From the IMG/VR virus record IMGVR_UViG_3300029928_000002, positions 1 through 64,000 of that record: DNA of 64,000 nucleotides. One strand, written 5' to 3'. A model generated the notes under the pieces. It worked only from the letters and a program-made list of their open reading frames with translations. It was not told where the DNA came from and ran no database searches. Source of the DNA: a virus. Lineage: Duplodnaviria; Caudoviricetes. Positions 1-64,000 of the stretch are shown here, in pieces. The translations under genes and the position numbers were made by a program. The first letter of the stretch is position 1, and each line of letters opens with the position of its first letter.

Positions 1-33
1 AGTATCAGAAGCGTTCTTCTGGCACATTTCTGG

Positions 34-325
34 ATATACAAAATTTTGCGGTAAATACATAAAATTTTGCGGTTCGACAAAAGTGGCAATATACTGTTAG
101 AATTTGTAAATTAGATCTGGTATTATTCTACCAGTATATTGTATGTACAGATTGCATTAATTATTTCAGTATACCAAATTTTGCGGTTTTTATTATGAGG
201 GTATTTCTTAAATATTTTTTAATGTTTGTGGTATAAAGAAATTTATTGGTATATTTAAAGCATATCTAAGACCTATTCTTAGATATACAAAATTTTGCGG
301 TCAATACATAAAATTTTGCGGTTCG
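34..325. repeat. Iteron-like array 1: five copies of AAATTTTGCGGT
   Basis: Copies at 41-52, 62-73, 176-187, 290-301, 311-322; spacings 21, 114, 114, 21 bp. The ~43-bp doublet at 34-76 recurs at 283-325. The array may extend left of the window. Confidence 0.85.
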
Positions 326-388
326 ATTCTACTAGATAATACAAAGAGTTCTTTAGATATAATTATACTATTTTTTAAAATAAAATTT

Positions 389-547
389 ATGGCAATAAAC
401 AACAAGAATAAAACATTTAGGCACATTCAATTTCCAACTAATGAAGATAATAAATTAACTTTCAGTGAGGCATTAACATACTTGGCATTAAAGCAACAAG
501 AACAATCTAATAAAAATAAAGCTACAGATTCTATAATTACTCTTTAA
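389..547 (+). pseudogene. Internally deleted paralog of the Rep-like gene at 1336 (52 aa)
   Basis: MAINNKNKTFRHIQFPTNEDNKLTFSEALTYLALKQQEQSNKNKATDSIITL. The N-terminus matches 'QHVQVPT...GEYYMYSWLK' and the C-terminus 'DSIITL' is identical to the end of 1336..2076. Confidence 0.7.
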
Positions 548-560
548 TACTGTAATTGGG

Positions 561-595
561 TTTTCACAAACTGATTGTTATTTTGTGTTTAATCA
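561..595. repeat. 35-bp direct repeat, copy 1
   Basis: TTTTCACAAACTGATTGTTATTTTGTGTTTAATCA, identical to 2274-2308. Confidence 0.95.
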
Positions 596-803
596 GATAC
601 TTCAGAAGTAAATTTTTCAGATACACCTACGGTTTGGGACTGACAGATGTACCATATATCTGTTTCTGCTAAATTTGTAAAGAATTATTCGACACCCCCT
701 CAGCGACATCAGTTGTTCCGGCCCCGTTTTTCAAACGTGAGTTTGTTTAAAGTATAGGTGAAAATATAGTATATATATAGTATATATAGATAGTCGGCAT
801 CTG

Positions 804-1284
804 GTGCAAAAATTTTAGGCTCTTATATTGGTCTAACTTTAATTTTTATTGAGGTCTAATCTTTATTAAGCTAGTAAAACTATACATAATATGTAATTTC
901 TGATATGCGCATATCGTGCAAAAATTTTAGGCTCTTATATTGGTCTAACTTTAATTTTTCCTAGGATTAAGTCTTCATTAAATTATTAAAACTATATATA
1001 ATATGTAATTTCTGATATGCGCATATCGTGCAATTTCAATATTCGTTTATACACTAGTCTAACTTTATATATTTATATATATTTGGAAAAAAGATTCTGT
1101 TAAATATTAACTTAAATATAATTTCCTGATATGCGCATATCGTGCAATTTCGATAGTTAAAATTCTCTAAAAGTTTTTTAAAGTTTTGTGTTTATCATCT
1201 TTTCATAGATATATTGGAATTGTTCTTTAAAGGAATTTCCTGATATACGCATATCGTGCAATTTTTGCACCAAATGCGCATATA
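804..1284. repeat. Iteron-like array 2: 112-114-bp period with palindromic core GATATGCGCATATC(GTGCAA); candidate replication origin
   Basis: Cores at 902-915, 1014-1027, 1128-1141 and 1242-1255 (one mismatch); 804-847 repeats at 916-959; lies directly upstream of a wHTH Rep-like gene. Confidence 0.85.
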
Positions 1285-1335
1285 GATAACAGTATACTTT
1301 AGATAGTATTTTAATTAACTAATAAATTTTTTGGC

Positions 1336-2076
1336 GTGAAAACTGAAAAGAAAATTACACAACATGTCCAAGTTCCCACAAAGATTAGAGATAATACTAA
1401 TACTATGAATATTGGAGAATATTATATGTATAGTTGGCTAAAGTTTTTTGATGGGCCGAAAGGTTGCTTTCCATCGCAAAAAGTGTTAAGTGAAAAATCT
1501 CATTTAGGAATCAAATTAATTAAATCTCTAATCACTTCTCTAGCAGATAAGGGATTCATCTCTATCACTAAAAAAGGTAGAAGTAATTATTACGAATTTG
1601 CCAAATATGAGAAATTTCAGAGATACTCAATGTTGTTTATGAAAAATAATGTATTAACCCCAAACGAAAAGATGTTTTTGATGTATATGCAACAATATAT
1701 GTATCTAGATAATACTATGCATGAGGGACGCATTTCTTTTACAGTAGATAAGATGAAAGAAATTACCAGTATGTCAAATAGGTGGATTTATAATGTACTA
1801 CAATCTCTAACTGATAAAGGTTTGGTAACTAAACTTATGAATAAGTCTAGAGATACAGAAACTGGATGTAATACAGTAACTTATATATTTGATTTAGATC
1901 AGATAGGGCAAAATCTATTATTTAAGCAAGTTACAAAGAATACTGAAGATATTGAAAAACAAAAGATAATAAATAAAGATTTTGCAAAACAGCTTTCTGA
2001 TATTAAAAAACAATTAGCTGCATTACTTAAAGATAAAATGATTGAAAATAAACTAGATAGTATTATAACATTATAA
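1336..2076 (+). CDS. Rep-like replication initiator / tandem winged-helix DNA-binding protein
   Basis: 'CFPSQKVLSEKSHLG...ITSLADKGFISITKKGRSNYY' is HTH_36/RepL-like; second wHTH 'LQSLTDKGLV'; C-terminal coiled coil. Confidence 0.75.
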   Translation: MKTEKKITQHVQVPTKIRDNTNTMNIGEYYMYSWLKFFDGPKGCFPSQKVLSEKSHLGIKLIKSLITSLADKGFISITKKGRSNYYEFAKYEKFQRYSMLFMKNNVLTPNEKMFLMYMQQYMYLDNTMHEGRISFTVDKMKEITSMSNRWIYNVLQSLTDKGLVTKLMNKSRDTETGCNTVTYIFDLDQIGQNLLFKQVTKNTEDIEKQKIINKDFAKQLSDIKKQLAALLKDKMIENKLDSIITL

Positions 2077-2095
2077 CTTTAAACTTAAATAAAAT

Positions 2096-2266
2096 ATGAC
2101 TGATCAACTTACTTCTGAAATAGTTAAATCCGAAACCAGTAAAACTATTGAAGAAAAGTTTAGAAAACAAGATTTAAAGATACAGCAGCAAACTGAACAA
2201 CTTACTAATCTTACTAAAGCTATGTATAAGTTGTTAGATAATCTTAACAAAAAAAGAATTTTATAA
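2096..2266 (+). CDS. Small coiled-coil protein (56 aa)
   Basis: ATG to TAA ORF immediately after the Rep-like gene; heptad-like composition. Confidence 0.5.
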   Translation: MTDQLTSEIVKSETSKTIEEKFRKQDLKIQQQTEQLTNLTKAMYKLLDNLNKKRIL

Positions 2267-2273
2267 CAATCTA

Positions 2274-2308
2274 TTTTCACAAACTGATTGTTATTTTGTG
2301 TTTAATCA
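2274..2308. repeat. 35-bp direct repeat, copy 2
   Basis: Identical to 561-595; sits where plus- and minus-strand genes converge. Confidence 0.95.
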
Positions 2309-2322
2309 ATCTTTATACAAAG

Positions 2323-2556
2323 TCAATCATCAATCACATATCGACCTTCTTCTACAGTTACTAGCCATTCTCTACCATCTTTCTCACAAGACATTTTGAA
2401 ATTATTAGCTGTAGCTTCTGTCGCAAATCGCCAGAATAAGTCAGTTTCCAATACTTGCAGATTCTCTTCTGTCACATCTCTAGGAACTCGAAGCTCTGCA
2501 ATTACATGGAATACTTTTTTCACCTTAAACTCCTTCTTAATTGTAAAATCTTTCAT
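2323..2556 (-). CDS. Hypothetical early protein
   Basis: ORF; ATGA overlap with upstream gene. Confidence 0.7.
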   Translation of the reverse strand: MKDFTIKKEFKVKKVFHVIAELRVPRDVTEENLQVLETDLFWRFATEATANNFKMSCEKDGREWLVTVEEGRYVIDD

Positions 2557-2750
2557 AATATTTCTTTATATAAGGTAATTCTATACTCATCTGCAAATTC
2601 TCTGTAAGAGAGTTTGTAGACATCATAAATCTGATTCTCGTCTCCAGCATTAAACCATTCTAACCAGTTAGAGATGATTTTAGAATACTGTTCTTCAGAA
2701 AGACTATTGGCTCTTTCTTTACTTATTATTAATGTAGAAATCTTAATCAT
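2553..2750 (-). CDS. Hypothetical early protein
   Basis: ORF in a co-directional run. Confidence 0.65.
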   Translation of the reverse strand: MIKISTLIISKERANSLSEEQYSKIISNWLEWFNAGDENQIYDVYKLSYREFADEYRITLYKEIL

Positions 2751-2842
2751 TAGTTTTAAATCTAAAAGAATTTGAGGGATTTCTCATTTGTAGATGAATA
2801 ATTTATACTCAAATTCTCAAAATCCCTCAAATTTTATTTATC

Positions 2843-3337
2843 TTATTTCTCAGTGTATCTCAATTCTTCTAATTTCTTGTATGAAATTTTAGAAATTTGA
2901 GAAAGATGTTTGATGTTTTGGAGTAAGAAATCTTTATACTGATTCAGCATGATGTTGTAGAGAGAAGATTTAGGATTTATTCCAAATCCATTATATCCAA
3001 CTTCTTCACCTTTACAAGATTCCCAAAATGGAATGTTCTGAGTATTAATTCCATATCTTCCACCAAGATATACGTCTCCCGGCTGCATGGATTCTATACT
3101 TTTAGCTCTAAACATTCCAAAAGGATCTGTATCAAGATTCTTACTATCAAATCCTTTACTGAAAGCGGCTTTATGTAGTTCTACAAGTTGTGTAAGAGAG
3201 GTACAATTCTCTATTTCAGAAATTAATTCTGGAGCAGAAGTAAATCTACTTATACATTTAGCTGCAAATGCTTTATTCTCTTTAACTACAGAATTACGGA
3301 AAATTCTATTAAAGAGATTGTTCTTAATCGTCTTCAT
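2843..3337 (-). CDS. Hypothetical protein
   Basis: 164-aa ORF; 4-bp overlap with upstream gene. Confidence 0.75.
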   Translation of the reverse strand: MKTIKNNLFNRIFRNSVVKENKAFAAKCISRFTSAPELISEIENCTSLTQLVELHKAAFSKGFDSKNLDTDPFGMFRAKSIESMQPGDVYLGGRYGINTQNIPFWESCKGEEVGYNGFGINPKSSLYNIMLNQYKDFLLQNIKHLSQISKISYKKLEELRYTEK

Positions 3338-3888
3338 TTATTTAAAAGTTTGTAAATTCTAGCTTTAACAGCTATATCACTTCTATTTAATTTTACAGCT
3401 ATTATTGATACAGAAACTCCTTTCGCATTTAAAGATAGAAGTAATGAATCTTCACTTAATTCCCATCTTTTCTTAGAAGTTTTACGTAGAGCTTTAGCTT
3501 GCAACAATGCTTTATCAGAATACGCATTCTTCTTTATTTCTACAAATTCAGAATGCGGTACTCTTTTAGCTTGCTGAATTCTTTGAACTCTTCCTGGATT
3601 CTTCATCTTATACCTCGTAAATCCAAGATTGTTTAAGAACTTAGCTAAAGCAGATACTTGTACTCCAAGATGTTCTGCCATTTCGGAATATGTAATTCCT
3701 TCATCGAAAGCAGTTATAATATACTGCATCTCATCAGCTGAGAGATTAGTAAGTTTATACTTATGAATCCCTTTAGACCTGAGAAAACTACTTATCTCAC
3801 TTTTAGAAACAGAGATAACACGACCCATATCTGTATAAGTCATACTATCTCTGTTCTTTAAAATGAACTCTTTTTGCCAGTCTTTCAT
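3334..3888 (-). CDS. Multi-HTH DNA-binding protein
   Basis: Three HTH-like repeats: 'TYTDMGRVISVSKSEISSFL', 'TYSEMAEHLGVQVSALAKFL', 'SVSIIAVKLNRSDIAVKARI'. Confidence 0.7.
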   Translation of the reverse strand: MKDWQKEFILKNRDSMTYTDMGRVISVSKSEISSFLRSKGIHKYKLTNLSADEMQYIITAFDEGITYSEMAEHLGVQVSALAKFLNNLGFTRYKMKNPGRVQRIQQAKRVPHSEFVEIKKNAYSDKALLQAKALRKTSKKRWELSEDSLLLSLNAKGVSVSIIAVKLNRSDIAVKARIYKLLNK

Positions 3889-3893
3889 ATTTG

Positions 3894-4205
3894 TTACTTT
3901 ACAAAACCCGGAACAGATACAATTACCCCATCTTTACGAACACAGTCTGGGTGCCCAGTAGCTGGTGCTACACAATCAGTTCTACCAGCGGCTTTCGCTG
4001 CTGCTAAAACCATAGCACTAACTATGTATACTGTGTTCTTCCGTGGCTTTGGGAGATTGATTATATCTCCGTAGTGTACCTCACAAATACCATCGTCATT
4101 AAACGATGAGAAGGTATTGGATACACGTGCTATGCCACGTGAGGCATATGCCGTTCCGTCGTTAAGATTTATTACGTGCGGAGTCAAATTTATAAAATCT
4201 GTCAT
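3894..4205 (-). CDS. Conserved hypothetical phage protein (NLTPH...YIVS motif family)
   Basis: 'FINLTPHVI' and 'NLPKPRKNTVYIVS' resemble a widespread small phage protein family. Confidence 0.75.
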   Translation of the reverse strand: MTDFINLTPHVINLNDGTAYASRGIARVSNTFSSFNDDGICEVHYGDIINLPKPRKNTVYIVSAMVLAAAKAAGRTDCVAPATGHPDCVRKDGVIVSVPGFVK

Positions 4206-4238
4206 AATTAATTAATATTGATTTAGTTATACTTAAGA

Positions 4239-4266
4239 TAAGCAGTTTATACTCATGCTTAGGAGT
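4239..4266 (-). ncRNA. Intergenic H-type pseudoknot element, copy 1
   Basis: Transcript ACUC-CUAAGCAU-GAGU-AUAAAC-UGCUUA. Confidence 0.6.
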
Positions 4267-4273
4267 TGATTGT

Positions 4274-4507
4274 TTAACCGTAAATCTCTTTCATTACATC
4301 TTTAGAAAGATGCACCTCCTTAGGAGGGTCTGGAAGTCTCTTTACTTTGAATTGGTCGTCTTCACATATAGTGAAGATCTCCACAAATATACATATCATG
4401 AACAAGAATGCCATAAATGGCATCTGCCATACGAATATGCTCCCGAAAGTGAGAGCGATAAGGCAGAGAAGGATGATAACGTAAAGAACTGATGATATTG
4501 TTTTCAT
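4274..4507 (-). CDS. Small membrane protein (2 TM)
   Basis: Two hydrophobic stretches. Confidence 0.65.
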   Translation of the reverse strand: MKTISSVLYVIILLCLIALTFGSIFVWQMPFMAFLFMICIFVEIFTICEDDQFKVKRLPDPPKEVHLSKDVMKEIYG

Positions 4508-4538
4508 GATAATATTAAAATTGATTATACGTGTTTGG

Positions 4539-4569
4539 TAAGCAGTTTTACATCATGCTTAGGATGTGA
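4539..4569 (-). ncRNA. Intergenic H-type pseudoknot element, copy 2
   Basis: Transcript ACAUC-CUAAGCAU-GAUGU-AAAAC-UGCUUA; stem 1 covaries with copy 1. Confidence 0.6.
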
Positions 4570-4575
4570 CGAGCC

Positions 4576-4881
4576 TTAAAGCTCGTCGAGAGAGAGTTCC
4601 GTGGACACTGTTGCCTTATATATTTCAAGCTCTGCCACGTAGTCGTTCTCTGTATGCACCTTGCATACAAATTCAGAATCAACCTCGAGCTTATTAAAAT
4701 CTATATCTTTTGCTACAAAGGCAGTTTTGTAGCGGTCAAAGATGCCCATTTTGGTGTATATCGCAGATAATATCTGTGATATAGCATTAGCCTCATAGGG
4801 TAGCTTCCATGCCCTCACGTCGGCCTCAGCTATTTTGTCATACTTAGTGTTTACTTTCTTACTTGCAATAAATTTCTTCAT
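4576..4881 (-). CDS. Hypothetical early protein
   Basis: ORF between repeated intergenic elements. Confidence 0.7.
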   Translation of the reverse strand: MKKFIASKKVNTKYDKIAEADVRAWKLPYEANAISQILSAIYTKMGIFDRYKTAFVAKDIDFNKLEVDSEFVCKVHTENDYVAELEIYKATVSTELSLDEL

Positions 4882-4915
4882 GATTAATATTGATTTAATG
4901 GTTATACGTGTTTGG

Positions 4916-4946
4916 TAAGCAGTTTAGACACTTGCTTAGGTGTTTA
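4916..4946 (-). ncRNA. Intergenic H-type pseudoknot element, copy 3
   Basis: Transcript UAAACAC-CUAAGCAA-GUGUCUA-AAC-UGCUUA. Confidence 0.6.
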
Positions 4947-4954
4947 GAGACTAC

Positions 4955-5194
4955 TTATCCAAGAAAATCCAAATCAAGCATATCTGGTATTGCCCTACAA
5001 TAACGCAGTTCGCTGAATTGGTTGTATACAATCACAGCGGATTCATCACTTAAGTCATTATAGTTCATCTTAAACTTGATTAGGGTATCTATACAAGTCT
5101 TGGATGCCTCCTTCGAAACGAAGGAGATACGAATATACCCCTTACCAAGGGTATAGCTTTCAACTCCGTAAATTTGTATTGAATAATATGTCAT
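4955..5194 (-). CDS. Hypothetical early protein
   Basis: ORF in a co-directional run. Confidence 0.65.
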   Translation of the reverse strand: MTYYSIQIYGVESYTLGKGYIRISFVSKEASKTCIDTLIKFKMNYNDLSDESAVIVYNQFSELRYCRAIPDMLDLDFLG

Positions 5195-5250
5195 AATAGT
5201 TATAAACTAAAAGAGGTTTTTCTGTTGCCAAGAAAACCTCAAAACTCCGC

Positions 5251-5418
5251 CTAGGCTCTTTTTATGAGCACATCGTTGGCATAAACCGCAGCCCCTATTA
5301 GGTTACTGTCTAAAAAGTCTATATCTTTATAGGCTTTTAGCGCATCATCTAAAGTGGCATACGTGGAGGCTATCTCCCCAAGGAAGTATTTCTCCACCAC
5401 AGTAAATTTCGTCGTCAT
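5251..5418 (-). CDS. Small hypothetical protein (55 aa to TAG; 59 aa to TGA at 5239 if TAG=Gln)
   Basis: MTTKFTVVEKYFLGEIASTYATLDDALKAYKD...; AT-rich leader like its neighbours. Confidence 0.55.
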   Translation of the reverse strand: MTTKFTVVEKYFLGEIASTYATLDDALKAYKDIDFLDSNLIGAAVYANDVLIKRA

Positions 5419-5528
5419 AGTAATATTGTTTTAATGATTAAGTTCCCACTCTGAGTTCTAACCTCAGTACAATAGTTATACTTAAGTGGGAAAAGGCACA
5501 GAGTATTACTACTCTATGCCCTATAATG

Positions 5529-6020
5529 TTACTCCACGATGTCAACCGTGAAGAATGTAGATGTTGCATATGGCTTTGTGATGTCAAAGCTGTGGGTCAT
5601 ACCCGTACGCTTATCTTTCACCTCAATAGTTTTGCCGGCTAATGCCACAAACGCGTCCTGGAGTTTACCGTGTTTACGGAACTCCGCACTTGCAGTTCCG
5701 TCGCACATGCCCCAGTCGCCAGTGGCATTGCCATTCTCGTCTACGAGTGGCAAGCGCCTGTTGAATACAGACGCCCCCACATTTTTATATTCTTTCTTAT
5801 TTTCCGCGGTTGTCACCTCCAACCGCAGATACTGGTACTTAGTACTAGAACCAGTAATTGGTGTTTTATACACCTTAAATGGAGGTGTTGGAATTGTAAA
5901 TTTATCCCCCACTTCAAGTGGGGAATTGAATTCACGGTTGCTACCGTCAAAGACGGCAGCAACCACGCCACCTTGAGCCTTGATAGATTTTTCATACTCT
6001 TCGTTACTAAAATTACTCAT
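5529..6020 (-). CDS. Hypothetical early protein (beta-rich)
   Basis: 163-aa ORF; overlapping plus-strand ORFs look like antisense shadows. Confidence 0.75.
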   Translation of the reverse strand: MSNFSNEEYEKSIKAQGGVVAAVFDGSNREFNSPLEVGDKFTIPTPPFKVYKTPITGSSTKYQYLRLEVTTAENKKEYKNVGASVFNRRLPLVDENGNATGDWGMCDGTASAEFRKHGKLQDAFVALAGKTIEVKDKRTGMTHSFDITKPYATSTFFTVDIVE

Positions 6021-6184
6021 AATAAATACTTAGATTTAAATTGTTAAACTGACTACTGTTAGTTATACTGCGAAGCAGTAGTAGTCGCCTGTTCCGCTAG
6101 GATAACGTCCTGTATTATACAGATTGAATGGGGTTGTTAAGTTTAGGTCTGGTTGAATGGTGTTGTATCCAACGTAAGGGTAAG

Positions 6185-6274
6185 GCAGGATGTCGGATGC
6201 AGGATGTCAGTAGCAGTGAATCGGATGCAGGATGTCGGATGCAGGATGTCTATGTAATGGTAGGGCAGGATGTC
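6185..6274. repeat. Five copies of GCAGGATGTC (14-bp period) in non-coding DNA
   Basis: Copies start at 6185, 6199, 6227, 6241, 6265. Confidence 0.85.
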
Positions 6275-6305
6275 GGCAGCAGGTTCACCCATTGTTTCGG
6301 GTGAA

Positions 6306-6348
6306 AAAAAAGAGGGCAGTAAGTCGTTAGCTCACTGCCCTCTTTTTT
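6306..6348 (-). terminator. Rho-independent (bidirectional-type) terminator
   Basis: AAAAAAGAGGGCAGT...ACTGCCCTCTTTTTT directly after the 6348..6788 gene. Confidence 0.75.
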
Positions 6349-6788
6349 CACTTTGTTGCCGGCTTGTCATCCTTTAACTCAAGGACGGCGACCGTTCCGG
6401 CATAGCGGCCACCGTCCTTTTTCATGAACACCCCATTTATTGGTGTGTTCACGAAAGTTCTGCCGACCAGTTTGCTCAACCGGTCGGCAGCCTCGCCAAG
6501 TGTTCTGCACCCGGCGAGTATTTCCTTTAGACCCTTGTTCGGGTCTAAAGTGACAATTGCCCCCGAAGGAGCAATCATAATCCTTAGCCTCAACAGGCTG
6601 CTGAGGCTAAGGACAAATTCGGCCTCGGCCTTCTTGGCCTTGGCCTTGTTCAGGGCCACGGAGAAGCCCAAATAGACCTCTCCGTGGCCTTTGTTGAAGT
6701 CACTCTCCGCCACTTCGACGGAGAGTAACACTAACTCCCCGGCAGGGGTACCCCCACCGAAGAGTCTCTCATCTCTGAATCCACTCAT
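6348..6788 (-). CDS. Hypothetical protein, first gene of the minus-strand early run
   Basis: 146-aa ORF, GC-rich relative to the window, followed by a terminator. Confidence 0.7.
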   Translation of the reverse strand: MSGFRDERLFGGGTPAGELVLLSVEVAESDFNKGHGEVYLGFSVALNKAKAKKAEAEFVLSLSSLLRLRIMIAPSGAIVTLDPNKGLKEILAGCRTLGEAADRLSKLVGRTFVNTPINGVFMKKDGGRYAGTVAVLELKDDKPATK

Positions 6789-7123
6789 GATTTATTTTTT
6801 TAATGTTGAACAATCAAGCTCATATTTTGTATTATGGGTGAATGGGTTGGGAAACGATGCAGCGACCGAAGCGAGGCACGAGCAAGGAAGCAAATCGGTT
6901 TCCAAACCAAAGCCCCGGGGGATTGAATGGGGTTGTCTCCTCCCTCGCCCGTAGTAGACTCTACTCCTCCCCTAGCAATAACAAACATCTCCTCGCCCAC
7001 CAATATAAAAGATGGGGGGGGGGCTATAAAAATCGCCTTCAAAAAATAAAAATAAAAATTTGTTAAAATAAAACTGAAAATTTAGAAGTGAGTTATATTA
7101 GATTTACTAAAAAGAAATACAAA

Positions 7124-7492
7124 ATGATTTTGAACAAGAATTTTTTGAATACAATTGAAAAAGCATTTAAAGATGATATTCAGAGTGAACATCAAGTAAT
7201 TGAAACACCTAATTATCAGATAGAATTTACAGTAATTCCAGCAGATGATAATACAGTAATTATTAAAGCTGTAAAAGAAGAGAATAAAGATAAAGAAAAA
7301 CTTAATGATTTTATCTCTAAATTTTCAGAATCTCAGTTCCAACTTCTTATGGATACTTTCCAAGAAGTAACTGGAAAATCTCTATCAACTATCAATGATT
7401 GTTATAGACAAGGCAGATATGATGAAGTATATCAACTACTTCAACTTGTTCTTAAATATAACATTGAGAAACTACAAGAATTCTTACATTAA
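7124..7492 (+). CDS. Hypothetical protein
   Basis: ATG at 7124, in frame with ORF 7088..7492. Confidence 0.7.
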   Translation: MILNKNFLNTIEKAFKDDIQSEHQVIETPNYQIEFTVIPADDNTVIIKAVKEENKDKEKLNDFISKFSESQFQLLMDTFQEVTGKSLSTINDCYRQGRYDEVYQLLQLVLKYNIEKLQEFLH

Positions 7493-7563
7493 TGTAAATA
7501 AGTTAGTCATTTGACTAACGCCTTAATAATGGGAGGTGATGGACCCATTATTAAGGTTTATAC

Positions 7564-7635
7564 TAGGGTATGGCGTAATCGGCAGCGCAGGAGACTCTAA
7601 ATCTCTTAGTCTAGGTTCGAGTCCTAGTACCCTAA
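7564..7635 (+). tRNA. Amber suppressor tRNA (anticodon CUA), likely tRNA-Gln(CUA)
   Basis: Acceptor TAGGGTA/TACCCTA (U1-A72, as in tRNA-Gln); D arm GCG..CGC; anticodon stem GGAGA/TCTCT with loop CT-CTA-AA (7597-7599); T arm CTAGG-TTCGAGT-CCTAG; CCA not encoded. Confidence 0.95.
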
Positions 7636-7637
7636 CT

Positions 7638-7901
7638 ATGGTATATTTTAAATATAAAGATAAAGTTTATGAAACTCCTAATATAGAAAAGAAACTTAGG
7701 AGAATGAAAATCTCTATAAATGATATACAGATTTTAGATATTTCAAAACCTAAATCTAAAAAACAGATTTATTTTGAAGATACAGAACCAGATAATTCCA
7801 TTATTAAACATCATTTTAAATTACCAAATGGATTTACTATTACTTCCATTTACGATAATTTAAACCATCTAAACATTACTAATTATGAAAGAATAGACTA
7901 A
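7638..7901 (+). CDS. Hypothetical protein
   Basis: ATG just 3' of the tRNA (MVYFKYKDKVYET...). Confidence 0.65.
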   Translation: MVYFKYKDKVYETPNIEKKLRRMKISINDIQILDISKPKSKKQIYFEDTEPDNSIIKHHFKLPNGFTITSIYDNLNHLNITNYERID

Positions 7902-8064
7902 TGTATATAATAAATATTATTTGAAATCCTGTTATAATAAAATAATTGAAGATATTAAAAATATTAGAGATATTACAGAGAAATACAACTCTTTAGATAA
8001 TCAAGATTATCTCAATTTCTTAGATACTTTAAATGAATTATCAATAGATCAAGATAGAAAGTAA
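7885..8064 (+). CDS. Small hypothetical protein (code 15)
   Basis: 59 aa with TAG at codon 4; followed by a terminator. Confidence 0.45.
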
Positions 8065-8094
8065 AATATTTTTCAGTTTTCATTTTAACTAAAT

Positions 8095-8145
8095 AAGCCC
8101 GAAGTCTACATATTATTGTAGAATTTCGGGCTTTATTATTTTTTT
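8095..8145. terminator. Terminator hairpin between convergent transcription units
   Basis: AAGCCCGAA...TTCGGGCTT followed by a T-rich run. Confidence 0.7.
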
Positions 8146-8263
8146 ATTATTTTATAAAATAAGATTCACGAGTTTCACTATCTGGATTAGTATTAGGGAA
8201 CTATCTTAAAATATAATCTGATCCAACAGCGATTGGAAATTTTATTCACCAGATTATATTTTA

Positions 8264-8773
8264 TCATCTATTTAAATATAACTTACCGTACTATATTCCA
8301 TTTAACCTTCTCAACCATCCTTTACCATAAGTCGAAAACTGTCGTAATCCTCTAATAAAAGATTCTCTCAATTTCCACAAATTAGTAAATAGAAGTTTGC
8401 CATCTAATGAATTTATTTTACTTATTGTTTTAGGGCCAACTACTCCATCTGGATTTAGTCCTAAATATTTCTATACTTTAGTAATTCCATGACTTCCTGA
8501 ACACCATAACCAATCTACTACTAAATAGGCTACCCATTCATCTTTAATATCATCTGCTTTCCATTTATTCCAGAAATACTTTTTAAATATGTATTCCCAC
8601 TATTGTAAAGTCATATTCTTTAAATCTGTTACAGATTTATCTTTACCGAACACGGCTCTGAAAGTCCCAATAGTAATTCCTTTATTAGTAGCACCACCTC
8701 TATCTCTAGGGTCGTTTACAAATCCACCTTCCCAAGATCTTATAAATCTTGCTAATGTATCCAATCTACTCAT
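8264..8773 (-). CDS. Endolysin, glycoside hydrolase family 108 with PG-binding C-terminus (code 15, 169 aa)
   Basis: '[21 protein letters not shown]' GH108 signature, 'DGVVGPKT', 'GWLRRL'; three in-frame TAG. Confidence 0.9.
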
Positions 8774-9051
8774 TACTACTATTTAAAATTAAAATTTACA
8801 TCATCTCTATCATCTCTCCTATTTGGAGTATTAGGACGTTTCCATATATTAGTAATACTGTCTACTCCTAATAATGCTGTAGATCCTATTATTACAGAAT
8901 CTACCATTACAGGAGCTTGTATTTCCATTAAGGTACAGTAAATTAATATTCCCATACATATTATCCATCCCAATACTCCGCATACTCTCTTAGAACTAAT
9001 AGAATTAGCCTAAGCTAGAAATATACTTTTAATTACCTCCTTTATTGTCAT
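8773..9051 (-). CDS. Holin (2 TM, code 15, 92 aa)
   Basis: '[20 protein letters not shown]...[14 protein letters not shown]'; TAATG overlap with the endolysin. Confidence 0.75.
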
Positions 9052-10555
9052 TTTGTTTATTCTAAACTCCTATAGTTACTGGAGCAGCGGCTGTTGGCAT
9101 ATACTTTAAGGCATACCTAAATTTTCTTAACCAAGAAACTAAAGAAGCGCCATAAGCGGTTCTTCTAAGAAGCTCTTTAATATAGTCTCCTGCATATCCA
9201 TTTATAGGCTTTCTTGCATACAAGTCTAAAAGCTCTTGGTCAGACATTCCGTCTATATATTTATTCATTTCTTGAAGCGAAATATCATCTTTTCCTAAGA
9301 GTTTCTACAGCTTTCTGTAAATTACTCCCTAATATTCCTTATTAGTAGCTCCTTTTTCTATAGCCTGTGTTGAAAAAGAATTACCTAATTGCTATGTTAG
9401 ACTTGAAGGGTACACTTTATCTAAAAGATTTTTCTAACGTTCTGTATAAGGATTTACCTCAAATTGATAGGAATGTTCCGTTTCATGTAATATATTACTT
9501 TGTAATCTGTTAGGGCTAACTTTTAAGTTTTCGTTTATATATATAGTTCTAGGAGTACTGTTAGAATAAAATCCTCCAGAAGTTTTATAAAGATCATCAA
9601 ATTGATTAATACTTGGAAATTGAGAATATTTTTTTATGGTAGGAGCAGGCATATTTTTTATTCTGGTAAACGTCTGTCCTAAATCATATACTTCTGGATT
9701 GTCTGTCTATCCGGTTTTTAAATATTTTTTTACTTCTTTCGCCATTTCGGGAGAATACCATCCTTCCAAATTTCTATCTGCATTTAATCTAATATTTCCC
9801 ATAACACTATTTGCAGGTTCTCCGTAAACTTTGAAAGAAAATTCCTTAGGTGCTTGTCTTTTCTCAGGCAAATTATTTAAAAAAACAACGTTCTAGTTAA
9901 TAGTAGGTTTTGCAGACAAAGCAGCTGTATTCTTAGCCCAACTGCTAGTAGCTTCGTTTAATAAACTATTTCTCGCCCAGTGAGCTGCAGCATTCTATCC
10001 AGTTTTAGTTAAGCCTAATTTAACTAATCCTTCTCCAAGTTTATAAGCTCCATTTCCAACTACTAAACCTTCTAATGTATAATCAGGTTTTAGACTAGAT
10101 TCATTAGGAGCTAATTCTGTAGTATTAGTGTTTGACATATTGCCATTAACGTCTACGGCTATCCCCGGTCTATTCACACTTAGTTTAATGCGCTCATCTC
10201 CATGATTTCTAAGTTTACCTTCAGAATCTTCAAAAGTTGCTTGCTGAGCAGAATATGTTTTCTGAACAGCATTATTCTATTTTCTTTGCTATACAGAATA
10301 ATCTTCAGAACTATTTGGAAGAGTGCTCCTAAATTCTCCAGTTTTAGTATTTCTATATCCCTAATTACCATTAACATCTTTATCTTTAATCCAAGTATTA
10401 TCTATACGAGGAGCTGTAACAGTTATTTCTGGAAAGTCTACTGTTACAGGCTTACCACTATTTACTGTATTAAGTACATCATTATAATTCGATGGGCGTA
10501 CTCTATAACCATTAAATACTATTCCACCAATTTGTTTTTTAGGAATTAAGTTCAT
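9029..10555 (-). CDS. Putative virion cargo protein with C-terminal zincin-like metallopeptidase motif (code 15, 508 aa)
   Basis: Four same-frame ORF fragments join through TAG; 'ILHETEHSYQ' HExxH; N-terminus shared with 10591..11829. Confidence 0.7.
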
Positions 10556-10590
10556 GCTATTTTATAATTTATTTTTCCAGATTAACCAAA

Positions 10591-11829
10591 TTATAATTTA
10601 CCACCTAATGCTTTTTTCTTTGTAAATCCAAATGAATGTGGTTGGTAATCTAATGATGAGGCATCTGCTGGTTTAACATAAGGGTGTAACCATTTTAGTT
10701 CAAGTAACTGTTCGTCAGGATTGCCATAGAACAAATAGTGTCTAAAGTTAATATCGTCCGGCAGTCGATTAGCTACAATGCCAGCACCGGCATTTGCTTG
10801 GGCATCAAGAAATGTAGGTGAAACAGGTTTATATTTAGTTACTACTTTTCCTTTTCTTGTAATTGCTGTACCTCCATCAACCCTTTCCTTCCTAAGTCTT
10901 CCTTCGCCGGGTTTATAAACATATGGTTCATCTGTTGTTGTGTAGAAAATATTATCGGGTTGTCTTCTAAAACGAAAGTCATTAGCTGCCAACTTTTCAG
11001 ACCTGCTTGCTTTTTCAATTATAGGTCTTTGAAGAATACCTACATAACCTCCATTATCTGTATAAAGTTTAGATAAATCAATGGAATTTGAGGTATAAAG
11101 CACAGAATTTCTACTTGGATTACCTCCTGAGTTAAGAGCACTTGGCACATGAGGGTGAGTTAAGGTATATTCGGCAATTTGTTGATCTGTCCAACTATCA
11201 GGAAAATTATAATATTTTCTTGCTTCATAAGTAGAAACACCTCTTGTAAAAGTATTATGCTGTTTAACAAGTTGGTTTGTTAGTCTATCTAAATTTTTAT
11301 CATCAAAAATTAATCCGATCTTAGGCTTGTACTCATTATACCCATATCTTTTAATAAAGGCGTTAATGTTACGGTAGTCCTTCACATTTGTATACAAATG
11401 TGCTGCTGGTTTTGCTGCTAACCCTGCCATAGGTACTGCAAAATCCAAGGCAAGGTTGGCATAAGGACTGTCAAACACTCCCTTATTACCCATTACAAAT
11501 GAATTACCTACGTCTTTCCATGTCTTTTTGCCCCTTAATGCGTCATAAGCATCTCCTGCCAGTCTCAAGTTTTGACTTACTGAACCTCTGTTAAGCAATC
11601 CAAGGGTGACAATATTAGCAAAGTCCATGAAACCATTTGGGTCATAATAGCTCCTGTAATTCCTTGGGTCACTGGCTGTCACAGTGGTATCAGGCAATGT
11701 CACCTCCAAGGGCTTGCCACTATTAACAGTATTTAATACAGCTTCATAGTCAGATGGAGCAACGTGATAATTATTTACGGTTACTCCAGTATCAGTCGAT
11801 TTATTCTAATTTTTAGGAATTAATTTCAT
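10591..11829 (-). CDS. Putative virion cargo/effector protein (code 15, 412 aa)
   Basis: Single TAG at codon 8; N-terminus MKLIPK...VLNTVNSGKP; ends KKKALGGKL. Confidence 0.75.
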
Positions 11830-13073
11830 GTCATTTTATTTAATATTTTATGTAGTGAAGTTCCCTATGCGTCAGCATAAGCATCCTATCCACTCTTTAG
11901 ATAATTAAGCATACTCTAAGGTCTAAACCACAATCCATACATTATCTATCCTTTAGACAAACCTTTTGTTCCATATTTATTTATATAAGGTTGTACTAAA
12001 TTAGCTAAATAGTCATAGTATCTAGAAGCTCCCTATATCTACTACTGAGCAGTACTTCCATAACCAAACCGCTATTTAGTAGAATTAATAAATCCAAATA
12101 ACCCAGAAGCACTTGATTTAGGATTCTTAGCATTTATCCTAAATCCAGATTCATTATGAGCAATCTTAGTAAGAATATCTGCTTTAGAAGAATCTGGAAC
12201 CATACTCCTAATTAATTGTGGGACAGTTCCAGTATAAGAACTTTTATTATTCTTGTAGAACTAATCTTCTTTATTATAAGAATCTAATAAAGAAGGTACA
12301 TCTAAATCATTTAAATCTAACAAATCTGATACATCATCTGAAGTAGAATCATCAATTTCATCTATATTCTAATTTAGATCTATATCAGTATCTGGCTGGT
12401 TTAATATAGAATCTCGATATTCCCATATATTATCTGGATTTATATTTATATTATATGTATTTTCATTACTAGCTAATGTATCTTCAAATTTAAATCCATT
12501 AGCCCCATATCTAATAAGATTCTTTCTCCAATTTACTAAAGCTGCTTGGTCTGGTCCAAAATGCCAATTAGCTCCAGTAGCTCCATATTTCTTCTTATCT
12601 GAATCAGATACTTCTTCAATAATTCCCCATCCTTTAGCATTCATCCAATCTCTAATATTTTTATTAGAGTAAATTTCTTTACGTAAATCTTCAAATGTTT
12701 TACCATCAGTAGGAACTATATCATAAGCACCACCTTTTATGGAATGGTTAGATTTCTTACCTGTATTAGTCTTAGCTCCCGGCCTATATCCAGAAGTTAT
12801 CTTGGCATTAATTCCCTCTCTTCTAAGTAATTCTGGAAATGATATATCTGTAATAGAAGCAGGCTGTTTAGGAATAGAATCTAACTATCTACTCTTTATA
12901 TCTGCAGCAGCAGATTTTAATTTAGATAAAATATCTTCAGCTTTAATTATCGGCTATTCAAATATTATATCTGAACCATCATTTAAATCTGCTGTAACAA
13001 ATGGATCTTCGAGTTTATAATCTACATATTCTGTCGGGGAATAAGTTGCTAAATTCTATGCATAATTAATCAT
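11826..13073 (-). CDS. Two-domain peptidoglycan hydrolase: M15-like peptidase plus SLT-like lytic transglycosylase (code 15, 415 aa)
   Basis: 'ITSGYRPG...SNHSIKGGAYDI...WHFG' (M15 SxH/D/H) and 'IAHNESGFRQNAKNPKSSASGLFGFI' (SLT). Confidence 0.8.
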
Positions 13074-13365
13074 ATGGTTTAATGTTTATTTTATGTTGGT
13101 ATAACCATTTTAGTGAATAGGTATCTGATAGTAAATCGTTGTGCAACTTTCTATGACAATTACAACAAAGTAAACAGCATTTATTAAGTTCAGATATTAA
13201 TTCCTATTTACTATACTTATGTTCATTTACACTTCTTAAAGAGAATAATTTATCTTTAGAATTTATATGGTGAAATTCTAAACAACAATCTGCATCCTCA
13301 CCACATATTATACATTTATGAGTATGTTTGTAATTCTTTAAGAAATTGCTAAAAGGTTTTGTCAT
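13066..13365 (-). CDS. Small HNH endonuclease (code 15, 99 aa)
   Basis: 'CIICGE...LEFHHI...KCCLLCCNCHRKLH'. Confidence 0.8.
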
Positions 13366-14441
13366 TATTTTCCTAATAGGGTAGATAAAATAGAATCCGA
13401 TTTAGTACTATATTTTACAGGAGTTTCGTCAACAAATGTAACAATTCCCGCGTTTGGATATAACCACGTAGGTTTAGTAGCAGCTGTCATCATTTTTCCG
13501 GAAATAGTATATGGATTCCAATCCCATCTATCACTGCTTCTTGCAATATTATTATTAAATTTAATTCTAAAATGATTAACATCTATTACTGGAGTTTCGT
13601 TATCAGTATCATACATATTCTCAGAATCGGCGGGCTACATAGTGCCTTTAAGATTTCTATCAGCAATAATAGAATCGGCAGGATATATTTTACCCCGATA
13701 AACGTTGTCTAACTATTCACCGTTAAAGAATAAAGGTTTGTTATATTTCTAGAAACCCCCATTACCATATAATACCTACTTTAAAGGATTCTAATTACCT
13801 ATAGCGGCCCTCTAAGAATCATTAGCTTTAGAAAATCCGCTATATCTAGGATCATGCAGAGCCTTACCAAAAAATGATAGAGGTCCACTAAACAAACTTG
13901 CTAAACCTCCACTATTTTCTCCCACAAAATCAGCAGCTCCTTTTGTAAAAGTTCCTCCAGTTACTACGTTATCTAAGTCTTGTGCTACTTTAGTTACTTT
14001 AATAAGGTTTCTTGCATTATTGATTCTTCTACCAGATAGACTTACATCGAATACTTTAGGATTCTTTTTGAAAAGATTAAATGTCTTATTTGCAACTAAA
14101 TGTCCTACTCTCATAGGTATTGCAATACCATTTCTTACTATTTTTCCAGGAATTTTGGCAACTTGTACAGCCTTCTTGGTTTTATTTGTAGCAGATAACA
14201 GATTCTCAGTTCTTTTTACTAGTTTGCCCACTTTGCCCAATTTACCCATTTTCCCAACTACAGGTAAAGCTCCTAGTACTTCTATACCAGCATTTACCCA
14301 AGTTCCGGGATCGGAATCGATATGTTTAACTGCAGTATAGGCATCTTTCCAAGATGTTATACCTGTTGGATCTAATAATTTTACAACATCGATAGCTAAT
14401 TCTTTAGAATTATCAAGCAAGGCTTTCACTCTACTAGGCAT
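13365..14441 (-). CDS. Putative cargo protein with pre-toxin TG-like N-terminal region (code 15, 358 aa)
   Basis: 'LDPTGITSWKDA...LGALPVVGKMGKLGKVGKLVK'; two ORF fragments join through TAG. Confidence 0.65.
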
Positions 14442-15027
14442 TGTTATTCGGAATTAAAGTAATTAATGGCAAATTATGTTCTTTGTTATAAGCATTTATT
14501 ATCTATTTATCTTTATTTCTATTTCTGTTTATTTCTACATTATAGAAAGCGGGTCTAGTATTATAGTTCTTCTTTTTTAATCCCTACTTAAATTGATTAA
14601 AATTCTATACATTCTAAAGATTTCTATACCTACCAGTAGTTAAACTGTCTGTAGCATTTTTAATCCACTTATCTAAAGAAGTTGCTCTTTTACCAAATGA
14701 GTAATATTTATTCGGTCTACTATCTTCTACGAGAGATAAATGAGCTGTGTCAAATGCCGCCTAAGCTGGTATTCCATTGTCCAACAATCCCAAATATCTC
14801 TAAAGTATTCCACCATTCTAATGTTTCCATTTCCTAGCGTTCTCAGCAAATACAGCTCTCTTTACTAATGTAGAATTGCCGCTAGCCTTGGCTCTCTAAA
14901 TACAAGCATCTGTAACTTTACCTCCACAGTAAGAAGTAAATTTACCTTCATTCTTTTTCTTTATATGAATAGGGTCTGTCTTTCCACCCTATTTATACTA
15001 AATAAGATTGATTAGATTTATATTCAT
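14413..15027 (-). CDS. Hypothetical virion-associated protein (code 15, 204 aa)
   Basis: 'IHIKKKNEGKFTSYCGGKVTDACIQRAK...KRAVFAENARKWKHQNGG', a motif typical of crAss-like phages. Confidence 0.7.
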
Positions 15028-15213
15028 TAGTTGAAAAATTAATTATTATTTATATAATTATCTTAGATTGTTTATAATTATCTATTTTGGATTTAAAAAA
15101 ATCTGCCAATATACAATATGTAATATGTATATTAAAAAATTAATTTTGTCTAAATTAAATTTACTGATACATTTAATTGAATCAAATGTTTTAATTATAC
15201 ATTACCATGAGAA

Positions 15214-15924
15214 ATGATTTTAAATATTTTAAAATTTTGTTTAAACTATGTGTGGGAAAAATTAGATTAGCTACCACCGCATATTAAAACGTATATCTTT
15301 ATATCTTTAATATCCATTTGTATTGGATGGGGAGTATTGTATATACAAGATTAGAGATTTAAATTTTACAGCCAGTAGAGTAAAGAAATGTATTAGATAG
15401 AAGAGAGAGAATAGGAAGAGTATACTCTCAGAATGTCCGACTATATAAATACTGCTTTACTTGAAATTGCTGAAAGAGATGGTGAAACCTATGATGTGGT
15501 ATTATTACAATATCATAACACTAAGAAAACTTTACAAGGATTAAGTTACATATATTTAGACTGCTATACAGAATATAAATCAGAACCATCAAGAATATCT
15601 GCTAAGAAATTCTTTAAAGATCTAGATTATGTAACTTATCTGGATGAATTACAAACTATATATCAATCTTCATTTGTAAGATGTAATAGTATGGAGGAAT
15701 TTAAGAATAAATTTCCAAGATTATATTATGATGCTTTTAGATATTTAGACAATAAGGCATTAGCTATTTATCCATTGAAAGGTGTTCACGGATATTTAGG
15801 AATGATTGTATTACTATATGACAAACCTAGAAAATACTATGATGGATATACCGAAAAGGTAATAACACCAAGTGCTGAATAGTTATGTGCTATCTTAGAT
15901 TATAATAATGTATCAAGAAAATAA
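15214..15924 (+). CDS. Single-TM protein with soluble GAF-like domain, possible T4 holin T-like (code 15, 236 aa)
   Basis: N-terminal TM 'YIFISLISICIGWGVLYI'; 'VLLQYHN' and 'AIYPLKGVHGYLGMIVLLY'. Confidence 0.5.
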
Positions 15925-15935
15925 TTTTATGCTCT

Positions 15936-17870
15936 ATGGATAATGAATATGATAAAAGAAATGGTAATGTAGTTTTTAAAGAGGATTCTCATAAATATTG
16001 GGATTTAACAAATCCTACAGCTCCCTTTATTTCTGTGACTACTCTTATTGAAAGATTTGCTCAGCCTTTTAATAAGGAATTTTGGTCTATGTATAAGGCT
16101 TTAGAAAAACTAATCCCAAAAGAAGATTGGAAAACAGTTTCTAAACCATTAAGAGATTCGATGAAGATTCCAGATGATATTTATAATATGTATGACTTTA
16201 CCAAAGAAGATGTAATTAAAGTTCAACAAGATATTCTAGATGAGTGGCAAAAAACTAATCAAGAATCTTGTGAAAGGGGTACTAAGATTCATGCTGAATT
16301 GGAGAACTCTTTTTATAAAATGGGAGCTAATTGCAATCTTCAGAAGTTTGGTATCGGAGGTAAATTTATCTGTGATAAAGGTAGAACAACCTTAGACTTA
16401 GAAGATGGAGTATATCCAGAATACCTTATTAGTAGGGTTTCTGAAGACGGAGTCTTAAGACTTGCTGGACAGATTGACCTCCTAGTAAAGAAAGGACACC
16501 ATTACGTAATCATAGACCACAAAGGTCTTCCTTTAGATACTCCCATTTTAACTTCTAAGGGATGGTCTACAATGGAAGATTTAAAAGTTGGAGACAAAGT
16601 GTTTGATAAAGATGGAAATTTATGTAATGTTACAGTCAAGTCTGAAGTACATCATAATCCCTGTTACAGAATTAAATTTGACAATCACGAAAGTATAGTT
16701 GCAGACGTAGATCATAGATGGTTAGTCTCATTTAAATTGCAAAAGCCTACCAAAGAAAATCCTGATGGATACAAACATCGGGTTATGACAACTTTAGATA
16801 TAAAAATGTATCTAGATGCTATAGAAAAAAGAACCTCTTACAATATTCCGAAAATATTAAATGCCAAACCTTTAAATTTACCAAAAACTGATTTACCTAT
16901 AGACCCTTATGTTTTGGGGGCTTGGTTAGGCGATGGTTCTAAAGCCTGTGGAGTGATAACTCAAGCAAAAGATTCAAAACTTTGGGAAATTGTTAAACAA
17001 AGGGGCTTTGAACTTGGACCCAATTTAAATCACTCAGAAGAACGAAAAAATGTAGAACAGAGGACGGTATATGGGTTACAACCTCTGTTAAAAAAGTTAG
17101 GGGTTTTAAACAATAAACACATTCCAGATATTTATTTATTAGCTTCTTATGAAGATAGATTACAGTTATTACGTGGACTGATGGACACTGATGGATATTT
17201 TCATCCAAAACGTAAAAGATATGTTATGACTACTTCATTTGATTGGCAAATGGTGGGAATGAAGCAACTTCTATCTTCTTTGGGGTGTAAAGTTTCTGTG
17301 TTTAGAGAGATACATAAATGTGATGGAAAAGAATTTCCCGGATGGAATATTAATTTTACTACAAATAACTTTAACCCCTTCCTATGTAGGAATATGGAAA
17401 TAAAAAATCCATCTATTAAGAATAATAACGGATTTAGAAATATTGAATCTGTAGAAGAGGTGGAAACAGTACCAACGCAATGTATTGCGGTAGACAGTCC
17501 TTCACACACATATTTATGTACCCACTCTTTAATAGTAACTCACAATACTAATTCAAAAATAGAGAAGAAGGGTTATTTTAATAGTAAAACTAAGTCATCT
17601 GCTAAGATGAAGTTCCCATTAAACTCCCTTGAGGATTCTAATTATTGGCATTATAATCTACAGCTATCTACCTACGCGTGGATGATACAGAAATTAGATC
17701 CAGAAGCAGTTATAGATGATTTAATTCTTAACTGGTATCCACATGAAGGAGGCAATCAACAATTTCATTTGGAGTATTTAAAGAAGGAAGTAGTTAAAAT
17801 GTTATCTTATTACAAGAAACAATTACTACATCAAATACAAGAAGCTAAATATAAAGAAATAGAATACTGA
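15936..17870 (+). CDS. PD-(D/E)xK nuclease (Cas4/RecB-like exonuclease) interrupted by an intein
   Basis: 'SVTTLI', 'RGTKIH', 'AGQIDLL', 'IIDHK|TN', 'YNLQLSTYA'. Confidence 0.85.
   Translation: MDNEYDKRNGNVVFKEDSHKYWDLTNPTAPFISVTTLIERFAQPFNKEFWSMYKALEKLIPKEDWKTVSKPLRDSMKIPDDIYNMYDFTKEDVIKVQQDILDEWQKTNQESCERGTKIHAELENSFYKMGANCNLQKFGIGGKFICDKGRTTLDLEDGVYPEYLISRVSEDGVLRLAGQIDLLVKKGHHYVIIDHKGLPLDTPILTSKGWSTMEDLKVGDKVFDKDGNLCNVTVKSEVHHNPCYRIKFDNHESIVADVDHRWLVSFKLQKPTKENPDGYKHRVMTTLDIKMYLDAIEKRTSYNIPKILNAKPLNLPKTDLPIDPYVLGAWLGDGSKACGVITQAKDSKLWEIVKQRGFELGPNLNHSEERKNVEQRTVYGLQPLLKKLGVLNNKHIPDIYLLASYEDRLQLLRGLMDTDGYFHPKRKRYVMTTSFDWQMVGMKQLLSSLGCKVSVFREIHKCDGKEFPGWNINFTTNNFNPFLCRNMEIKNPSIKNNNGFRNIESVEEVETVPTQCIAVDSPSHTYLCTHSLIVTHNTNSKIEKKGYFNSKTKSSAKMKFPLNSLEDSNYWHYNLQLSTYAWMIQKLDPEAVIDDLILNWYPHEGGNQQFHLEYLKKEVVKMLSYYKKQLLHQIQEAKYKEIEY
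16524..17546 (+). mobile_element. Intein (341 aa) with LAGLIDADG endonuclease; class 3 WCT signature; N-terminal Gly
   Basis: Block A GLPLDTPIL; block B DHRW; LAGLIDADG motifs 'LGAWLGDG' and 'LLRGLMDTDG'; block F TQCIAV; block G VTHN followed by Thr. Confidence 0.9.
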
Positions 17871-17872
17871 TT

Positions 17873-18160
17873 ATGGGACTGACAGATTTGTTAAATCAAG
17901 GAAAGGATATTGTTGAGGGACATATTAACGAAGTTCTGGGACTTAATAAAGATATTAGTGCAGAACGTATGAAGATATGTTCCACTTGTCCATTATTTAA
18001 AAATATATTTGGAGGAATATGTAATCCAAAGCTTTGGCTTAATCCTCAGACTATGGAAATAAGCAATAAGCGCAAGGATGGGTACTATAAAGGGTGTGGA
18101 TGTTTAATACCACAGAAAACAAAATTGGTGTATGCGTGCTGCCCTGCTCACAGATGGTAA
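17873..18160 (+). CDS. Small Cys-rich (Zn-binding) protein
   Basis: CxxC...C...GCGC...CPAHRW. Confidence 0.75.
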   Translation: MGLTDLLNQGKDIVEGHINEVLGLNKDISAERMKICSTCPLFKNIFGGICNPKLWLNPQTMEISNKRKDGYYKGCGCLIPQKTKLVYACCPAHRW

Positions 18161-18181
18161 TTATTAATAAAATATAGAAAT

Positions 18182-18348
18182 ATGTAGTGTAAAATTGAAG
18201 GATGTACTAATAAGGTACTTGCTAATGGATTATCAAAACTAAATATATAGGAAGGTATAAAAAACTTGAAGATGCGATAGAAGCTCGTAATAAAGCAGCT
18301 AAAAAGTATTATGGAGAATTTGCCTTTGAAAATGGGGCACATACTTAA
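18182..18348 (+). pseudogene. Remnant of an HNH-AP2 homing endonuclease
   Basis: 'MQCKIEGCTNKVLANGL' joined out of frame to the AP2 tail 'KYIGRYKKLEDAIEARNKAAKKYYGEFA'. Confidence 0.7.
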
Positions 18349-18529
18349 AGGAGTTTTTAACTATATCTTTAATAAGAATAAGAATATAGCATAGAAAAGA
18401 TATTTAATTTGTAACAAATGTAAGGACAGATTAGTTCTTGATGATACTGAATATTGCAATATATGTGGCTGTTTAATAAAATTAAAAACTACAGTTCCTG
18501 AAGAAAACTGCCCTGCTCATAGATGGTAA
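18332..18529 (+). CDS. Small Cys-rich protein, paralog of 17873..18160 (code 15)
   Basis: CNKC...CNICGC...CPAHRW. Confidence 0.75.
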
Positions 18530-18632
18530 ATATATAAAATAGATAATATATTTTTAACTATATCAATCAATACTAAGATAATATAAATTAATAACAGATA
18601 ATATGTTTAATGTTTAAAATGTTTTATGAATT

Positions 18633-19232
18633 ATGCCTACAGTAAATGGTAAACAAGTACATATGCAAGATGCTTCTGCACTGCATATAGCAAATCAAAT
18701 TTCTCAAAATGGAGATATTTATGCAGATGATAAGATGTTAGATTAGATGGCTAACAATGATAAGAGATAGAAACTCTAGCAGATGATTAATGATAAAAAA
18801 GAGTCTCTTGATAAGCATGAAGATTTACTTAAACAGTATCATTAGAGTATGGTATCAGACTTAAACTAGTGTGAGATAAAACCTACGTATTCTAACGTTT
18901 TAATTAAACCATTTGATTCAAATCCGTTCCAACAAATTAAACGTGTTGGAGCACTTATAGTAGATACTGGAGGTTATACTCCAGAATATAAATCTAATGA
19001 TACTGGTGAATGGGAGGAGCAAGAACAAGCTATTGCAGTAGCTACTGTAATAGAAGTTGGCCCTGAATGTAAAAATGTAAAGCCCGGAGATGCTATTTTT
19101 TATTCTAAAATCTCTGCAATACCAATACCTTTTTATAAATAGGGGTTCTATTCTATTAATGAACATTCTATTCTACAAATGGTAAATGTAGGTTTAACTG
19201 AAAGATTTAAAAATTATGATGGAAGAAAATAA
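18633..19232 (+). CDS. groES: GroES-like co-chaperonin with N-terminal extension (code 15, 199 aa)
   Basis: 'IKPTYSNVLIKP...ATVIEVGPECKNVKPGDAIFY...INEHSIL'. Confidence 0.75.
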
Positions 19233-19440
19233 GATTTATTTTATGCCTGGAGATTTGGTATAGTTAAGGTAGGATATACCAAATAAACCAGTAATGTTAG
19301 TGGTAAAGAAAGAAACATATATCTTTAAGAATAAAGATGATAAAGAACCTTACCTTAAAGGAATTAAATGTAGATGGTTTACAACCGATGGTTAGTTACA
19401 AGAAGCTGTATTTAACACTAAAGATTTAATTAAATTATGA
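19216..19440 (+). CDS. DUF2158/YodC-like small protein (code 15)
   Basis: 'FMPGDLVQL...PVMLV...IKCRWFTTDGQLQEAVFNTKDL'. Confidence 0.65.
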
Positions 19441-20498
19441 GTACTTTTAGAGACTTGTGGAAATAGCATAGAGCTGCGGGAGATTCTATGTTTACCTACA
19501 ATGGACATTCTTATAATACTCTTAAGAAGGGTGAGAAAATGTCTGATTGGAGTAAAATTTTAAGAGCTGGACAATTAGATTAGTATAATAATTATATTAA
19601 TAATACTAATCTAAATGCGAATTAGGCTACTGGAAAATTAATGGATATGTCCTACAATTATAAGAATCAGGTTGCCGGATAGCCAGTATCTAATATTCCT
19701 CTGGAAGCTGCATCAGTTTTTGGTACAGGTACTGATTAGAATGGCTAGCCAATCTCTTCACAACCTATCTCACGTGCTTAGGATATTTAGATTGAACCTG
19801 TCCCACTTCCTGCCCAAACTGCTCCAATTCCTTTTAATAGAAGTAAAATAAGAAGGTGGATTAAAGTGAATCTTGGAATAAACCCATACAGTCTTACTGG
19901 AGATTAGAGGAGAGCTATCAGAATGGTAGCTAATGGTACTGCGGATTCAAATGATATATCTTTATATAATTAGATAAAAAATACTTATAAACTGACAGAT
20001 GGTTCACAATGGTTTAAAAATGGAGGTATGATTAATTATTATCAATAGGGAGGCCAAGCCCAAGAAGACCCAACATAGAAAATAGTTGCTTTAGTACAGG
20101 CTGCACAACAGGGTGATAAACAAGCTATTCAAGCTCTCCAACAAGTTGAACAGGCGGCTAAACAAGGTGACAAACAAGCTATGCAAATTATGCAAATTGT
20201 TTAGCAGATAATGGAACAGTAGAATTAGGCACAGGCTGCTAAACATGGTGCCAAACTTAATTATCTTGCATCTTTACGTGGTATCTGCCCTGAAGGTTCT
20301 CACACAGAATATTTTAAGGCAGGTGGTTAGATTTGCAGAAAGTGTATTAAAGATGCTGAAGAAAATGCCCAAAAAGCTGTAAAGAAGAATAAGATGGCCT
20401 GTGGTGGTGCTACTAAGGCTGTGAATACTATCAAGGCTGAGATGGGAATTAAAGCTGCTATGGATAAGTGTGGTGGTAAGGCAAAGAAAAAGAAATAA
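19437..20498 (+). CDS. Putative internal virion protein, Gln-rich with repeated xxGG motifs (code 15, 353 aa)
   Basis: Continuous under code 15; FKNGG, YQQGG, FKAGG, MACGG, DKCGG. Confidence 0.7.
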
Positions 20499-20523
20499 GT
20501 AATAGTATTAAATAAAATAACTA

Positions 20524-21111
20524 ATGCTAAGAGTTTTTCAATATAATTCTGCTACAGGGAAAGTAGAATTGGAAGATGGAAACTTACTTTTAATTAAGGA
20601 GTTTCGTGATTTAATGGATGATAATAGGAATAAATGTAAATAGGATCCTACAGGCAAGAAACATTTGAGAGCTTTTAGAGAATTTACTTACATTTGGTTA
20701 GCTATAGATTGGAACAGTCTATATAAAGATTATACGATACAAGAACGGCATTAGGAAGCCTTAAAGGATGGGGAAATTACTGAAGAAGAATGGAACGACC
20801 CAACTTTTAGGGCTGCTTGTCGTAAATATAAAGAATTACAAAATAGCAGTAGAGCTATAAAAATATTACACGCTTCTGAAAAAGCTGTAGATAGAATTAC
20901 AGATTATTTTAATAATATAGATCCCCAAGAAAGAGATGAATAGACAGGTAAACCTATTTGGAAAGTAAAGGATTTGTAGACAGAGATTTCTAATATTCCT
21001 AAACTACTGGAAGAGCTTTAGACTATGGAGCAGTTGGTTAAGAAGGAAATTATGGAACAATCTAAAACTTATGGAGGAATAGGTTAGGGATTCGAACCTA
21101 AAAACTTTTAA
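20524..21111 (+). CDS. Putative terminase small subunit (code 15, 195 aa)
   Basis: Helical protein immediately upstream of terL. Confidence 0.55.
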
Positions 21112-21114
21112 GCC

Positions 21115-23532
21115 ATGCCTATACGTAGTAATAAAATTACTAAGACTAAAGCTAATCCTAGAAACAAGGCTTTAGAAAAATAGGTAAAAGATATTCTAGC
21201 TAAACCAAAACCTACTCCTAAAAAATATATATCCAAGACTCTTCAAGCTAAAAATGATCTTGCTATAGAAAATGCTACTATTAAAGATATTATAGATGAA
21301 GAGAAATTGAAGGAATAGAAAGAGCTTGATGCAGTAGTATAGAAAGCTAAGGAAGCAGTTGTTTCTGAAAAAGTAAATTTAGATGTATGGGACTTTGATA
21401 ATACTCTTACCAATATTCCGTATTTTGATTTACATTGTACTTATCAAGCTAGTGGTTATAGACCTATAGATAAAACACATGGTTTATCTTTTAGGCCAGA
21501 ATGGTTTACTGAAGCTAGAGATCGTTACTTAAATACAGGTCATTACTGTTAGTTTGTATAGGGTTCTAAACTATACAATTAGTTTTGGGAATAGGAATAT
21601 AAAAGATGTAGAGAAGGTCTTACAGTAAATGGTTATACAGTTACTGGCCCTAACTACTTCTTCTTGAATTACTTCAGATTGGATGATAACAGAGTAAAGA
21701 AATCTGGTGCCGGTAGAGATACTATCTTTCCAAGATTTAAAGTTTACTAGTATGAGTTTTTCCATTATTATGAACTTTGTAGAATTTATGGATGGAATTG
21801 TTCAATGTTAAAGAATCGTGGTTGTGGTTTCTCATTTATGATTGCATCTATTCTTGATGGAACATATAGCTGTTATAGAAATAGTAACTGTGTTATCAGT
21901 GCTTATCTACAGAGTTATGTAGATGATACTATGGATAAGGTTACTATGGGATTGGATTTCTTGAACGAACATTCAGATGGGGGATTCTTCAAGGCTAGAT
22001 AGGTTGAGAATAATTCACAAACAAGAAAAGCATCTTACTATTTAATAATAGATGGTCAGAAAACAGAAGTAGGATTTAAGTCTAAAATATCAGGTAAGGT
22101 AGCTGATAACTCACGTAAAGTGAGAGGTGATCGTACTAATGTACTGGTACAAGAGGAAGCAGGTTCTAATCCTATACTAGAAGAATCTGTAATCAAGGGT
22201 GAAGAGCTGGTAAGGCCTGGAGGTAACCGCATAGGTGTCCAAATAATAGGCGGCACGGGTGGTGATATACAAGGAGCTGATGGATTGCGCAAAATCTATG
22301 AAGATCCTACTACTTATAATGTACTACCATTTAGACACAATTATACTCCAGACCATGAATATGTATTATCTAACTTCTTTATACCTGCCTATAAAACCTT
22401 AGATTTACCTGAATTTATTGATGAAAGAGGATGGTGTGATGAAGATAAAGCTAAAGACTACTATAATAAATAGAGAGACTTAAAAGCTAAAACTCCATCT
22501 GCTTTATTAAAGTATTGTGCAGAGCAATGTTTTACTGCTGAAGAAGCCCTTTCATTGGAGGGTAATAATAAATTTAACAGAACTCTCTTAGCTAATTAGA
22601 TAGCTTATATTAGAACTCATAGAGACCAAACTGTTACTGACAATGAGGGTAAAGAACATCCGGCAGTTCCTAAGATATAGAACGGAGAACTTAAATTTAT
22701 ATATAAGAACAATTCTGATGGAATAAAGTTATCTAATATTGTTAGAGTAGATTTTATTCCAGGAGATTCTGGATAGGTCCATGTTCTAGAACCTCCTGTG
22801 GATTAGGATTTTGTAGGTTTATATACAGCAGGTATTGATGCTATTGATATTGGTTAGGAACAAACTTCTGACGCCACAGTAGACCCCTCAAAATTCTGTA
22901 TTATTATATATAAAAGAGCCTTTGGTATAGATGCTCCTAAACCAGTAGCTTATTATATGGAAAGACCCGATAAAATTGATAAAGCGTTCTAGACAGCTTT
23001 GAAATTAATTTACTGGTATAATGCTAGTACTAATATAGAAGCCACAAGATTATCTTGTTGGAACTATGCTAAATCAAGAGGGTTTGCTAAATATTTTATG
23101 TTTAGACCTAGAGCTACTTATATGGACATGAATGCCAGACATTCTAGAACTATAGGAACTCCAGCTACTCCAACTATTATTGATCATCAAAATGATTTAA
23201 TAGCTGATTATGTTGAAGAGTTTTGTGATTAGATTTGGTTTGTTGAATTATTAAATCAACTTACTAGATATTCTCTAGAACATAAAACTAAATTCGATAT
23301 GATAGCTGCATTTGCTATGGCTTTACTGGCAGATGAAGAATTAAAAGGAGTTGTTCCTAAAAAAGACAATATTGATGAATCAGAATGGGAGGATGTTGGA
23401 TATTATATAGATGAAAATGGTATTAGAAGGTTTGGGGTGATTCCAAAGAAATAGCCTCAACAGATTTACAGTTCTTATGGGACTAATCCTAATAATTTTA
23501 TAAGAAGTAGTGACCCAAGAAAATATGAATGA
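21115..23532 (+). CDS. terL: Terminase large subunit (code 15, 805 aa)
   Basis: Walker A-like 'LKNRGCGFS', 'RGDR..VLVQEEAG', 'GGTGG', RNase H-like 'AGIDAID', 'KFDMIAA'. Confidence 0.92.
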
Positions 23533-23779
23533 ATTAATTTCTAAAATTAGAAAAATAATTTTTGATTAGTATAAATGTATTTTTAACGGTAAATTAGAGG
23601 TGCTGAAAAATTCTTCTGGATATTCTTTAATAATTGGGATTCCGTCAAACGATAAGCCTTCTACGATAAATGTGGATGGGACAGAAGAGGATTTTATTAA
23701 ATTTATTACAGAAGACTTTAAAATTAATAAACGATATATTTCTGATTTTAGAAAAGTCGAATTAAATAATTATGACTAA
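23525..23779 (+). CDS. Small conserved protein between terL and portal (code 15)
   Basis: Overlaps both neighbours; 84 aa. Confidence 0.65.
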
Positions 23780-25970
23780 CGAAGAATACATTTAGTTTAC
23801 AGATAAAACTATTTCTGAATTAGTATATGATAAATAGGAGTTATAGAAAGCCTATAATTACTATGATGGAATACTAGATGAAGACTAGTATAGATTTCTA
23901 GAAGAAGAATATGGTATCGGAAATCCTACTTCTATAGAGTTTGTTCCGTTAATTAAAAAACATGTAGATGCTTTAGTTGGAGAAATATTAGGAACTCCTA
24001 TATTACCTAAAGTAACTTGTAAGGATTCTGATACTATATCTAAAATTACTAGAGAGAAAGAATTATATATTAATCAAGAAGTATTATAGTTTTTAAACAG
24101 AAGACTGTAGAATAAAATGGTTCAATCCCTACAGGATGACAAGAAGATGGTAGATTCTGGAGTACAAGAAGCTATAGATGCCTTAAAAGAAGATTTAGAC
24201 ACCAGCTTTGTTTCTGAGTACGAGGTTGCTGCCCAAAATGTAGTTGAATACATTTTACAGTCTAGAGATTGTGACATAAAGAATAAAATCAGATAGTTGT
24301 GTCTGGATATATGTATAACTGGACAAGATTATTTTAGAGCTATTCCTTCAACATCTAATAATAATGTTCATATAGAAATATTTGATCCTAGAAATGTTTT
24401 TGTAGAACGTGACCCTAATTCTAATTATGTAAAAGACGGTGTAAGAGCTGTAATACGTAAATGGATGACTAGGTAGGATATTATATCTCAATATGGTAAA
24501 CAATTATCTAAAGAGGATATAGATGGATTAGATTAGCTTTGGAATGATTTAAGTAGAGAAGTTAATACTTCTACAATAACTGCTGTAGGAGCTGGTCAGA
24601 CAGTTCCACTTAATGCTAGAAGCACTAAGTAGCACGTTAATGCAGGTTATCCTATTTCTGAAAGAGGTGATGAGATTAATAATCTCATTCCTGTCTATGA
24701 AGTAGAATGGATTGAATCTGACACTAAGACATATATCTAGAATAGATATAAGACTGTTAGAATAGGAGAAAATATTTATATAGTAATAGGTAAAGATCCT
24801 AATGTAATTAGAAGTTAGTCACATCCTGAGAAGTGTACTTTATCAATTAATGGTGTACAATATACTTAGAGAAATGGACAACCTTATTCTCTAGTACTTG
24901 CTTGTGCGGCATTACAAGATAAGTATAATTTACTCTGTTTTTACAGAGATAATCTTATAGCTTCTTCTGGTACTGTTGGAGATATTATCGATATATCCGT
25001 ACTTCCTAAGTTACTTGGAAATAAACTTCCTGAAAGATTAAAGAAGTGGATTTCTTATAAGAAAGCAGGTGTTGCGTTAATCGATACTTCTCAAGCAGGA
25101 AGACTTGAATAGGGTATGGCTTCTCCTAATACTATTTATAATGGATATGATGATACTATTAAAGTTCAAGCTATTCAGGCAATACAATTGGCTATACAAT
25201 CTGTAGAAGATACAACATCTTCTATTACAGGAGTATTTAGAGAGCGATTAAATGGAATATAGCAAAGAGATGCTGTAACTAATGTACAGACTTCTGTAAA
25301 TAATTCATTTATAGTTACTAAGAGTTTTACATAGTAGGTTGATACTATTATTGAAGAATTACTATTAGATTCTTTAAATGTAGCTAAAATTGTCTTTAAA
25401 AATGGATTGACTGGAACTATTATATTAGGAGATAAACAATCTAGAATATTTACAGCTTTACCTGAATATTTTACTCTTACTGATTACGACATACATATTG
25501 TAACTAATTCTGATATAACACGTCAGTTAGAATAGTTAAAATAGATAGTACCTGAATTTGTTAAAGCACAAATTGTACCTCCAGATTTAATTATAGAAGC
25601 ACTTACTTGTACCAGTCTTACTGATTATAAAATCAAAGTACATAAAGCTATAAAGAAATAGCAAGAAAAGAATGACTAGTTACAACAACTTTCCCAACAA
25701 CTTCAAGAGGCTTAGCAACAAATGAAGTAGATGCAATCTGAATTATAGAAAGCTTAGACTAAGGTTCAACAACTTAATGAAGCTAAGTTAAAGTTAGAGC
25801 AGGAAAAGAATAAAGCTACTATGGAACTTGAGTGGTATAAGGCTAAGACGGATAGGGAATATAAATAGAATTTAATGGATGAACAATCAAAGAGAACTTA
25901 GATTGAAATAGACTAGTTACATGATGGGAATCCATATAATGACAAACTTAAACAAGTAACAGGATCATGA
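23772..25970 (+). CDS. Portal protein (code 15, 732 aa)
   Basis: 'FVPLIKKHVDALVGE', 'SSITGVFRERLNGIQQRDAV', C-terminal coiled coil and 'DGNPYND'; follows terL; absent from the standard-code track. Confidence 0.88.
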
Positions 25971-26152
25971 GTTGCGGCAATAATTGTAATGTAATAAAAC
26001 CAATACCATTTAAACCTTTACCAAAATGTCCTCCACCACCTCCATGTGGTAGTCCTTGGGATTATAGAGGGCATTCCTACGGTATTAAAATAGATACAGA
26101 ATTTGGAGATTGTATATTAACTGAAAACGGAAATCATATAATTACAGAATGA
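25967..26152 (+). CDS. Small Pro/Cys-rich protein
   Basis: ATGA overlaps at both ends; 'ILTENGNHIITE'. Confidence 0.65.
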   Translation: MSCGNNCNVIKPIPFKPLPKCPPPPPCGSPWDYRGHSYGIKIDTEFGDCILTENGNHIITE

Positions 26153-28014
26153 GTTGTTAGTGTACTAAAACCGATAGGGATTACAGAATTACTACTTATG
26201 TAGATAAAGACTCTCTGATTCCAATAGTTAGAGAGTATTGTGATTATTGTAATGATCCTTGTAAAAAAGATTCCGCAATATCTGTATCTTCATTTGTAGA
26301 TCAGTTATATAGAATGTTAAGAAGTAAAGATGACATTGATGTTATCTTGAAGTAGCTTTCTACATTACTTAATAAAACACATTCTATGTCTGTAGAAAAT
26401 AGATAGCTTATAGAAGAAATCCGAAATGAATTAGATTCGAGATTTCATAGATTATATTTCGTATCAGGCAGTTTTAAAGAAGATGTGTATGATGGGAAGG
26501 CTGATAAAACTATTTATATTCCAACAAGTATAAAAGATTTTTCAGATGTTCCTGATTATATTATAACAGATTTTTCTTTAGCTAATGATACTCTTTCTAT
26601 TGATTAGAATAATGGAATAAGTAAATCTATAGAAATGCCTTATGGTATTTAGAATATTTCATTATCTAATAATGTATTACAGGTTGATTAGAAGAATGGT
26701 TCTAAACAACTTACTTTACCTTATAGCATTACAGATTTTTCTATAAGTGGATCTAATATTAACCTTACACAGGCTAATGGATTTTCTGGATCTGTACATA
26801 TTCCTTCTGCTACAGAACAGGGTGCTGTAACTAAAATTAAGTATTATAAGACTGGAGAAACTTCAGCTACTACAGCTACTTCTGCAGATAATGCAATAGA
26901 TTTAACTCCAATACTTGGTAAACATAGTATTAAGTATTACAAACTTGGAGAATCTACACAGTCTGTTGCAAATATTGATACAGAAGGTGTATTCGACCTT
27001 ACTGGTTTGATGGGACAGAATACTGGTGTTCTAAGTATTACTTATAATAAAACTGGTTAGAACACAACTACTACAGTCACTATAGACAAATCTGGTAATT
27101 TCGATCTTACTGGAATTTTAGGTAATCAGACAATTACTTATGTTAAACCTGGAGAGACTACTACATCTACAGTGGGAGTTGATGCTAATGGTAATTTTGA
27201 TTTATCAGCATTAAATGTAAATAAGTTATCTCAATTGACTGGAGATACTACTATCACTACTCCTAAACTTGGAGATATTGTATACTATACAGGAAGCTCT
27301 TGGCAGAATAAGAATATTGTAGAAATGATTAATTCTGATGCTCCCCTATATACAATAGTCTCTGAATTACCTACTTCTGATTAGAAATCTAATACAATTT
27401 ATATTGTACCTAATACATCTTCTACCGACAGTTAGAATGTTAAAACAGAATATGCTTGGGTTGACAGTAAGTGGGAAAAGTTAGGTGAATTTAAACCTGA
27501 TGTAGATTTATCTGGATATATTCAGAAACCTGAAGGAGCTGCTGAAAATCAATTCCTTGTTTACAAAAACGGCTCTTGGACTAATTTAACAATTACTCCT
27601 ACAGAAGGACAGGTTATTTATTATACTAATAATAGTTGGACATCATCTTCAGTTGATAGCTTAATTAAGAACTATCTTGATACAAATATAGATAAACTTA
27701 TTAAGAATTATCTTGATGCAAATATTGATTCTTTGATTAAGAAGTATTTAGATGCAAACCTTGATGCCCTTCTGAAGAAATACTTAGATGCTCATATCAA
27801 TGATTACATTAAGAGTTATCTTGATGCTCATGCTAATGAGTATATTAAGAATTACTTAGATGCAAATCTTGATAGTCTGCTTACTACAAAACTTACTGCT
27901 TTAGGATTGATTCCAGTTATTTGGAAACGTGATACGGATTCTGGTATGATTACTCCTAAACAGAATGCTAATGACGATGTAACTGTAGGTAAAATATATA
28001 GTACTGAACACTGA
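26149..28014 (+). CDS. Fibre protein with internal repeats (code 15, 621 aa)
   Basis: 'IVSELPTSDQKSNTIYIVP...EYAWVDSKWEKLG...VDLSGY' fibre module; ~32-aa and 12-aa repeats. Confidence 0.75.
27661..27882 (+). repeat. Six 36-bp coding repeats (IKNYLDANID.L)
   Basis: LIKNYLDTNIDK / LIKNYLDANIDS / LIKKYLDANLDA / LLKKYLDAHIND / YIKSYLDAHANE / YIKNYLDANLDS. Confidence 0.85.
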
Positions 28015-30197
28015 TGGCGACGCTTAGTAAAAATAAATAGGTTGTAACTCAGGGTTGGTTAAAAGCTCAAATGAGTGATTCCAGCTCTGAATTATACCTA
28101 TAGAATGAAAATGTATCTAAATTCACAGATCTAAACAGAGGAATTACAGCAGAGGAAATTAAAAATAGTACTTTTGTTACATATAGTGCAGATTCTTCTG
28201 AATACGGATTACACTTAAGGAATTATGAATATTCTAATAGTGGAAATACTCCTTATGCTGATAATTAGTATGTAATTAAAGAGGATCTGTTTGCTACCAA
28301 CAAAGTTATTGATTATAATAATTCAACTCTGACTGCAGGAGATATGGATCCTATGGGAGGAGTTTCATAGTTGGTATTTAATGTATATTCCAATGTTGGT
28401 AGTGAACAAGTTGATTTAACTTAGGAAGATAATTTTAATACCTATGGACAGTATCTAAAGATAGGAAGTGAGAAAGCTGAGCTTTTAAATATTCAAGGAA
28501 CAAATAAAGTAGTGTTTAGTAATAATATAAATGCTACTAAATACGATAAGAGTAAGAGAATTGATTTAGTTATTAATGGTTCTACTATTTCAGAATCTGT
28601 AAACTAGACTACTGATGATTTAGGAGTATTTACTAAAGGTAGAGGAACTATTACTGATGGTAAATTAAATTCTAAGTTGTGTTCTAATCTTACTGATGCT
28701 AATTGGAAGTCTGGAGGTACTCACTTTACCTTTGGTGGAGGTATTAAGAATGTAGCGGAAGCTGATGGCGGCGACTGGTATATAACTGATGATATTCTTT
28801 ATGAAAGAGGTACAGTATTACAAAGGAATGTTGTCTCAGACCAATTACAAAAAAGTACTGGAGTCACCCTCAGTAGTGTATATAGTGGGAAGTATCATAT
28901 ATCTTGGGACAAGGATTAGGCTTCTAATAAATGGATATTTTTAAGGGACAGCACTGATTTAAGTACAGAATGTCCTGATACATATACAGGAGCTAGATCT
29001 AAATATTATTATGTAACATATAAATGTTATTATAGGTAGGTTACTCATAATTATGGCAAGACTGCTATCTTATATGCTGAATCTTACCCTGAAAAATTTA
29101 AGAGTTAGGGATTACCTTATATATACGAGTTTGAAGAAACTGATAGTAGTGGTAGAGATGGATTTGATTTAAATTAGGATTCTAAACCAGATAAAAAGTA
29201 CTTCAGCAATACTCAATACACTAATCCTACACTTGTGTATTTATCGGTAGGTACATAGTTATAGATTAATACTTCCAACTCTAACTTCTCTATTACTTAT
29301 GCAAAGGGAGCTACTGCTACTCAATATCCAGACTTCTCATTAAATAGTGGTAATGATGGAAATTCTTGGTATGGAGCTATATTCTGGCTAGATCCAGAAA
29401 ACTGTTATAAAGAAGATGGTGTCATATATCTAAAGGCTGATGATGCAAAGACTTATACAGACGATTGGAAGACAAATGTCCATTATATGAGAGAAATCCA
29501 TACAGATTACTCAGATAAATATCATAGACACGATTAGTCTATATATGGAACATCTGGGAATGACGACAATACACAATGTGGTATGATCTATTGGCCTGCA
29601 GTATATTTAGACCTTTCAGTTTACTATACTCCTTTATATACAACCAGAAATTTGAACTAGATGGTTTTAGATACTTACGGTCCTAATAAATTATCTACAG
29701 ACTATGTAGCTCAATCACGCGGGAGTCTGGCTAAAGAATGTGGAGATACGGTTACTGTAAATGGTACTAGTGTGAAAAAATATAAATATTGCACTAGCGG
29801 AGATACATGGTGCGGAACATATATCGAATATAGTGGGTGGTATCAGGCATCTGCTTCCGGTGATGGAAATAGTTTTGTAATAAAAGAGGTTCCTGGAAGC
29901 GATAGTAATTTTATATCAGGTTATGCATCTTAGTCTGGAAGTTCTGTAAAATTATCATTTACTAGTTCTTCAAGCCCAACAGTTACAGCTAACGATTCTT
30001 CAGTAACCATTTCTGATACAACTACTAGCAGTACAACTATAACTGCATCTAAAGATTGCAGTGAACCACCTAATGTAATAGTAACACTTACCTGTAATGG
30101 GGATACAATACAGCAATCTATAGATAATTAGAATAGTACAGGGCTTTCTTATAGTACATTGTGTGCCGCAGTTCCTGATAAAATAAAGGCTAAATAA
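28014..30197 (+). CDS. Large structural/fibre-associated protein (code 15, 727 aa)
   Basis: Same-frame fragments join; Ser/Thr/Gly-rich with an Ig-like beta-rich end. Confidence 0.7.
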
Positions 30198-30212
30198 TAT
30201 TTTTAATAAATT

Positions 30213-32348
30213 ATGGGATATAAAATTTCTGAATTTAGAGAACCTAAACATCTTTTGCCAATGGATTTAATTCCTATGGTATAGAAAGGTGAGAATGTTT
30301 CAATAACATTAGATCATTTTATTCACGAATTGTAGGATATTTTAAATCATATTCCTAATTCGTTTGTAGTTGTAGCGCAGGAAGCTAAGGTTAGATCTAT
30401 TGAAGCTACTGTGAAGTCTGAAGAGGCTTTGCGTGCTGCCAAAGATGCTTATGATGCTTCTCAGGAAGTTTCACAAGATTTGACAGATTTAAAGAGTGAC
30501 GTTGCTGCAAATACTAAGAATATAACTAAACTCAACGTAGATAAAGAAACTTTAAAGACTTAGATTCAAGAAGTAAATGATTTACTCGAACTTGCTAAGC
30601 AGCAATTAGACGTAACTGTTCTTACTTAGAATACTGCCACTCTTTCTAAGTTTGTCATTAAGAAAGGTGATGTTACAATAGCAACCATTGCTATTCCTGT
30701 AGTAGATACTTCTCTTACAATGGCAGGCTGTTCGGCAGATTCTAAAGCTACTGGCGATGCTATTCAGACTGTTAGGAATGCAATTCCAACAAAGTTGTCT
30801 GCTTTTGCTAATGATGTAAATTATATTACAGAAGCTAATGCAGATTCTAAGTACCTTAATAAGACAGAAGCTGCTTCTATTTATCTTTCACAGAAGAATG
30901 CAGAAAATAAATTCTTGTCTAAGACAGATGCAGCTATCACCTATCCTTCTAGAACAGAAGTAGCTAATGATTATCTTACAAAGCAGGATGCATCTGTTAC
31001 TTATCCTTCTAAGACAGAAGTTGCTTCTAAGTATCTCTAGAAAGATGATGCTTCTAATACTTATCTTAGCAAGTCTGATGCAGATATAAAGTATCTTAGT
31101 AAGGATACTGCTGAAGATACATATTTGTCTAAGACTAAGGCTAATGATGTGTTCTTGAGTAAGGCTGATGCTGACCAGCAATATCTTTCAAAGGCTGCTG
31201 CTAATGATGCATATCTCAGTAAGTTGGATGCACAGCAGACTTACCTCAGTCAGGATAAGGCTACTCAAACATATCTTACTAAGAATGACGCAGCTACTAG
31301 GTATTACACTAAGGTAGAGATTGATAATAACCACTACACTAAGGATGAGACAGATGCTTTAATAGATAAGTCAGTTAAGGATTACACAATCAGCTCCGAT
31401 ACTATCGAAAAAGATTATGCCAAGAAGACTTATGTAGATGAAGCTATTAAGAATAAAGTAGCTTCTGTATATACTTATAAGGGTTCTACAACTTATGCTA
31501 ATCTTCCTTCTAATGCCTCTACTGGTGATGTATGGAATGTAACAGATGCTCATGACAATGTTCCTGCTGGTACTAATTATGCTGCTACAGTTTCAGATGC
31601 TGGTGTAGTTACTTGGGATGCTCTTGCAGGTGATATTATTGTGCAGAATAATGCTACAGTTCTTACTAAGGATGTTGCAACTATTGCTATTATTAATGGT
31701 AAGAGTATTACTCTTTCTAGAGAATAGATTCCTGTAACACAGGCTGCTCCAGTAGCTCTTACTAATGAGAGTAAAGTAGTTGCTACAATTGATGGTACAG
31801 ACATTAAGGCTTCTATTGCAGCTGACGATACTTTGAGTACTTCTTCTCAAAACGCCGTACAGAATAAAGCTGTTACAGAAAAGTTGAATGATTTGACCAC
31901 TTCTTTAGCTAATACTACAGAAGCTACTCACACATTAAATGATAAGTATACTGCTTTAGCTGCAGATGTTGATACTAACAAGCATAAGATTGTAGATCTC
32001 GATAACAGACTTACAACTCAGGAACAGAAAGAAGTAAAAGTAGTTTGCGCAAATGCAACTATTGGAAATACTCTTACTACAATTGCTACTATTAATAATG
32101 TAGAAATTAAAGCTAGAGTAGATGCCTCATCTTCTAGTACTGTAGATGCTGCTCTAGATGCTACTTCTGAAAATGCTATATAGAACAAAGCTGTTACAGC
32201 CGAAATTAATGCACTGAAGTAGAAGAATACTGAGTTACAAAATACTATTACAACTCTGCAGACAAATCTTGAGGCATTGTAGAAGTCGTTTAACGAAATT
32301 ACTAAGGAAACTGTAACTAATATGTTTACTCAAACTTCTGGAAATTAA
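30213..32348 (+). CDS. Fibre protein with coiled coils and 11-aa repeats (code 15, 711 aa)
   Basis: YLSKxDAxxxx repeats; 'YTYKGS..YANLP..ASTGDVWNV'; two 'S.NA.QNKAVT' motifs. Confidence 0.8.
30820..31350 (+). repeat. About 15 tandem 33-bp coding repeats (YL[ST]KxDA)
   Basis: YLNKTEAASIY, LSQKNAENKF, LSKTDAAITY and further units. Confidence 0.85.
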
Positions 32349-32361
32349 GATAATTAAATAA

Positions 32362-32400
32362 TTATTGGTTAGGGGGTTTTCTCCTAACCAATAAATTTTT
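32362..32400 (+). terminator. Rho-independent terminator
   Basis: TTATTGGTTAGG...CCTAACCAATAA then a T-run. Confidence 0.7.
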
Positions 32401-32413
32401 TAAACTCTCATTT

Positions 32414-32710
32414 ATGAAAAAAATATATAATTTCTTTTAGAAAATTAATACTTGGCTTGCTTCTTTTGGGGCTGATAGATATTTACATCTTGTAGCAGGT
32501 ATTTTAATTAGTTTCTTTGTAATTATGGGCTTTCAAGCATGGTAGCAAGAAACTTTACTTATAAGTACAGTAGTAGGTTATATTATTACTGTTGCTATAG
32601 GTTTGGGCAAAGAAGTTTTAGATTAGAACTATACTGGTAAATCAGATATTACTGACTGGTTATTTACTGGAATAGGCGGATTGATTGGAGCAGCTTTATT
32701 TGCTCTATAA
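32414..32710 (+). CDS. Small multi-TM membrane protein (code 15, 98 aa)
   Basis: 'DRYLHLVAGILISFFV...GLGKEVLD...DITDWLFTGIGGLIG'. Confidence 0.7.
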
Positions 32711-32789
32711 TAATTTTACAACAAAATAGACTAATTGGATTGATACGGTACGGTAGTAAGGAGGAAATTACTACCTTAAATTAAACAAA

Positions 32790-34337
32790 ATGAGTGATAA
32801 AAAAAAATACCTGGGAATTGAAGGAGCTACAGCAATAGTTAATAGAATTAATGAGACTATTTCTTTTATAGTAACTTCTTCTACCACAAAGAAGGATGCT
32901 TATACTATAGAATCGGTTAGAATGCATGGAGAAGTACAAGCGATAGATTTAACCGAAAGACATTCTGGATCTGGTTCCTTATCATTGATAGAAAAGATAT
33001 TCTAGAGATATGCACAAAAAAAATGTACTATTTATATTGAATATGAAGAATTTAAACTTCCTGTAGGATATTTCATGGTAACTACTTCTAGTACAACAAT
33101 TGCGACTAGTTTTATAGATAACTTTGATAGCGGACCAATGGCAATACAAGTTTTTTGTACATCTGTATAGGGAGCTTGGATTTAGTCTATTACTTTAAAA
33201 ACAAATATTGAAATAGATGGAGATTCTACTGGCTAGGTAGTTATTTCTGAGAAAGCTATTTCTACGGATAACATTGCTGATAAGGCAATAACTAAAGAAA
33301 AGTTAGCTGATGGTATTGCGCCTATTATAATAGAATTAACAGAAGCTGATAATGAATTACAGCAAGATATTATAAATAACTTTGGTAAGGCAACGATCGA
33401 TTCCATGTTCCCCTATGGGAACATAAGTTATTATTATAATAAAGATATTACAAGTGATAAACTTAAAGAGTATTACAATGCGTATACTAATGGTACTTTA
33501 ATCTTTATAAAGCTTTCTGATGGTGGGTTGGATGTGATGATGCCTGTTTAGGAGATGACTAAAGATGGGATCTTTATTAGTTTTTCAGAATTCTTTCTCT
33601 TAGAATTTAACTTTTGTGGCACGGCTTCAATTATAGATAATAAATTAGTTTGTGTACTAGGAGTACCGTATAGTTCTAGAGAAAAGTATACAATTCCTAA
33701 AATAGGTATAAATGACATACCTATTAAGTTTAATACTTCTTCTGGATCCACAACAGTAACAGTTCCAACAAATGAAAGAGTATATTACTATGATGATGAT
33801 ACAGCGTCTAGTAGTACAAAATACCCAAAGTATTCAATGGGAGTACATGGAAATATAACATTTAATTTGGATTTTAATGGCTCTATAGTACAACAATATC
33901 ATATTGAGTTCAGACAATATTCTAGTGGTAAAACCATAAGATTTCCGGAATGGATAGATTTTAAGGAACTCAATCCCGATACTAATAATAATATTACAAT
34001 TAATAGAGATACCGAAAACTATACTTGCATTAAAACTAATTCAGAAGACACTTATATAACTATAGATATTACAAGTACTTATGATAGATATACAGGAATT
34101 ATTACAGCTGTTCCTATAACTACTGGACTATATACTAAATATAGTAAGATAAAGTTTGAATTTAGTAATTAGGGTAGCTATGCTGATATTACCCCAAGTT
34201 CTGGAACAATAAGTGCTGATGGTATTTTATACACCAGTACTGCCGGCAAGTTCACTTATACTTATAAGGGAACTTCCTACGATCCAAACGTTACAATAGA
34301 TTAGTATAATCCAATAAATAGAACTATAACTATTTAA
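32790..34337 (+). CDS. Fibre/spike-like protein (code 15, 515 aa)
   Basis: N-terminal KYLGxxG motif; 'AISTDNIADKAITKEKLADG' fibre repeat. Confidence 0.7.
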
Positions 34338-34418
34338 TTTATAGATTTAATAAATCTAATAATTACTATATAAATATTATAGATAATATAATTTAATTTT
34401 TTAAAATTTTAACAAATT

Positions 34419-35654
34419 ATGGCAATTAATTATTTAGGTCAAGCCGGTACTTAGGTATTGGTGGACAAAATTAAAGCAGTGTCAACAAGTTCTGCTAGCA
34501 TTGAAGAAGAACTTAAAAAGAAAGTTCCTCTGGGAGATGATGGTGTTATTTCATCGCAGTATCTTCCAAGTTATGTAGATGACGTTGTTGAAATTACAAG
34601 CATTCTCGCTGATGAGAAGGCACTTCCTATAGACAATCGTGATGCAAGTATGCTTTATTACATTAAAGCTACAAAGCAGCTTAATCAGTTTGTAGTTGCT
34701 AGCAAGTCTTGGACAAAGACTACTCCTGAAGTAGGTAAGATTTATGTAACTAAGGACACAGATCTTACATACAGATGGTCCGGTTCAGATTTGGTAGAAA
34801 TCAGTAAGTCAATTGCTCTTGGTGAGACATCTTCAACTGCTTATTCTGGCGATAAGGGTGCTGCCAATAGAAAGGATATTGACGCAATCAAGAGTGGTGA
34901 TCTTCCACTTGTAAGCCCTTCGATTGTTCCAGTAAGTGGTGCAACATCTTTGTGGACAGTAAAGAAGGCTGGTGAAAAGGGAGCTGTCGTAGCTGGTCTT
35001 GTAGGTACTGGCAACCTTACAGTACTTAAGGGTTATACAGTTGTATTTAACGGCAGTATGAAGTGGACTCATGATGATTCTCATAAGGATCCTACTGCAA
35101 TGTCTGGTGGTAACTGGAGTAATAAGGCTCTTCCTGCTTCTGGTGTTCTTTCAGACGCTTACACTACAACTGTGACTAGTGATACTACAGTTACTGCTGG
35201 AGTACAAGCTGCAAAGCAAGGTCTCGTAGAAAGCAACGGTATTATTAAGTGGGCTTCTGATTCAGATGTTAGCAAAACTACTGCTTCAGTAAGGGTTCAT
35301 TTCAATTACAAGGTTCTTTGGCAGAGCACTGCTGCTTTTGATGCAGCCGCCTTGTTAGACGCTGTTACTACTCCAACCTCTGGTGATAAGAAGTATATCA
35401 CAGCTGATGGTAGGAACAGAGTACTTACTGGTATTACTACTACTTCTGACCAGTATTTCGTATATGCTTATCCAGCATCTCTTGGTGATCTTACTAAGAT
35501 TACTTTGAATGATGCTACTCCTTTGTTGAACGACGGCTTTGTTAAGTCTACATTGACTGTTACTGATCCTGACACAGGAGCTTCAGATAAGTATAATGTA
35601 TATACAAGTGTTTAGAAGGGCGCATTTACTAACGCCAAATTAGATATTGCATAA
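34419..35654 (+). CDS. Fibre protein (code 15, 411 aa)
   Basis: 'LPSYVDDVVE...GKIYV...YRWSGS...LALGETSSTAY.GDKG' fibre module. Confidence 0.8.
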
Positions 35655-35688
35655 TAATTATTAACTTTTAAAAAGAACGTAAAATAAT

Positions 35689-36372
35689 ATGGCAAGAATA
35701 GGTTTAAGTTAGGCAAATACCCTGAGATCAAACAATACCACTTCTACTGGATATGGTATTGTATATGCAGATGAAATTAGTGGACATAGGTCAGTTGCTA
35801 ATCTTGATGCGTTATATGCATTGAATGCTTGGCAACTTTCTATTAGCGGAGATAATACAGGTAATGATGCTATCGGTCAGCAATGGTATGTTGTTGATGC
35901 CGATGGCAGTGGTACTGGCAATCACTATGAGTTAATTAACTGGGATAAGAGAGGTACCGCAGACGGTTGGAAAGTAGTAGCTTCAGGCGTTTCTTCCGAC
36001 GTTGATGCAGCTATTAAGACTGCAGTAGGTGCAGAAGCTACTCGTGCAAAAGCTGCTGAAGCTGCCAACACTAAAGCAATTGCAGACAATCTTACTACAG
36101 CTAAGGCTTATACAGATACAGAAACTACAAACAGACGTTCTGCTATTAATGCTGTATATGGCGAAGATCCTGGAGATACTCCAGCCCACACCATTAAAGG
36201 TAATGCAGACGATCTTGCTGCTGAAATTACTCGTGCAAAGGCTGCTGAGAAAGTTAATGCAGATAAGAATACAGCACAGGATACTTCTATTAAAGCTCTG
36301 CAAGATGGTAAGGTAAATACTGCCGACTTGGTAGAGATTACTGCTGATGAAGTAACTGCTATGTTCAATTGA
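35689..36372 (+). CDS. Fibre protein (code 15, 227 aa)
   Basis: 'AEATRAKAAE' coiled-coil repeats; single TAG at codon 8. Confidence 0.8.
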
Positions 36373-36393
36373 TATAATTAATTAATCATCTAT

Positions 36394-36428
36394 CCCCCCC
36401 CCCAAAAAAAAATTATTTGGGGAGGGGT
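36394..36428 (+). terminator. C-run/G-run hairpin, probable terminator
   Basis: CCCCCCCCCCAAA...TTTGGGGAGGGG. Confidence 0.5.
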
Positions 36429-36442
36429 TATAGTTTTATTTT

Positions 36443-38107
36443 ATGAAATATTTAGGATAGAAAGGTGCGCAAGTACTTGTTAATAAAATTAAATCAAGCT
36501 CATTACCTGAAGGAACTGAAAACAACTAGATTCTGAAGTGGGATAATGATAACAGTAAAGCAGTTTGGACAACTTTAGAGTTAGATGATGTAGCAGCCTA
36601 TGGTGTTAGAATAGACCAATCTGTTGCAGATCCTCATCTTACACGTATAGGTAATATGACATATCATAAAACCCTTCCAATACAATCTAAATTAGCAGGT
36701 TGTATTGCAACACATAAAGGTTCTACTTACAGAGCGGATAATGCTGAATTTACTTCTGGTAATATCCAATATTGGTTAGATCCAAATGATTGGAGATTTA
36801 GAAAAACTCCAGTGATGAAAAATATGAAACTAACCGTTGCTTCTGGCTCTTATACTTTAACTGATGATATATTTAAAACTCTTTAGTATGAATAGCAATA
36901 TGTGAAAGTTAGTGGTTTAATAGCTCAAGTAACTTCTATAGATACCACTAATGGTGTAGCTACTTTAACCTTTGAAGCAACTACAGGTCTTCCAACAGCT
37001 TCTTCAAATTCTATTTCTGTAGAATTAGGTTCTGTAAGAAATGGCTATGACGGTAATGTTATGATTTATTACCCAACATTCTACATTAAATCTAAAGAAG
37101 TATCTTCTGGAGTATATGATATTTTAATTTCTGAAAGTAATGCAAATACCAATGGGTATTATAAATAGAGTGAGGGACTTATGAGTGCTTATAGAGCAAC
37201 TCTATTAAGAACTGTTCCAAAAAATATGGGATATTTGTCCACTTTTGATAGTACCAATTACTTAATATCAGTAGCCAATACCCACGACTACTGTAGGGGA
37301 GGAGCAAACAGTTCTGATTATGATTCATATTTAAGTACCGATAGATTTAGAACTGATTTAGGCAAACCTGTTTAGAATGAGTATTTAAGTTCAATGCGTT
37401 AGTTAGCAGGGGATCAATCACACATCATATAGGATTATACACAGTATAAGAATGTAATGTATTGGCTGTGGGTAATTGAGTATGCTAATTTTAATAGTTA
37501 GGAAGATTACAATGCTGCTCTTACACCTGAGGGGTATCATCAGGGAGGTATGGGTCCTGGAGTAACAGATTGGGATTACGAATATTGGTATAGCTACAAC
37601 AATCATAGGGTTATAACCCCCTGTGGCTTTGGGGATGAATATGGTAACAAAACTACTGTAATAGACCAAGTTGTATCGTCTCACACATTTCATATCCCCC
37701 GTTGGAGAGGGATTACTAATCCCTTTGGAGATTATATAAACACTCTGGATGGTATTGTTATTAAGGACAAATGTTACATTATAGAGGATCCTAATAAATT
37801 TACAGATAGTGCTACCGAAGCAGCGGAAAATGCAGCCAGAAGCTGTGATGCATTTTTATCTTCTGGATACCAGAAAACCCAGGTTTATGGTACTTGTGCA
37901 GATATTCTTCCAAACGATGTTGGTAGCGATGCCACCACTTACATATGTGACTATACATTGGGTTCAGGTAATGATGGTTATACGTATTTCCTAAGCGTAG
38001 GAGGTGATACAAGAGCCTTTTCGACAGCTGGTTTAGCTTGTTATAGCCTCGATAGTGATAGGATGTATAATGGCACTTTCCGCTTTCTAACTTACCGCAC
38101 ATACTAA
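36443..38107 (+). CDS. Receptor-binding fibre protein with C-type-lectin/FGE-like C-terminus (code 15, 554 aa)
   Basis: 'YGVRID', 'WLWVIEYANFNSQ', 'RGITNPFG', 'VGG...AGL...FRF'. Confidence 0.7.
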
Positions 38108-38163
38108 ATTATTATAATAGTTCTAACAAATCTAATACTGTCAATATAATAACTTAACCAAAT

Positions 38164-39000
38164 ATGTTTTCAAATAATAGAATTGAAAGTACTGTACAAC
38201 CTTCTTCTTTTGTAGATCTACATAACGGTGTATGGTACTATAACTATGATATAACCTCAGAGACTAAGTAGGTACCCGAAGATGTAGAGAATCCCGACAA
38301 ACTTAAAGATGTTACATATTATAGTTATGCACAAGTACGTATGTATGGTAAACCTACTTACTCCGAATGTGTATAGCTTATAATTAGAACTTATATAAGT
38401 GATACAGAAGAACTAGATCTAATTAATTCCTATAATAAATATTAGATGGGAGAATCTATATTACAATCTAAATTAGACAGTTATTCTGAATATCTAACAT
38501 TAGTTAATACAATTAAAAATAATGTTGCCAAAGATTTTGGAATTACTTTGGAAACTACTCCTACAGTACAAGCTGCTTCTAATACTTCTATTACAACCTT
38601 TGCTGCAATAATGGTTAATACTGTTGAATTAACAGACTCTCAATCATTGCAACTAAAAGTATTATTCCCCAAATGGGAGGACTATATTGGTAAGGATGTA
38701 AAAGCAGGATTTAAGATGCAATATGGAGATAAATTATTTAAAGTAGTTAAAGATCATACAGTACAGAAACAATACCCACCTTCTATAGATACTGCTTCTT
38801 TATATACAGAAATAACAGAAACATAGTCAGGTACTAAAGATGACCCAATAGACTATCCATCTGATGGTAATATGGTTATCTATAAAGGAAAATACTATAA
38901 AGAAGATGGTGTTCTATATGAATGTATAAGAGATTCCGGACAACCTCTTTATACAAAACTTGCTAATGTGATTGGCAACTATGTTTAGAAAATATCTTAA
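38164..39000 (+). CDS. Fibre-associated protein with CBM5/12-like Tyr/Trp repeats (code 15, 278 aa)
   Basis: 'FPKWE...YGDKLFKVVKDHT...SLYTEI...GTKDDPI...YYKEDGVLYECIR'. Confidence 0.65.
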
Positions 39001-39010
39001 CAAATAATAT

Positions 39011-40153
39011 ATGGATAAAATTAAATATTTAAGTACCGATGGTACTCAAACAATAGTAAATAAAATAAATGAAAATTAGGTACTTAAATAGGATAGTAAA
39101 GGTAATATATCTTCTAGGTATGTAGATTAGGATGGAACTACTACTTATAGTACTGTTACAGGAGAAGGAAATACTGTTATAGGATCAAACAGTTTAACAG
39201 ACTGTACATACAGTTTTGCAATTGGTACGAGTAATACTATAAAATCAGGACATTATAACTGTGTTATAGGATAGGGTAATATAGTTACTAAAGGATATTA
39301 TCAGAATGTTGAGGGAAATGGAAATCAAATAACTATTAGAACAGACGGTTATACTTACGGAATTAACAACCATGTAGAAGGTTATGCAAATTAGGTATAT
39401 AACACCGCACGATATTCTCATGTTGAAGGGTGCCAAAATTTTTTAGGAGACGATATAGATATATCTAGTAACTCAGATTGTTTAGACGGTGCCCATGTGG
39501 AGGGATACAGTAATACAGTTACTGGTAAATACTCTCATACTGAAGGCTATCATAATACAGTAAAGGGGGCATATTCACATGCAGAGGGATATTACAACAT
39601 GACAACAAACGAATCAGAACACGCTTGTGGCCAATATGGTGCATCAACAACTAGCAGTACTGATTCTGCAGCACGAACCTTATTTTCTATAGGTAATGGG
39701 GAACGCTCACAAAGAAAAAGACACAATGCCGTAGAAGTAAAACTTAATGGTGATTTTTATGTATAGTCTAAAACTACTACAGATAAATCTGATTTACTTA
39801 TAAAAGATGCTCCTATGAAGCGTCTCCAAACTTGGTTAAATGAAAAATAGGATACACAAAAGTTTGAAGATACTTCTGATGCTTCTATTACTTTAAAACC
39901 TAATGTATATTATAATATTACTATTACAGATGCGGTTACATTGACTTTAGAGAAACCTACAGACGAGACTGTTAGTAATGTATATCAGTTCTGTTTTGAC
40001 GTAGATACTTCCGTACCTAAAATAACATTCCCTACTGGAATTATGTGGGAAGATACTACAACACTATTAGATAGTAGTCATTATGAATATACTATCAGAT
40101 ATGTAAAAGGTACTTATTATGGCTCTAGAAAAAGATGGGCAAAATAGCTATGA
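39011..40153 (+). CDS. Fibre protein with YadA-like beta-roll head repeats (code 15, 380 aa)
   Basis: 14-aa SH[AV]EG repeats; 'LFSIGNG...RHNAVEVKLNG'. Confidence 0.8.
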
Positions 40154-40527
40154 TTGACAAATTATTCAAAATAACCGAAAATACAGATTTTCCAGTTAAG
40201 GAAAATGGTTAGGATTTTGTAATCTCTGCTAATACATTGTTAAGAAATATTCAATTACTTTTAGGATAGGCAACTACTAGATAGACTGAGTAGGCTCAAC
40301 AGGATATACTAACTAGGCTGGGTGAAGTTGAAAAGCTATTAAAGTATTGCCTATCTAGAAGTAATGAATCTCATACTTTGGCTCAAACATCTTATAATTT
40401 TAATACTAGGGTTTGGGATAAAACTTTAGAAAATTCTAGCGAGGTTGCAAAATTAAAAATAGAAAATAAGAGAATCTTATAGAGATTAAATGATATAGAT
40501 AAATAGTTTGAAAGATTGGGATTATGA
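40150..40527 (+). CDS. Hypothetical coiled-coil protein (code 15)
   Basis: ATGA overlaps at both ends. Confidence 0.6.
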
Positions 40528-41171
40528 ATATAAAGATAAATAAAAATAATATTTATGTATCTTTAGAAAGTAATTACAAAGATTTTGAAAACTGTGTAAC
40601 TCTATATTTATTACTTGATTAGAATGGAAACATATATAAAAGCTGTATTAATGACCATTCTGGAATAGATGAATGCTTATTTCAAAAAATAGAAGATGGG
40701 TATTATAGAGTATATTCTATTATAATTCCTAAATATGAATACTTACCTACAGATTTAAATGTATTGCTTAAATTTGATAAATAGTATTACTACAAAGATG
40801 AATGTGTATATAAGTATTTATTTAGGAAGAATGAACTAGAAGATATAGACTATACAGAATTATTGAAGGATTGTAATAGTAATATTACTACATCTTATAG
40901 AGATGTATTTATGTACTATACTTTAGAACAATCTTTAATATCTTATATAGTAGCTTCTAGTGATGATGATGTTAAATTATAGAATTTAAGTGTTCCACAA
41001 TGTTCAGATTGTAGAAATATTCCTCAATCTATGACTTTAGAAATAAGGAATAAATTATCTATGATACTTGAAATGATTAAGCATTCTATTAAATGTAATA
41101 ATTTTTAGAGGGCACAGTATTTATTAAAATTGGTAACTAAGTATTGCAATGTCAGAGAAATAGATAGTTGA
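40524..41171 (+). CDS. Structural protein, paralog of 41297..42076 (code 15)
   Basis: 'EDGYYRVYSIIIP'. Confidence 0.6.
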
Positions 41172-41313
41172 TTAGTATAGAGAAATACTAAGTAGATTAG
41201 AAAGGGGTTATATGGATTCCTTGGATGATTTGGTCACCAATTTATTACTCCATAAATATAACCTCTCATGTATTATAAATTAGGATATTCATACTGATGA
41301 TTATATAGAATGA
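41149..41313 (+). CDS. Small hypothetical protein (code 15)
   Basis: 54 aa; overlaps both neighbours. Confidence 0.45.
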
Positions 41314-42076
41314 CTTATGTGATAAAATGTTTAAAGTAGATTAGTATTGTGATTGTAGTGTTAGGATAACTGATACAACACATTCTCTATATGATTAGGA
41401 ATCTTTATATTCTTTTAAATATGAAGATACTATGACTTTAGACATAATAATTTATAATAATTCTATTTCTCCAAAATTACAGGCAATAGTTTTTACTGAC
41501 CATAATGGATATTTAACAGAAGTGAAACTACCATTATCTAAAGATGGATGGTATACAATTTACCACATTATACTACCTACAGATAAATGGTATTATAAAG
41601 AATAGCAGAATAGATTTAATAAGTTACATAAATATAAAGATATTTATATTACTGATGGAAAATCTATTTATCGTAGAGAAAATGGAGAATTAGTAAAGTT
41701 AGAAATTTTAGATCTTTTAAGAGAAGATTTGAATAAATCAACTGCACATATTTATAGTAAGGATATTTTCTCTACTTGTTATTTAGAAGAATGTTATATA
41801 TCTATATGTAATAAATTATTATCTAAAGATTCTGATACTCAAATAGAATATCAAAGAGATTTTATTTGGAGCACTTTAGAAATTATAAATATATTAGTAT
41901 AGAACACTAATTTAAGATAGGCACAATCTATTATTGAAGAAGTAATGAGTTGTAAGGGATTTTGTTTTAGTAATGTAGAAAATAAATCTACAAGTTTAAA
42001 TCAAATTTCTCAATATAATACTTCTAGAAGTAATGGATTTTATATATAGTCAGATTGTAATTGTAATAAACAATAA
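41297..42076 (+). CDS. Structural protein (code 15; start may be 41327)
   Basis: 'KDGWYTIYHIILP', 'RDFIW', C-terminal 'DCNC'. Confidence 0.65.
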
Positions 42077-42090
42077 TAAATATAATTATT

Positions 42091-42840
42091 ATGGGATGTA
42101 ATTGTGGTAATCCAAGACCTCCTTTTAGGCCTACTGATCCAAACTGCCCTCCACCACCAAGACCAGAAGATAGAGATTGGGATGAGGCTAGATGGCATGA
42201 ACGTTGGGAGCATGATGATTGTAATGTTCCTCCAAGACCAGTTCCTCATAGGAAATTTAATTATTTTGGACAGTATACCGATCTAGAAAAATAGATTATT
42301 GCAGAACAGTTAGGTTTCTCAGAAGGAAATGTTACAGTTGTAAACTATCCTGATGGAGAAGACCTTACTCAGAGGATTTCTTCTAATCAGAAGGTTTTAA
42401 AATTTAAAGATAAAGATTATGATCCACAGAATTGCAGTGGATATGGTAGAGTATATCTTCGTAAGAATATTGAAGGTACAACTTGTGGTAGAGTTTCTTC
42501 TGCACCTAGAAATATTCTGAGACAAGAGATGTTCTATGATGAGAATGGCAATCCAAGAGATCATACTATCTTTATTATTCAGTATGATTATGATTTGGAT
42601 GACGCTTACATCAAACTTCCAGAAGATTCTATTTTGAAGTTTGAAGGAGGTAGTCTTAGTAATGGTACATTGATGCTGAATAATACTTATTTGTATCCGA
42701 TGCCATTCATTACAAATCTTTATCTCCATAACATACAAACTGCTAACGATCCTGGAGAAGGACAGCTTACTTATTATGATGATAAGTTAGAGTTGCAAAT
42801 TAGTAAAGGTGAAGCTAAAGAATTAAAATTCGCTGAATAA
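42091..42840 (+). CDS. Fibre-anchor-like protein (code 15, 249 aa)
   Basis: 'DGEDLT...LKFKDKDY...SGYGRVYLRKNI...IQYDYDL...LKFEGGSL' motif seen in Bacteroidota phage fibres. Confidence 0.7.
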
Positions 42841-43709
42841 TGTAGAGACTGTAGACTTGTGAACTACCTAATGATTTTAGACACGTCTGTTTCAAAGATT
42901 TACAATCTTACATATCTATAGACAGCTTTATTGATATACTGAGAGGATATTCTGATGTAGAGATTAATGAAATTAAAAAGCTATTAGGAATACCCTCTAC
43001 AGTTTATGTTGATAAAGATATAAATATGTACTCTACACATCCTGTAGAGAATAGAGCTGTCTTTGATGCACTGTCTAAGAAAGTTGATAAGAATCGTATT
43101 GCTACAGTAGCAATAACTGGTAGTTATAAAGATTTATCCGATGTTCCAGTCAATTTACCTAATCCAGAAGGTCTTATAATTCAAGATAAAAATGGAGAAT
43201 ATTAGGTATATGATGGAAGTGAAGCTATGAAAATTACTTTACCTCAATCTGTTAAAGATTTAGGGGATTGGAAAGATTTTGTAGTAGATTATGATAGGAT
43301 TGAAAAGATGCTCCCTATAAGGAACATCTTGCTTAATGGTGTATTACTTCCAATTAATGCTAGTGGCACAGTTACTATTAAGACTATCACTTGGAAAGAA
43401 CTTGAAGAGAAATTAAAGAATTATATTACTGCAGATGATTTAAATCTGTATAAAGGAGAACTTGAGTAGTTAGTAGTTAAAAAGATTTCAGTATTACGTA
43501 CTGAATTACTTAAAGACATTGATGCTTTAACTAAGGATACTACAGCTAAATTTACAGATGTAAATAACAGTATTACATTATTGTAGAATAGCAGCAATTC
43601 TGCAGACCAAGATATACAAAGTCTTAGAAATGATTTGTAGGATTTATCTACTCAATTAAAATCTGCAATAAATGATATTTCTATTATAAAAGCAAAATTA
43701 GGAATTTGA
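42840..43709 (+). CDS. Fibre/stalk protein (code 15, 289 aa)
   Basis: 'STHPVENRAV', 'ATVAITGSYKDL', C-terminal coiled coil; TAG at codon 2. Confidence 0.7.
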
Positions 43710-43747
43710 AGATAATAAATATTTTTTGATGTGTAATATGAATTAAT

Positions 43748-44797
43748 ATGGCTTAGGAAACTCAAACATTGGATAGTCTGGATTTTGACGATACTCAGGA
43801 ACAGACTACTCCACAACAAGAAGAACCTACTCCAGAATCTCAACCTGAAGCACAACAGTAGCCAGATAACCAATCTACTGATGCTATTAAGGATTATTTG
43901 AGTACTATCGGAATTAAGGATTCTTCTAAAATAAAATTTGAAGATGATAAAGGCAATGTTTAGGAAAAATCATGGGATTCTCTTACTGAGGATGAAAAAC
44001 TTAACATTTTAAAGACTCCTAATGTTAAGCAGGTAGATCCTTCTTAGGCAAGTGCTTATGGATTAGATGATTAGGAGACATAGTTAATTAATTATCTGAG
44101 AGCTAATAATTTATCTCCAGAAGAATATTCTTAGATGTTACAGCAACAGGGAGCTAGTTCTAATACTCCTGAACCTGTATATCAAGTAGATTCACTATCT
44201 GATGATGATTTATATCTTGCAGATATGCAATTACGTGCTAAAGATATTACTGATGAAGAGCTGCAGCAAGCCTTAGAGCAAGCTAAAAGTAATCCTGAAA
44301 CTTACCAAAAGTATGTTAATGGATTGCGAGAAGAGTATAAGAATCTTGAGAATCAGAATTCTGAACAGCAACAAGCTGAAGAACAAGCTGCTCAACAAGA
44401 ACAATATACTCAATTCTCTAATCAAGTACTAAATTCTATAAATAATCTAAATTCAATTGGAGATTTAGATATATCTATGGATGATAGAGAGAAAGATGAG
44501 CTTGCATAGTTTATACTTGGTCAAGATGGTGCAGGTGTAAATTACATTACTAAGGCTTTGAATAATCCCGACACTCTTGTAGCTGCTTCTTGGTTTTTAC
44601 TTAATGGACAGAATGCTTTTTCTGAAATTCAGGATTACGTAAGTAATGCTGTTAAATAGGCTAGACAAGCTGGCAGAGAAGAGGCTATTAAAGAAATGAA
44701 GGGTTCTAGTAAGCCGTCAGTAATAGTAACATCTCCTAACAAGCCTAATCAATCAAATACTCCAGTAAATAGTATTGACGATATAAATTTTGATTAA
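43748..44797 (+). CDS. Acidic scaffold-like protein upstream of the MCP (code 15, 349 aa)
   Basis: D/E/Q-rich and helical; position. Confidence 0.65.
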
Positions 44798-44811
44798 ATT
44801 TAAAAGATTTT

Positions 44812-47800
44812 ATGGCAACAATTGGTTATGTTACTAACGCCCCATTCAACTAGGGTGAGACTCGTACCTATGAGAATTTTCTTCATTTCTTGGGCGATAA
44901 GCCTAAGAACTTAGGTCTTGTAAGTAGACTTTATCCTCAGTGTACTGCTACTTACTACACAGAAGCTCTTGGAAACATTTTCTTTAACTCAGCTGCTAAG
45001 GCTAACAAGTTCCAGAGCATAGATAGTTATATGATAGAATGGCAACTTGATATTAACGAAATTAAGAGGATTCCTCTTGCAGCAGTTCCTGAAGGTGATG
45101 GTGCTGATGGTACTGAAATTACATTCTATTTCCCACAGAGATATTATGAGAAGTACGACATCTTTAAGATTGAATCTACAAGACAGCAATTTATTGTAGT
45201 TTCACATCCTATTAAGAAGGGTACTAATCTCTGGGTAGTTCAAGCTAGAATTGTATCTGAGGATTACAACACCACAATCGATATGAGCGGTGCAACAGCA
45301 GGTTCACTTACTGTGTTCTAGTCTAACGCTGTTCCTGAGCTTTCTGAAGAGGGCTATGTTAAAACTCAGAGCAACATTCAGAAGATGCGTAACTGGTTGA
45401 CTACTTTCCGTAACGATATTGACTATTCAAGTCAGTTTGAAATTATGGAAGATAAGTTCATTAAGGTTACTAAGGGCTGTGATAATATGACTTATTATCA
45501 GCTCGACAAGAAGGAGAAGATTCTTCTTGACAACTTCATGCTTGCTCGTTCTAAGGGTCTGCTTCTTAACAGAAGTAATATTGATCCTCGCACAGGTAAG
45601 CCAAATGTAGTAGACCCTGAGACAGGACGTCCTATTTATATAGGCGCAGGTATTATACCTCAAATCGAGAGATTTGCTAGTAAGTCTATTTACTATAAGT
45701 TTACATTGAGCACCCTTAACACTGCTCTTGCTACTCTTAATAGGAAGGCAGAGAAGCCACAAGGTAATAAGTACCAGATGGTCTGCAATGAGGCCCTCTA
45801 TACACAAATTCAGCTCACACTTGGTGACTATCTTGCTAAGTTTAGAACTGATGGTACATTCATGTATTCTATGAAAGCTAACGGTTATGTGTCTGTAAAT
45901 CCTGAGGGATATGATACATATAACTTTATGGGTAAACAAAATTGCTCCTCAGTTTGGAAACAAGCTGCGTAAAAATTTATTTAAGTGCTGGAACTTCCTT
46001 AGAGACTATTAAACTACAATATAACAAACGTTATATGAATGTTTAAAAATTAATAGTATTGGATAATCAGCAGCCAAGATTCTATTTTTTAAAGTAGAAT
46101 ACGGTTCAACGACTAGTAAGTCCTAGTTTATTTAGGCATAGATAATAACATATTTATTATCGAAATAATAAACATCTTATGGAAAGTGAGTTACGGTATA
46201 TTGTATACATCACGATAAATCTATGTAATGGAAAATTCTACATAGGAGTGCATAGAACAAATCCAAAAGTATTTGATGGATATATAGGATGTGGCACTTA
46301 TAATAATCATCCTACTAATGATACAGCATTTTGTAATGCAGTTAAAAAATATGGCTATTCTAATTTCAGAAGAACTACTATTAAAGTATTTCCAGATTCT
46401 GAAGAAGGTAAAGAATAGGCATACGCTTTAGAAAAGATTTTGGTAAATGAAACTTTGATTAGAAGTAAGTATGTGTATAATGAATGTTTAGGAGGAGTTT
46501 GTAACAGAACTCCTGATTCTTATAGAAAAGTATATATGTTTGATTTAAAAGGCAACTATCTTAGAAGTTTTAAATGTTGCTAGGATGCTGCAATATATTT
46601 AAATGTATCAGATATATATTCTGCTACTAAAGCAATTCGGAATTGCTGTTTAGGGACTAGCAAATCCAGTTTTGATTATTATTGGAGCTATACTAAAAAA
46701 TTCGATTATAAAGGAACTAAGAATCTTACTCCAGTAGCACAATACACATATTCTGGAAAATTTCTAAAGCATTTTGATTCTATTACTGAGGCTGAAAACG
46801 AGTTACATTGTTGTACAATACACTAGGCAGCTACAAAACATATGTTAGCAGCCGGTTACTAGTGGAGATACTTTACTGGAGATACTAGAGATATACCTCC
46901 ATTAATATCTAACTCTATTAAAAATAAAGTAGTTCCAGTAATTATGTATGATAAGTAGGGAAATGTGCTTGGAGAATATCCGTCTATTAACGAGTGTGTT
47001 AATAGTAATCCGCAATATAATTTTACTAATTCTCAAATACAAAGAGTTTGTAAACATATTATTAAATCACATAAAGGATTTGTATTTAAATATAAAGATG
47101 AAGATATAGTCTTATCTGATTAGAAATAATCAGCTAAAATAAATGAATTAGCTTTCTTTTGTGCTTGATAGAGCACTTACAGAGGAGTTTGGTGATAAGG
47201 GTTACGGTATCATCGTAGACCTTTCTTCAGATTCCGCTTCAGGTACTCCTGCTGTTGGTATGTTTACTGTCGATAACAAGCAGTTCATGCAGAACACCAT
47301 TAACGGTGTAGGCGGCAGCAAGAGTGGCGATGTAGCTACTCGTGTAGCAGGTAGCGTAAAGGTTATCATGGGAATAAACTAATCTGCATTGTTCCCTTAA
47401 AATTCTTTTAAATGCTGGAAAACTAAATGATAAATTTAACAATCAGCAGCCAATATTTAAAACAAAGCCTTAAGGATTGTTTTTTATAAGGTTCAACGAC
47501 TAGGTGGTAATACCGTAAGTAATATTTAATAATATTAACTGAAATGGAGAATGACTTAAAATATATCGTTTACTGTACAGTAAATTAGGTGAACGATAAA
47601 ATTTATATCGGAGTGCATAAGACTGATATAACAAAGTTTGATGGTTATATTGGATGTGGGGTTTATATAAATAGACCTGCAACTTATGAACGTAGTAAAA
47701 CAGTATTTTAGTTAGCTGTAAAAAAATATGGTATAAAAAGTTTCAAAAGATATACCATAGCAACATTTGATAATGAAGATGAAGCATATTTAATGGAATA

Positions 47801-48725
47801 GTCTATAGTTAATAAAGATTTTCTAAAACGTACAGATGTTTATAATACTGCATTAGGAGGCTCTAATGGAGCATATCTTCTCACTTGTAGAAAAGTTTAT
47901 CAATATACAATTGATGGTACTTTTCTCAGAGAATATTCTTCAGTTAAAGAAGCTGCAATATCGGTAAATAGACATAGTACTAGTATTGAAAGAGCTATAG
48001 AATTTAAATCTAAATGTTCAAATTATTTCTGGACAGATATTAAATATGACAAGTTAGATTTATCTAAAATGAAACAATATGTTGGACAACATACAATTCC
48101 AGTATATCAATATTCATCCACTGGAGAATACGAATGTTGTTACGAGTCTATTGAAAAATGTGCAGAAGCATTAAATATAAATTCTTCAAATATAAGTACA
48201 GCTATTAAATTAGCTTCTAAATATAATAACAAATATTTCAGTACTGTATTTAAAGAGACTTTTATAAAAGCTAACAATAAGAGAATACAAACAACAGAAA
48301 TTCATCAATATGATTTAGATGGTAATTATATTGCTTCTTATTCAGGACAACCTGAAGCTAAAAAGAAATTAAATATTAAATCTGATATTTATAAAGCAAT
48401 ACGATTACATAGAACTGCAGGAAATTTCTAGTGGTCTTTTGAAAAATTACCTTAGATAGCTCCCTATAAAGCTAAAACTGGTAGGAAAAGAAGAGTAGGC
48501 AAATATACAAAAGACTGGAAACTGATTAAAGAATATGAATCTAAATCAGAAGCTATGTTAGAAAATGGTAAAGGACTAGCTCATGTATTAGACGGACGTG
48601 ATGAGTTTCATAAAGGTTTTCGATATAAATTCTTAAGTTAATGATATAGTCTGTTGAGTAATTAACTCAGAGCAGGTGTAGCTGTATTTAATCCTTATCG
48701 TAGTTATATTCTGCGTTAGGCTTAA
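44812..48725 (+). CDS. Major capsid protein, three exons: 44812-45933, 47146-47375, 48671-48725 (468 aa spliced, code 15)
   Basis: Splicing restores YNFMG|NQLSFVLDRAL and VIMG-I-AGVAVFNPYRSYILRQA*; 'PELSEEGY' and 'GAGIIPQIER' are crAss MCP motifs. Confidence 0.92.
45934..47145 (+). mobile_element. Group I intron 1 in the MCP gene
   Basis: P1 GGGU^AA/UUGCUC with U.G wobble; TGCTGGAA 45986; AATCAGCAG 46065; GTTCAACGACTA 46104; AAGATATAGTC 47101; terminal G47145. Confidence 0.92.
46179..47129 (+). CDS. Intron-encoded GIY-YIG homing endonuclease with NUMOD1-like repeats (code 15, 316 aa)
   Basis: 'YIVYITINLCNGKFYIGVH', 'VYMFDLKGNYLRSF', 'VAQYTYSGKFL'. Confidence 0.88.
47376..48670 (+). mobile_element. 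Group I intron 2 in the MCP gene
   Basis: P1 GGGAAU^AA/UUGUUCCC; TGCTGGAA 47413; AATCAGCAG 47441; GTTCAACGACTA 47491; GATATAGTC 48643; terminal G48670; P10 CUGC/GCAG. Confidence 0.92.
47544..48641 (+). CDS. Intron-encoded GIY-YIG homing endonuclease with NUMOD1-like repeats (code 15, 365 aa)
   Basis: 'YIVYCTVNQVNDKIYIGVH' and repeated 'VYQY..DG' modules. Confidence 0.88.
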
Positions 48726-48736
48726 GTAAGATAATA

Positions 48737-48787
48737 ATAAGTAAGTGGATAGTAGTATAGCTATCTGCTTACTTATTTATGTTTTTT
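48737..48787 (+). terminator. Terminator after the MCP gene
   Basis: ATAAGTAAGTGGATAG...CTATCTGCTTACTTAT then T-rich. Confidence 0.7.
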
Positions 48788-48806
48788 CAATATGAATTAA
48801 TGATTT

Positions 48807-49646
48807 ATGGCTTAGACAATTTTATTAAGAAGTGTTTGGGGTAAAGTGGGAATGGTATATACCATTAACCCATGTCCAGATAAAATAACAGGTAGATTCT
48901 GTAAATGGGTAAAGCCTGTAGATTCTAAGGGAGATATGATTCTTACAGATAAGGACAGAAATAGTGAGGACTATCCATACTTTATTCCTGAAAATAAGGA
49001 GTTCAAAGTATCTGATGGTACTACTTTTGATCTGTCCGACCCATTTCAGCTTGCTGAATGGGAATCAATTAAGAATGCTCCTATAATTGCATCTAGTAGA
49101 TATGAGAAAGATGCAAACGGTAATTATAAGATTGATGGCAATATTAAAGATACAAGCAGTCATCCTAGAAACGGTGTTGCTGAATTGTATGTAGATATTC
49201 CTGGTGTAGAAACAGCTGCTAGAGTTAGTAAGCAGAAACTTGTCTTCGAAGCTAGTAAGTTGATATTTGACGATCCTAAGGGAGCTGAGGGTAGACTTCG
49301 TATTACTCGTATTCTTGGTAAACACATGAAGAATGCTCCAGAATCAGATGTTACAGAATATCTGCTTGATTTGGCTAAACGTAATCCAAATAAGATTATT
49401 TCTCTTTACAATTCTAATGATTCTCAACTTAGACTTCTGTTTATTGATGCTAAGGAAAATAGAGTAATCATTTCTAAGAATGGCATATTTATGTATGGAG
49501 ACACTCTTCTAGGAGCTACTGATGATGCTGTAATTACTTGGATGAAAGATCCAAAGAACAACAAGTTGCTTCAACTTATGATGGAAGAAACCTATCCGGA
49601 TATGTATCCTACAGAATCTAAAGATACTACTGCTAAAAAGAAATAA
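48807..49646 (+). CDS. Conserved crAss capsid-module protein downstream of the MCP (code 15, 279 aa)
   Basis: ATG GCT TAG start, in frame with ORF 48846; synteny. Confidence 0.75.
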
Positions 49647-49656
49647 TTTATAAACT

Positions 49657-50775
49657 ATGACAGCAAAACAAGTATTTGAAGCTGTTTTAATGGAGCTTAA
49701 TAAACAAAATGCTCCAAGCATTGATCTGGAAACTTTTAATTATTTCTTTAATAAAGCTATTAACTAGTTTATAAATAAACAGTTTAATGTTGGTGTAGAT
49801 ACTGACCAACAACGTACTGACGATATAAGAGTATTGAAGACTTCTGCTATCTTAAAACCCGTAAAAACACCTGCAGATTTATCTAAGGTAATAACAAAGC
49901 TATTGGGTAAAACTGATGGTGATAACGGAGAAAAGGGAGATGCAGAAGTAGTCAGCTCTGACTCTGTATATGGAGCTACTTATGAATTTAACTTACCTGC
50001 AGATTATTTACATTTACTGAATTGTATCTGTATTTATCAGGTAAAGAAAAGAATAAATTGTCCGTATAATGTAGGAGATATTGTAAGGAAGGGAGCTATT
50101 AAATGTAATGCCGATACTTGGCCGCTTATTATAGACAATCTCTATATGAGACCTACTTATAAGAGACCTTATTATTACATTAATAATTTAAATACTTCAC
50201 CTACAAATCCTACTAATCCTTTTAAAGAGGATATTAATTCTGGCTCATCAATACAATATAGTGGAACTGATGTCGCTACTTCTCAATATGTAGAAACAGG
50301 TCCTAGTTATGATGCAGACAAGAATAAGGTAAGTGGAACAACTTATAAGGATACATAGAATACTTCTGCAGCAGCGTCAGGTAATCCTTTAAATAGAAAA
50401 TACAAGATTTCTATTGATGACGTAGATAGTGAGGATAATACTGTAGTAAAAACTGCAGGTCATCGTTACGGCAATTCTTCAAATGTACGTTTGGAGATCA
50501 GATATGGCCAAGATTCCTCAGTATTTAATTTGATTGGTATAAGTATCGACTACATTAAAGCACCTCAATTCATAAGACTGACTTAGGAATAGCTTGATTT
50601 AAATGAAGATACTTCACAAGTAATAGAATTTCCAGATTATATATGCCAAGAGATAATAAACGAGCTGACTAAAATAGTCATGGAGAACGCTAGTGATCCT
50701 AGACTGCAAACTAATCCTGCTATAAGCTAGTCTATTGCTGCTCCAGCTCAAGCATAGACATCAACTAAAAAATAA
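49657..50775 (+). CDS. Putative neck/ring structural protein (code 15, 372 aa)
   Basis: 'ELNKQNAPSIDLETFNYF.NKAI', 'LPADYLH', 'DYIKAP...EFPDYICQEII'. Confidence 0.7.
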
Positions 50776-50782
50776 TTAAGTT

Positions 50783-51994
50783 ATGTCAACATTTAATTTT
50801 GAAACTACTACTATTATTAATAGTATTACCGCTCCTGGATTTGCAGGTAAAACTGCACATAGTGGGGCTACTACTATTAAAGATCATCCAAGATTCTGGG
50901 TCGATGCAGAAGATACTTCTAACCCTGTATTGAGAATTGCCAGAGGTGGCAGATTTGCAAGACAGAATATTAGTTCTATAGTAAAGAGAGCTTGGGAAGA
51001 TCCTGAGTATTTCCAAGTAACTTTTGATATGACTAAGGCTACAGCTAAGCTCTCTGACCAAGTTACTAGTCTTCTTGGTAGACTTGTAATTAAGGTAGAA
51101 TTGCAAGGCTCTAATGATGTTATCTATTCAGATGCATATAGCCGTCACATCAAGCCTTTCTATATTGAGTTCCCTGTAAGTGCTTCAGATAAAGGCAAAG
51201 AATCAGATCTTGCTAAGAAAGTTGCTAGAATTGCTAACAAGTACGGCAATCTCGTCTACGGCGACTTGCAGCTGAATGTCAACACTGACGGCACTAAAGT
51301 AGTTGTTACTGGTACTGATGAATATCAGAGAGTTGTAGAAGCCTCTTTGGAGATCTACAATGAGGCTCATCAGACATTTGATTGCTGCGCTGCTTTCGGT
51401 GACTACGAATATGATTCAGATGGTGTACTTGTAAATCAGGGTAAGCCGGGTGTTGGTACTTATCGTCAGTTGGTCAAGGATCTTGTTCTTCCTACTGAAG
51501 CTCATAGAGAGTGGGCTAATCCATTTGAGGATGAAGCTCCTATTCTTGGCGGCCACTACAATGAGTATACTATTACTCTTTGTGTTGAGAGACCAGGTCT
51601 TGGAGGCTTGAGTGCTGTCGGTCAGCAGGTTGTTTCTACTACTATGCACACTTTCTTCGTACTTGATGATGGTAGCACCGATGCCAAAGTAAATCCTTCT
51701 CTTGCTTTCGAGGCTTTATTAGTATAGCTTTCTAATGGTATTGAAGGTATGGCTACCACTGCAGACAAAGATTATGATGATGTTGCTGTAGACAAGGATA
51801 AACTCGAAGATTCTTATAACGATTCAGCTGCTATTAAGAATGTATAGACTGAAGCACAGGGTAAGAATCTTACAGATTCAGAGTCTATTGTAACTCCTAA
51901 GGGCCTTAAGAATGGTAAGAGACAACCAGCTTCTGCTACTACTGGCGGTTCAACCGGTGGCAGTGGTTCAGATTCTGGCACAACCTAGCCTTAA
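50783..51994 (+). CDS. Putative auxiliary capsid/abundant virion protein (code 15, 403 aa)
   Basis: High-expression-like codon usage; followed by a terminator; synteny. Confidence 0.65.
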
Positions 51995-52015
51995 TATTTT
52001 TTATAATATCTAATT

Positions 52016-52065
52016 AATAGGTGTTAGCTAACTAATGAATAGTTAGTTAGCACCTATTTTTTTTT
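52016..52065 (+). terminator. Rho-independent terminator
   Basis: AATAGGTGTTAGCTAACTA...TAGTTAGTTAGCACCTATT then a T-run. Confidence 0.8.
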
Positions 52066-52078
52066 AAGTGTAGTTTTT

Positions 52079-52771
52079 ATGGGAATGATAAATAGATTAG
52101 CTTCTGCTGTTTACAATGATATTGTAGGAGGATTGCGTGGTTATCATGAAAACCATTCTATAAGTCTTGAACAGCTTGAAGACGACATTATATAGACAAG
52201 AATTTCTGTAATAAAGGAATATGCTTTAAAAGGTATATTGCCTATTAAAGATTTATTAGAAGCAATAAATTGTATTCCAGTAGATTGTGAAGATTTGGAT
52301 AGATGTCATTGTAATTCTGAATATGTAGGTAAACCTTAGATGCATTTCTGTATACCACAACTAATGATGGATTGCTTTGGTTCAGATACAATAGATTACA
52401 TAGGTTCTACAGATAGATAGAATCCTTTTATTGTATACCAATCTATGACTACTACTTAGATATATTCTAAGTATAGAAGAAGAGCTAAGAATAAACCTTT
52501 TGTATATCTAGACACAACTCCAAATGATTAGGGATGGTTAGATGGTTATATATTTAATGCTCCATATTTAAAAGAAATTTCTGTAGTTGCAGTATTTAAA
52601 GATCCTAGAGACCTAGAAAACTTTAAATGCTGTCCTGATGATGTATCTAGTAAAAGATTTAGTTTTATTGATGAAGAGGTAAGAAAGCGAGTAACTACTT
52701 AGTATGTACAATATTACAGATAGTTAGCTATGCCTATTATACCTAATAAACAAGAATATTCTGCAAGCTAA
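52079..52771 (+). CDS. Putative ring/tail structural protein (code 15, 230 aa)
   Basis: 'IDYIGSTD', 'YIFNAP', 'VVAVFKDPR'. Confidence 0.65.
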
Positions 52772-53469
52772 TGGAATTATTTGATTTTCACTATGCACAA
52801 GTTCTAGCCAATTAGTATTATAATGTAGATATGGAACCTGAAGATTTTGAAGAATTAGGTTTAATTGCATTTGAGAGAATTGGAAATAAGAGAACTAAAT
52901 TACATAGAAGCTGTTTAACAGTATCTAAAGATAATACTGCAGAATTGCCAGAAAACTGTGATAATATTAAAGCTATAACATATAATTTTGAAGATGCCAG
53001 ATTCGTATCACCTATCTATGATTATGGAGATATAGATTCTATCGTTACTGAGAATTATATTGAATATGGTAAACAATTAACCAGTCCAGATTATATATCT
53101 GGAAGGTATGTTAAGTACACACAAAGTGGTAATACTTTATATTTAAAAGATAATTGTACGGGATAGACTTTAAATATCTTGTATGAAGAGAATATATTAG
53201 ATGATAATGGATTGCCTAAGATTACTTCAGAAGAAGCCTTAGCTATTGCTACCTACGTAGCCAGTGTTCAGCTTTTTAAGAAAGGATTAGCGACTAATAA
53301 TTCAGGGCTCGTACAGATGTCTCAAGTCTTAGATTAGAAAGCTGCTAGATATATTGATTAGGCAAGAATACCTGAAAGTATATCTGATAATGAAATGAAT
53401 GAAATTTTGGACGCCAAAACAAGTTCTGATAGGAAGTTGTATGGTAAGTCTTACAAACCAATAAAATGA
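52771..53469 (+). CDS. Putative tail tubular/ring protein (code 15, 232 aa)
   Basis: 'FEELGLIAFERIGNK', 'LPENCDNI', 'DDNGLP'. Confidence 0.65.
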
Positions 53470-54695
53470 TGGATGATTATGATTTGTTATCTTTTGGACA
53501 GATAAAAAAACTTGTACGAAGAGAGATAGGTTAGGAACGATTTAAAATAGAACCAAAGCGGTAGAAGAAGATAAAGATTGTTTAGAGGAAACCTGTCGAA
53601 TAGGAATTTGTAGACTTTATGTAGCAGACAGATAAGAAGTTTGCTTTTAATTCTAAAGAGTTATTCTATGGATATAAGAAACCAGTAACTAAATAGGATT
53701 TACAATCTTTAGGTTATTATATAAAAGGGGTTGAGAAAGAAGAATGTCTTGGAGAAGTATTTGCAGAATTTGTAATATTTCTTATTAAAGAAGTTATAGT
53801 AAATAATCTTACCTTGGCTGTCCCTGCTATAGGAGCTTATTGCACTTTACACACAAAACCTATAGAAGGAGAAGATTTTAAAAAATACAGACAGTAGGGT
53901 AAGTTTTTAGACATAAACTTCTTAGTATCTGATTTTAAAGCATATAAAATAGTTTTAACCAGATACCGCAGCAGAGATTCATCTATATTTTTTGACACTG
54001 ATATAGCTTTAGACCCTGGACTTTAGAAAGAATTGTCAGAACAGATCAATAGTGGTAAACAATACTATGATTCTATTCCGAAGAAATTTGACGATTATAT
54101 TTCTGAGTTTTGGTACTTATATCCAAAAGCAAGTTTGAAGTTTCTAAAATCATTTATACGCTTTGGGTGGGTACAAATTTTTCATCATGCCAAAAGATTT
54201 AGAGATGTTTTTATATAGACAAAAAACCATTATATTTATATAGGAAATATTGAAACTCTTTCAGGATTTAAACCTGAAACATATTATCGTAGGCTAATGC
54301 GTAAGAAACTTGAAAAATTATTTATAACTAAGAATATTAAATGGGATGGATATTACTATTTTTGCATTTCTCAATAGGAATATAAATATTATTTCAAGCC
54401 TACAGAAAATATGAAGAAGCTGAGAAGATATAATTCCTGCAGAGCTAATACAACTAAATATTTCTTTTTTGATAACCCTAAAGTTCTATTTAAACATCCA
54501 GATATGGCCTATGCGTTTTATAAATATAGATATATGGTTAGAGCAAAAGCTCCTCAAGACTTTGGTAATCATAGATATATAAGACCATATCTGCCTATAT
54601 AGAATGTTGAAAATTATGAGTTTGTAGGGGCTAAAACATTGAAAAATCTTATGGAACACAAATATAAAATATTATGTCTAAGAAAGCAACGGTAA
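53466..54695 (+). CDS. Putative IHF/HU-like protein, apparently two domains (code 15, 409 aa)
   Basis: Same-frame fragments; position between ring and tail-stabilization genes as in crAss-like phages. Confidence 0.5.
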
Positions 54696-57600
54696 ATGGT
54701 TTTACTGGCGGATTATCTATAGATTTGAATCCGCTTACTAATACTAAAGAAGTATTATCTGATGCAGTAAATGCTACTTTAGTTACGGGTAATGGAGATG
54801 AAATGATATTGTAGAATGATATGGGTAATATTCCTTTAGGCTCAATTCCTGAAGGATATGTTCCTGTAGGGTGTAAGGAGTATGGTGGAATTGCTTATAT
54901 TGCTTTATATAATCCTAAAACTAAGAAATGTTAGTTAGGTACCTATCCTTCACCTGAAAGTTATACTGAGAAAAATAATTCTAATGGGTCATTTAAACAA
55001 AACCCTTTTGATATATTGTCAGGAACCCCTATAGTACCTATAGATAATATAAATTATTCTAGCGATATTTATATAACTAAAAATTGTATAGATAATATTA
55101 CTTATGGTAGTAATGTAGAGATAACTATTAATAATTTCGTAGATTATGTTAATATGTCTTCTGGAGACATGAAGATGTGGGATTATAAATGGTAGAAAAT
55201 ACTTTCTAACTCTCAGAAAGAAGATGTTTCTGAGAAGTCGGCTACTATAAATGGAAATAATTGTACATTTGTATTAAATAATAGAGGAAATACAGGATAG
55301 CTAATTCTACATTTACACAAAAGACATATAAATAAAATACTTAATACTGTTAATTTTATACGTTAGTCTGATGTATCTAAATTAAAGAATTTGACAGACG
55401 AAGAAACTTAGGTTTTCAAAAATATTCCTAAAAATGGTGGAGTATTTATATTTAATTCTACTTATTATTGGGACTGTCCTGACGGTATTGGAAGTAATTG
55501 CGGGGCAATATCTAATGTAATCAATGGAATTAAATATGTTATATCTACAAATTCTGGAGATACAGAAGTTTATTATGATCATACTACTTCTAAGGATAGG
55601 GAAAAGGATGGAGATACAGGTTATTGGAAGCGTTCTGTTCAAACATATTGTTATATAAAGTCATTTTAGCCTTCAGAGATATTTAATATAAAAATATATC
55701 CTAGGACTTACAATAGAGATTAGACTGAATTGGAAGATTCTATCAGTATAGCTGCAAATGCTTGTGATAATCCTGATATTTATTTGAATACTTGGAATTA
55801 TAAAGTATATAACAATCAATTAGTTCTTACTTGGGGATTCTATGACATCAGTCTCTATAAGTAGGGTATTAGTAATATAGTAATGAAGTTTTATGATATA
55901 TATACTAATACAATAGACCATGTAAAAACTATAGAAAAGCGATCTACATACAATGGTTCTTTCGTTAATTCTGTAACAGGATTGTAGCCGAATACAATAT
56001 ACTTTGTGATAATTTCTTTTACAGCACAAAACTCTTAGTATGAAGAATATAGGTGGGTAAATACTTCTTCTCTATATAATTCATGCACTTTAAAAGATTT
56101 TGGGGATATTTCTATTGTTCCTTACAATCTTATAAATATTCCTTTAGATTTATCCGAAACTTCTGATAGTTTTTAGACTGTGGATTCTTAGAAGACGGGT
56201 ACTTTATTATCTTCAAATACTCAAACTAAAGCCTTTAGCATGGTTGTAAATAATACTATAAGTAATTATTACAATATGAAAGGCATTACTGAAAATAATA
56301 ATAATAATAATAACATATTTACTATAAATCCGGAGAACTTAGAAGAAGCTGCTTTATATACTTTCTCAAAATCTAAGGTAAGTAGTTCTCAAACTTCTTT
56401 TGAACCTAAAGTTATAGGAAATTAGGATACTTCTTTTGTAAAAGAAAATCAAGCAATATTTAAAGAAGGCTCTCTTAATGCAATATGTACATCTGCAAAA
56501 ACTGATGCAACGTTAAAAAAGCTGGGTTATACAGATACTTATTTAAAAGTTAGTTTTTAGTGTAGCTAGGCTGCGTCTGCATCAAGTAAACTTTATACAG
56601 GAGCAATTACCTTTAATAAATATTTTAGACCATTTGTATTAGACCCACTGGAAGTTTCTAAGAATCTTAGAGAAAAGTTAAAATCTAATTATTACGCTTT
56701 TGGATATGAAATAGATTCCGACTACCTACCAAAATATTACTACATGACTTAGGTAGCCTGTAAAAATGATGATGAAGGGGGATTACCTTCTGATAACTTA
56801 TGGTATAGACAATATGTTGTTGATAGGACTAATATAGATACTGGGTATTATATTAATTCCAATGGTAATAAAGATTTCAAACTATACGATAACAATGGAA
56901 CTTTAATGGATGATAACTACTAGGATACTTATGTTGAATTAGACGATTCTGCAGCTACTCATACAGATGTTGGTGCTATTTATAATTATTTGACAGAAGA
57001 AACTATTACAGGTGCTACCTCAGACATAGGGACCTCACAAGTTATTAATAATTTTGTACAAGGATATGGGAGCAGCTTGAATAATTCCATATATGGTGAA
57101 TTGGCGGATAATGATTTTGATAATAATAAAAACAATTGGTGGAATGGTTCTTATACTCCTATCGTGTTAGGAAATAAATATGGTCATAATACAAAAGCTA
57201 GGGCTAACTTAACAATAGGTAGAAATGCAGATAACTCTTTCAAAGATACTGTTGATTAGTTTACTATATTACAGACTATAATGTCCAACAATACTAAAGC
57301 TGCCAATAAATTTATCCCTACATTCTGCTTCTGGGGGAGTGCATATTTAACTGACTTTGTTCAAAAAGATACTAAGGGGAATTATTCATTAAGGTCTTAG
57401 AGAACTCATGATTATCAACATAATGGAGTAGATGTTCCTGGATATGAAGGTAATTCTAATACCGATTCCGGTATAGCTATTACTTATATGCCGGAAGAGA
57501 AGGGGGGACATAAATATTTCTTTGGTTCCTGCTTTAAGAGCTTATTTCCATTCTGGTTAGATTCTCAAGGAGTATACAGCAGTTTAAATTATGGGCAATC

Positions 57601-58669
57601 TATACAGATAGATTCAGATTGGCAGAATCCAGATTAGATGAGAGCTAAGGATATATCTCCAATTATCAAAACTTTACTAAGCACCTTTAAGAATTATTAT
57701 GTGTATACTAAGTCTACATATACAGTTGATAATGCAAATATAACTATAGCAGATACATAGAATATATGTTATAGTGATAATATAAACAATACTCTCACAA
57801 TTTCAGATTTTGCATTAAATATCCCATAGAGTATATTACAGATAGGAGATGTAAATTATAATTCTTAGGTAACTTCTATTTTAAATACTCGTTGTAATGA
57901 ATCTAAAATATATAATATAGATAAATCTGTTAATTCTACTAAAGCAGTTCTAACTTCTACTGCACAATATTCTGTAAGACTGATATAGCAAAAAGTAGAT
58001 TATCAATATTCTATAAATCCTTTACAAGAAATACTTTCCAGCATAAATGATGTATCTAATATATCCTATCCTGTATTGTTAGAACCTATAAGTTCTCCAA
58101 ATACTGATACCAATATAAATGGAAATATTAAAGCCAAGGAAACTGATACGGCTAATAAGGATAAGTATCTTTATAAAAAGAATGCTTGTAGAATTATTAC
58201 AGATATATATAGAAATGATGAAGAGAGTATGTTAGATGTTAATAGTTACTATACTTTATCTGGAGATACTCCTCAAGAGCATCCTTTTGATCTTTATGAT
58301 GTACTATTACCTATAAGAATAAATATTGATTCTTCTACAGAATATAGCACCCTAATTCTTAATAATGGAAATAATACTAATAAAAATTATTGGGTAGTGC
58401 CGAATAATGTTACAGGTGAAGCTGAAGGGGCAAATGTATCTTCTTTAAGATCGCTACCTAAAACTAATACTTATAAAAGTTCTGGAGCTTTATGTGCACC
58501 AACTCAGATGGCATATAAACATAATAGGACTGATTCTGCATACTGTACTGCTACTTATTGTAATATTCCTATAAATGTGGGAATTTATGCAAAATTCTTT
58601 AATTATGATGTAAATAAGGCAATGCCTAATGCTACAGCATAGTATCAGATTTCTAGTTACAGACCATGA
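54674..58669 (+). CDS. Large tail protein (tail stabilization-like N-terminus; code 15, 1331 aa)
   Basis: 'NGFTGGLSIDLNP...LSDAVNAT...NGDEMILQNDMGN...PVGCKEYGGIAYI'. Confidence 0.75.
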
Positions 58670-61600
58670 TAGAACTAACTACTACAAAAAACGAACTAAA
58701 TATAGATGCACAATGTACTTATACTGTTAATATAGTATAGACTGCGGGCAATGGAACATTGAGTTATACGTATAATCCTTTACATAATTTAGAAATATTA
58801 CAAAATGGGGAATATACTCTTAGTGATATGGATACCACTAAATTAAATTTTGATTTACTACATCCATTATAGATGGAATTGTAGAAATCCTACGACAATT
58901 CCATTAATATTATTTTTATTGATAATAAAAATGTTCCTAGATTAATTAATTCAAGATTAGTTGTAAAAGATAATAACACCTATGTATTACCAAATAGATT
59001 GTCCAATACCGAAAATATTTATAGTGGATACAATGACCAGAAGTTTGAAATTCAGACTTCATTAACTAAGACTTTTGATAGTGTATGTACTTGTAAGTAT
59101 GTTGGATTTATAACAAATGGTAGATTGGCTTGTGGAAACTATCATTTTTATATTTCCTACATAGATGGTGATGGTAATTCTACTAACACTGTCGTAGAAA
59201 CAGGATTAATATCGGTATTCTTAGGTAATGACGGAGATCCTTTTTCTGTACATGGTGGTATAAGAGATACTAATAGCTATAAGGGAATTTAGTTACAGTT
59301 TGATAATTTAAATACTGCATATAATCAGTTGTAGATTATCTATTCAAGAGATACTTCTGATGATATGTAGAACTATGTTACTAAGTATTATAGAATTAAT
59401 AAAAAGTTTTAGTATGATTTTGAGAATACTGTAATTAGCATTACTGGATATGAAAATACTTCTAGTATTACTTAGGAAGAGTTTAACATTACTTAGAAAT
59501 AGTTTTTAACAGCTAAAACAGAGGCTTAGGTAAATAATAGACTATTTTTAGGAAATGTTTCATAGAATATAAATTACGATCCTGAATTAAGAACTGCTGC
59601 TATCCAAATATTACCATATCTCTATGTATGTGATAAAAATACTATTATTGGAGATATTAGTACCTCTTATTTAAATAAATAGATAGAGACTTCTGTAGAA
59701 AATTCATTCACTGGAGAATATTATAATTCTAAAAATATATATTATAATCTGGGGTATGCTAATAAGGAGATTTATAGACTTGGAGTTATATTTATTTATA
59801 AAAATGGAGAAAACTCTTCTGTCTATAACATAAGAGGGGGACAAATCCCTACATATGCAACTCTCCCTTCAGAAGGTCCTAAAGGATTTACAGAAATAAA
59901 ATGGAAATCTAGCGACGATGTTACTTGGAATAGTAATGATTCAGTATAGTTATATGACTTTTCTTCTGATTAGTATATTAATAAAACTACTGGAGAAAAT
60001 ACTGCTGGAGTTGTATATTTAAACAATACTAAAACTCCGAAATTCTGGCCTCTATATAGTATTGGAGTATATGTTCCAGAAGATGTTATGAATTATTTAA
60101 AGGCTTCAAATATTATAGGGCTTAAGTTTGTGAGATAGAAGCGAATGCCTTTAAGACTGTGCCAGGCTTACACAATTCCAGTGGATGATGGTTCCAATCT
60201 TCCATTAATACATAGTGGTAAAAATAAATATGTAATAGAATCTTTCCTTACTTAGAATGGAACTACGTCTAGAAAGGTAAATAATAATTATTCTAACAGA
60301 TTATATTCTACTACATATAATAATAAAGAAATAGGTGCCATATGTCCTGACTATATAGTTAAAATGCCTTTCTTTAATCAGTTATTTACCGGAACTAAGT
60401 TTACATTTAGTACTTCTACATAGTAGAATGGAGAAGGTTATTTAACATCAGAAACTTCAGCATCTAGAAATTATAAAGTATCCTCTCACGAATATATATA
60501 GCGTACTTCGTATATATAGGATGTATACGTTGTAGGGCTACAAGATAGTCAACCTACCGCCGCAGCTAATAATTATATTTACAGAGCAAAAGCGGGAGAT
60601 GCTTCAGAAGCTTACAGATATAGATTGATTGGAGATCTACAAAAATAGAATGATAATGGAACATTATCCGCTAAAGATTTACAGAATGATTGTAGACTTG
60701 TTAGGGGATTGTTTTCTCCCTACTTAGGATTAAATAGTTCGGAATTAGATATTGATACTTACTACGATATATATTATCCAGGATTTTCGGAGACTAATAT
60801 AATTAACTATATGTCTGTAAGGATTTAGGACAATTCAGAATATTATCCTATTAGTGATAATATAGATATACAAACTCTTAATTACTATAATCATAATCTT
60901 TATAGAGGGGATAATTATATTTGTAACTTCACTTGGAGAGTAAATCGTAATTTCTCTGATTCTTCAGCACCTACTAACGATATTATCGTTGAAGAGAATA
61001 CATGGATAGATCATTTTAAACCTTCTGATAATTTACCAAAAGATAAGTATGGAGGTAAAACTGAATTTGAATATATAAACAGAGGAGACATAAATGCTGT
61101 TAAACTTGGAAGTTGGATTACTATTAAAGTAGAATCTAATTACAATCTCAATTTAAGAAGTATTGATGAATCTAATACTACAGAAGTTGCTCTATATGGA
61201 CATGGTAGAGGGTTCTATCCAGTAACCAAAATGTCTGCTGATGGAGGATTTAAAATACCGGATAGTCAGCAATTAAATGATGGTTATAATGTAGTATTTG
61301 GAGCTAGGGTATACAATAAATATCCAGATGTTCCATATGTTCAGAATATCTTTACTAATAGAATTTATTATTCTAATATTTATCCATATAATTCTATAAA
61401 TAATGGATATAGAGTATTCAGCACTGTCAATTTCAGAGACTACAACTTTGAACTAGGTTCTATTACTAAAATATTGGAATGGTATGGAGATTTAATATGC
61501 GTATTGGAACATGGTATTGTATATATTCCAGTTCAAGAAAAATCTATTGCAGCTGATGGTACTGACATACATATTAATTACAATAAAATACTTCCTGATA

Positions 61601-63201
61601 AGGGATTAGTTCTTACTTCTGACATAGGTTCTAAATGGTAGGATAGCATTGTTAAAACGCCTTATGGAATTTATGGTGTAGATACTGTTGCTAAGAAGAT
61701 TTGGTAGATTACTGGAAGTGGTAATAGCTCTAAAGTAAATATTATATCTGATTTTAAAGTAGAACAATTCTTAAATAGAAATATTGATTTAGGAGAAACA
61801 GATAATATTCCTGTCTTGGGAATAAGAAATGTTCATTCTCACTGGAATCAGTATAAACAAGAAGTAATGTTTACTTTCTATGATTGGTCAGAACTCTATC
61901 AACAGTTAGGTATTACAGAAGATACTACTGAATTGCCAGAATTGCCTACAATATCTTCGACAGATCCAACTCAAACCAGTGTTGAGAAAATTACTCCTAA
62001 ACGCTATTAGTGGAATTTAGCTTATAATATAATGTCTAGTAGTGATGGAGGAATATTTACTACTTTCTATACATGGATGCCTTCTTATGTATTTAATATT
62101 GATAAATGTATGTATTCTTTAAATGAAGATGCTACAGAATATTCTGTATTAAATTATATAGGAAAACAATTTAAAGAAGATGTTGGCAAATTAAATGATT
62201 GGAAATTAACTAATTATTTAGAGAATACTGATTACGTTTAGACTTTAAATAATGTATGGAAACATGGAGAAACAAATATTCGTCTGAATGAATCTAAACC
62301 ACTACCCACTCATTGGTATGGAATGCAACATCCATTTGAATTTGAATTTATTGTAAGAGATGATCCTTCTGTTTAGAAGATTTGGAATAATCTTTATATA
62401 ATATCTAATTTTGCAGAACCAGAATCATTTAGTTTTAGTATAATTGGTGATGGATATGAATTTAAGAAAGATAAATTAAATATGTATTATCGTCAAGAAG
62501 CTACTAAGAATTTATGGCATAATATGGGAAGTAAAATTACTTACGACAAAGATTACACTTCAATAACTCCAGACTGGAATAATACTATATTAAATAATTA
62601 TATAGATCCAGAAAGACCAAATCAAGTAGTAGGAGTTCCTAAATCTACATATTTCCCATTATACTACAAGAGAGCTAATTTATTACATAATCTAGATGCT
62701 GTAATGTTAGATAGTTATCATAGTCCTATATTTGATTGGAAATATCTATCAGGTAGTGAAATATTCCACAATTCTAGAGAAAATAATTATGGAATCACTA
62801 CACATATTAAATGTTCTCCAAGACATAAATATGGTATATTAAAATCTAATTCAGAATATCTTGAAGATAAATGGGTAATACAAATTCCTAAAATTAATTT
62901 GGTATAGAAAAATGAATCAGATTGGAAGAATCTTCCACCTTTAGTTATTGATTACATACCAAATGATTTATCTACTAAAGATATTTCTGAAGATGTGCTA
63001 CCAGAACAATATAAGGATTCAAAAGTACCTTCCGTAGGTACAGATCCCTACTGGCCACATAGATTAGATTTAGATAAATGGTCATATACTAAATATATGC
63101 CACTTAGAGATAAATGGATTAAAATTAGAGTTAGGTATAGTGGTAAATAGTTAGCTATTATTTCTGCTATACGAACTGTTTATACTGAGAGCTTTGCATA
63201 A
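58666..63201 (+). CDS. Large tail stabilization/muzzle protein (code 15, 1511 aa)
   Basis: 'YRGDNYICNFT', 'NRIYYS', 'YGVDTVAKKIW', C-terminal 'RDKWIKIRVRYSG'. Confidence 0.78.
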
Positions 63202-64000
63202 TGAGTAGTTTAGCTGGAATAGATTTATCTAGTTTAGGATCAAGTATTTCTAAATTAGGTAATAATGTATTTAAAGGAGCTTTAAAAAACCCTTCATTAG
63301 CATCTACTGCATTAGATGTTGTTGGAGGGTTTATTCCCGAAAAATCTGAATATAGTGGTACCTATGGAGATATTACCAAAGCTGCTGATAGTATTTATGA
63401 TACTGCTTCCGATGTGATAGCTGCAGTCCCTGGATGGGGGACTGTAGCATCTCTAGGAATGAAAGGTTTAGGAGTTCTAAACAAAGGTATTAGTGCTATT
63501 GGAGGTGGTACTGATGGTATGACTACAACCGATAGTGTTTTAGGTAGTAATTGGTTAGGATGGACTCCAGTAGGAATGCTTAATGGATTTGGAGGGAAAA
63601 GGTCTCACACTTAGGAATAGGGCCAATCTGAAAGAGATACTATGGCTTCTGTAGGAGGTTCTTATATGGGGTCTGTAGGAGATTGGCAAGATTCTCTTAA
63701 ATATAGTAATAAGAAATATGGCTTATTCTCTAGTGGTGCTAGAAAGAAAGCCAATAGAAAGATAGATGATGCTAATAATAAGATGAATTTAATGACAGGT
63801 ATTAGTAATACTGCCTAGACTTAGATGGAATTAGCCAATAATATGGCAGATACAAATAATATGAGATATTAGATGTAGTTACAGGGAGGATATGATCCTA
63901 CTACAAGATTGGGTAGAAAAGGATTAAAAATAGAATACATTAAAAGAGCTAAGAGAATAGCTAATAAAGTAAAAGATAAGTAGTCTGATGTAGTAAAACA
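63201..64000 (+). CDS. Putative ejected cargo protein, partial (code 15)
   Basis: Gly/Ala-rich amphipathic 'AVPGWGTVASLG'; runs off the window. Confidence 0.65.

Follow-up and report, generated by a model that had tools for sequence, protein, structure and literature searches.

Positions 1-2308 of the analyzed DNA, together with about 260 bp beyond the contig junction, probably form a hot spot holding plasmid-style replication modules. The best explanation of the sequence is a set of plasmid-style initiator and origin modules, and module B is likely to be the working one in this genome and module A a relic. The window (64,000 nucleotides, positions 1 to 64,000 of the IMG/VR record IMGVR_UViG_3300029928_000002) is part of the 155,301-bp genome of a crAss-like gut phage (Caudoviricetes), with the locus between two large gene blocks that diverge. 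The contig closes on itself: the final 130 bases match window positions 1-77 joined to 327-379; hence, array A gains a sixth copy across the junction. To our knowledge, no replication origin has been defined experimentally for the crAss-like phages, and the locus offers a concrete candidate for such an origin and its initiator.

Organization of the locus

The following features were identified, given in window positions unless otherwise noted.

Genome position 155101, across the contig junction: sixth A iteron, 111 bp upstream of position 41
1-330, plus strand: array A, five A iterons with the core AAATTTTGCGGT, starting at 41, 62, 176, 290, and 311
333-359, plus strand: module A leader, with a TAGATAA...CTTTAGATA box seen in the sequence about 30 nt before the start codon
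389-547, plus strand: rep A relic, a 52-aa ORF corresponding to Rep A with an in-frame internal deletion
561-595, plus strand: 35-bp element, copy 1, at the 3' end of module A and its junction with module B
588-741, plus strand: module B left arm, with a GC-rich patch at about 690-725
742-796, plus strand: degenerate AAGTATAG-type 8-mer repeats, proposed DNA-unwinding element
797-1264, plus strand: array B, four iterons of about 30 bp (895-926, 1007-1038, 1121-1152, and 1235-1264)
1265-1283, minus strand: inverted B iteron, immediately between the last direct copy and the promoter-like box
1283-1305, plus strand: module B leader, with a TAGATAA...CTTTAGATA box as in module A, 31 nt before the Rep B start
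1336-2076, plus strand: rep B, encoding a 246-aa tandem winged-helix initiator-like protein with a long C-terminal helix
2096-2266, plus strand: small ORF of 56 aa, 3' remnant of a Rep C-type gene
2263-2308, plus strand: terminator-like hairpin, formed by the flank 2263-2271 and part of the second 35-bp copy
2274-2308, plus strand: 35-bp element, copy 2, identical to copy 1 and part of the hairpin

Both repeat cassettes that an earlier note had described within 1-2308 were verified, and the arrays, the three ORFs, and the two 35-mers were all present as that note gave them. The resemblance it saw between the two leaders is real as well. Across the whole 155,301-bp genome, motif A (allowing one mismatch) was confined to the region except for one 1-mismatch match at 152,300, and the B palindrome (up to two mismatches) and the 35-mer (up to six mismatches) were found solely in this region. 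The layouts of arrays A and B were seen again in more than 15 independent assemblies. The repeats of the two arrays are not a product of chance.

Among the INPHARED phages, neither the region nor the protein had a match (megablast and tblastn), and no relatives were returned when IMG/VR was searched by pattern with Rep B and Rep C. The Rep family was likewise absent from crAss001, cr125_1, and MT835470.

The Rep B protein

The rep B gene starts with GTG in the window and with ATG in sister strains. Its AlphaFold model (pLDDT 92) contains two wHTH units, and RepE54-iteron or Rep-DUE complexes accounted for 37 of the first 38 Foldseek matches listed, aligning about 215 columns over both domains with a probability of 1.0 and a TM of about 0.5. 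The Rep-like wHTH protein of the earlier note is thus predicted to have a RepE-like tandem winged-helix fold, as in the initiators of iteron-type replicons. The best structural matches were mini-F RepE and staphylococcal RepA; in VIA-align, the N-domains of RepA initiators ranked first (Z 9.2 over 105 residues), with Z scores of 8-9 exceeding those of generic wHTH regulators only slightly. Winged-helix folds are also common in repressors, an observation that speaks against reading the protein as an initiator.

The Pfam DnaD_N match of Rep B was above the cut-off, and the PHROG matches were replication-initiation families. HTH_36 was matched by all 60 members of the Rep family searched and DnaD_N by 55 of the 60. 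Rep_3 (PF01051) was not matched by Rep B at E ≤0.1, nor was it one of the 25 families with the most frequent matches among the same 60 members. RepL (PF05732) had no match to Rep B, and several relatives had weak precomputed PF05732 matches among those to many wHTH families.

Decay of module A

The earlier note gave module A the same architecture as module B. In the window genome, module A is a relic with an internally deleted gene and not a second working cassette. The 52-aa ORF has both termini in common with the intact 256-aa Rep A (P0210) and has lost about 204 residues, including both winged-helix domains. Contigs of three runs in Logan carry about 606 extra bases at 487-492.

The spacings of 21, 114, 114, and 21 bp in array A include two 21-bp doublets that are kept in this array only. 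The complete 111/21/114/114/21 layout was also found upstream of intact Rep A in eight other assemblies, and in the window genome the degenerate 8-mer repeats of module A directly precede the sixth iteron. No inverted iteron copy was found at the rep promoter of module A. The CTTTAGATA leader box is likely a promoter -7-like element.

Elements of module B

The left arm of module B is still present in strains without module A, and other family modules likewise have GC-rich patches ahead of their 8-mers. By analogy with the 8-mers of the F oriS unwinding element, which RepE binds as single-stranded DNA (PMC10602881), the 8-mers of module B may serve as an unwinding element. The AAGTATAG-type 8-mers are conserved across the family.

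The core of array B consists of the palindrome GATATGCGCATATC followed by GTGCAA, with starts at 902, 1014, 1128, and 1242 and spacings of 112, 114, and 114 bp; a degenerate direct copy lies at 797-814. The spacing is identical in L003, L004, L006, L013, L143, L147, and L148. The inverted copy at the rep B promoter is proposed to be an autorepression operator, and inverted copies occupy the same place in at least L016, L022, L108, and module C.

A weight-matrix scan found no decayed iterons inside the spacers, and the variable sites in the strain alignment (17/164 in iterons versus 17/324 in spacers) come from strains too similar to be informative. The idea of intrinsically curved spacers was dropped because the helical phasing of their A-tracts was not significant, and neither an HU/IHF site nor an intrinsic bend was detected at the locus. 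Only one DnaA-box-like site, with one mismatch, appeared in the scan, and no DnaA box was convincing. The consensus scan for sigma-70-type promoters gave no excess over shuffles, and its sole terminator-like match falls inside an array A spacer.

Iteron spacing in the Rep family

At least 244 protein clusters make up the Rep family. Upstream of the gene, about 25 other modules show a common order: a GC-rich patch, three AAGTATAG 8-mers, direct repeats, and a promoter. This layout is that of an iteron plasmid origin. Most related modules have the 8-mer trio at -215 to -150. The direct repeats number three to four, are specific to the protein, and are spaced by 20-23 bp or multiples thereof; an inverted copy often accompanies them. 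Most of these modules have a Bacteroidota-type promoter, and TAnnTTTG was found in 14 of 24 leaders against a background of 7%. When the DNA alone was searched for three AAGTATAG 8-mers, 113 loci were obtained, 27 of which have the start of a Rep-family ORF no more than 700 bp downstream. The conserved trio is also a practical DNA signature for such origins in metagenomes.

The earlier expectation that each protein has a distinct motif was borne out, as every homologue elsewhere has its own repeats. Its companion, that a period of about 114 bp is kept, was not: module C and the approximately 25 related modules have iterons spaced by 20-23 bp, that is, same-direction repeats two helical turns apart beside rep, while only arrays A and B have theirs 111-114 bp apart. 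This spacing is the unusual part of the two arrays. Rep A and Rep B appear to be sister lineages in a quick tree, and the long spacing has been kept although the spacer sequences no longer align. The proposed helical phasing stands as about 11 turns but not as exact phase, since 112-114 bp corresponds to 10.7-10.9 turns at 10.5 bp per turn and the sites are thus only approximately in phase.

Iteron spacing matters to Rep binding (PMC10602881). Because altered spacing disrupts this binding in known origins, a working origin at 112-114 bp would be without precedent, and the five-fold expansion contradicts the plasmid expectation that iteron spacing is unchangeable. A new origin geometry may account for it, in which initiators about 11 turns apart are bridged and the AT-rich spacers looped or wrapped, with no tight cluster. 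Orphan arrays (A here, and B in strains with A and C) may then be retained as incompatibility decoys that titrate or handcuff the Rep of co-infecting rivals dependent on that type. This combined proposal is speculative and is offered tentatively.

Exchange of modules among strains

The earlier note described the modules as swappable cassettes of an initiator and its cognate sites, and the sister strains agree with this description. Four states of the locus were observed: module A alone with an intact 256-aa Rep A, module B alone, A and B together, and A with an orphan array B and module C. Since the flanks of these variants are about 97-99% identical while their module content differs, the cassettes have been exchanged in nature. 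The pairing is cognate: where A is the sole module, intact Rep A is preceded by an unchanged array A, and the same holds for B. Recombination at short homologies would add, remove, and replace modules, leaving orphan arrays and gene stubs behind. The resulting natural allelic series of A, B, C, relics, and orphans in near-identical backbones provides a ready-made experiment on specificity, incompatibility, and co-infection competition.

Proposed origin function and alternative explanations

Under the preferred reading as initiator and origin modules, the elements of each module follow one order: a GC-rich patch, AT-rich AAGTATAG-type 8-mers as the likely unwinding element, initiator-specific iterons, a host-type promoter, and the tandem winged-helix Rep gene, with an inverted copy beside the promoter for autorepression in B and C. 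Rep B monomers would bind the iterons, and iteron-bound Rep would also grip one strand of the adjacent 8-mers, comparable to the loop-back model of RepE. Capture of this strand would open the DNA for the phage replisome, and Rep on the inverted repeat would silence its own promoter.

The position of the locus was also compared with GC skew, which the earlier note had suggested as a check for the origin. A complete relative of 183 kb has its Rep gene where the blocks diverge, at a distance of about 6 kb from the minimum of cumulative GC skew. The check did not single out the locus in the window genome, where the minimum falls at 14-15 kb, about 12 kb away from the module, and the skew tracks gene orientation. 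The missing Rep_3 match, the lack of a convincing DnaA box, the unprecedented iteron spacing, and the unphased A-tracts of the spacers also speak against an origin.

An unlikely alternative is that the winged-helix proteins are transcription regulators, such as early-gene or immunity-type repressors, and that the arrays are operator sets at a locus unrelated to replication. The failure of GC skew to pinpoint the locus is compatible with this, MarR, BlaI/MecI, and AdcR score almost like initiators in sequence comparison and VIA-align, and an inverted repeat at a promoter is a classic operator. However, the full-length alignment over two domains goes to RepE rather than to single-domain repressors, and DnaD_N and replication-initiator PHROGs are matched. 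In addition, an AT-rich 8-mer trio beside same-direction two-turn repeats is the anatomy of an origin and not of an operator, and the sole downstream gene is the regulator itself.

Less probable still is a partition or plasmid-maintenance system serving a plasmid-like carrier state, in which centromere-like arrays are bound by a wHTH protein, as in TubR-tubC or ParR-parC. A centromere is an array of repeats with the gene of an autoregulated binding protein downstream, arrays as long as A and B would fit the wrapping of a filament adaptor, and weak matches of Rep B to TubR profiles were obtained (E ~1e-3). A phage-plasmid lifestyle has also been proposed for crAssphage (doi 10.1101/2024.03.20.585998). 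Against this, Pfam and PHROG searches revealed no ParA, ParM, or TubZ-type NTPase among the neighboring ORFs, nor was one present in the gene tables of 20 related loci, and Rep B has two winged-helix domains like RepE where TubR has one.

Transcription of the arrays into decoy, guide, or regulatory repeat RNAs, with the period reflecting RNA units, is very improbable: a promoter-like TTTGTT-16/17 nt-TATAGT does occur at the left edge of both arrays and a 17-nt inverted repeat within the array A spacers, but no Rfam match was found, no significant fold was obtained for the repeat units, which are conserved among themselves only in the cores of about 30 bp, and the 21-bp packing of the cores in related modules leaves no room for RNA units.

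Comparison with known systems

Among the closest known systems are the iteron-type theta replicons, which include mini-F ori2 with RepE, the RepA proteins of pPS10 and pSC101, R6K pi, and RK2 TrfA. In common with these are the tandem winged-helix fold, same-direction repeats by an AT-rich repeat element (likewise built on 8-mers in F oriS; PMC10602881), a repeat copy in inverted orientation at the rep promoter, and a rep gene immediately downstream. In contrast, Rep B does not belong to Rep_3, its N-domain is DnaD_N/HTH_36-like and its C-terminus a long helix, no DnaA boxes were found, the A and B iterons are 111-114 bp rather than about 22 bp apart, and the carrier is a 155-kb lytic-type phage genome instead of a plasmid.

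Similarly to the mosaic replication modules of lambdoid phages and the Vibrio PLE satellites (PMC8263062), the DNA-binding part of the initiator and its cognate iterons are swapped as a unit between near-identical genomes. Swapping in PLEs is thought to be driven by an origin-directed nuclease (PMC8263062); no nuclease was identified in the window. Unlike in lambdoid phages and PLEs, the modules here are stacked in tandem, with orphan arrays and gene stubs left behind, and the iterons lie upstream of rep, whereas those of lambda are inside the O gene.

Prototypic crAssphage has two 'RepL' genes and two predicted origins (doi 10.1101/2024.03.20.585998); it is likewise a crAss-type phage carrying more than one plasmid-like initiator gene with adjoining predicted origins. 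That text does not mention iterons, and the window protein has no Pfam RepL match. For the staphylococcal RepA_N initiators (RepA of pSK41 and pTZ2162) and the DnaD N-domain, the likeness consists of an N-terminal winged helix with an extension, the best VIA-align match, while the second domain and the repeat layout of RepA_N initiators differ from those of the Rep B module. RepA_N plasmids have their origin inside the rep gene. A parallel in distance is the GalR-HU repressosome loop, where operators about 113 bp (about 11 turns) apart are joined by protein contact and the spacer is bent; that loop joins two sites in transcription, in contrast to an array of four to six sites at a candidate origin here.

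The right end of the locus

In strains carrying Rep C, the stretch 2096-2266 is the C-terminus of that protein, and in other B strains the small ORF is 110 or 154 aa long. The hairpin at 2263-2308 has a stem of 9 bp and then a U-rich tail (z = -2.0) and sits where the locus converges with the minus-strand genes. The 35-bp element was considered as a structured RNA and rejected, as the copy at 2274 alone completes the hairpin with its flank and the copy at 561 is without the flank needed. The indel that removes module A stops at 587, within the first copy, and every strain, including those with module A only, has the element at the right end of the locus.

The locus and its repeat arrays

All features listed in the earlier note for positions 1-2308 were found again at their places. 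The locus comprises two tandem modules, A and B, each with an array of direct repeats (iterons) and a rep gene:

41, 62, 176, 290 and 311: array A, copies of the core AAATTTTGCGGT
389-547: ORF, relic of the Rep A gene
561-595: 35-bp element, first copy
797-814: degenerate direct copy of the array B repeat, abutting the 8-mer block
902, 1014, 1128 and 1242: array B, in which each copy is the perfect 14-bp palindrome GATATGCGCATATC with GTGCAA directly after it (spacings 112, 114 and 114)
1265-1283: inverted copy of the array B repeat, adjoining the last iteron
1336-2076 (+): rep B, encoding the 246-aa Rep B
2274-2308: 35-bp element, second copy, identical to the first
30-31 nt upstream of the start codons of A and B: leader sequence TAGATAA...CTTTAGATA, common to both

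When the 155,301-bp genome was scanned, the array motifs and the 35-mer were restricted to this region, with the sole exception of a one-mismatch match to motif A at 152,300; a chance origin of the repeats was thus excluded. A second short motif, TATATTGGTCTAACTTTA, was found in spacer units 1-3 of array B (824-841, 936-953, and 1050-1067). It lies 15-17 nt past the degenerate copy and the first two iterons, is missing past iterons three and four, and could be a site for another factor. In this lineage, each module ended on the right with the 35-bp element, which was not found in the other phages. Of the two copies, the one at 2274 alone can form a 9-bp hairpin with a U-tract behind it, for which it needs the flank at 2263-2271, and we read the element as the terminator of the locus, duplicated upon module stacking.

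Base 1 of the window is the first base of a one-contig virus record, and the last 130 bases of that contig (genome 155172-155301) correspond to window 1-77 joined to 327-379. Therefore, the two ends of the assembly meet within array A, where one 249-bp repeat unit is collapsed. Beyond the junction, a sixth copy of the A repeat was found 111 bp upstream of position 41; it is preceded by degenerate repeats of the AAGTATAG type and by a terminator-like hairpin. The record was called linear by IMG/VR because its overlapping ends skip one 249-bp array unit. A 106-aa gene call on another contig (156,689 bp) spans the same collapsed form, which may therefore be a real copy-number variant of array A.

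The Rep protein family

The first half of Rep B matched the Pfam families HTH_36 and DnaD_N, and the second half matched winged helices of the TrmB/TFIIE type. Its PHROG matches were annotated as 'replication initiation O-like', 'DnaD-like helicase loader', and 'replication initiation protein'. An exhaustive profile-free search identified 244 representative clusters at E values up to 1e-3 and 123 at up to 1e-10; the homologues among the matches listed were mostly 230-260 aa and aligned near full length. Among 60 aligned members, HTH_36 was present in all and DnaD_N in 55, while Rep_3 was absent from the top Pfam families.

The AlphaFold model of Rep B (pLDDT 92) consists of two winged-helix units and a C-terminal helix (194-245). 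The top Foldseek matches were all either RepE54-iteron complexes of mini-F or the Rep complexes with single-stranded DNA of the DNA-unwinding element (8ac8 and 8aan), with alignments of ~215 columns and a TM score of ~0.5. In VIA-align, N-domains of staphylococcal RepA initiators ranked first (Z 9.2) and DnaD-N was also present; generic wHTH repressors scored less than one Z unit lower, which means that the fold does not decide the matter by itself.

Module anatomy across the family

On the contigs of the first distant homologues, a GC-rich patch came first, then AAGTATAG in two or three copies, then direct repeats, often with an inverted copy after them, and finally an AT-rich leader that runs up to the gene. 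The direct repeats were three in number, unique to each protein, and 21-23 bp apart. The trio of 8-mers, short AT-rich repeats upstream of the iterons, was searched by itself as a DNA pattern against IMG/VR and returned 113 loci, many of them on contigs of 140-200 kb. A Rep-family ORF started no more than 700 bp downstream on the same strand in 27 of these, and in 20 others the downstream sequence was too short to judge. In most of these modules, the trio was located 150-215 bp upstream of the start codon, and the repeats after it were spaced by 20-23 bp or multiples thereof. An exact TAnnTTTG, the Bacteroidota -7 promoter box, occurred within the last 100 nt of 14 of the 24 distinct leaders, against a background of 7% of 100-nt windows.

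The earlier note expected a distinct motif with a ~114-bp period for each protein clade. Each homologue did have its own repeats, but the long period did not extend to the others, where 20-23 bp was observed. The order of elements is the same as in the iteron origins of pPS10, pSC101, and F-type plasmids, and in function the modules would be iteron-type replicons.

Tandem modules with their own repeats were also found in the phages L084, L036, and L108. Stacked modules or orphan iteron arrays occurred in the large phages L090 (relative positions -520 to 0), L084, L036, L108, and L144; in L090, a trio and four iterons without a gene are followed by a partial block with repeats like the B palindrome, and then by the working module. 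Modules are thus widely replaced, with fossils left behind.

Exchange of modules within the lineage

Exact-protein look-ups recovered over 20 assemblies that belong to this phage lineage. Modules are exchanged naturally in this lineage.

Module content of the locus in sister strains
B only: L003, L004, L013; genome 154912 joins window 588 directly
Relic of A, and B: the window, L006
A only: L146, L149, L150, L151; intact 256-aa Rep A; junction 565/2188 within a 9-nt microhomology
Intact A and a B-type gene: L147; product of 249 aa, the length of the 90%-identical variant
Intact A, orphan array B, and module C: L145, L148, L152
End of the A gene, orphan array B, and module C: L143; partial contig with the same arrangement as L145, L148, and L152

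Relative to the strains with B only, module A is an 846-bp indel flanked by a 13-14-nt imperfect repeat. The ORF at 389-547 is Rep A minus residues ~36-239, removed in frame, and contigs from three runs carried ~606 extra bases at 487-492. L143 retained window 438-1354 at 98.8% identity, including the whole of array B and the first rep B codons, followed by 1,085 new bases in place of window 1355-2104, with identity resuming from 2105. The new segment is a complete canonical module C: it has the GC-rich patch, the AAGTATAGTT trio in perfect form, iterons (four, 21 bp apart), an inverted repeat, and the gene for the 274-aa Rep C. In the window, the stretch that encodes the C-terminus of Rep C stands alone as the 56-aa ORF 2096-2266, and this ORF is therefore the stub of a replaced C-type gene. 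The copy number of array B also varied, with three copies in L009, L145, L152, and one run.

This exchange is similar to the mosaicism of lambdoid replication modules and to the replicon swaps of Vibrio PLE satellites, for which an origin-directed nuclease was proposed as the driver (PMC8263062). Loose contig ends at 1277 and 2105 (sequencing run X4) and at 1951 and 1983 (run X2) lead into sequence unlike the window, which suggests that these samples contain other array and rep alleles as well. Directly upstream of the locus is a DEAD-box helicase gene (genome 152902-154437; L003 1256-2989), called as 577 aa in sister strains, a reading that in L003 requires an in-frame TAG as sense. Other strains have a minus-strand gene of 485-488 aa in its place, so the left neighbour is also polymorphic.

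The long period of arrays A and B

Upstream of intact Rep A, the array A layout of 111/21/114/114/21 was exact in all eight loci examined, and the 112/114/114 spacing of array B was found wherever four copies exist. Each array occurs in a sole module with an intact gene, and hence either one presumably suffices for function. Apart from the 35-mer and the 8-mer block, the DNA of module A cannot be aligned with that of module B, and Rep A and Rep B are 38% identical. A quick maximum-likelihood tree with 81 members of the family placed the two proteins as sisters (SH-aLRT 96), which is provisional because Rep B is on a long branch. The simplest reading is a single expansion from ~21 bp to ~114 bp in their common ancestor.

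That the period was held while spacers and iteron cores diverged argues for a constraint on spacing. In plasmids, altered iteron spacing disrupts Rep binding (PMC10602881, discussion). The helical phasing suggested in the earlier note holds approximately, as the spacing amounts to 10.7-10.9 turns if one turn takes 10.5 bp, and to exactly 11 only at 10.36. A scan of the spacers revealed no A-tract phasing, decayed iterons, or convincing DnaA box. A working array with a spacing five-fold wider than in plasmids would be unusual.

The locus as a candidate replication origin

The finding is real, and its original interpretation as origin and initiator cassettes was largely correct. Each Rep would bind its own repeats, the 8-mers would serve as the unwinding element, and the inverted copy would act as an autorepression site, making the locus a putative replication origin. 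In F oriS, too, the unwinding element contains 8-mer repeats, and RepE binds these in single-stranded form while seated on an iteron (PMC10602881). An origin with its initiator is the probable identity of the locus; the more modest claim, that each cassette pairs a DNA-binding protein with its cognate sites and can be exchanged, is very likely to be correct.

In the 18-kb region that separates the two large divergent gene blocks, the rep locus forms a small island on the plus strand. In a complete 183-kb relative, the Rep gene was located at the block divergence, ~6 kb from the cumulative skew minimum; in this genome, the minimum was ~12 kb from the rep locus, and the skew follows transcription. 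Position is a weak argument for an origin. For crAssphage, two RepL genes and two predicted origins were described in a preprint whose text does not mention iterons (doi 10.1101/2024.03.20.585998), and full-text searches found no literature linking 'crAss-like' or 'crassphage' with 'iteron'.

Genome background

The terminase and portal matched crAss-type families, and the terminase was 27% identical to those of Crassvirales and 41-43% identical to those of two unannotated human-gut phage records. Reading TAG as sense doubled the summed length of ORFs of at least 150 codons across the genome. Most of the recoded ORFs listed for the window, which were at ~9-63 kb, are plus-strand ORFs. A suppressor tRNA (anticodon CTA; tRNA-Pyl by ARAGORN) was identified at 7564-7636. 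No in-frame TAG was present in Rep B.

Two terminase-like ORFs were found, at 15936-17870 and 21115-23532. The second matched a crAss-type terminase PHROG, and the first contained no TAG codons and matched PHROGs for terminase, exonuclease, and primase. At 6185-6250, in the GC-richer early region, the 14-bp unit GCAGGATGTCGGAT was repeated in tandem (4.7 copies).
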